Origin: an uncultured Pyrinomonadaceae bacterium
Lineage (GTDB): Bacteria; Acidobacteriota; Blastocatellia; Pyrinomonadales; Pyrinomonadaceae
Direction of reading: 5' to 3'
DNA length: 24,000 bases
NCBI GenBank assembly: GCA_964244835.1
Contig: CAXTKJ010000069.1
Coordinates: 1 to 24,000 of the forward strand
Shown: in pieces, positions 1 to 24,000 of the stretch
How positions within the stretch are numbered: position 1 is the first letter of the stretch
How the letters are laid out: every line of letters starts with the position of its first letter
Translations under genes and position numbers: made by a program
The notes under the pieces: generated by a model
The model's input: only the letters and a program-made list of their open reading frames with translations
Database searches by the model: none
What the model was told of the DNA's origin: nothing

Positions 1-35
1 GGACGGAAATGGCTTGACAACTCAACACAGTATCT

Positions 36-115
36 GACGTGGGGCGAAACCGCCACGCGCAAGTTTATATGAAAGAAGAAACTAAACAAGAAAGTCCGTG
101 TTTCGCCCTCACGTC
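36..115. repeat. Imperfect inverted repeat upstream of the RelA/SpoT-domain gene, function unknown
   Basis: gacgtggggcgaaac (36-50) is complementary to gtttcgccctcacgtc (100-115) with one bulged base. The loop is about 49 nt. It could be a leader structure or the terminator of a gene lying outside the window. Confidence 0.35.
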
Positions 116-206
116 CATTGAATTGTTATATTGCCCTTTAACTACAAATCTAACCGTAATAAATAATGCACTTGACGCAATAAGTCAACTCAATCACTAT
201 ATTATT

Positions 207-1292
207 ATGGCGAAAAAATGGACGCAACTAAAATTTAGCAGGGGGCAGATTGATAGGGCTGCAAAGATACTTGCTGATAATAATATACCGCCGCTAGAGC
301 GAATAGAAGTTCTTGATGTGGTTAATAATTGGCGTACGTCCCACGCTTATCCATTGCACCTGACCACAAAAAATTTAGACAAAAAAGCAAAAAGATTAAG
401 CAAAGACTCTGTTACGGCACAAAGGCGCAAACGTCTTTCGTCAATTATTGGAAAACTCAAGAGAAATCCAAATATGAAATTGACGCAGATGCAAGACATT
501 GGCGGTTGCCGCGCTATCCTGCCAATAATTGCCGACGTTAAGGAGCTGGTTCGCCGGTATGAAGTAAGCATTGCAAAAAATCCACCGAAGAAAGAAGAAC
601 TCTCAACCAGAACAGAACTTGTTGAAAAATACGATTACATCGCCCGTCCGAAACCTGATGGCTATCGGAGTTTCCATTTTGTTTTTAGGTATCGAACTTC
701 TTCAGAGGAAAAGCAGGCTTACGATGGTTTGAGAATTGAGGTTCAAATTCGTTCCCAACTTCAGCACGCTTGGGCTACTGCGGTTGAAACAATTTCCACT
801 TTTACGGAACAAGCCTTGAAATCCGGTATTGGAGATGAAAAATGGAAAAGGTTTTTTGCTTTGATGAGTAGTCTTATTGCTATCAGAGAAGGCTGTCCGA
901 CCGTGCCAAACACGCCAACTAAAAGAAGCGAAATTGTTCCTGAAGTGAGAAGGTTATTTCAGAAACTTCAGGTTGAAGCAATTTTAAGCGGCATTAGTGC
1001 AGCCGTGCAGATTGCTCAAGGTCAAATGAAGGATTCAGAAGCGTATTTGCTTGTGCTTGATTCAGCTAAAAAGACTCTCGAGGTCAAAGGTTATAGTGGA
1101 AGTGAACTTCTTGATGCCGCAGAAGAATACGCCAGAGTTGAAGAACAATTCGTCAATGACCCAACAGTTCAAGCCGTGCTTGTTTCTGTTGACTCAATTA
1201 CATCTCTGCAAAGTGCATATCCTAATTATTACCTTGACACAAAACAATTTTTGGAAGTCGTTCGTGCCGCAATTTCAGACTCCACCAATTAA
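207..1292 (+). CDS. Stand-alone RelA/SpoT (RSH) nucleotidyltransferase-domain protein, small alarmone synthetase / toxSAS-like, with an uncharacterised C-terminal domain
   Basis: Lies in ORF 39..1292. It carries the synthetase-domain motifs DIGGCRAIL, PDGYRSFHFVF and EVQIRSQLQHAWA. I prefer the ATG at 207 (MAKKWTQLKFSRGQ...) because the 56 codons upstream start at GTG and look non-homologous. After the catalytic core, about 150 aa have no motif I recognise and end in ...SLQSAYPNYYLDTKQF. Confidence 0.85.
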   Translation: MAKKWTQLKFSRGQIDRAAKILADNNIPPLERIEVLDVVNNWRTSHAYPLHLTTKNLDKKAKRLSKDSVTAQRRKRLSSIIGKLKRNPNMKLTQMQDIGGCRAILPIIADVKELVRRYEVSIAKNPPKKEELSTRTELVEKYDYIARPKPDGYRSFHFVFRYRTSSEEKQAYDGLRIEVQIRSQLQHAWATAVETISTFTEQALKSGIGDEKWKRFFALMSSLIAIREGCPTVPNTPTKRSEIVPEVRRLFQKLQVEAILSGISAAVQIAQGQMKDSEAYLLVLDSAKKTLEVKGYSGSELLDAAEEYARVEEQFVNDPTVQAVLVSVDSITSLQSAYPNYYLDTKQFLEVVRAAISDSTN

Positions 1293-1320
1293 CGCGAAGC
1301 AATATAACTACTGATTGACC

Positions 1321-1440
1321 GGAATGATTCCGCATAAGCATCGTTTTTGGCTGCTTATGCGGAACCATTCCGCATAAGTAACGGATTTCGTCTATTATGA
1401 AGAACCGTTCCGCATAAGTATCTTAATATGCGGAATCATT
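1321..1440. repeat. MITE/REP-like cluster of GGAA-N3-TTCCGCATAAG motifs bounded by perfect 14-bp terminal inverted repeats
   Basis: TTCCGCATAAG occurs at 1328-1338, 1368-1378 and 1408-1418. Its reverse complement is at 1354-1364, and a 9/11 copy is at 1425-1435. aatgattccgcata (1323-1336) is the exact reverse complement of tatgcggaatcatt (1427-1440). Positions 1321-1340 and 1352-1371 form a ~20-bp stem with one mismatch. Confidence 0.6.
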
Positions 1441-1529
1441 ATACAAGAGTTTTCGACTATTGCAACAAAAGTTTGATTTGCATCACAGAGTAATGAAACT
1501 GTTGTTAATCAATAACTTCGGCGGTTCGG

Positions 1530-1798
1530 TTATAAATTCGGTTTTGTCCGCGAAACCCAGAGCGGCGCGTCGTCGGTTTTTTGTCTGAGAATTAGATTTA
1601 GCTGTGCGGTGTGATGCTGGACGTGGCGCAGATTGTCTAATCGAGCCAGAAAAGCGCGTGCGAAACCATATACCAATACGACGAAAAATCGCGCGTGCCG
1701 TCGTCCCAAACTTCGTCGGGACACGCCGTAATCGAATTTTCGAGCATATCAATCGCCGCACCGAACTGACTCCAAGCTGCCTTTTTCCAAGTTTCCAT
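1530..1798 (-). pseudogene. DinB-family (DinB_2-like) gene remnant, with frameshift and probable internal deletion
   Basis: From the ATG at 1798 the frame reads METWKKAAWSQFGAAIDMLENSITACPDEVWDDG...YWYMVSHALFWLD and hits TAG at 1637-1639. A different frame (ORF 1530..1724) then reads ...LDNLRHVQHHTAQLNLILRQKTDDAPLWV, a typical DinB C-terminal HxxHHxxQL helix. The two parts total only about 90 aa, against about 150 aa for intact family members. Confidence 0.55.
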
Positions 1799-1837
1799 CA
1801 AGCTATTTTATTTCAACTCAGACCAATTCTGAAATTG

Positions 1838-2307
1838 CTAAACTACTGTTTTTCTATCAATTCGCGCCACAAAACAACCGGCTTCGGCATTGCGGATATT
1901 GATGTAATTGACATCGGGCAAAGCAAAAATTTCAGCAATTTGATTCTCGGTTTCTTGCTTGTTTATCGCTTCCCTTTTGACGAGGCTGCTTTCTGCGCCG
2001 TAACCTTCAAAAAGCAGCGGCAGATCAATTAAATCGGGCGGAAAAGTGTTTTCGTCAAAAGGCTCACATTCGTTTTTATGAATGTAAACCGGCGACGGCA
2101 GCGGCAGATTCGAGAGATTTTCAAACGCATTATAAGTGAATAAAACTCTCTCTTCCGCACCTTGATTAAAAGTTTCAAACACACGCGGCACGGTCCGTAA
2201 CCTTTCGCAACATCGGCAAACGCCGGATGTCCGTATTGCGGCGACTTCATATTCTCACGCACACTTTTGGCAATTCCCGACTGAATCGGAACAACTTTAT
2301 AATTCAT
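1838..2307 (-). pseudogene. DUF1203-family protein split by a 1-nt frameshift
   Basis: The N-terminal part, MNYKVVPIQSGIAKSVRENMKSPQYGHPAFADVAKGYGPCRVCLK, starts at the ATG at 2307 in the frame of ORF 2029..2418. The C-terminal part, ...TFNQGAEERVLFTYNAF...NAEAGCFVARIDRK, is in the frame of ORF 1838..2191. The frames join at about 2180-2185 at the run tgtttgaaactttt, and one extra A would restore a protein of about 155 aa. This could be a real pseudogene or a homopolymer sequencing error. Confidence 0.6.
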
Positions 2308-2324
2308 ATATTTTCCTATTTTGA

Positions 2325-3356
2325 TTATTGTTTTTCTTTTTCTAAAAGCTGTTTTTTGCGCTCGATTCCCCAACGATAGCCGCTGAGTTCGCCATTGCTG
2401 CGGACGACGCGGTGGCACGGAATGACGAGCGCGACACGGTTTGAAGCGCAGGCGGTTGCAACGGCGCGGACGGCGTTTTTGCTGCCGAGAGTTTCGGCTA
2501 CCCGGCTGTATGAAACAGTTTCGCCGTAAGGAATTTTGCGTAAAATATCCCAGACGCGCATCTGAAACGCCGTCGCCTGCAAATCTGTCGGCAAGTCTAA
2601 AGTTTTATTTGAGCCTTTTAGATTACCCAAAATCGCTTCGACATAATCCTTTAAATTTGTGTTATTTTCTGCGATTGCCGCGTTTTTGTATTCAGCAAAA
2701 AGATTCTCTGTCAAAGTTTCCGCATCGTCGCCGAAGGTGACGGCGCAGACACCTTTTTCGGTTCGTGCGACGAGCAATTTGCCTAAATCGCAATCGGTAA
2801 TCGTATAATTTATCTGCATATTTTTGCCGCCTTTCGCGTAAGTTTTCGGTGTCATTCCGAGTTTTTCGGAGACGTTTTCGTAAAGACGGCTCGATGAATT
2901 AAATCCGGCTTCATACATTGAATCGGTTACGCCATTGCCATTTTTTAATTCGGTCTTGAACTTTTCCAGACGCTTTGCCTCAGCGTATTTCTTTGGCGAA
3001 ACGCCGATGATTTGCTTGAACATTTTTTGCAAATGCGCCGCGCTCAAGTTTAATTCCGCGCTTAAATCTTCGAGCGAAATCTGCTCCGAATGTTCGATAA
3101 TTTCACAGGCGCGAAGCACGATTTCAGTTTGCGGATTGGCGTTTTCGTTTTCCGGCTGACAGCGCAAACAAGACCTGAAACCTTCGGCTTCCGCCAAATT
3201 CGTCGAAGCAAAAAACCGCACGTTTTCGCGTTTCGGCAGTTTTGACGAACACGACGGCTTGCAGTAAATTTTGGTCGAACTTACGCCGTAGAAAAACGCG
3301 CCGTTAAATCTCGCGTCGTTGTTCCGCACCGCTTGCCAGTAAATTTCCGTTTCCAT
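2325..3356 (-). CDS. ada: Bifunctional Ada regulator: Ada Zn-binding methylphosphotriester domain, AraC-type HTH and O6-alkylguanine-DNA methyltransferase
   Basis: The N-terminus has the Cys cluster CKPSCSS...CLRC. An AraC-like HTH lies in the middle (SAAHLQKMFKQIIGVSPKKY). The C-terminus has the MGMT active site IPCHRVV. Confidence 0.9.
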   Translation of the reverse strand: METEIYWQAVRNNDARFNGAFFYGVSSTKIYCKPSCSSKLPKRENVRFFASTNLAEAEGFRSCLRCQPENENANPQTEIVLRACEIIEHSEQISLEDLSAELNLSAAHLQKMFKQIIGVSPKKYAEAKRLEKFKTELKNGNGVTDSMYEAGFNSSSRLYENVSEKLGMTPKTYAKGGKNMQINYTITDCDLGKLLVARTEKGVCAVTFGDDAETLTENLFAEYKNAAIAENNTNLKDYVEAILGNLKGSNKTLDLPTDLQATAFQMRVWDILRKIPYGETVSYSRVAETLGSKNAVRAVATACASNRVALVIPCHRVVRSNGELSGYRWGIERKKQLLEKEKQ

Positions 3357-3397
3357 AGTTTATGAGTTTATTTGATGCGGCAGTCGAAATCTATCCG

Positions 3398-3416
3398 AAA
3401 ATTGTTCCGCAATTTT
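3398..3416. promoter_or_regulatory. Candidate operator in the divergent ada / pgi promoter region
   Basis: A 7-bp inverted repeat, aaaattg-ttccg-caatttt, sits in the 92-bp gap between the ada start (3356) and the preferred pgi start (3449). No recognisable E. coli-type Ada box was seen. Confidence 0.2.
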
Positions 3417-3448
3417 TTATTTCCGGCGGCGTTTGCTACATTAGCTTT

Positions 3449-5131
3449 ATGCTAAATCAATTAACTTATACGCTGCCCGAAGATTTGGAAAACGCCGTCG
3501 AAAAACAATTTAACGAATGGAAAACCGAAGACACAATCGCCCGAATCTGGAAAAAAGATGCGAGCGTTTGGACGAACGACGACGAAGCGAAATGGCTCGG
3601 TTGGCTCGATTCGGTTGATGTGGAACTATCAAAAATCGCCGATTACAAAGCGTTTGCCGAAGACGCAAAATCATTTGAATCAATCGTTCTGCTCGGAATG
3701 GGCGGCTCGTCGCTCTGCCCCGAAGTTCTTTCGATAACTTACGGCAAGCAACAATTTCACATTCTCGATTCGACCGTTCCGGCGCAGATAAAAACGCTCG
3801 AAGGTAAAATTGATCTGGCGAAAACTTTATTTATCGTCGCTTCAAAATCCGGCTCGACGCTTGAACCGAATACTTTCAAACAATACTTTTTCGAGCGCGT
3901 TTCGGAAACCGTCGGCGCAGAAAACGCGGGCAAACAGTTTGTCGCCATCACCGACCCCAATTCTAAAATGCAGAAGGTCGCCGAAACGGACAACTTTCGC
4001 CAAATCTTTTTCGGCGATCCGACAATCGGCGGCAGATTTTCCGCGCTCTCGCCGTTCGGCATCGCGGCGGGCGCGGCGATGGGCGTTGATGTCGAAGATT
4101 TTTTGACTCGCGCCGCCGAAATGGTCGCCGCCTGTAAAATCGAAAATCCAATCGAAAATCCCGGCGCGGTTTTGGGAACGATTCTCGGCGTTTGCCAACG
4201 AAGCGGGCGCGACAAATTAACGATTTTTACTGCCGACGAAATCTACGATGTCGGCGCGTGGCTCGAACAACTGATCGCCGAATCAACCGGCAAAGACGAT
4301 GTGGCGATCATTCCGGTTGACCGCGAACCCGTTCAGGACGCGGAAATTTACGGCGATGACCGCGTTTTCGTCTCTTTGAAATTAAAAGATTCGGCGGACG
4401 AAATAGAAAGCCATTTAGCCGAACTCGAAAAAGCCGGTCATCCAATCATCCGCATTGAACTCGCCGACGTAATGAATCTCGGACAGGAATTTTTCCGCTG
4501 GGAATTCGCCACCGCCGTCGCGGGCGCGATTATGAAGATCAATCCATTCAACCAGCCGGACGTGGAAGCGGCGAAAATCGAAGCCAAGAAACTGACGGAA
4601 GAATACGAAGAAAAAGGCAAATTGCCCGACGAAACGCCGTTTTACGAAGCCGCCGGCATCAAACTTTTCACGGGCGACGAATACGCCGAAGAATTGAGCA
4701 GCGGAGTCGAAGAAAAATCAATCGCCGCGTTTCTCGAAGCGCATTTGCTGAATTTGCAGGAAAACGATTATTTCGCCTTACTCGCCTACGTCGAAATGAA
4801 CGCGGAGACTCAGGCATTAGTCCAATCAATCCGTGAAAAAGTTTTGGAAAACGAACACGCTGCCACCTGTTTGGGATTCGGACCGCGCTTTCTACATTCG
4901 ACCGGGCAAGCCTACAAAGGCGGCGGCAACAACGGCGTTTTTCTGCAAATTACTTCGGACGACGCGGAAGATTTGCAGGTTCCCAATCAAAAATATACGT
5001 TCGGAATCGTCAAAGCGGCGCAGGCGCGCGGTGATTTTCAGGTTTTGCTGGATAGAAAACGCCGCGCTTTGCGGGTTCATTTGGGTAAAGACGTGAATGG
5101 CGGTTTGGAAAAAATACTGTCGTTGATTTGA
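3449..5131 (+). CDS. pgi: Glucose-6-phosphate isomerase
   Basis: Carries the PGI signatures SKSGSTLEP, DPTIGGRFSALSP and INPFNQPDVEAAK. I prefer the ATG at 3449 (MLNQLTYTLPEDLE) because the ORF-track start at 3362 would leave only 5 bp to the divergent ada start. Confidence 0.9.
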   Translation: MLNQLTYTLPEDLENAVEKQFNEWKTEDTIARIWKKDASVWTNDDEAKWLGWLDSVDVELSKIADYKAFAEDAKSFESIVLLGMGGSSLCPEVLSITYGKQQFHILDSTVPAQIKTLEGKIDLAKTLFIVASKSGSTLEPNTFKQYFFERVSETVGAENAGKQFVAITDPNSKMQKVAETDNFRQIFFGDPTIGGRFSALSPFGIAAGAAMGVDVEDFLTRAAEMVAACKIENPIENPGAVLGTILGVCQRSGRDKLTIFTADEIYDVGAWLEQLIAESTGKDDVAIIPVDREPVQDAEIYGDDRVFVSLKLKDSADEIESHLAELEKAGHPIIRIELADVMNLGQEFFRWEFATAVAGAIMKINPFNQPDVEAAKIEAKKLTEEYEEKGKLPDETPFYEAAGIKLFTGDEYAEELSSGVEEKSIAAFLEAHLLNLQENDYFALLAYVEMNAETQALVQSIREKVLENEHAATCLGFGPRFLHSTGQAYKGGGNNGVFLQITSDDAEDLQVPNQKYTFGIVKAAQARGDFQVLLDRKRRALRVHLGKDVNGGLEKILSLI

Positions 5132-5149
5132 GAAAATTTGCATTAGTTC

Positions 5150-5212
5150 TGAGTCCCGCCTTTAGGCGGCGTTCGTTGAAATCCATATAATGCCGCCTAA
5201 AGGCGGGACTCA
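5150..5212. terminator. Long nested-palindrome hairpin between convergent pgi and GH38 genes, probably a bidirectional terminator or REP-like element
   Basis: tgagtcccgcctttaggcggc (5150-5170) is perfectly complementary to gccgcctaaaggcgggactca (5192-5212), with a 21-nt loop. Each arm is itself self-complementary (ccgcc-ttta-ggcgg). Confidence 0.6.
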
Positions 5213-5254
5213 AAACACACGCCGCAAATTTCGTGAATATCTATCCTTAAAAGT

Positions 5255-7816
5255 TTAATTCCCAATTTTCAAAAGATGCGTTTGAATCTGCTGTTGATTG
5301 ATATTGGCGTTTAATTGCCCGCCGGAAACATTGGCGTTTTCGATAAAAGTTTCGATATGCGTCAGTTTTTCCGCCGACAAAATCGTTCGTCCCAAACCTA
5401 AATTATAATTAAGCGATGAGTTCGATTGATTCCAAACGCGGGCGACGATGCCGCGTGAAATGCCGTCTTCCGCCGGTTTTAAAGTCCACAACAAAACATT
5501 CGGATTCGAGATTTGAACGAACGAATAATTATTCGACGGAAACGGGCGATTTTGCGTTCCCGTTCCTTCAATCAATCCGGCGATGAGCGGATTTTGATGC
5601 GCGAGCGCAAACTTCATCGCATCGGTTTGATTGAAACCAGCGTGAGTTTGCAGAGCAAATTTTTGTCTGAAAAAACTGTCGCCGCCCTGATTCGGAATTC
5701 CTAAATTCGCGCCGTCGGTTTGTCCGCCGCTCAAAACATTTATTTGCGGTGTCGTGGTGTCCAAAGCGTTACTGCCGCTTTCGCCAAGTTTCATAAAATA
5801 TGCGTCGGCATTGGAAACGGTTACGCCGAAATTGTTCGCCGCGCCGTCGCTCAAATCGGCGAAATGATTCATCGTCAGCCAATCGTAACGGGCGTTCTTC
5901 GGCGAATAATGTCCGCCGTTCGATAATAATTTGCCCCGAATGACCGCGCCGACTTCTTCGTGCCAAACGTCGGGCGAATTGATGTCGAACGAAAAACTCC
6001 AGGTTTTGACATCGCCGAAATTCTGCGTGATTTGATTTTCGATTTCGATGCGATTCGAGTTGCGATAAAAAGTTACCCGCGTCGTGTGTTCGAGCGGACT
6101 CGACGAAATTGCGCGAAGCGTTACGCTCGCCGCGCCCGCGTTTTCAATGGTCATTCTGCCAGTTCGATTGCCGCCCAGATCATTTAAAACTCTGCCGTTA
6201 ATAGTCCGCACGGTTTCGCGGTTGTTTCGAGTTTTATCAATTAAACTCACAATCGCGCCGTCGTTTGCCAACGTCAGCCGATAAAATTCGTTTTCAATCG
6301 TATTCCCGTTCACCGTCGCCGCGTTTGAAAAACTCGCGCCCGCGCCGCTGCGGATTTCATAAACCTTATAACCGATTGACGGCACATTTTCCGCCGCGAC
6401 GCGCAGGATTTTTTTATTTCCGAAACGTAAGATTTGCGAAGGCACTTCCGCGCCGGTTGAAACGTCAACGACGCGAACCCGGCGCATTTGGCGAAACGGC
6501 AAATCAGCGTAATCGGTGCGCGTCCAACTCAGCGGATTAAAGACGAAAAATCTTTGCTCGCCGCTGTCGCGGGAGATTTGTTTCCCAAGTTCGATTCGCG
6601 CGTCGTCGTGCAGTTTATCAACATAAGATGTGATTTCACCTTCGACTTTGCGGCTCCAATTCGCTCTTGCGTTACGCGAAATCGCACCGTCCGCCGTCCA
6701 GGTATGCTCGAAATAAAGTCCGAAATTGAGCATTGCGCGGTCGCGGTCGGCAATACGCGAATTCATAAAAGCCGGATTGTTTAATGAAACCAAAGTCGCC
6801 ATCGAATCCGCACTTCGCAGTTTTTCGTTGGCGCGTTTGACCCGCGCCGAAACTTCCGCCAGAGACGCGACGAGCGTGTCCCATTCGTTACCGTAAGCGG
6901 CGGCGTGAGTTTCCAATCCGCCGCCGTAATTGGCTTCAAAATCGCGGAAAAAATCTTCTTCGTTCGAGACGATAATGCGCCGGTTGGCATTGGAATTTTG
7001 ATTGGCAATCGTAACGAATTCGTCGCTCGTGTACTGTAGATCGTCCCAACCGCGCCCGAACGCGCCGATGATCGGATACGGATATTTCGCCTGAAACGTC
7101 GAATTGTTCTCGGCGAAAGTTATCGAACTAATCGGATTAAACGCTTCGGCATAACCGCCGTAACCCTGATTGGAGTCGAACAGCGAATGCCATTTCATCA
7201 AAACCCGACTGCCGTCACGTCCGCCGCAGTAATAAATTTCGCGGTCGCGGCTTTGCAGATTATTGACGTTCGACGCGCAGCCGCACACGCCTTTCCAACT
7301 GTATTTTGCGCCTGCACCCGCCCAAAGTGATGGCAAACCGTATGGAAAAGTTTGATTTTCCATCGCAATCGCCATCGGAAAACGCACGTTGTAGCGGCGT
7401 TCAATCAAACCCGGATAATACATTCCGCGCAGAACCGCTTCGGCGGGCGCACCGCCATTGACCAAAACCAAAGGGTTTAACGGAACACTCAGATGCCCGT
7501 CTCGAATGCGATTGATAAATCTATCAAACTGCGCGGCACTGCGATTCTTTTCAAACTCCCACATCCAAAGACTGCCGTCGCAGTTCCAGCGCATCTGCCG
7601 GTCGGACGGATTTCCCTGCGTCGCGTCCATTTTGTTCAGATAATAATCGAGCATCGTCAGAAACGACTGGCGGTAAGTCGCATCGTCCGCCGTCCAAAAA
7701 TAATCGGTATGATCGTCCGGCGCAATATAAAACCGCTTTTGCGCCGCAACCGTCTGCACGGAAACGACGAGCAGGGCGAGAATAACGATTCTCGAAAATA
7801 CATCCGACATTTTCAT
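5255..7816 (-). CDS. Secreted glycoside hydrolase family 38-like protein (alpha-mannosidase family)
   Basis: An 853-aa ORF with an N-terminal signal peptide (ILALLVVSVQTVAAQ). It has the FYIAPDDHTDYFW metal-site-like motif near the N-terminus and the overall size of GH38-type enzymes. Family assignment is by recollection of similar annotations and was not searched. Confidence 0.65.
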   Translation of the reverse strand: MKMSDVFSRIVILALLVVSVQTVAAQKRFYIAPDDHTDYFWTADDATYRQSFLTMLDYYLNKMDATQGNPSDRQMRWNCDGSLWMWEFEKNRSAAQFDRFINRIRDGHLSVPLNPLVLVNGGAPAEAVLRGMYYPGLIERRYNVRFPMAIAMENQTFPYGLPSLWAGAGAKYSWKGVCGCASNVNNLQSRDREIYYCGGRDGSRVLMKWHSLFDSNQGYGGYAEAFNPISSITFAENNSTFQAKYPYPIIGAFGRGWDDLQYTSDEFVTIANQNSNANRRIIVSNEEDFFRDFEANYGGGLETHAAAYGNEWDTLVASLAEVSARVKRANEKLRSADSMATLVSLNNPAFMNSRIADRDRAMLNFGLYFEHTWTADGAISRNARANWSRKVEGEITSYVDKLHDDARIELGKQISRDSGEQRFFVFNPLSWTRTDYADLPFRQMRRVRVVDVSTGAEVPSQILRFGNKKILRVAAENVPSIGYKVYEIRSGAGASFSNAATVNGNTIENEFYRLTLANDGAIVSLIDKTRNNRETVRTINGRVLNDLGGNRTGRMTIENAGAASVTLRAISSSPLEHTTRVTFYRNSNRIEIENQITQNFGDVKTWSFSFDINSPDVWHEEVGAVIRGKLLSNGGHYSPKNARYDWLTMNHFADLSDGAANNFGVTVSNADAYFMKLGESGSNALDTTTPQINVLSGGQTDGANLGIPNQGGDSFFRQKFALQTHAGFNQTDAMKFALAHQNPLIAGLIEGTGTQNRPFPSNNYSFVQISNPNVLLWTLKPAEDGISRGIVARVWNQSNSSLNYNLGLGRTILSAEKLTHIETFIENANVSGGQLNANINQQQIQTHLLKIGN

Positions 7817-7852
7817 AAAGTATTCGCTTGAAATTTATTATAACTATAAAGT

Positions 7853-7881
7853 AAAAAAGCGAATGTTTTTCCAACATTCGC
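7853..7881 (-). terminator. Rho-independent terminator ending the radical SAM operon
   Basis: On the minus strand, gcgaatgtt-ggaaa-aacattcgc is followed by a six-T run (complement of aaaaaa at 7853-7858). It lies 26 nt after the stop of the 67-aa ORF. Confidence 0.75.
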
Positions 7882-7906
7882 TCTCCTCTAATAAATTTAA
7901 CGCCGT

Positions 7907-8110
7907 CTATTTCGCGTCGTTTTCGTCCTTGCCGTCGTCGTGAATCAGATTGCCGCTTTCATCAATCGCGTCCTTATCTGCGTGTTCCTGCGGCGTTTTC
8001 CTTCCCGGCTGCGGCGCGTGTTCGGGATGTTCTCCCGTTAATTCCAACTCCGAAACCTTTTCCTCGTCCATCACCTTTTTGTCGTGGGCGATGTTTCTTT
8101 CATCCGGCAT
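7907..8110 (-). CDS. Small, highly acidic, probably disordered protein (67 aa), last gene of the radical SAM operon
   Basis: It has an ATG start preceded by taagggagaaaataaaatt (an SD-like GGGAG). It sits 30 nt downstream of the 303-aa radical SAM gene and is followed by the terminator. The sequence is rich in D/E/K/H, with no Cys, Trp, Tyr or Phe. No homology was recognised. Confidence 0.55.
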   Translation of the reverse strand: MPDERNIAHDKKVMDEEKVSELELTGEHPEHAPQPGRKTPQEHADKDAIDESGNLIHDDGKDENDAK

Positions 8111-8140
8111 AATTTTATTTTCTCCCTTATTCGTCTGTAT

Positions 8141-9052
8141 TTAGTTTCTTCCGACGGCTTTTTTCAAAGCCTCTTTCATCACCAACTTCGGGCTGTTCAT
8201 CGTCGCCATATAAAACGGCACGACGCAGCCGCATTTGTCGCAATCGGCGTTGTCGCCCATCATACATTTGCCTTTCGGTTTGCCGTCCGCGCCGAGCGTG
8301 AACGCTTTTTCCTTGAACAAACAATTGTCCGTGACGCTTTTTGAGTTTTTCGATTTCATCAAATCGAGCGTCGAATCGAGCATATTGATTTTGCCCGGGT
8401 ATTTCTTTTTCAGCGCGAAGATTTTATCAATCATCGCATCGCGCTCGTCCCAATCGAGCCATAACGATTCATCCAATTTATTGACCGGCGTGAAGAAATC
8501 AAAGATTATTCCGCCGCTCGCCATGTCTTTCCATTCCTCGACCAAATCTTCGATGCAGTCTTTCGTCAGACTCGTGATGACGCACGAAATCTGGATTTTT
8601 AAGTTTGAATGCCGTTTGATGTTCTCTTTGATTTTGTTGTAAATTCCCGGCGCACGCATTTTCTCGAACGCTTCTTCCGTGCCGTCAATCGAAATCACCC
8701 ACGTGACATCCGTCCAATCGGGCAGTTCCATCGTGCCGTTCGTGACAATCGTGTTGTATTTGAAATATTTGCGTCCGGCATCAATCAAAGGTTTACGAAC
8801 GAGCGGTTCGCCGCCGACCCAGGTGCAAAGCAGCATCGGATCGCCCGCCGCTTTCATCGTTTCAAACTGCGCGACCCATTCTTCGACGGTTTGCTCGCGT
8901 TCGTTGTGTTCTTCGGCGAAAAAATAGCAATGCTCGCAACGCAGATTGCAGCGTTTCGTTGCGTCAATCGAACCGACGGCGTTGTTCGGCATTCCGAAAG
9001 CCAACAGTTTAGCGAGACCGCCGAGATTTTTGAGCGTTTTGGTAAGTGCCAT
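8141..9052 (-). CDS. Radical SAM protein with a C-terminal auxiliary Cys cluster (HpnH-like / twitch-SPASM-like layout)
   Basis: Has a CX3CX2C motif (KRCNLRCEHC) and a GGE SAM-binding motif (WVGGEPLV). The C-terminus reads C-x22-C-x7-C-x2-C-x-C (NCLF...GKCMMGDNADCDKCGCVVPFY). Confidence 0.85.
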   Translation of the reverse strand: MALTKTLKNLGGLAKLLAFGMPNNAVGSIDATKRCNLRCEHCYFFAEEHNEREQTVEEWVAQFETMKAAGDPMLLCTWVGGEPLVRKPLIDAGRKYFKYNTIVTNGTMELPDWTDVTWVISIDGTEEAFEKMRAPGIYNKIKENIKRHSNLKIQISCVITSLTKDCIEDLVEEWKDMASGGIIFDFFTPVNKLDESLWLDWDERDAMIDKIFALKKKYPGKINMLDSTLDLMKSKNSKSVTDNCLFKEKAFTLGADGKPKGKCMMGDNADCDKCGCVVPFYMATMNSPKLVMKEALKKAVGRN

Positions 9053-9074
9053 TTTTTACTCGCTTACAAAGCAA

Positions 9075-9098
9075 AAGCCTGCTCAATCGAACAGGCTT
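9075..9098 (-). terminator. Weak hairpin between the two radical SAM genes, a possible attenuator
   Basis: A 7-bp stem aagcctg / caggctt with a 10-nt loop. On the minus strand it is followed by tttgctttg. It lies in the 54-nt intergenic gap. Confidence 0.25.
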
Positions 9099-9106
9099 CG
9101 CAAATA

Positions 9107-11068
9107 TTATAATTTCACCGTTTCAAATTCTTCTTCCTCGACCAGATACGGCGAAACGGTCGGCTGATCCAAATCTTCCTGCAAAACCTTGGCGATAACC
9201 GGCAGACTCAATGAGCGAGTTTTCGAGATATTCGGCACGGCTTTGCCTTTCGCGTAAACGTCGTGTCGCCCGTTGTCTTTATACCATTCGGCTAAACTCG
9301 CGGTTTTGTTCATCTCTTCGACGATCTGCCGCCAGCCGACTCCGGTATTATAGGCGCAGAATGAAATTTCGCCTTCCTGAGTGCCATAAGGAATGACGCA
9401 CATTTCCGTGCGGCGGAAATCGTAGTTGAACAAATCCTGAAACCACATTCCTTCGACGCACAAGACGCGCCACATATCATCGGTATCGTTTTTCGGCTGC
9501 GCTTTCATTCGATCATTTCTATCCGAATTAGAATCAGCCGACGACGGTTTGAAAAGATTCAGAATCTGCGAAACGGGAAAGCCGTCGGGCGCGTTCGACG
9601 CGTCGTAGTTTCGCATAATCGCCATTCCGAGTTGCGCCATCGTCAACTTTTTACCGCGAGCTGTGTCGGTAATCGTCGCCACGTCTCTCGTAAACTGCTC
9701 GTAATTGAAAAAGTCGAACAAAGATGTCATCGCGCCCGTATTTTTATTAACGACAATCAGCGTGAAAATTCCGCAGTTCGGATGACAATTACACGACGAC
9801 CAGCCCCACGGAGCATCCGCGCCTTGCAGCATATCCATCACGCTCGTGAAAGCCGAATACGACGAAAGCGGAAACCAATCGCGCAAAGGCTGCAAAGTTC
9901 CGTCGAGTTGATCTTTCAAATCGTGCGTCATTCCCGCCAAAGTGTATCTTTGCTGAATGCGGTCTTTGTCGGAAACGTCTTCGTCGCGCCCGGTGAACGA
10001 AACGGGTTGAAACGCAATCGTCTGAACTTTATCAATATTCTGCGCGGCGAATTTTACGATGTCGCCGATTGCGTCGTTGTTGACAGTGTTGACAATAGTC
10101 GTTACCAAAGTAACTTTAATGCCGACGCTGGCGAGATTTTCAATCGCTTTTAGTTTCACGTCGAACAAATTGCCGACTCCGCGATGCTTGTTTTTTTCTT
10201 CCGAGGTTCCGTCAAATTGCAGATAAACACCGTGCTGTCCGGCTTCTTTCGCCGCTTTGCAGAACTCGATGTCTTCGGCGTAGCGAATGCCATTCGTCGC
10301 GGCTAAAATGCGATAAAATCCGATCTTTTTCGCGTATGCGACCGATTCTAAAAAGTGCGGCGCAATCGTTGGTTCGCCGCCCGAAAATAAAATGATTATT
10401 TGGCGGCGCGGCTTGAAGGAAATCGCGTTATCTAAAATCTGTTTCGTGTCTTCAAACGTCGGTTCGTGAACGTAGCCGACCTGATTTGCGTCCATAAAAC
10501 ACGGGTTGCACATCATATTGCAGCGGTTCGTCAAATCAACCGTCAAAACCGCGCCGCGCCCAAATTTAATGTCCGAAGTTCCGTGATGATGAACGTGCTT
10601 GTCTTCCGCCGCCTTGAAATCGCGCCCGTAAAACAACGATTCGATGCGTTCCAAAAACTTCGCGTCGGTCGCCATCACGTCAACGAATTCGCCGTGCGTC
10701 GGACAGGTTTTCTTCATCAGAACCTGCCCGTTTTCCTCGACAATCTGCGCCTTAATCTCGCCCGGATGCGAGTTCATCAAAATCTCCAGCGGAATCGTTT
10801 TATCAATCACGCCGTTACGCACATTCTTCACGCACGTCGGACACAGCGAATCGGTTTCACGCGGGAAACCCAACGGCGGCGCGGTGCGCTCATAACTTTT
10901 CAAAAGCGGTTCCGCCGCCCAATTCGGCGTAATAGATTCGCCTTCGGGCAAAGTTTTATTCACCGCCTGAAACGCCTTCCAACCAATATCGGCAAGTTTC
11001 GATGCCGCCTTCGAGCCTGTTTTCCCTTTGCCTTTCCCTTCGCCGCGTCTGAAATTATCACTGAACAT
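9107..11068 (-). CDS. Large radical SAM enzyme with an N-terminal zinc-ribbon/rubredoxin-like module; tetraether lipid synthase (Tes / GDGT-MAS, MJ0619 class-D rSAM) family-like
   Basis: The N-terminal module reads CPTCVKNV...IKAQIVEENGQVLMKKTCPTHGEF. The radical SAM core has LTNRCNMMCNPCF (CX3CX2C) and FSGGEPT. Later Cys motifs are WSSCNCHPNCG and WFQDLFNYDFRRTEMCVIPYGTQEGEISFCAYN. The radical SAM call is firm; the subfamily call rests on my recollection of the MJ0619-type architecture. Confidence 0.8.
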   Translation of the reverse strand: MFSDNFRRGEGKGKGKTGSKAASKLADIGWKAFQAVNKTLPEGESITPNWAAEPLLKSYERTAPPLGFPRETDSLCPTCVKNVRNGVIDKTIPLEILMNSHPGEIKAQIVEENGQVLMKKTCPTHGEFVDVMATDAKFLERIESLFYGRDFKAAEDKHVHHHGTSDIKFGRGAVLTVDLTNRCNMMCNPCFMDANQVGYVHEPTFEDTKQILDNAISFKPRRQIIILFSGGEPTIAPHFLESVAYAKKIGFYRILAATNGIRYAEDIEFCKAAKEAGQHGVYLQFDGTSEEKNKHRGVGNLFDVKLKAIENLASVGIKVTLVTTIVNTVNNDAIGDIVKFAAQNIDKVQTIAFQPVSFTGRDEDVSDKDRIQQRYTLAGMTHDLKDQLDGTLQPLRDWFPLSSYSAFTSVMDMLQGADAPWGWSSCNCHPNCGIFTLIVVNKNTGAMTSLFDFFNYEQFTRDVATITDTARGKKLTMAQLGMAIMRNYDASNAPDGFPVSQILNLFKPSSADSNSDRNDRMKAQPKNDTDDMWRVLCVEGMWFQDLFNYDFRRTEMCVIPYGTQEGEISFCAYNTGVGWRQIVEEMNKTASLAEWYKDNGRHDVYAKGKAVPNISKTRSLSLPVIAKVLQEDLDQPTVSPYLVEEEEFETVKL

Positions 11069-11184
11069 AATGTTTTTTATTTAATAAGATGCTGATTAAA
11101 ATTTTGGTTTTTGATGCAGTAAATCAACTTCAAGGCTAACAAATTTAAGTTTTATTGTCCAAAATTTATTTTAAAAGCAATCTT

Positions 11185-11853
11185 TTACTTTCCTTTCACT
11201 GGTAATTCGATTTTGAGTTTTTTTGGATTGTATTCATAGGCTCTTGTTTCTTGGCTATAAATCTTTTCCAAATTCAGCAGTCCTTTTTTTGACTCGAAAC
11301 GCAAAATAAGTCCATTAACATCTAGCCAAAATTTAGATTGTGAATAAGCTATCTTTCCTTTATCGCTTTCATCTGAATCTGAAATTTTAAATGTGTAGAA
11401 GTTTGTAAACAATTCAGCCGATTGATTGTTTAATTTTACGTCTTCAACCGTAAATTTTCTTTCTATTACGCCTGACAAGCCGGATATACCGGTACCTTCG
11501 CACCATTTATTCGACTGCTTCCACTCGCCATCGTTTTCTTTGCAATAATAGTTTTCGCCGATTTGAAAATATTCTTTTCTGTTTGTTCGGTCGGTGAGTT
11601 TTTTAACTTCCAAATAATGTCTTTTATCAGGCACAAGATATTCGTCGGTAATTCTCGTTGTGCTGTTTAGTTTTCCGTCCTCAAAATATTCTTTTTGACT
11701 TGTAATCCGCCGTGAAATCTCAGACATTGGTTTATAAGCATCTCGAATTGGCTGCCAAAACTTTTCTTCAGGAACTTCCTTTGTTTGACTGAACGCATTT
11801 ATCGTTGCGCCAAAACAAAAAATCACAAGTAATATGCAATTCTTAACTTTCAT
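11185..11853 (-). CDS. Hypothetical secreted protein, AT-rich gene
   Basis: Lies in ORF 11185..11877. I prefer the ATG at 11853 (MKVKNCILLVIFCFGATINAFSQ, a signal peptide). This start overlaps the stop of the upstream DUF433-like reading frame (atgaaagttaa). No homology was recognised. Confidence 0.6.
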   Translation of the reverse strand: MKVKNCILLVIFCFGATINAFSQTKEVPEEKFWQPIRDAYKPMSEISRRITSQKEYFEDGKLNSTTRITDEYLVPDKRHYLEVKKLTDRTNRKEYFQIGENYYCKENDGEWKQSNKWCEGTGISGLSGVIERKFTVEDVKLNNQSAELFTNFYTFKISDSDESDKGKIAYSQSKFWLDVNGLILRFESKKGLLNLEKIYSQETRAYEYNPKKLKIELPVKGK

Positions 11854-12094
11854 AATTTTCAGATTCTCCAACTTCACTCAATTTTTTTTCTCCAATTTTT
11901 CTTTCTAAATCATAAGCAAAAACCGCCTGCAGATCTTCCCGCGTCAAACGTGGATAATTTTCCAAAAGCTGTTCCTGCGTCCAACCGCTTGCTAGCCTTT
12001 CGACAATAAATTCAACCGACAGCCGCGTTCCTTTAATCGTCGGTTTGCCGAGCAGGATATTTTAATCTGAGACGATTTTATTTTGCCAATTCAT
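11843..12094 (-). pseudogene. DUF433-family (antitoxin-like HTH) gene with an in-frame TAA at codon 11
   Basis: The minus strand reads ATG(12094) MNWQNKIVSD-TAA(12064-12062)-NILLGKPTIKGTRLSVEFIVERLASGWTQEQLLENYPRLTREDLQAVFAY..., ending at the stop at 11843-11845. The GKPxIxGTR and YPxLTxED motifs are DUF433 hallmarks. The stop falls where the family usually has DP. Confidence 0.6.
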
Positions 12095-12221
12095 ACTTCT
12101 ATTTCTCTACCACGATGATTTTAATTGAAGGCGGCGCGGATAACAATAATTTTGGCGGAAAACGGCGAATTTCGATTTTAAGCGTAATGATTGCCGCCGA
12201 TTGGCGGTATCAGGAACGCTT

Positions 12222-12431
12222 TGCAAATTAAGTTTTCCGTTCTGCAAATTAAATTTGCACATCTACGAATTGAATTTGCAAACGTGCAAATTAAATTCGC
12301 AAAGTTACATATTAAATTTGCATGCTTACAAATTAAATTTGCAGAGCTACATATTGAATTTGCACGTTTACAAATTAAATTTGCACGCTTACAAATTCAA
12401 TTTGTCGGCAAATAAATTGAATTTGCACGTC
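12222..12431. repeat. Ten head-to-tail 21-bp units, each a 17-bp palindrome T(G/A)CAAATT-A-AATTTGCA plus a 4-nt variable linker
   Basis: Unit starts are at 12222, 12243, 12264, 12285, 12306, 12327, 12348, 12369, 12390 and 12411, an exact 21-bp phase. The right half-site AATTTGCA is exact in 7 of 10 units. The first and last two units are the most degenerate. The array ends 71 nt upstream of the ATG at 12503. Confidence 0.95.
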
Positions 12432-12502
12432 GTGTAAAAGTGATTATTCGCGGGAAAAATCATCAACTAAATTAAAACCTAAACTTTCAGGAGACATAAA
12501 TT

Positions 12503-12871
12503 ATGGCTAAATCAAGACGTTTAACGAAAAAAGTGCTGCTCGAAGACATTGAAACTTACGCATCTTTGCAGGCAGTCGCGGGTTATAAACCGAGCAACGG
12601 CGACTACACGCTGGCTAATGTTACCGCCTCGCATACCAAAATGAACGCGAGCCAAACCGACGAAGCACAAAAACAGGACGCGCTCGACGCAGCGAAGGAC
12701 ATTTCGACCAACGACGAACGGGCGTTTCACAATATGATTTTGGGAGCGAAAACGCAGGTCAAGGCGCAGTTCGGCGAAAATTCCAACGAATTTCAAGCTC
12801 TCGGAATGAAGAAAAAAGAAGAATACAAAAGCGGCAGACGCTCGGCGAAACCGGCGGACGGCTCAAAGTAA
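12503..12871 (+). CDS. Hypothetical 122-aa protein, predicted mostly helical with a basic N- and C-terminus
   Basis: An ATG preceded by caggagacataaatt (AGGAG 8 nt upstream). The codon pattern looks coding, and a hairpin terminator follows. No family was recognised. Confidence 0.7.
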   Translation: MAKSRRLTKKVLLEDIETYASLQAVAGYKPSNGDYTLANVTASHTKMNASQTDEAQKQDALDAAKDISTNDERAFHNMILGAKTQVKAQFGENSNEFQALGMKKKEEYKSGRRSAKPADGSK

Positions 12872-12891
12872 TTTATAGCTTAAAATTGAGA

Positions 12892-12932
12892 GGCGGTGAA
12901 AACGAATTGTTCATACATTTCATTTTCACCGC
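12892..12932. terminator. Hairpin terminator between the convergent 122-aa and 243-aa genes
   Basis: ggcggtgaaaa (12892-12902) pairs with ttttcaccgc (12923-12932), followed by ttttataatttt. The loop is about 20 nt. Confidence 0.6.
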
Positions 12933-12951
12933 TTTTATAATTTTGAATTCC

Positions 12952-13683
12952 TTAATTTAGATTTTTCTGCCTTTCGTATTCCTCTTCGATTCTCGCAGAT
13001 TCTTTAGCGCAAGTCGTGATGTATTTACTGCCCGGCATTGAGTCATCAACGAATAAACACTGACTTTCTTCGTATTTTCCACGATTAAATTTATAGGTTG
13101 TTTGATAAGAAGAAGCGCAAGACCCGTGATTTCTGACGAAAATGTTTTTGTAACCGCTGGTCAAATTCTTTTTAACCAATAAAATTTCGCCGCCTGTATC
13201 TAAAAGTTTTTTGTAGCTGTTGCCGGATTTTTTGTAAATCCACATCTGGCAATTTCCAGTTGCACCGCAAAGAAAAAAATTTGCGCCGCGCACAACGAAT
13301 TCATTTATTCCGTCGCCGTTTAAATCAACAGTTTGATTGATATACAAAATGTCCTGACAATCGGAATCATCGCTGAATTCCAGATGGTTTTTAGCATCTT
13401 CATCAAAATCTTTCTGCTTTCTTAAATCATTCAGAACCGCCGACAAAATTTTGTTATTGCAGGTAAAGGCAGATTTCTTTTTGACGGCAGGCTGATTTTC
13501 AATCGGAAATTGCAAACTATTTCTTCTTATGTCTTCCCGAAAATTGCCGAAACTTCTGGTTTTAAATACTTCTTGAGTGTTCGGAAAAATCTTTTCAGTT
13601 TGCCGGTTAAATCTTTCCGCAATAACAGAACCGATTCCGAAAGACGACAATCCGATCAATAAATAGAAAAACCAACGTCGCAT
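12952..13683 (-). CDS. Hypothetical membrane-anchored protein with an FG-GAP/VCBS-like DxNGDG motif, AT-rich gene
   Basis: A 243-aa ORF with an N-terminal hydrophobic anchor (WFFYLLIGLSSFGIGSVIA). It carries VDLNGDGINEFVV and CGATGNCQMWIY motifs. Confidence 0.65.
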   Translation of the reverse strand: MRRWFFYLLIGLSSFGIGSVIAERFNRQTEKIFPNTQEVFKTRSFGNFREDIRRNSLQFPIENQPAVKKKSAFTCNNKILSAVLNDLRKQKDFDEDAKNHLEFSDDSDCQDILYINQTVDLNGDGINEFVVRGANFFLCGATGNCQMWIYKKSGNSYKKLLDTGGEILLVKKNLTSGYKNIFVRNHGSCASSYQTTYKFNRGKYEESQCLFVDDSMPGSKYITTCAKESARIEEEYERQKNLN

Positions 13684-13785
13684 AATTGTTTCTCCGAAAC
13701 TTCAACTGAATCTCTGAATAAGATTGTCTTTGACGCTTCGATGGAGTTCAACGTGGATTTCCACAGTGGTTTAGTGTTCAGCGAA

Positions 13786-14505
13786 TTAGACCAATTGATG
13801 ATTTTCCGGCATCAGCACGATTTCCGCCATCACGCCTTCGCCTTGCTGTGTCGCGGCAAAGAAAACGGCGTTTGCCGCCGCGTCAATCGAGAGCATTTTG
13901 TCGCGCTGGACTTTCATCGTGATGTCGTCCCAGAAGTTTGAATCAACGCCGCCGAGGTGCATCAATGAAAAACGGATGCCGAAGCGTTTATATTCCTGCG
14001 CGAGACATTTTATCATTCCGGTTAAGGCGTATTTCGCCGCGCAGTATGCCGAAGCCTGCATCATCGGGGCTTTGCCTAAAATACCCGGAATCGCCACGAC
14101 GCGACCGAATTTATTTTCCGCCATTTTTGGGAGAACCGCCTGCAAAACATTGAAGGCGGTTTTCACATTAGCCGTCAAAAGCGCGTCCAAATCTGCCGCC
14201 GTCAACTCGCCGAACGGCTTTAAAATGCCCGCGCCCGCCGCGTGGACGAGGTAATCAATCGTGCCGAATTTAGCGATTGCTTCGTCAACCAGAGTTTTCA
14301 CATCGGCTTCGATTGCCGCGTCCGCCGCGAGTGCGAGAACTTCGCCGCCGATGTTATTCAGGGCGAATTCGGCTTCCATTAATTCCGATTCGTTCCGTGC
14401 GCTGACGACGACGTTTGCGCCCGCTTTGGCGAACAATTCCGCCGAAGCGCGTCCGATACCGCGACTTGCGCCGACGATTAATGCTGTTTTTCCTTCGAGA
14501 TTCAT
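13786..14505 (-). CDS. Short-chain dehydrogenase/reductase (SDR) family oxidoreductase
   Basis: Has the Rossmann motif ALIVGASRGIGRA, the catalytic YCAAK (YxxxK) and a typical length of 239 aa. Confidence 0.9.
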   Translation of the reverse strand: MNLEGKTALIVGASRGIGRASAELFAKAGANVVVSARNESELMEAEFALNNIGGEVLALAADAAIEADVKTLVDEAIAKFGTIDYLVHAAGAGILKPFGELTAADLDALLTANVKTAFNVLQAVLPKMAENKFGRVVAIPGILGKAPMMQASAYCAAKYALTGMIKCLAQEYKRFGIRFSLMHLGGVDSNFWDDITMKVQRDKMLSIDAAANAVFFAATQQGEGVMAEIVLMPENHQLV

Positions 14506-14517
14506 ATTATTTTTTGA

Positions 14518-15231
14518 TTATTTGGGAAAGATAAATTCGCGCAAAAGATTAACGCCGAAGCGCACGCCGAGCGAAATCGTGCCGTCGCGTATGCCGTCTT
14601 TGTAACTGAATCGGTTCGGATACCAGACTTCGTTGGCGATGATCGAAGCCGTGTAAGTTCCGGCGACGAACGGAAAATCGGGAATGCGTTTTCCATTGCG
14701 CGTGCGCGTCGTGTAACTGCCGAGAAAGACGTGCCTGAGGCGTTTGCCGACATTTTTCTGCCCGCTTCTCTCGAAACGGTTGTCGAGTTTGAACGCTTCG
14801 CTCAAGCCGTAGGAAACCGTGTTGCGAATCGCGTTCGTACCGTAGCTCGATGCGAATCGTTTGCCGAAACCGCCCGCGTTTCGTCTCCATTCCGGCGGGT
14901 CGTTGCCGATTTGATTGATGGTCGCGCCGAACGTCGAACCGATCAAAGCCGGAACGCCGAACGCATCCGACAGATAGCGTTTCAATCTTTGTTCCTTAGT
15001 CGGGCGAACGTAAGTCTGCTGACGTGCCGGAAGATTTTTGTCCGCATCAAAAGTTTTTTTGATGCGGACTTCACGCGCATTAAATGGCAGAAATTTGTTC
15101 GATTTGTCGGCAGACGGCGTTTCGGATGGAGAATTTATCGCCGTCAGTTTCGATTCGGTCTGCGCGTTGATCGTCGCCGCCGAAAACAGCGCGGCGAGCA
15201 AAATCGCTTTCGACAAAATTAATTTTCTCAT
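14518..15231 (-). CDS. Hypothetical secreted protein
   Basis: A 237-aa ORF with a signal peptide (MRKLILSKAILLAALFSAATINAQ). It lies 12 nt upstream of the SDR gene on the same strand. No family was recognised. Confidence 0.7.
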   Translation of the reverse strand: MRKLILSKAILLAALFSAATINAQTESKLTAINSPSETPSADKSNKFLPFNAREVRIKKTFDADKNLPARQQTYVRPTKEQRLKRYLSDAFGVPALIGSTFGATINQIGNDPPEWRRNAGGFGKRFASSYGTNAIRNTVSYGLSEAFKLDNRFERSGQKNVGKRLRHVFLGSYTTRTRNGKRIPDFPFVAGTYTASIIANEVWYPNRFSYKDGIRDGTISLGVRFGVNLLREFIFPK

Positions 15232-15657
15232 TTCTTCATTCTATAATTTTTTCGATTCGCCCGTCGCGCCGCCGAATTACTTTGCGTTTTTAACCGTCTA
15301 ACCGTATATTTTTCGCAGAGAAAAATTATCGTTCAACGCTTTCAGAACGAATCGGGCGATTTCGTTTTTAATAATAACGGCAGATTTCCCGCTTTCCGCT
15401 GGAGTTCGCAAAAAGGTTTAAGCCGTTGATTTCAATGTTTTAACTGCGTCTTCAGAAATCATACGGAAATAATTTAGAAAAGATAAAGGACATAAAAAAG
15501 ATTTCGGGTTAATTTTATCGCATCGGGGAAAACTTTCGTGGTGAACGACTCTGATTCTAAATTAGCTCGATTGTCAGCGACAAATATCTTCCCGAAATTA
15601 AAATCGAAAATCAAAAACTTGAGCGCGAATCCTGATTCGCCCACGAGAAACAAAATT

Positions 15658-17826
15658 ATGAAAATGAAATCTATAAAAATTTATGCGTTTTTCTGTTTTC
15701 TCATTCTGACAACATCCATTGCCGCACAAACCCAGCCGTCCGCCCGTGTTGATAATGTAACGGACGAATACTTCGGCGTGAAAGTCGCTGATCCGTATCG
15801 CTGGATGGAAAACGAGAAATCGCCGGAGTTCGTCGGTTTTTTGAAAGGTCAAGCCGATTATGCGCGGGCGACGCTCGATAAACTGCCGCTGCGAAAAGAA
15901 CTTTTGGAGCGCATCGCCAAACTCGACGCGGCGGCTCCTTCGCTACCGTTTGCGGTGCAGAGGCTCGACGCGGGCGACAAATATGTTTATCTGAAACAGC
16001 CGCCGGACGCGCAGGCGGCGAAGCTGTATTGGCGCGAAGGATTGACGGGCGCGGAAATTTTGCTGGTTGACCCTGATAAATTTAAGTCGGCGACCGAAAG
16101 TTACACCATCAGCTATTTTGTGCCGTCGCCCGACGGGAAATACATCGTTTACGGCATCGCCGCGAACGGGTCGGAGAAACCCGTTCTGCACGTTTTGGAC
16201 ACGGCGACGCGCAAGGATTTGCCGGATGTGATCGAGCGTTCGGATTGGGAATACGCCCGACCGGAATGGCGTTTGGACAGCCGTTCGTTTTTTTACAGCA
16301 AGATGCAGGATTTGCCCGCCAACGCACCGGCGACTGAAATTCAGAAGAAGAAACAGGTTTTTCTGCACGTTTTGGGAACCGAACAAAAGGCGGATAGATT
16401 TATTATCGGTTTCGGCGCGGCAAATAATGTGGCGATTGACGAAGCCGACACGCCGATTATTTTGACGCTGACGCATACGCCTTCGCCGTTCGTGATTTTG
16501 CGAATCAAACACGGCGACGCAAGCGAAGAAACCGTCTATCGCGCTCCGATTGCCGACATCGAAAAACCAAACATCAAATGGGAGAAAGTTTTCGACCGCA
16601 CCGATTTGGTCAAACAATTTATCGTTCACGAAGACGCGCTTTATTTGCTGACTTCCAAAGACGCGCCGCGTTTTAAGTTGATAAAAACGAGCGTGAGCAA
16701 ACCTAATTTGGAACGCGCCGAAACGATTATTCCGGCGAGCGAAGCACTCATTGACGGCATCAATCCCGCGCTCGACGCACTTTATGTTTCGCAGATGCGT
16801 TCCGGTTTAGACGAAACCGTGCGCGTCGAATGGAAAGCGAATGCGAAACCCGAACGCATCATCGCGCCGAATGCTCCGGCGTGTTTCGTTTCAGGAACAA
16901 ATCATCTTTTAAACGGCGCGTTTATTTCTTCGACCGCGTGGACGGGCAACGGTTTGACGTATCTTTACGATCCGAAAACCAAAACCTTCACCGACACCGG
17001 ATTTCAACAAAAAAACCCGCTTGAGACGGAAGCAAATTTAGAATCCCGTGAAGTTCAGGTCAAAGCCGCCGACGGCGCGATGATTCCGCTTTCGATAATT
17101 TATAAAAAAGGCTTGAAACTCGACGGGCAAAATCCGACCTTGCTCACCGGCTACGGCGCATACGGCACAATTCAATATCCGTTTTTCGATCCGTCGCAAA
17201 TTCCCTGGTTCGAGCGCGGCGGCGTGATAGCAGTCGCGCACGTTCGCGGCGGCGGCGAAAACGGCGAAGAATGGCACACGGCGGGACAAAAATTAAACAA
17301 ACCGAACACCTGGAAAGATTTCATCGCTTGCGCCGAATACCTGATTAAAGAAAAATACACCGCGCCCGCACATCTCGCCGGACGAGCCGGAAGCGCGGGC
17401 GGAATTTTAATCGGACGCGCCATCACGGAACGCCCGGATTTATTCGGCGCGGCGGTTATCAACGTCGGCATTCTCGACACGCTGCGCTTTGAAACGACCG
17501 CGAACGGCGTTCCGAACATTCAGGAATTCGGCTCGACCAAAACGGCGGACGGCTTCAAAGGTTTGTTTGAGATGAGCGCGTTTCACCACGTCAAAGACGG
17601 CACGAAATATCCGGCGGTTCTGCTGACGACCGGCGCAAACGACCGCCGCGTTGACGTTTGGCAATCGGCAAAAATGGCGGCGCGTCTGCGAAAAGCGACG
17701 ACGAGCGGCAAACCCGTTTTGTTAAGCGTTGATTACAACGCCGGACACGGCGCGGGCGCAGGCAGAACGCAGTATCACGAACAACTCGCCGACTTCTACG
17801 CATTTTTATTTGAACAACTGAAATAG
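15658..17826 (+). CDS. Secreted prolyl oligopeptidase family (S9A) serine peptidase
   Basis: Has the N-terminal propeller entry motif DPYRWMEN, the nucleophile elbow GSAGG, then NDRRV and GHGAG. I prefer the ATG at 15658 (MKMKSIKIYAFFCFLILTTSIAAQ, a signal peptide) over the GTG at 15538. Confidence 0.9.
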   Translation: MKMKSIKIYAFFCFLILTTSIAAQTQPSARVDNVTDEYFGVKVADPYRWMENEKSPEFVGFLKGQADYARATLDKLPLRKELLERIAKLDAAAPSLPFAVQRLDAGDKYVYLKQPPDAQAAKLYWREGLTGAEILLVDPDKFKSATESYTISYFVPSPDGKYIVYGIAANGSEKPVLHVLDTATRKDLPDVIERSDWEYARPEWRLDSRSFFYSKMQDLPANAPATEIQKKKQVFLHVLGTEQKADRFIIGFGAANNVAIDEADTPIILTLTHTPSPFVILRIKHGDASEETVYRAPIADIEKPNIKWEKVFDRTDLVKQFIVHEDALYLLTSKDAPRFKLIKTSVSKPNLERAETIIPASEALIDGINPALDALYVSQMRSGLDETVRVEWKANAKPERIIAPNAPACFVSGTNHLLNGAFISSTAWTGNGLTYLYDPKTKTFTDTGFQQKNPLETEANLESREVQVKAADGAMIPLSIIYKKGLKLDGQNPTLLTGYGAYGTIQYPFFDPSQIPWFERGGVIAVAHVRGGGENGEEWHTAGQKLNKPNTWKDFIACAEYLIKEKYTAPAHLAGRAGSAGGILIGRAITERPDLFGAAVINVGILDTLRFETTANGVPNIQEFGSTKTADGFKGLFEMSAFHHVKDGTKYPAVLLTTGANDRRVDVWQSAKMAARLRKATTSGKPVLLSVDYNAGHGAGAGRTQYHEQLADFYAFLFEQLK

Positions 17827-17844
17827 GAGAAAAATAAACACACT

Positions 17845-20118
17845 ATGCGATTACCAATTTTATTACCGGCAATTTTACTATGCCTGTTTGCTGCTGTCAG
17901 CGGCACGTTCGCGCAATCGGAAGAAAAGCGCATCGAAAGGTTAAGCGGCTTGGCGAAGGTTTGGGGCGCGGTCAAATATTTTCACCCGTATCCGGCTTAT
18001 CGTGAAATTGATTGGGACAAGGCGTTGATTGAAACGATTCCGAAAGTCAACGCAGCGAAATCGCCGGAAGAATATGCGGCGGCGGTTAATTCGATGCTTG
18101 CCGCGCTCGGCGATAGTCAGACGCGGGCGTTTGCCGCACAGACGGCGAAGACCGAAAATACGGCGGCGAACGGGAAAGAATCTTTGCGGCTGGAAAACGG
18201 CATTTTGTTTTATGACGCGCTCGCGGCGGCGCGGATTAGTTCGCAGAGCAATGAAAAATCAAGAGAGTTTTCGCAGAATTTTTTCAAACTCTTCGAGCAG
18301 GCGAAGGCGGTCGTTCTCGATTCGCGGACGGGCGATGAAACCGATGAAATGACGCTGTATGAACTTGGGATGCAGATGCGAAACATTCTGCCCGCGCTGC
18401 TTGATAAAAAAGTAACGCTCGGCACGATTCGCTACCGGATTCATAACGGCTACGCGCCGCAGGACGGCGCGACTTCGGGCGGTTATTATTCGGGACTTAT
18501 CACGGACACGCCGGAGACTTTCGGCGATGACGAAGCAAAGCCTTTTGTAACGCCGCCGATGGTAGTGATTGTTGACCAAAATTCGCCGCTCGCCGTGATT
18601 TTCAGCGGCTTGCAGACGGCGGGCAAAGCGTTTATCGTTGCCGAAACGGGCGATTTGGGCGTGGACGCTCACACGATGAAACTTGCCGACGGCGTGGAAG
18701 TCAAAATGCGAACGATGGAAATCGTCGCGCCCGACGGCTCAATCGGTTTCGCGCCCGACGCACTCGCGCCGAAAGGCGAAGCGATGAACACAGCGCAGAA
18801 AATCGCGCTGGAAAATAAATTCGTTTCGACGCGCCAAAAAAATTCCGCCGCCAACATCGCGCAGATTTCGCAGAAGGATCGAACTTACAGCGAAATGGAG
18901 TTTCCCGAAAAGGAATATCGTCTGCTCGCATTGTTTCGATTCTGGAACGTCATCAATTATTTTTTCCCGTATAAGAATCTGACAGGCGCGGATTGGAAAG
19001 ATGTTTTGCCGAAATATATTCCGCAGTTTGAAGCCGATAAAGATGCCGTCGAATATCGGTTCACGGCGGGCAAAATGGTCGCTGAAATTCACGATTCGCA
19101 CGGATTTTTCCGTCCGCCGAGTTTGAAAAGCCCGCCGCAGTTTTATCTTCCGCCGACGGTCGAAGGCTATGCCGAAAATCAAACATATATTCGCGGCGTT
19201 CTGGACGCAACATCAGGCTTTAAAGTCGGCGACATCGTTTTGGAAGTTGACGGTGTACCGATTGCCAAACTTTTGGAAGAAAAATTCACCGTCCGCGTCG
19301 CCGCTTCAACTCCGCAAGCGATGATGCGGCAGGTTCACTTCTACGGAATTTTTCGCGGCGCAAAAGATTCCAAAGCCGTTTTCAAAGTTCGCGGCTTGGA
19401 CGGCAAAATCCGCGAAGTAAATGCAATCAGAAACGTCGCCGCGAACGATCCGCGCTTTGCTCAATTCGACGACGGCAAACGCAAAATGCCCGTCGTTTCG
19501 ATTTTGCCGTCGGGTTTCGGATATGTTGACCTCGACCGATTGCAGGGAAACGAAGTCGAGCAAATGTTTGAAACGATTAAAACCGCGCCTGCCGTGATTT
19601 TTGATATGCGCGGCTATCCGAACGGGACGGCTTGGGCAATCGCGCCGCGTCTTTCCGACAAAAATCAACCGATTGCCGCATTGTTCGATAATCCTATTTT
19701 GGAAGCGAAAAATCTGAGCAGCAGCGATTATTCAACTGGCACGAATTTCACCTTCGCGCAGCAGATTCCGAAACGCGAAAAAGGCGAAATCTACAAAGGC
19801 AAAATCGTGATGCTGATTGACGAAAACGCACAGAGCCAGTCCGAACACACCTGTCTGTTTTTCGAGGCGGCGCGTCCCGACATCACCTTTATCGGCACAC
19901 CGACAGCGGGCGCGAACGGGGACGTAACAAATCTGGTTTTGCCCGGAAATATCAAAGTTTCATTCTCCGGTCACGGTGTCCGCCACGCCGACGGGCGACA
20001 ATTACAGCGCGTCGGCATTCAGCCGAACGTCAAAGTCGCGCCGACAATTAAAGGTTTGATCGAAGGCAAAGACGAAATTTTAGACGCGGCAGTGAAATTT
20101 TTACAGTCGAAGCATTGA
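17845..20118 (+). CDS. Secreted S41-family peptidase (tail-specific / C-terminal processing type) with a PDZ-like segment
   Basis: Has a signal peptide (LLCLFAAVSGTFAQ), a PDZ-like GDIVLEVDGVPI, then DMRGYPNG, LIDENAQSQSEH and RVGIQPNV motifs. It starts 18 nt after the S9 gene, so the two probably form an operon. Confidence 0.85.
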   Translation: MRLPILLPAILLCLFAAVSGTFAQSEEKRIERLSGLAKVWGAVKYFHPYPAYREIDWDKALIETIPKVNAAKSPEEYAAAVNSMLAALGDSQTRAFAAQTAKTENTAANGKESLRLENGILFYDALAAARISSQSNEKSREFSQNFFKLFEQAKAVVLDSRTGDETDEMTLYELGMQMRNILPALLDKKVTLGTIRYRIHNGYAPQDGATSGGYYSGLITDTPETFGDDEAKPFVTPPMVVIVDQNSPLAVIFSGLQTAGKAFIVAETGDLGVDAHTMKLADGVEVKMRTMEIVAPDGSIGFAPDALAPKGEAMNTAQKIALENKFVSTRQKNSAANIAQISQKDRTYSEMEFPEKEYRLLALFRFWNVINYFFPYKNLTGADWKDVLPKYIPQFEADKDAVEYRFTAGKMVAEIHDSHGFFRPPSLKSPPQFYLPPTVEGYAENQTYIRGVLDATSGFKVGDIVLEVDGVPIAKLLEEKFTVRVAASTPQAMMRQVHFYGIFRGAKDSKAVFKVRGLDGKIREVNAIRNVAANDPRFAQFDDGKRKMPVVSILPSGFGYVDLDRLQGNEVEQMFETIKTAPAVIFDMRGYPNGTAWAIAPRLSDKNQPIAALFDNPILEAKNLSSSDYSTGTNFTFAQQIPKREKGEIYKGKIVMLIDENAQSQSEHTCLFFEAARPDITFIGTPTAGANGDVTNLVLPGNIKVSFSGHGVRHADGRQLQRVGIQPNVKVAPTIKGLIEGKDEILDAAVKFLQSKH

Positions 20119-20124
20119 AGATTT

Positions 20125-22656
20125 TTACTGTGAGCGCAAAATTGATAAAGGCTTTTTGAAAAGCACGTCGAAACTGGCGATTGCGCCGACAATCATCACG
20201 AGCAGAGCCGTGATTAAAATTCCGACGACGGTTAATTTCCAATCGAATTCCCAACCGATGTCGAAAACGAATTTCGAGGCGGCGAACGACAGCAAAACGG
20301 CGAAACCCGCGCCGATGATTCCGGCGAGCAAGCCTAAAATTCCGTATTCGGCGAGCAGAATGGCGGCGAGCGTCGGACGTTTTGCGCCGAGCGTTTTGAG
20401 AACGGCGTTTTCGTAAATTCTCTGCGATTTGGTCAGCGCAATCGAGCCGATTAAAATCAGCATTCCGCTGACGATGACGAAACCGCCGACGAAGGAAATC
20501 GCCAGCACGAAATTGTTGACGAGCTTCTGCACGGCGGCGACGACTTCGGCGACATCGAAAATCTGGACGTTCGGAAATTCGTCAATCAAACTTCTTTGCA
20601 GTCTGGCGCGGTCGTTTTCCGGCAGTTTTTTCAAGACAGTGGCGACGAAAGTCTGCGGTGCTTTTTCCAGAAAGCCGGGGCGAAAAACGAAAACGAACGC
20701 CGTGCGCGTGTTGCGTAAATCGAGTTTGCGGACGTTCTCGACGCGGGCGTTAATTTTTCGCCCCGATATGTCGAATGTGATCCAATCGCCGACCGCGACG
20801 TTCAGGCGTTTCGCCATATCTTCTTCGACCGAAACCTGCGCCTCGTCTTCTTTCGTTTCGCCCTGCCACCAATCTCCTTCGATAATCTTTTCGTTCTCGT
20901 CCAAATTCGGGCGATAAGTAACGGCAAATTCGCGCCCGATTTGTCCCTGCTGCTGGCGGACTTCGGCGTTGGCGTAATTGATCGGCTCGCCGTTGATTAA
21001 AGAAATGCGGGCGCGAATCGTCGGCACGAGTTGGACGGCTTCGTTCGTCGCCGCTTCGACCATTGATTTCAATTTCTCGACCTGGCTTTTCTGGACATCA
21101 ATAAAAAACAGGCTCGGCAGTTTTTGATTGCGCGTGAAATCGAACTCGCGGATCAAATTTCCCTGCAAAGACTGAACGCCAAGCACGACGAACGCGCCCA
21201 AACCGACGGCGAGCAGAATAATTCGCGTTTGATTTCCCGGACGATATAGCGAGTTGATGGCTTGCGCGATGGCGAAAGAGCCGAAATTTTTGACGCGCCG
21301 CAAAAGTTTCGTCAGCAGAAAAGCCGCCGCGTAGAGAAAAACAGAAGTTACGCCCAAACCGACGAGAAAAATCGCGCCGACTTTGATCGAACCGGCTTGC
21401 CACGCCGCCACGCCTAACAATCCGATCAGCGAAATCGCGCCAAAAATCAGTTTCAAAGGGTCGAGCCGCCGCATTTTTTCGCCCGCTTCATCTCTCAAGA
21501 GAAGATTCGGTTTGATGAAACGTACCTGAAGCAGCGGCAGTGCGGAAAACAAAAATGAAATCAAAACGCCGAGCAGAACGCCCTGCCACGCCGTCGAAAA
21601 ATTGACCGCGTAACTCATCGCGGCGGGCAAAGCGTCGGCGAAATACCAACCGGCAAACCACAAAAAAATCTGTGCGAGCATCACACCGAACAAACTACCG
21701 ATCAATCCCAAAGTTAAAATCTGCAATAAATAAACCGTGATAACGGCGTTGGCATTCGCTCCCAAACATTTTAGAACGGCAATAGTTTTGCGTTTCTGCT
21801 CGACGAAAACGCGGGCGACATTCCACACGCCGACACCGCCGAGAACCAAAATCAAAAGTCCGGTCAAAGACAAATAATTTTCCGTGCGCTCGAATTGCTC
21901 GTTGAGATTTTCCTGCGTCTCGCGGTAAGACTGCACGGTTACGGTCGTTCCCTGCAAAGTTTCGCGCAGGGCTTTAACCAGTTCGGTCGGATTCGACGAC
22001 GTGCGATACAAAATGCGGCGGCGAACACGACCGCTGTTGCGCGTGATTCCGGCTTCGTCAAACGCTTTTTTCTCGACGAAAACGCGCGAGCCGAGACGAA
22101 AACCGTTCGTGCCGCCGCCGGGTTCTTCATCGAACGTGGCGCGAATCTGAAAATCAGATTCGCCGATGCGAATCGAATCGCCGACTTTCAAATTCAGTTT
22201 TTCAAGCAAAATCGGTGCGATCACCGCGCCGCGATTTTCGAGCAATTTAAAATCAAACGGTTTCCCGTCAGACAAAACGAATCGTCCGACAAGCGGAAAC
22301 GGCGGCTCAATTCCCTTCAATTCGACGAAGCCGAAAGATTTATTTTCAGGGTCAATAGGTCGCGCCATCGCCGATGTCTCAATCGCTTCGTTGCGGTCTT
22401 CGACGATGTTTGAATTTTTCACTGCCGCTTCGATTTTCTCAATCTCGGTCGGCGAATAATCGTTCGTCGAATTGACGACCAAATCCGCCGTCAATAATTC
22501 CCGCGCATCGCCGCCGACCGCCTGACTCAGATTGATAATCAGCGAACGAAGCGCGACAACCGAACCGACACCGATGGCGATGCACAGAAAGAAAAACAAC
22601 AAACGCCGCCACGCGGAACGGATTTCTCGGAAAGTCAGATTGAGAATAAAATTCAT
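20125..22656 (-). CDS. ABC transporter permease with duplicated FtsX domains (YbbP-like)
   Basis: An 843-aa protein with two blocks of hydrophobic helices separated by large soluble domains. The N-terminus, FREIRSAWRRLLFFFLCIAIGVGSV, is typical of the family. It lies downstream of a MacB/LolD-type ATPase. Confidence 0.9.
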   Translation of the reverse strand: MNFILNLTFREIRSAWRRLLFFFLCIAIGVGSVVALRSLIINLSQAVGGDARELLTADLVVNSTNDYSPTEIEKIEAAVKNSNIVEDRNEAIETSAMARPIDPENKSFGFVELKGIEPPFPLVGRFVLSDGKPFDFKLLENRGAVIAPILLEKLNLKVGDSIRIGESDFQIRATFDEEPGGGTNGFRLGSRVFVEKKAFDEAGITRNSGRVRRRILYRTSSNPTELVKALRETLQGTTVTVQSYRETQENLNEQFERTENYLSLTGLLILVLGGVGVWNVARVFVEQKRKTIAVLKCLGANANAVITVYLLQILTLGLIGSLFGVMLAQIFLWFAGWYFADALPAAMSYAVNFSTAWQGVLLGVLISFLFSALPLLQVRFIKPNLLLRDEAGEKMRRLDPLKLIFGAISLIGLLGVAAWQAGSIKVGAIFLVGLGVTSVFLYAAAFLLTKLLRRVKNFGSFAIAQAINSLYRPGNQTRIILLAVGLGAFVVLGVQSLQGNLIREFDFTRNQKLPSLFFIDVQKSQVEKLKSMVEAATNEAVQLVPTIRARISLINGEPINYANAEVRQQQGQIGREFAVTYRPNLDENEKIIEGDWWQGETKEDEAQVSVEEDMAKRLNVAVGDWITFDISGRKINARVENVRKLDLRNTRTAFVFVFRPGFLEKAPQTFVATVLKKLPENDRARLQRSLIDEFPNVQIFDVAEVVAAVQKLVNNFVLAISFVGGFVIVSGMLILIGSIALTKSQRIYENAVLKTLGAKRPTLAAILLAEYGILGLLAGIIGAGFAVLLSFAASKFVFDIGWEFDWKLTVVGILITALLVMIVGAIASFDVLFKKPLSILRSQ

Positions 22657-22663
22657 ATAGAAA

Positions 22664-22708
22664 AGTCTGGAGAGTCTGGAGTGTCTAGAGAGTCTGGAGA
22701 GTTTAGGT
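22664..22708. repeat. Tandem 9-nt repeat (AGTCTGGAG)n, left arm of the inverted repeat around the four-helix-bundle gene
   Basis: The units are agtctggag (22664), agtctggag (22673), tgtctagag (22682), agtctggag (22691) and a degenerate agtttaggt (22700). The arm begins 8 nt from the permease start codon (22656). Confidence 0.85.
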
Positions 22709-23071
22709 AATTTTTCGCAGATGTTGGGTCAATCCCATAATCATTCTTGAAACTTCATCCAACAAAACATATATTTTGTTGAAATCGGTCTCGCCCAGAT
22801 AAGATAAATCTAATGCGATGTATAAATGAGATTGGGTTTCGGCGATTGAGCCGTGCGCGATGTTTAGAAAATTTGAAAATTCTTTGTCCGAACGTCGTCC
22901 GTAACCTTCTACGATATTTGCCATAATCGAAACGCAGGAACGCCGTATCTGGTCACGCAATCCAAAGTCTTTTGCAAATTGCCCCTCACCAGTAATTTGA
23001 TAAACCAATCTCGTTGATAGTCTCGCTTTTTGCCAAGCCAAAATATCTTCAAACTTCTTAAATCCCGCCAT
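22703..23071 (-). CDS. Four-helix-bundle protein (23S rRNA intervening-sequence protein family, TIGR02436-like; homologous to DGR Avd)
   Basis: MAGFKKFEDILAWQKA...RDQIRRSCVSIMANIVEGYGRRSDKEFSNFLNIAHGSIAETQSHL matches the family pattern. I prefer the ATG at 23071, because the upstream 29 codons of ORF 22703..23158 (SLESLESLES) simply read through the repeat arm. Confidence 0.85.
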   Translation of the reverse strand: MAGFKKFEDILAWQKARLSTRLVYQITGEGQFAKDFGLRDQIRRSCVSIMANIVEGYGRRSDKEFSNFLNIAHGSIAETQSHLYIALDLSYLGETDFNKIYVLLDEVSRMIMGLTQHLRKIT

Positions 23072-23102
23072 ATTTATTTCTCCTTTCAAAATTGCACCGC
23101 AA

Positions 23103-23816
23103 CTAACCGATTTCCGACTCTCCAGACTCTCCAGACTCTCCAGACTTCCCAAACTCATCGCTTAAAACGCGACCATCTTTCAAGACAATCCGCCGCTGCG
23201 CTTTTTCGGCGAGAAAATTATCGTGCGTAACCAAAATCAAACTGACGTTATTTTTAGAATGAAGATCGGTCATCAAATCGAAAATATGCGAACCGTTGCG
23301 CGAATCTAAATTTCCCGTCGGTTCGTCCGCCAATAAGATTTTCGGTTGATTGGCAAAAGCGCGGGCGATGGCAACGCGCTGTTGTTCGCCGCCGGAAAGT
23401 TCGGTCGGGTAATGATGCCCGCGATTGGTTAGTTCGACATCTTTGAGTAAAAGATTGGCGCGGTCTTTCGCGTCTTTTAACCCTAAAATTTCCATCGGGA
23501 TCAGGATATTTTCAAACGCCGTCAAACTCGGAATCAGGTGAAATGACTGAAATATAAAACCGATTTTTTCGCTTCTGAGCTGCGCCAGATCGTCTTCCGA
23601 CATTGAAGTAACGCTTGCGCCGTCAATTAAAATTTCGCCGGAAGTCGGCGCGTCGAGTCCGGCGATTAAGCCGAGCAGCGTTGATTTGCCGCTGCCCGAC
23701 GCGCCCGTTACGGCGATAAATTCGCCGTCGGGAATCTCAAGCGAAACAGCATCTAAAATCGTTAAATCTTCCGTGCCGGAGCGAACGATTTTAGTTACAT
23801 TTTTTAATTCGATCAT
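23103..23816 (-). CDS. ABC transporter ATP-binding protein (MacB/LolD/YbbA-like)
   Basis: Has Walker A GASGSGKST, the signature LSGGEQQR and Walker B ILLADEPTGNLD. The C-terminal tail is encoded by the 9-nt repeat. Confidence 0.9.
   Translation of the reverse strand: MIELKNVTKIVRSGTEDLTILDAVSLEIPDGEFIAVTGASGSGKSTLLGLIAGLDAPTSGEILIDGASVTSMSEDDLAQLRSEKIGFIFQSFHLIPSLTAFENILIPMEILGLKDAKDRANLLLKDVELTNRGHHYPTELSGGEQQRVAIARAFANQPKILLADEPTGNLDSRNGSHIFDLMTDLHSKNNVSLILVTHDNFLAEKAQRRIVLKDGRVLSDEFGKSGESGESGESEIG
23111..23155. repeat. Tandem 9-nt repeat (CTCCAGACT)n, right arm and reverse complement of the left arm
   Basis: Perfect units at 23120, 23129 and 23138, flanked by degenerate copies. It overlaps the last 15 codons or so of the ATPase gene (tail GESGESGESEIG). 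Confidence 0.85.
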
Positions 23817-23820
23817 AGTT

Positions 23821-23886
23821 TAGTGGTGAGTGGTGAGTGGTGAGTTTTGGAGAGGTTTTTCACTCACCACTCACCACTCACCACTA
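23821..23886. repeat. Perfect 25-bp hairpin whose arms are three tandem copies of the heptamer GGTGAGT (STRR-like)
   Basis: tagtggtgagtggtgagtggtgagt (23821-23845) is the exact reverse complement of actcaccactcaccactcaccacta (23862-23886), with a 16-nt loop. It fills the gap between the upstream gene's stop (23888-23890) and the ATPase start (23816). Confidence 0.9.
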
Positions 23887-23887
23887 T

Positions 23888-24000
23888 TCAAGGGTATTTT
23901 TCGATGAAGGCTGCTAATTCTTCCGCGAAATCTTCCTGTTCTTCTTCGCCGGCGCGTTCGTCGGACGGCATCGCTTCCAGTATTTCTTCGAGATCGTCCT
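23888..24000 (-). CDS. 3' end of an unidentified gene running off the window, with an acidic C-terminus
   Basis: The minus-strand frame reads ...DDLEEILEAMPSDERAGEEEQEDFAEELAAFIEKYP-TGA(23888-23890). It is too short to classify. Confidence 0.4.
   Translation of the reverse strand, partial: DDLEEILEAMPSDERAGEEEQEDFAEELAAFIEKYP

Follow-up and report, generated by a model that had tools for sequence, protein, structure and literature searches.

A Tes-like radical SAM gene, an optional second radical SAM gene and a small acidic protein gene at a Pyrinomonadaceae locus

What is encoded by a bacterial locus in which a homologue of archaeal Tes/GDGT-MAS is followed by a second radical SAM gene and a gene for an acidic mini-protein, and do the three belong together? 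The window considered here, a stretch of 24,000 nt of the Pyrinomonadaceae contig CAXTKJ010000069.1, contains three ORFs in the same direction on the minus strand: gene 1 (653 aa, 9107..11068), gene 2 (303 aa, 8141..9052) and gene 3 (67 aa, 7907..8110), separated by 54 and 30 nt, as originally predicted. Judged from sequence comparison, all three are real genes under purifying selection, because each has homologues and dN/dS is low (0.04–0.09 for gene 1, 0.10–0.13 for gene 2 and 0.04–0.22 for gene 3). Matches at 86–97% identity all come from Pyrinomonadaceae, and the host is a soil bacterium of Acidobacteria subdivision 4.

The signals that had been predicted at both ends of the unit are found. 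The 116 nt upstream of gene 1 (11069..11184, minus strand), the presumed promoter region, are 78% A+T (GC 0.216); a scan of them detected neither a sigma-70-like consensus site nor a terminator-like site. At the other end, a hairpin at 7887..7853 (minus strand; −18.4 kcal/mol, z −4.49 against shuffles) followed by TTTTTT closes the unit ahead of a GH38-like gene (5255–7816), and similar hairpins lie 3′ of the mini-protein gene in related loci L006, L008 and L085. The claim of one transcription unit becomes uncertain because the 54-nt gap harbors a second terminator-like structure that the original prediction did not mention: an 11-bp stem at 9099..9074 (minus strand) followed by TTTTGCTTTG, flagged in the terminator scan and with a folding energy of −20.9 kcal/mol (z −4.25), a stability that none of 200 shuffled sequences reached. 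This spacer hairpin could be a leaky terminator or an attenuator. Its distance to the gene 2 start is about 20 nt, too short to accommodate a promoter of gene 2's own. L085 lacks the hairpin, and its gene 2 starts about 6–9 nt past the gene 1 stop.

By its sequence, the 653-aa protein is a homologue of Tes/GDGT-MAS (MJ0619) along its full length, as had been proposed. It matches Pfam PF23545 and PF04055 (the Pfam domain name still carries the old HMPTM assignment) and covers positions 2–482 of the 486 in the NCBIfam Tes profile NF045702, nearly end to end, although with 323 bits it stays below the cutoff of 450. PDB 7TOL is matched over the full length at E 1.9e-69 and about 28–30% identity; in a separate comparison 7TOL and 7TOM are the top matches (E 4e-24), with MoaA as the runner-up (5e-7). 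All the cysteine motifs quoted in the original prediction for the 653-aa and 303-aa proteins are present. In gene 1 they comprise a rubredoxin-like site (C76-x2-C79...C122-x2-H125), the radical-SAM cluster motif (C183-x3-C187-x2-C190), and C426-N-C428-HPN-C432-G and M541-WFQD...C557...C571, from which C432, C557 and C571 with the labile Met M541 form the catalytic C-terminal cluster. Judged against the ligand list of Lloyd 2022 (PMC9433317), three of the four Tes metal sites, i.e., the rubredoxin-like, radical-SAM and C-terminal catalytic sites, are invariant, and the C-terminal ligands with the labile Met are kept in 77/77 bacterial relatives. The N-terminal auxiliary [4Fe-4S] site was found neither in gene 1 nor in any of the 77 bacterial relatives examined. 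In a neighbour-joining tree, gene 1 falls in a clade (clade A) of Pyrinomonadaceae and some other Acidobacteriota sequences, and the Tes-like family is widespread across Acidobacteriota orders.

The gene 2 product has PF04055 as its sole Pfam match, with CX3CX2C at residues 35–42, and a C-terminal auxiliary motif, C263-x7-C271-x2-C274-x-C276, all four cysteines of which are invariant in the alignment together with C76 and C244. No NCBIfam family came near its cutoff; the AhbD HMM, whose cutoff is 500 bits, gives 33. Some sources name gene 2 an Fe-coproporphyrin synthase. An AlphaFold model (pLDDT 87.3) has a single N-terminal helix ahead of the radical-SAM core and one twitch-type auxiliary cluster, and its top PDB fold match by Foldseek is SkfB (E 1.8e-13, TM 0.67, about 21% identity). 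The best structural and HMM matches, namely SkfB, YydG/EpeE, PapB and SuiB, are peptide-modifying twitch/SPASM enzymes.

How tightly gene 2 is tied to the Tes-like gene depends on where one looks. In Blastocatellia it occurs essentially only just 3′ of a Tes-like gene and co-directional with it, in 13/13 informative partner contigs (loci at least 60% identical to gene 2) and in four GTDB species loci. The link persists across differing flanks (lpxA/lpxD/lpxB versus the context in the window) and intervening insertions. Furthermore, in L104 a 45%-identical family member follows an 87%-identical Tes-like gene after about 22 nt, so that two gene 2 lineages with a mutual identity of only 45% share the same slot. 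Gene 2 is nevertheless optional: it is present at only 4 of 24 informative related species loci, and the closest relatives (L005, L006 and L171) lack it despite 96–99% identical Tes-like proteins. In blastn against L005, L006 and L008, the Tes-like DNA aligns to 9117 and the mini-protein DNA resumes at 8125, delimiting an indel segment (8126..9116) of hairpin plus gene 2, in place of which L006 has just 16 unaligned nt. All 43 bacterial Tes-like loci of greater divergence lack gene 2 as well as the N-terminal cluster; in other lineages the radical SAM gene paired with the Tes-like gene is of the B12-binding or SPASM type. Outside Blastocatellia, most gene 2 homologues have neither Tes-like nor lipid genes nearby. 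A 49%-identical homologue in Desulfuromonadaceae is located among genes for PagL, an LpxL-like acyltransferase, ACP, FabD, a thioesterase and several radical SAM enzymes, a hint of a lipid context for gene 2 relatives. Gene 2 has been repeatedly gained, lost or moved, and the predicted tight coupling applies to its position within Blastocatellia but not to its presence.

The mini-protein behaves differently. Gene 3 (minus strand) encodes an acidic, Cys-free protein that matched no Pfam or NCBIfam family; its ORF is intact in six loci, and its 256 homologues of 64–76 aa, all of Pyrinomonadaceae type, conserve PEHAPQPG+KTPQ and AIDESGNL+H. From its composition it is probably disordered. In L005, L006, L008, L085 and L167–L173 the gene comes immediately after the Tes-like gene, and all of these except L085 have it without gene 2; conversely, L003, L011, L017, L025, L030, L165 and L166 have gene 2 without the mini-protein gene. 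Both occur together in only three loci, in two different orders. Hence the idea of one three-gene module does not hold: in one Pyrinomonadaceae sub-lineage the mini-protein gene is consistently found next to the Tes-like gene on its 3′ side, with gene 2 present or absent. As gene 2 is optional and the mini-protein follows the Tes-like gene regardless, the locus amounts to a pair of Tes-like and mini-protein genes between which gene 2 has been inserted as an accessory. Gene 3 may encode an auxiliary factor for the Tes-like enzyme.

The best explanation, with a probability of roughly 0.5, is that gene 1 makes a membrane-spanning lipid and that gene 2 performs an optional modification of its tails. 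MJ0619 was reassigned to lipid coupling from structure and activity (PMC9433317), and a role in brGDGT synthesis has been suggested for bacterial Tes homologues (PMC8941075; PMC10087280). Cultures of subdivision 4 are rich in iso-diabolic acid and its glycerol ether (PMC13274423), and no homologue of mss was detected in Acidobacteria (PMC13159169). By the Tes mechanism, a 5′-deoxyadenosyl radical would take a hydrogen from the terminal methyl of a lipid tail, the resulting carbon radical would be captured by a sulfide of the C-terminal cluster, and removal of a hydrogen from another tail would then lead to the C–C bond; with iso-branched C15 chains of bacterial glycerolipids, the products would be membrane-spanning lipids of the iso-diabolic-acid type. 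Gene 2 would then be an accessory tailoring enzyme that carries out another radical step, possibly a cross-link, ring closure or dehydrogenation, on the lipid tails of the Tes-like enzyme's substrate or product, by analogy with Gms and Grs acting after Tes in archaea. Transcription would start in the AT-rich region, the hairpin after gene 1 would reduce read-through to genes 2 and 3, and that after gene 3 would terminate it. Points counted against this explanation are the missing metal site, the sub-cutoff Tes score, the absences of gene 2 and its shared slot, the spacer hairpin, the peptide-enzyme matches, the survey of lipid producers cited below, the mostly lipid-free surroundings of partner homologues outside Blastocatellia, and the fact that the literature searched holds no demonstrated activity for any bacterial Tes homologue.

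Alternatively, the adjacency of gene 2 may reflect inherited gene order and an insertion-site preference, the enzyme acting on an unrelated substrate such as a cofactor or another metabolite. Part of the adjacency could be explained in this way because the linked cases all come from one class. Unrelated genes, coding for a Uma2 endonuclease, an antitoxin, a permease or a secreted protein, are also found in the position 3′ of the Tes-like gene. The 20 of 24 loci without gene 2, the unrelated contexts of distant homologues, the hairpin with its T-run and the AhbD-like annotations point the same way. Inherited order alone, however, fits poorly with an invariable 3′ co-directional placement despite different flanks and inserts, with two divergent lineages in one slot, with so low an AhbD score and with the lack of space for an own promoter, and we regard this explanation as unlikely, at somewhat over one chance in five.

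Doubt may also fall on gene 1, which might catalyze another radical SAM reaction, e.g., pterin methylation, the first role ascribed to MJ0619, or a reaction on lipid A acyl chains. The score under the equivalog cutoff, the absent metal site and the HMPTM-derived domain name would agree with this, as would the location of clade-A genes beside lpxA/lpxD/lpxB in 25 loci and a survey with strict criteria by Sahonero-Canavesi et al., in which only 3 of 14 iso-diabolic-acid-producing acidobacteria had Tes homologues (PMC13159169). The reassignment of MJ0619, the invariance of the catalytic ligands and labile Met, and the wide distribution of the family in Acidobacteriota orders devoid of mss argue to the contrary, making such a reaction improbable. 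Slightly less probable still is a RiPP-type peptide maturase acting on the 67-aa protein or another small peptide; peptide modification had been raised as an alternative in the original prediction and found no support. The best matches of gene 2 do modify peptides and a small ORF adjoins it in the window, but either gene is found without the other, the mini-protein is devoid of Cys and of any leader/core layout that could be recognised, and gene 2, with one helix before the motif at residue 35, therefore has no peptide-recognition domain. Least probable is a maturase or activating enzyme installing a needed modification or cofactor in the Tes-like protein. Small radical SAM genes beside a large enzyme are often activases and a helper is conceivable since bacterial Tes-like proteins lack the N-terminal cluster, yet near-identical Tes-like proteins and the 43 distant loci do without gene 2.

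Returning to gene 1 as a lipid-coupling enzyme and gene 2 as its optional partner, the known systems place the locus as follows. Archaeal Tes/GDGT-MAS (MJ0619; 7TOL, 7TOM) and gene 1 share the rubredoxin-like C-x2-C...C-x2-H, the CX3CX2C and the three C-terminal Cys with the labile Met. In gene 1, however, H-x-H-G-[TS]-S...GRG stands in place of the N-terminal auxiliary ligands CX3CX2C...H, a 22-aa insert lies within the rubredoxin domain, bacterial extensions of about 70 aa (N-terminal) and about 60 aa (C-terminal) are added, and the expected substrate would be an iso-branched fatty-acyl lipid rather than a phytanyl diether. The acidobacterial Tes homologues suggested to make brGDGTs or iso-diabolic acid (Zeng 2022, PMC8941075; Halamka 2022, PMC10087280) belong to the same family and carry the same hypothesis, with putative activities throughout; gene 1 lies within the acidobacterial radiation, its clade A standing apart, at about 50% identity, from the Bryobacterales/Acidobacteriaceae clade (order and family of Solibacter and Edaphobacter). 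Mss of Thermotoga and Thermoanaerobacter (Sahonero-Canavesi 2022, PMC13159169) is likewise a radical SAM enzyme with the same proposed product class, forming tail-to-tail C–C bonds between bacterial fatty-acyl chains, but it represents a different family and is reported only from anaerobes. SkfB-type twitch-domain enzymes resemble gene 2 in combining a radical-SAM core with a C-terminal Cys-rich auxiliary-cluster domain, whereas gene 2 has neither their N-terminal peptide-recognition domain nor an associated precursor peptide.

The closest precedent is the gms–tes cluster (Gms, GMGT synthase; Garcia et al. 2024, PMC11214058; Li 2024, PMC11186832). In Acidobacteria and Planctomycetes, gms genes of the SPASM/twitch radical SAM class cluster with tes (PMC11214058), so the view in the original prediction that defined partners are lacking no longer applies. 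Both arrangements join a non-B12 SPASM/twitch-class radical SAM gene to a tes homologue, and gene 2 is best compared with the second C–C bond-forming or tailoring step proposed for a membrane-spanning lipid. Gene 2 was considered as Gms itself and rejected, failing the defining features: Gms has at least 400 aa, an N-terminal COG4001 lipid-binding domain of roughly 100 aa and a complete SPASM domain carrying two auxiliary clusters, and strongly resembles AhbD (E 7e-79), in contrast to the 303 aa, one N-terminal helix, one twitch-type Cys cluster and 33-bit AhbD score of gene 2. The locus is thus a variant of described gene clusters, not a new kind of system, and its pairing of a Tes-like gene with gene 2 is a useful lead toward lipid-modifying enzymes.

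Three co-directional genes on the minus strand make up the locus: a 653-aa protein resembling the archaeal tetraether synthase Tes/GDGT-MAS (gene 1, 9107–11068), a 303-aa radical SAM protein (gene 2, 8141–9052) and a 67-aa acidic mini-protein (gene 3, 7907–8110). The spacers are 54 nt between genes 1 and 2 and 30 nt between genes 2 and 3, the 116 nt located 5′ of gene 1 are 78% A+T, and a terminator-like hairpin with 15 pairs followed by TTTTTT lies 3′ of gene 3 (7887..7853, minus strand; −18.4 kcal/mol, z −4.5). ORFs, gaps and final terminator are real, as the original prediction described them, and the cysteine motifs that it quoted for genes 1 and 2 are all found in the sequences; but it missed another hairpin within the 54-nt gap (9099..9074, minus strand), an 11-bp stem followed by TTTTGCTTTG, which is matched in a terminator scan and folds at −20.9 kcal/mol (z −4.25; 0/200 shuffled sequences fold equally well). 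No promoter space is left between this hairpin and the start codon of gene 2. Because of the hairpin and its T-run, the proposed single transcription unit for the three genes is plausible only if the hairpin is leaky. All three ORFs are true genes under constraint, with pairwise Nei–Gojobori dN/dS values against relatives of 0.04–0.09 for gene 1, 0.10–0.13 for gene 2 and 0.04–0.22 for gene 3. Rfam, tRNA and promoter scans gave nothing of use at the locus.

Upstream of gene 1, a low-GC stretch (window 11000–13700; 35–41% versus ~50% elsewhere) contains ORFs without family match and, at 12245–12404, a tandem array in which a partly palindromic 21-nt unit, CAAATTAAATTTGCACACTTA, is repeated in 7.6 copies; this stretch may be DNA acquired recently. 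Downstream, an 853-aa protein (window 5255–7816) gives a weak match, to C-terminal domains of glycoside hydrolase family 38 (GH38) only. Among the comparison loci from related or other genomes and metagenomes (L numbers, with coordinates within each locus), the GH38-like gene is present in L171–L173 and L166 and missing from L006 and L008; like gene 2, it is patchy among close relatives.

Gene 1 carries the HMPTM zinc-ribbon domain and Radical_SAM of Pfam, and positions 2–482 of the 486 in the NCBIfam Tes profile NF045702 are aligned to it with 323.3 bits, under the equivalog cutoff of 450 bits; TrsS follows at 209 bits. The archaeal enzyme itself (PDB 7TOL) is matched at E 1.9e-69, query residues 105–597 against chain residues 36–513. 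A Foldseek search with a predicted model also places 7TOL/7TOM first (E 4e-24; next protein 5e-7), a fold match that offers weak structural evidence because the AlphaFold model, built from an alignment of relatives at least 85% identical only, is poor (pLDDT 47.7); the case is carried by the sequence. To map the metal sites, 77 bacterial and 8 archaeal-like sequences were aligned and read against the ligand list for GDGT-MAS, including its rubredoxin-like motif (Lloyd et al., 2022; PMC9433317). The rubredoxin-like mononuclear Fe site (C-x2-C…C-x2-H; C76/C79/C122/H125) is invariant in both groups bar one or two gapped rows, and the radical-SAM CX3CX2C (C183/C187/C190) and the C-terminal catalytic-cluster residues C432, C557, C571 and M541 are invariant as well, M541 aligning to the labile Met439 of MJ0619 (SEQRES residue 459, offset 20). 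Judged by invariance rather than by structure, C432/C557/C571 would be the ligands of the C-terminal [4Fe-4S] cluster. The N-terminal auxiliary [4Fe-4S] motif (CX3CX2C plus His) is kept in the 8 archaeal-like sequences and absent in gene 1 and all 77 bacterial relatives, which come from several phyla; in place of its cysteines stands a conserved His-rich stretch, H-x-H-G-[TS]-S…GRG (gene 1 residues 140–182; bacterial loci L003–L084). Gene 1 falls short of two features of Tes membership, this metal site and the curated score, and most probably works like Tes. The Tes-like call of the original prediction was right, and it is already in the literature.

The closest matches to gene 1 (86–97% identical) are found in metagenome-assembled genomes of Pyrinomonadaceae (Blastocatellia, subdivision 4), and the nearest locus is L005, with 99% amino-acid and ~90% DNA identity. 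A HMMER search with gene 1 of 1.84 billion representative proteins gives 482 clusters at E ≤1e-30. In a neighbour-joining tree, acidobacterial Tes-like sequences form two clades: clade A, sister to sequences from Gemmatimonadota and Latescibacterota, includes the window, Pyrinomonadaceae at 78–99% identity and other Acidobacteriota at 62–70%, and clade B consists of Bryobacterales, Acidobacteriaceae, Vicinamibacterales and a second Pyrinomonadaceae set at ~52% identity. This split is provisional, since the tree carries no support values. Bacterial Tes homologues were put forward as brGDGT synthases (Zeng et al., 2022; PMC8941075), and two Solibacter homologues were invoked by Halamka et al. 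(2022; PMC10087280). By strict criteria, Tes homologues occur in only 3/14 iso-diabolic-acid producers, and no mss is found in Acidobacteria (Sahonero-Canavesi et al., 2022; PMC13159169). Subdivision-4 cultures contain abundant iso-diabolic acid and its glycerol ether, with brGDGT not detected (PMC13274423). No bacterial Tes homologue with shown activity was found in the literature searched.

Gene 2 is assigned to the twitch/SPASM subclass of radical SAM enzymes by its layout, in which a C-terminal Cys-rich domain for an auxiliary cluster (C244, C263, C271, C274, C276) comes after the core. These five residues, together with C35/C39/C42 and C76, are invariant in an alignment reaching down to 46% identity. 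Pfam finds Radical_SAM alone, with no SPASM match, and no NCBIfam score comes near any cutoff, the best being the PTO1314 family at 50 bits against 306. The predicted model (pLDDT 87.3) consists of one N-terminal helix (residues 2–19), the core and the Cys-rich domain; the radical-SAM motif begins at residue 35, and no domain precedes the core. Among PDB folds, the twitch enzyme SkfB matches it most closely (E 1.8e-13, TM 0.67), then SuiB, MoaA and anSME. With 470 matches, against at least 8000 candidates for the Tes-like family, the gene 2 family is by far the smaller of the two.

The connection between genes 1 and 2 looks different from its two ends. When 80 GTDB species loci with 10-kb flanks were searched from the Tes-like gene, gene 2 was found downstream of it in 4/24 informative clade-A loci at ≥78% identity (L011, L017, L025, L030) and in 0/43 more distant loci, and it is absent in the loci of the closest relatives. 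Window 8126–9116, comprising the hairpin and gene 2, appears as an indel in DNA alignments with L005, L006 and L008, and in L006 the Tes-like stop is followed by the mini-protein start after 30 nt. Likewise, L171–L173 have the window's order of SDR, two small genes, Tes-like gene, mini-protein gene, GH38-like gene and PGI, but without gene 2. When metagenome loci and look-ups were searched from gene 2 (partner identity ≥60%), a Tes-like gene was located upstream on the same strand in 13/13 informative Blastocatellia loci, sometimes with another gene in between: a secreted 199-aa protein gene in L017, L025, L088, L093, L097 and L115, Uma2 in L165 and an antitoxin in L166. A short contig, L086, has a decayed 3′ Tes-like remnant followed by the mini-protein gene and then gene 2. 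A deep-branching member of the gene 2 family with intact Cys motifs (L104:904–1923), ~45% identical to all other lineages, lies ~22 nt 3′ of a Tes-like gene 87% identical to that of the window; two deep lineages of the 303-aa family thus share the same slot. Homologues of gene 2 in other phyla, at 39–49% identity, have no Tes-like neighbour. In the survey of gene order across genomes, the link from gene 2 to the Tes-like gene therefore holds strictly within Blastocatellia, but the three-gene order recurs only in L085 among the relatives examined, most of which have two of the three genes.

The slot that directly follows the Tes-like gene on its 3′ side is a hot spot for insertions. It is occupied by Uma2-family endonuclease or antitoxin genes in L005:4370–5020, L165:2814–3458, L166:6430–6648 and 8018–8662, and L167:5324–5968, by a decayed Uma2 remnant in L011:11990–12060, by an FtsX-like permease gene in L007, L010, L038 and L039, and by the secreted 199-aa protein gene in 14 loci.

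Gene 3 has no family assignment in Pfam or NCBIfam. Its 256 homologues, 64–76 aa in length and all of Pyrinomonadaceae type, share the motifs MPDE+D, PEHAPQPG+KTPQ and AIDESGNL+H and contain no cysteine. Gene 3, in every locus examined, comes next on the 3′ side of the Tes-like gene or is separated from it by an inserted Uma2 gene, whichever gene follows further downstream (Ada, amidohydrolase or GH38-like). Only three loci have both gene 2 and gene 3: the window, L085 and L086. Two gene orders are seen among them, the mini-protein gene preceding gene 2 in L086. It is the Tes-like gene, not gene 2, that gene 3 accompanies. The idea that genes 2 and 3 form an accessory module of the Tes-like enzyme is accordingly half right: gene 2 stands 3′ of a Tes-like gene in all informative Blastocatellia loci, but it is optional and gene 3 does not travel with it. 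The peptide-modification alternative, a RiPP precursor (gene 3) and its maturase (gene 2), is rejected because the two genes are independently distributed in most loci; moreover, with nothing N-terminal to its core, gene 2 has no peptide-recognition domain, and gene 3 is not credible as a peptide substrate. The name Fe-coproporphyrin synthase (AhbD) is likewise out for gene 2, the HMM giving 33 bits (E 4e-8) against a cutoff of 500.

Outside Blastocatellia, a 49%-identical homologue of gene 2 is contained in a Desulfuromonadaceae cluster (L001:5036–15620; L002:5719–16969) together with PagL, an LpxL/PIM-type acyltransferase, ACP, FabD, a thioesterase, a deacetylase, a GT2 glycosyltransferase, B12-binding radical SAM genes (at least four) and a SPASM enzyme of 459 aa that is extended at its N terminus. 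The cluster looks like a lipid or glycolipid pathway not yet characterised. As other distant homologues are not surrounded by such a cluster, it is only a hint of a lipid role for gene 2. A secreted or lipoprotein-like gene of ~175–200 aa lies directly 5′ of gene 2 homologues in three unrelated contexts, namely DUF4410 in Desulfuromonadaceae (L001:7298–7822), a gene with a 4-nt overlap (L102:7324–7908/L109:3563–4129) and the 199-aa protein of Pyrinomonadaceae (L026:2096–2695); no sequence similarity is detectable among these proteins.

Other lineages have other pairings. Tes-like genes are paired with B12-binding radical SAM genes in Bryobacterales, Gemmatimonadota and Latescibacterota (L069:3936–5501, L071:4034–5566, L082:11987–13504, L050:12052–13536, L057:6239–7726). 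Those of Bryobacterales overlap the Tes-like start by 11–16 nt, HpnR-like enzymes are the Gemmatimonadota pairing, and the L082 gene is HpnR-like (338 bits versus a cutoff of 650); these partners are candidate lipid methylases. In a clade-B Blastocatellia locus (L065:12271–13620), a 449-aa SPASM radical SAM gene follows the Tes-like gene after 222 nt; its product has a Gms-like architecture with an N-terminal extension of ~120 aa, and is unrelated to gene 2 beyond the radical-SAM core. The clade-A Tes-like gene also adjoins lipid A genes in 25 loci from many Blastocatellia and other Acidobacteriota genomes (for example, L003:345–5730, L025:3582–4376 and L030:6879–8048), with lpxA at a median of 267 nt upstream, mostly divergent (331 bits, above cutoff), and lpxD, lpxB (280 bits) and lptD also nearby. 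This context has been lost in the window itself.

In the best reading of the locus, the Tes-like and mini-protein genes form a core pair, and an optional twitch-type radical SAM gene has been placed inside it. The strict linkage from gene 2 to the Tes-like gene in Blastocatellia, its survival in different flanking contexts and the second deep lineage in the slot argue for a functional tie between the two, and the frequent absence of gene 2 argues that it is dispensable, a putative tailoring step rather than a subunit or maturase. More specifically, and with a chance of only about one in five, gene 2 may be a new lipid-tail tailoring enzyme, not an ortholog of Gms (GMGT synthase) or Grs, that acts on an iso-diabolic-acid-type membrane-spanning lipid made by the Tes-like enzyme, gene 3 being a lineage-specific helper of the latter. 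The tailoring reaction could, for example, be formation of the bridging C–C bond of “H-shaped” branched tetraethers, ring closure, or chain desaturation. A Tes-like core joined by a lineage-specific, putative radical tailoring enzyme would fit as the general pattern: a bacterial Tes-like gene tends to have a second radical SAM gene as its partner, from a family that varies by lineage, twitch-type here and B12-binding or SPASM elsewhere.

Temperature and pH proxies in wide use are built on branched tetraether and iso-diabolic-acid lipids from soil bacteria. To our knowledge, the enzymes that make and modify these lipids in Acidobacteria are still unproven. The locus supplies a concrete candidate Tes-like gene from subdivision-4 Acidobacteria, and gene 2, carried by some species and not by close relatives, sets up a natural contrast in which a lipid modification could be sought. 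If the proposed reading is true, the patchy gene 2 would mark the soil Pyrinomonadaceae that make a particular modified lipid of palaeoclimate proxies, and, should its function be confirmed, particular lipid variants could be traced to source organisms; otherwise, the locus would be a known gene type with variable neighbours.

Among known systems, archaeal Tes/GDGT-MAS shares with gene 1 the rubredoxin-like site, the radical-SAM cluster, the C-terminal cluster residues and the labile Met, but it has the N-terminal auxiliary cluster, one of its four metal sites, which the whole bacterial Tes-like family is without. The closest precedent for the locus is the gms–tes clusters of Acidobacteria and Planctomycetes, in which tes is accompanied by gms, a gene for a SPASM/twitch radical SAM enzyme with a proposed role in bridged bacterial lipids (Garcia et al., 2024; PMC11214058). 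Gms is 400 aa long or more, has an N-terminal COG4001 domain of ~100 aa and a complete SPASM domain with two auxiliary clusters, and is strongly similar to AhbD, whereas gene 2 has 303 aa, a single N-terminal helix, five conserved C-terminal Cys and a poor AhbD score. On this architecture a Gms identity for gene 2 is out, the two being set apart by the criteria of Garcia et al. (2024) and not by alignment to Tg-Gms (WP_062369926.1). Both are alike in being clustered with tes in bacterial genomes, and the present locus is a variant of an already described kind of cluster and a moderate lead for lipid biochemistry and for the source organisms of the proxies.

Follow-up and report, generated by a model that had tools for sequence, protein, structure and literature searches.

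A 21-bp tandem array in a Pyrinomonadaceae bacterium is one copy of a conserved array and small-gene pair found in five phyla

The tandem array described here, located at positions 12222–12431 of a 24,000-nucleotide stretch of DNA (the window) from an uncultured Pyrinomonadaceae bacterium of the phylum Acidobacteriota, is one copy of a conserved pair that is found in five phyla. The pair consists of a repeat array with a step of two helical turns and a basic, helical protein of about 120 residues, which has 122 amino acids (aa) in the window and is encoded downstream of the array. Nearly every homologue of this protein gene is preceded by a tandem array of its own with the same period. Literature searches yielded no published description of such an array/protein module.

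The array and its surroundings in the window

The array is composed of ten 21-bp units in phase, which start at 12222, 12243 and so on up to 12411 and follow each other without any phase slip. Each unit comprises a 17-bp imperfect palindrome, T[G/A]CAAATT-N-AATTTGCA, and a linker of 4 nt. In most core columns the commonest base is present in 9–10 of the ten units, in contrast to 4–5 of ten in the linker, which confirms the variable linker and conserved core of an earlier note on this DNA. Periods of 21, 42 and 63 bp were called by Tandem Repeats Finder (TRF), with higher scores at 42 and 63, and a separate repeat search also returned copies at a spacing of 21 bp. Units 5–6 and 7–8 look like a duplicated block of 42 bp. 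When up to two mismatches were allowed, the motif was matched 17 times over both strands of the 24-kb window; every match was located within the array, and no copy was found outside of it. Scattered copies, as a dispersed REP or MITE element would have, were thus looked for within these 24 kb. Dinucleotide-preserving shuffles of the 24-kb window gave a mean of 0.25 matches, and none of 100 shuffles reached 17. The uninterrupted run of ten 21-bp units is thus confirmed by the unit starts, by TRF and by the shuffles. The individual units are less regular than the earlier note had assumed, which took each of them to be a 17-bp palindrome. This is strictly true for unit 2 alone (12243–12259), whereas units 3–9 possess just 6–7 and units 1 and 10 just five of the eight complementary arm pairs. 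Units 2–9 (12243–12410) can therefore be regarded as the well-formed part of the array, with 6–8 of 8 pairs in the unit table and support by TRF. Furthermore, TAAATTTG, a motif ascribed to every unit, was counted in only 4 of the 10.

The promoter-proximal end of the array is special. The plus-strand unit GGCAAATAAATTGAATTTGCACGTC (12407–12431) stands out in alignment A3 by its invariant columns, and the block GGCAAnTTTATTnAATTnnnnCGTC at the same positions is kept in seven relatives while the remaining units diverge. Judged from this alignment, the proximal block probably overlaps the core promoter or serves as a nucleation site. Between the array and the ribosome-binding site a short plus-strand inverted repeat, GATTA...AATC (12442–12461), is predicted to form five pairs, one of them with a compensatory change; it may be a 5′-UTR hairpin or a second operator. 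The end of the array is separated by 72 bp from the ATG of the 122-aa gene (12503–12871, plus strand). Two further plus-strand elements were read from the sequence. One is the ribosome-binding site AGGAGA (12489–12494), 8 nt before the ATG, whose GGAG is conserved in alignment A3. The other is a terminator-like hairpin, GGCGGTGAAAA ... TTTTCACCGC followed by TTTTAT (12892–12938), which was not called by the terminator scan since its loop exceeds 8 nt. If this hairpin is real, the 122-aa gene is monocistronic.

The array occupies a divergent intergenic region, with a minus-strand DUF433 gene on one side and the plus-strand 122-aa gene on the other, and lies within a low-GC patch (11200–13600). 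Because of an in-frame TAA the DUF433 gene is a pseudogene. As binder of the array it was rejected, being a pseudogene here and missing from the other loci. The genes of the window are otherwise ordinary chromosomal ones, encoding Ada, a PGI-like and a GH38-like protein, two radical-SAM proteins, an SDR, a prolyl oligopeptidase, a tricorn-like peptidase and a MacB-type ABC transporter. When these genes were scanned with Pfam, no ParA, ParB, ParM or Rep was revealed. The region is syntenic with a Pyrinomonadaceae MAG, to which protein identity is 76 %. The shared order comprises the radical-SAM HMPTM gene, a gene for a secreted protein of 200–230 aa, a variable insert, the array, the small gene and, further downstream, the SDR gene. 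In relatives, toxin-antitoxin genes are inserted near the module.

Arrays beside homologous genes and their evolution

DNA of homologue loci was collected from genome and metagenome collections, by exact-protein look-ups and from a cultured Nostoc megaplasmid. Within the 700 bp upstream of non-redundant homologues, the strongest autocorrelation lag was exactly divisible by 21 at 27 of 31 loci; of 97 control segments taken from these loci, 15 gave such a lag (binomial p ~3e-31). In three further loci of the 31 (L002, L025 and L029) the best lag was 62; clear arrays in which units of 20 and 21 bp occur together are present at L002 and L025, and L029 is weak. The period is either 21 bp or a mixture of 20 and 21 bp. 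Arrays were also seen at L042 (Nostoc), L043 and L045, and no array precedes the homologue at L005. The copy number ranges from 7 to 20 units of 21 bp. According to TRF, comparable 21-bp arrays are absent elsewhere in the window and in the loci, barring one element of three copies.

The unit sequences are unrelated between lineages and their base composition spans 23–63 % GC. Units with the sequence AGATTA-N5-TAATCT (L007), AAACCAnTGGTTT (L009), TCACGAGGTTAGAACGTAATC (L012), TTTGCAT-N2-ATGACAA (L014), TCACAAGGCCTTGTGA (L031) and TGCAAGCCGATGCATTCATAA (Nostoc, L042) were found, and the array of L018 is built from a GC-rich double unit of 42 bp. In the clade of the window, the core AATT-N-AATT is common to relatives with differing outer positions. 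Compared with controls made by permuting columns, the dyad symmetry of the units was higher in roughly half of the 26 arrays examined and was not significant in the remainder. Two variants of the half-site are mixed in many arrays, in some cases with both orientations present (L002, L007, L014).

No other gene is conserved beside the array across the phyla, and the minimal unit is therefore the array together with the small gene. A STAND NTPase gene is located upstream in eight acidobacterial loci, and several loci adjoin toxin-antitoxin or defence genes; the upstream gene in Acidobacteriota has the domains SIR2/TIR-NB-ARC-TPR. An association with defence islands as a general rule was rejected, as housekeeping genes are the neighbours in other phyla. 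A search of 2.9 million viral contigs and of phage records gave no homologue, and the only plasmid homologue, that of Nostoc sp. UHCC 0926 (NZ_CP117772.1, about 965.9 kb), is carried by the 1-Mb Nostoc megaplasmid.

Two pairs of related loci illustrate how the arrays evolve. Between L020 and L021 identity amounts to 86 % in the array, 95 % from the array to the ATG and 88 % in the gene; the sequence distal to the array is unalignable and marks the boundary of the module. Fourfold-degenerate sites of this pair differ by 0.30, and the core columns ATTnAA barely change, the substitutions falling into outer and linker columns of the units. By this comparison of sequences, the core columns are under purifying selection. 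L043 and L045 encode proteins with about 90 % identity, differ by 0.18 at fourfold sites and share a pre-array spacer that is 91 % identical. Identity between the two arrays, in contrast, is only 60 %, and the consensus unit has changed as well, GTgatGaGtGaCAAtGgCGTT versus aCGggGtGgTGTAAtGgCGTT; whole arrays turn over in concert. The sharing of k-mers between arrays drops with protein divergence (rho = 0.35). Stop codons are present in all six frames of the arrays of L002, L007, L009, L010, L012 and L016. Together with the near-invariant ATTnAA columns of L020 and L021, these six stop-ridden arrays bear out the view that it is the DNA repeat, and no reading frame, that is under selection.

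Promoter-like sites were found downstream of the array and upstream of the gene in three clades. They comprise TTTACA-N17-TATATT in L006, L007 and L024, a common conserved block TTGCGG...TAGAAT in L017, L030 and L025, and a −7 box TAnnTTTG in the Prevotellaceae loci; in the clade of the window itself no promoter could be mapped. A terminator-like site between array and gene is missing in the window, L007, L030 and L042. The idea that the units are tandem promoters of the Bacteroidota type had to be given up, as the host belongs to another phylum and the motif is present in 4 of the 10 units only. In addition, the units beside true Bacteroidota homologues lack TAnnTTTG, and a single copy of it follows downstream of the array. 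RNA of both array strands is predicted to fold better than shuffled sequences (z = −4.8 and −7.8), and the predicted fold is a long-range pairing between units instead of ten local hairpins. With this fold, and with the promoter match lying downstream of the array in three other clades, the suggestion of ten hairpins in the 5′ leader of the gene is not supported.

The 122-residue protein and its family

The protein has a pI of 9.3, a net charge of +5 over residues 1–12 and a basic tail (GMKKKxEYKxGRR). An AlphaFold2 model calculated with the family alignment (pLDDT 87.8) shows an ordered N-terminal arm, a helix from residue 9 to 24, a loop with a conserved YxPxN and a helix of 54 residues (37–90), followed by a short helix and the disordered basic tail. 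Helix 37–90 carries a continuous 3–4 hydrophobic seam, most of which could not be buried in a monomer. For this reason the modelled protein is likely to oligomerise as a coiled coil.

The earlier note regarded the gene as an orphan. In contrast, 35 close homologues with 51–100 % identity were found, and searching 1.84 billion representative proteins with a profile gave 594 clusters (50 % identity, E ≤ 1e-3), nearly all of about 120 aa. A second profile search returned 421 proteins, essentially all of them labelled as hypothetical. The carriers belong to the Acidobacteriota, Bacteroidota (Chitinophagaceae, Prevotellaceae), Chloroflexota (Anaerolineae), Verrucomicrobiota and Cyanobacteriota. The protein has no sequence match in Pfam, NCBIfam, PHROG, PADLOC or PDB, and Foldseek gave no significant fold match in PDB or BFVD. 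Neither a helix-turn-helix (HTH) nor a ribbon-helix-helix (RHH) or winged-helix element is recognisable, and none of the 35 family members matches KfrA_N or another HTH Pfam profile at E ≤ 1. The label GntR regulator, attached to two members (JGI), is unsupported. Informative domain fusions were not found in the family; the longer homologues are open reading frames (ORFs) mis-extended into arrays or have unannotated tails. Gene callers thereby create spurious heptad N-termini, for example the RHQDASL repeats of P0285.

Residues 76–110 are the most conserved part of the protein and stay the same between lineages with wholly different arrays. L011 and L012, for instance, encode proteins with 84 % identity, share just 15 % of their array 7-mers and show scattered differences in the protein. 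Close pairs with different arrays were aligned for specificity-determining residues, and these alignments gave only scattered differences as well. Since residues 76–110 are constant while the arrays differ completely, no specificity determinant can be named.

Proposed function, comparison with known systems and rival explanations

We propose that the array serves the adjacent basic, predicted coiled-coil protein as a binding platform, with one oligomer for every two helical turns, and that the gene's own promoter is regulated in this way; belief and doubt are about evenly balanced here. The array would be the cis half and the 122-aa gene the trans half of a conserved two-part module. Each 21-bp unit may be occupied by one dimer or higher oligomer of the protein. 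As two turns of B-DNA measure 21 bp, all bound oligomers would be placed on one face of the helix, where they could touch their neighbours. Ten units could then nucleate a cooperative filament or a wrapped complex of about 210 bp, which would end at or over the gene's own promoter. The result would be a steep, self-limiting autoregulation, in its simplest form autorepression, and the nucleoprotein complex may have an extra structural or titration role. What we infer here is that the protein binds DNA and in particular the array of the window, as well as its state of oligomerisation and the direction in which the gene is regulated.

That the protein reads its own array appears to be the most economical explanation, because the 21-bp period is fixed in five phyla while the unit sequence drifts freely, and because the arrays are homogeneous within themselves and exclusively linked to one small, basic, predicted coiled-coil protein. 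The earlier note saw no regulator gene next to the array and left its partner unnamed. The downstream gene is now the obvious candidate, since nothing else is found with these arrays in every case across the five phyla. The cooperative platform for a dimeric or oligomeric binder that was already suggested there fits both the dyad symmetry seen in about half of the 26 arrays and the strict two-turn period.

Several known systems resemble the module in parts. ParR/parC (R1, pSK41), omega and its heptads (pSM19035), ParG/parH and TubR/tubC all combine a small protein with an adjacent tandem array that overlaps its own promoter, and cooperative binding leads to a higher-order nucleoprotein structure and to autoregulation. 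To our knowledge, such centromere systems always include a partition NTPase, reside on plasmids or phages and use RHH or winged-HTH binders. Iterated tandem sites at the promoter of the adjacent gene are shared with these par loci, and the same layout recurs in about 30 homologous loci. However, no partition NTPase (ParA, ParM, TubZ) is encoded next to the array, the fold of the 122-aa protein is neither RHH nor (winged) HTH, and the module lies on the chromosome among housekeeping genes and not on a plasmid or prophage. The iterons of R6K, RK2, pPS10, F and P1 as well as the lambda ori have units of 17–22 bp with a period of about 21–22 bp and carry their bound proteins on one face, and in the lambda ori some units are internally dyad-symmetric. 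Replication from such origins depends on a Rep or O initiator and an AT-rich unwinding element, and in most cases on DnaA boxes as well. The array shares with them the tandem repeats of 17–22 bp and the period of about two helical turns, but no Rep-like gene is linked to it. The ARG boxes of ArgR are 18-bp palindromes with a gap of 3 bp, so that their centres are 21 bp apart and face the same side of the helix, which is a geometry identical to that of the array. In contrast, ArgR operators contain just two boxes of conserved sequence, and ArgR itself, a hexamer of the winged-helix type, is encoded at an unlinked site.

An architectural parallel can also be drawn to KfrA of the IncU plasmid RA3, an alpha-helical autorepressor of 355 aa that oligomerises as a coiled coil and has a mapped N-terminal HTH followed by a long coiled-coil tail (PMC7783346). 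Its operator, five repeats of 9 bp, overlaps the promoter of KfrA itself, and repression varies with the number and the orientation of these repeats; the plasmid-borne protein interacts with ParA/ParB-type proteins (PMC7783346). The module described here likewise combines a helical, predicted coiled-coil protein with a repeat array upstream of its gene, and the layout of the array is compatible with a repetitive operator. It differs in the length of the protein (about 120 aa), in the missing HTH or KfrA_N match among the 35 members (E ≤ 1), in its 7–20 units of 21 bp and in standing alone on the chromosome. As partition NTPase, RHH/HTH fold, plasmid location and KfrA_N all fail, we say that the module may work like the KfrA and par families and not that it is a member of them. 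A CRISPR array was rejected, since the linkers measure 3–5 bp compared with about 26–40 bp for unique spacers.

Among the rival explanations, an unlinked host factor or the shape of the DNA itself (in-phase bending or wrapping around RNA polymerase) might read the array, so that the small gene would be controlled while its product would not be the binder. This is unlikely in our opinion. The linkage of a 21-bp array to the gene would also arise if the array merely drives expression of the gene via another factor, and promoter-like sites do lie directly downstream of the arrays. Furthermore, the protein has no recognisable DNA-binding fold, and the AATT-N-AATT core that relatives of the window share despite different outer positions is what a conserved host factor would produce. 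Against this stands the complete difference of units and GC content (23–63 %) between lineages that all keep to the 21-bp rule and to the linked gene, so that many unrelated factors would need the same geometry at the same gene. The GC-rich arrays of L018 and L031 cannot depend on curvature by A-tracts, and the consensus switches between L043 and L045 despite 91 % identical flanks. [quoted passage not shown] Like ToxIN, CptIN and TenpIN, the module has two components, with an array of direct repeats just upstream of the protein gene and repeats that diverge between homologues along with the protein (PMC3401426). Both array strands outfold shuffled sequences, and toxin-antitoxin or defence genes neighbour several loci; the palindromes alone, however, predict an excess of folding. 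In type III loci, repeats of 31–62 nt in 1.9–5.6 copies precede the toxin gene (PMC3401426, Table 2), a terminator separates them from it and the promoter lies upstream of the repeats (PMC3401426). The arrays here consist of 7–20 copies of 21 bp, have no terminator towards the gene in the window, L007, L030 and L042, and are followed by promoter-like sites. They thus differ from type III loci in repeat length, copy number, terminator and promoter position, and the fold is not that of the toxins either. The protein is all-helical, has no PADLOC or Pfam match and could not be identified as a ToxN, CptN or TenpN endoribonuclease. On these grounds (PMC3401426), membership in the type III systems was rejected. 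An RNA unit would also make no sense of the half-sites in both orientations within the L002 array, the period of exactly two DNA turns would be a coincidence, and Rfam gave no match at gathering thresholds in the window and 13 loci.

That the array is left over from an integrated mobile element, as its former centromere or iteron origin, had been considered by the earlier note and seems very improbable. Tandem 21-bp units with internal dyads do recall sopC, parC and plasmid iterons, the array is surrounded by the low-GC patch, and in relatives toxin-antitoxin genes have been inserted nearby. But ParA, ParM, TubZ and Rep are absent from the window and not conserved across the loci, and the module sits in conserved chromosomal synteny between the radical-SAM and the SDR gene in Pyrinomonadaceae. 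Viral contigs and phage records are free of homologues, a single one occurs on the 1-Mb megaplasmid, and purifying selection on the core columns argues against a decaying relic. Hardly credible is finally the assumption that the array encodes a heptad-repeat peptide. Seven codons do equal 21 bp, two plus-strand frames are open through the array of the window (reading LQIKFAx and YKLNLHx), and ORF calls such as the RHQDASL repeats of P0285 run into arrays. However, frame and strand are inconsistent across the loci and the unit sequences of the lineages are unrelated. As a general explanation heptad coding was rejected because the sister arrays of six homologous loci are stopped in all six frames.

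If the protein reads its own array, it would represent a new and widespread DNA-binding family with at least 594 clusters at 50 % identity in five phyla, all of them unannotated. The rule of recognition would be geometric, with one oligomer per two helical turns, and the sequence specificity would drift quickly. The pairs would form a natural library of orthogonal operators and repressors for synthetic biology as well as a clean system for the concerted evolution of binding-site arrays along with their reader. Intergenic tandem repeats that gene callers mis-translate as heptad-repeat N-termini would be explained as well. More tentatively, and with doubt prevailing, the modules could constitute an unrecognised, phylogenetically wide chromosomal class of array readers, i.e. 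coiled-coil proteins of about 120 residues with a new fold, which polymerise with a fixed 21-bp step on private arrays and whose role would go beyond autoregulation and be unlike any described so far. In this case the sequence of the arrays and the specificity of the proteins would co-evolve rapidly by concerted turnover of the arrays, giving hundreds of natural orthogonal pairs of protein and DNA array. The role could be that of a chromosomal landmark, of a titration device or of a partner of the neighbouring STAND NTPases in Acidobacteriota. With Nostoc sp. UHCC 0926 a cultured carrier exists in which the hypothesis is directly testable.

STAND NTPase genes and the surroundings of the array

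Among the homologous loci, each consisting of a relative of the 122-aa gene and its surrounding DNA, an NB-ARC-TPR STAND NTPase gene lies directly upstream of the array in eight acidobacterial representatives (L007, L017, L020, L021, L024, L043, L044 and L045), the assignment in L021 being based on C-terminal tail similarity to the L007 protein only. The gene is located on the same strand as the small gene and its 3' end is found about 430-500 bp before the ATG of the latter, or about 580 bp in L017. The N-terminal effector domain differs by locus, with SIR2 in L007, DUF4062 in L017 and TIR in L043 and L044. These proteins look like anti-phage NLR-type proteins. The array neighbours in non-acidobacterial loci are housekeeping genes, and the link between STAND NTPase and array is therefore clade-specific or facultative.

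In the window, the array is part of a low-GC patch (11200-13600; 35-38 % GC vs about 50 % in the flanks) which comprises the genes for a secreted 230-aa protein, a DUF433 protein, the 122-aa protein and a 243-aa XAC2610-related protein. In relatives, the equivalent site is occupied by differing toxin-antitoxin inserts (PIN, ParE/YoeB). The DUF433 gene (11878-12094, minus strand; Pfam E = 1e-20) is transcribed away from the array and shows an in-frame TAA after codon 10, so that it is either a pseudogene or affected by a sequencing error.

Variation in array layout and the adjacent inverted repeat

A short inverted repeat (window 12442-12461) follows the array and precedes the ribosome-binding site; it also exists at equivalent positions in L003, L019 and L020-L022. 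Its sequence varies among the relatives while the self-complementarity is kept (five pairs, one of them compensatory). This element could act as a hairpin in the 5'-UTR or as a second operator.

In L025, GC-rich REP/MITE-like palindromes (-380 to -165 from the ATG), including GCCCTGAAGGGGCGAAAT as an inverted pair, form an insertion that separates the array from the conserved promoter block and shifts the array about 300 bp farther out. The sole clear homologue without an array is L005, whose upstream region (3400-4000) contains several differing short GC-rich hairpins without periodicity. Furthermore, on the Nostoc megaplasmid pn1 (L042, 2459-2490), a lone copy of about 1.5 units (AGTGCAAGCCGATGCATTCACAATG) precedes the main array by about 220 bp; it may serve as a looping partner or be a remnant. 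Just 3' of the small gene in L017 (4396-4490), three direct repeats of 21-22 bp (TTAAGAGCGAGGGGCACGCG) precede a further copy in inverted orientation; this element looks like a REP or a terminator and has no relation to the upstream array of the same locus.

Gene callers also prolong ORFs into the 21-bp arrays or predict spurious ones across them, as in the N-terminus of P0285 (a longer homologue of the small protein), L037 (3378-3881) and L017 (3800-4375). The resulting heptad-repeat peptides, e.g. the RHQDASL repeats, are artificial, and such ORFs are a systematic annotation artefact of the array/small-gene module.

Repeats in the MacB transporter region

A gene for a four-helix-bundle 23S_rRNA_IVP protein (window 22706-23071, minus strand) is inserted in the gap that separates the MacB permease gene from the ABC ATPase gene; L002, a syntenic locus, has a YoeB/Phd toxin-antitoxin pair in this gap instead. 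Tandem repeats of 9-bp units flank the 23S_rRNA_IVP gene, with (AGTCTGGAG)x4 at 22664-22702 on one side and, inverted relative to it, (GACTCTCCA)x3.4 at 23116-23146 on the other; in RNA the two could pair to give a stem of about 30 bp that encloses the gene. In addition, upstream of the ABC ATPase gene, the heptamer tandem repeats (AGTGGTG)x3.4 and (CACTCAC)x3.6 (23822-23885), inverted and 15 nt apart, together make up a long hairpin.
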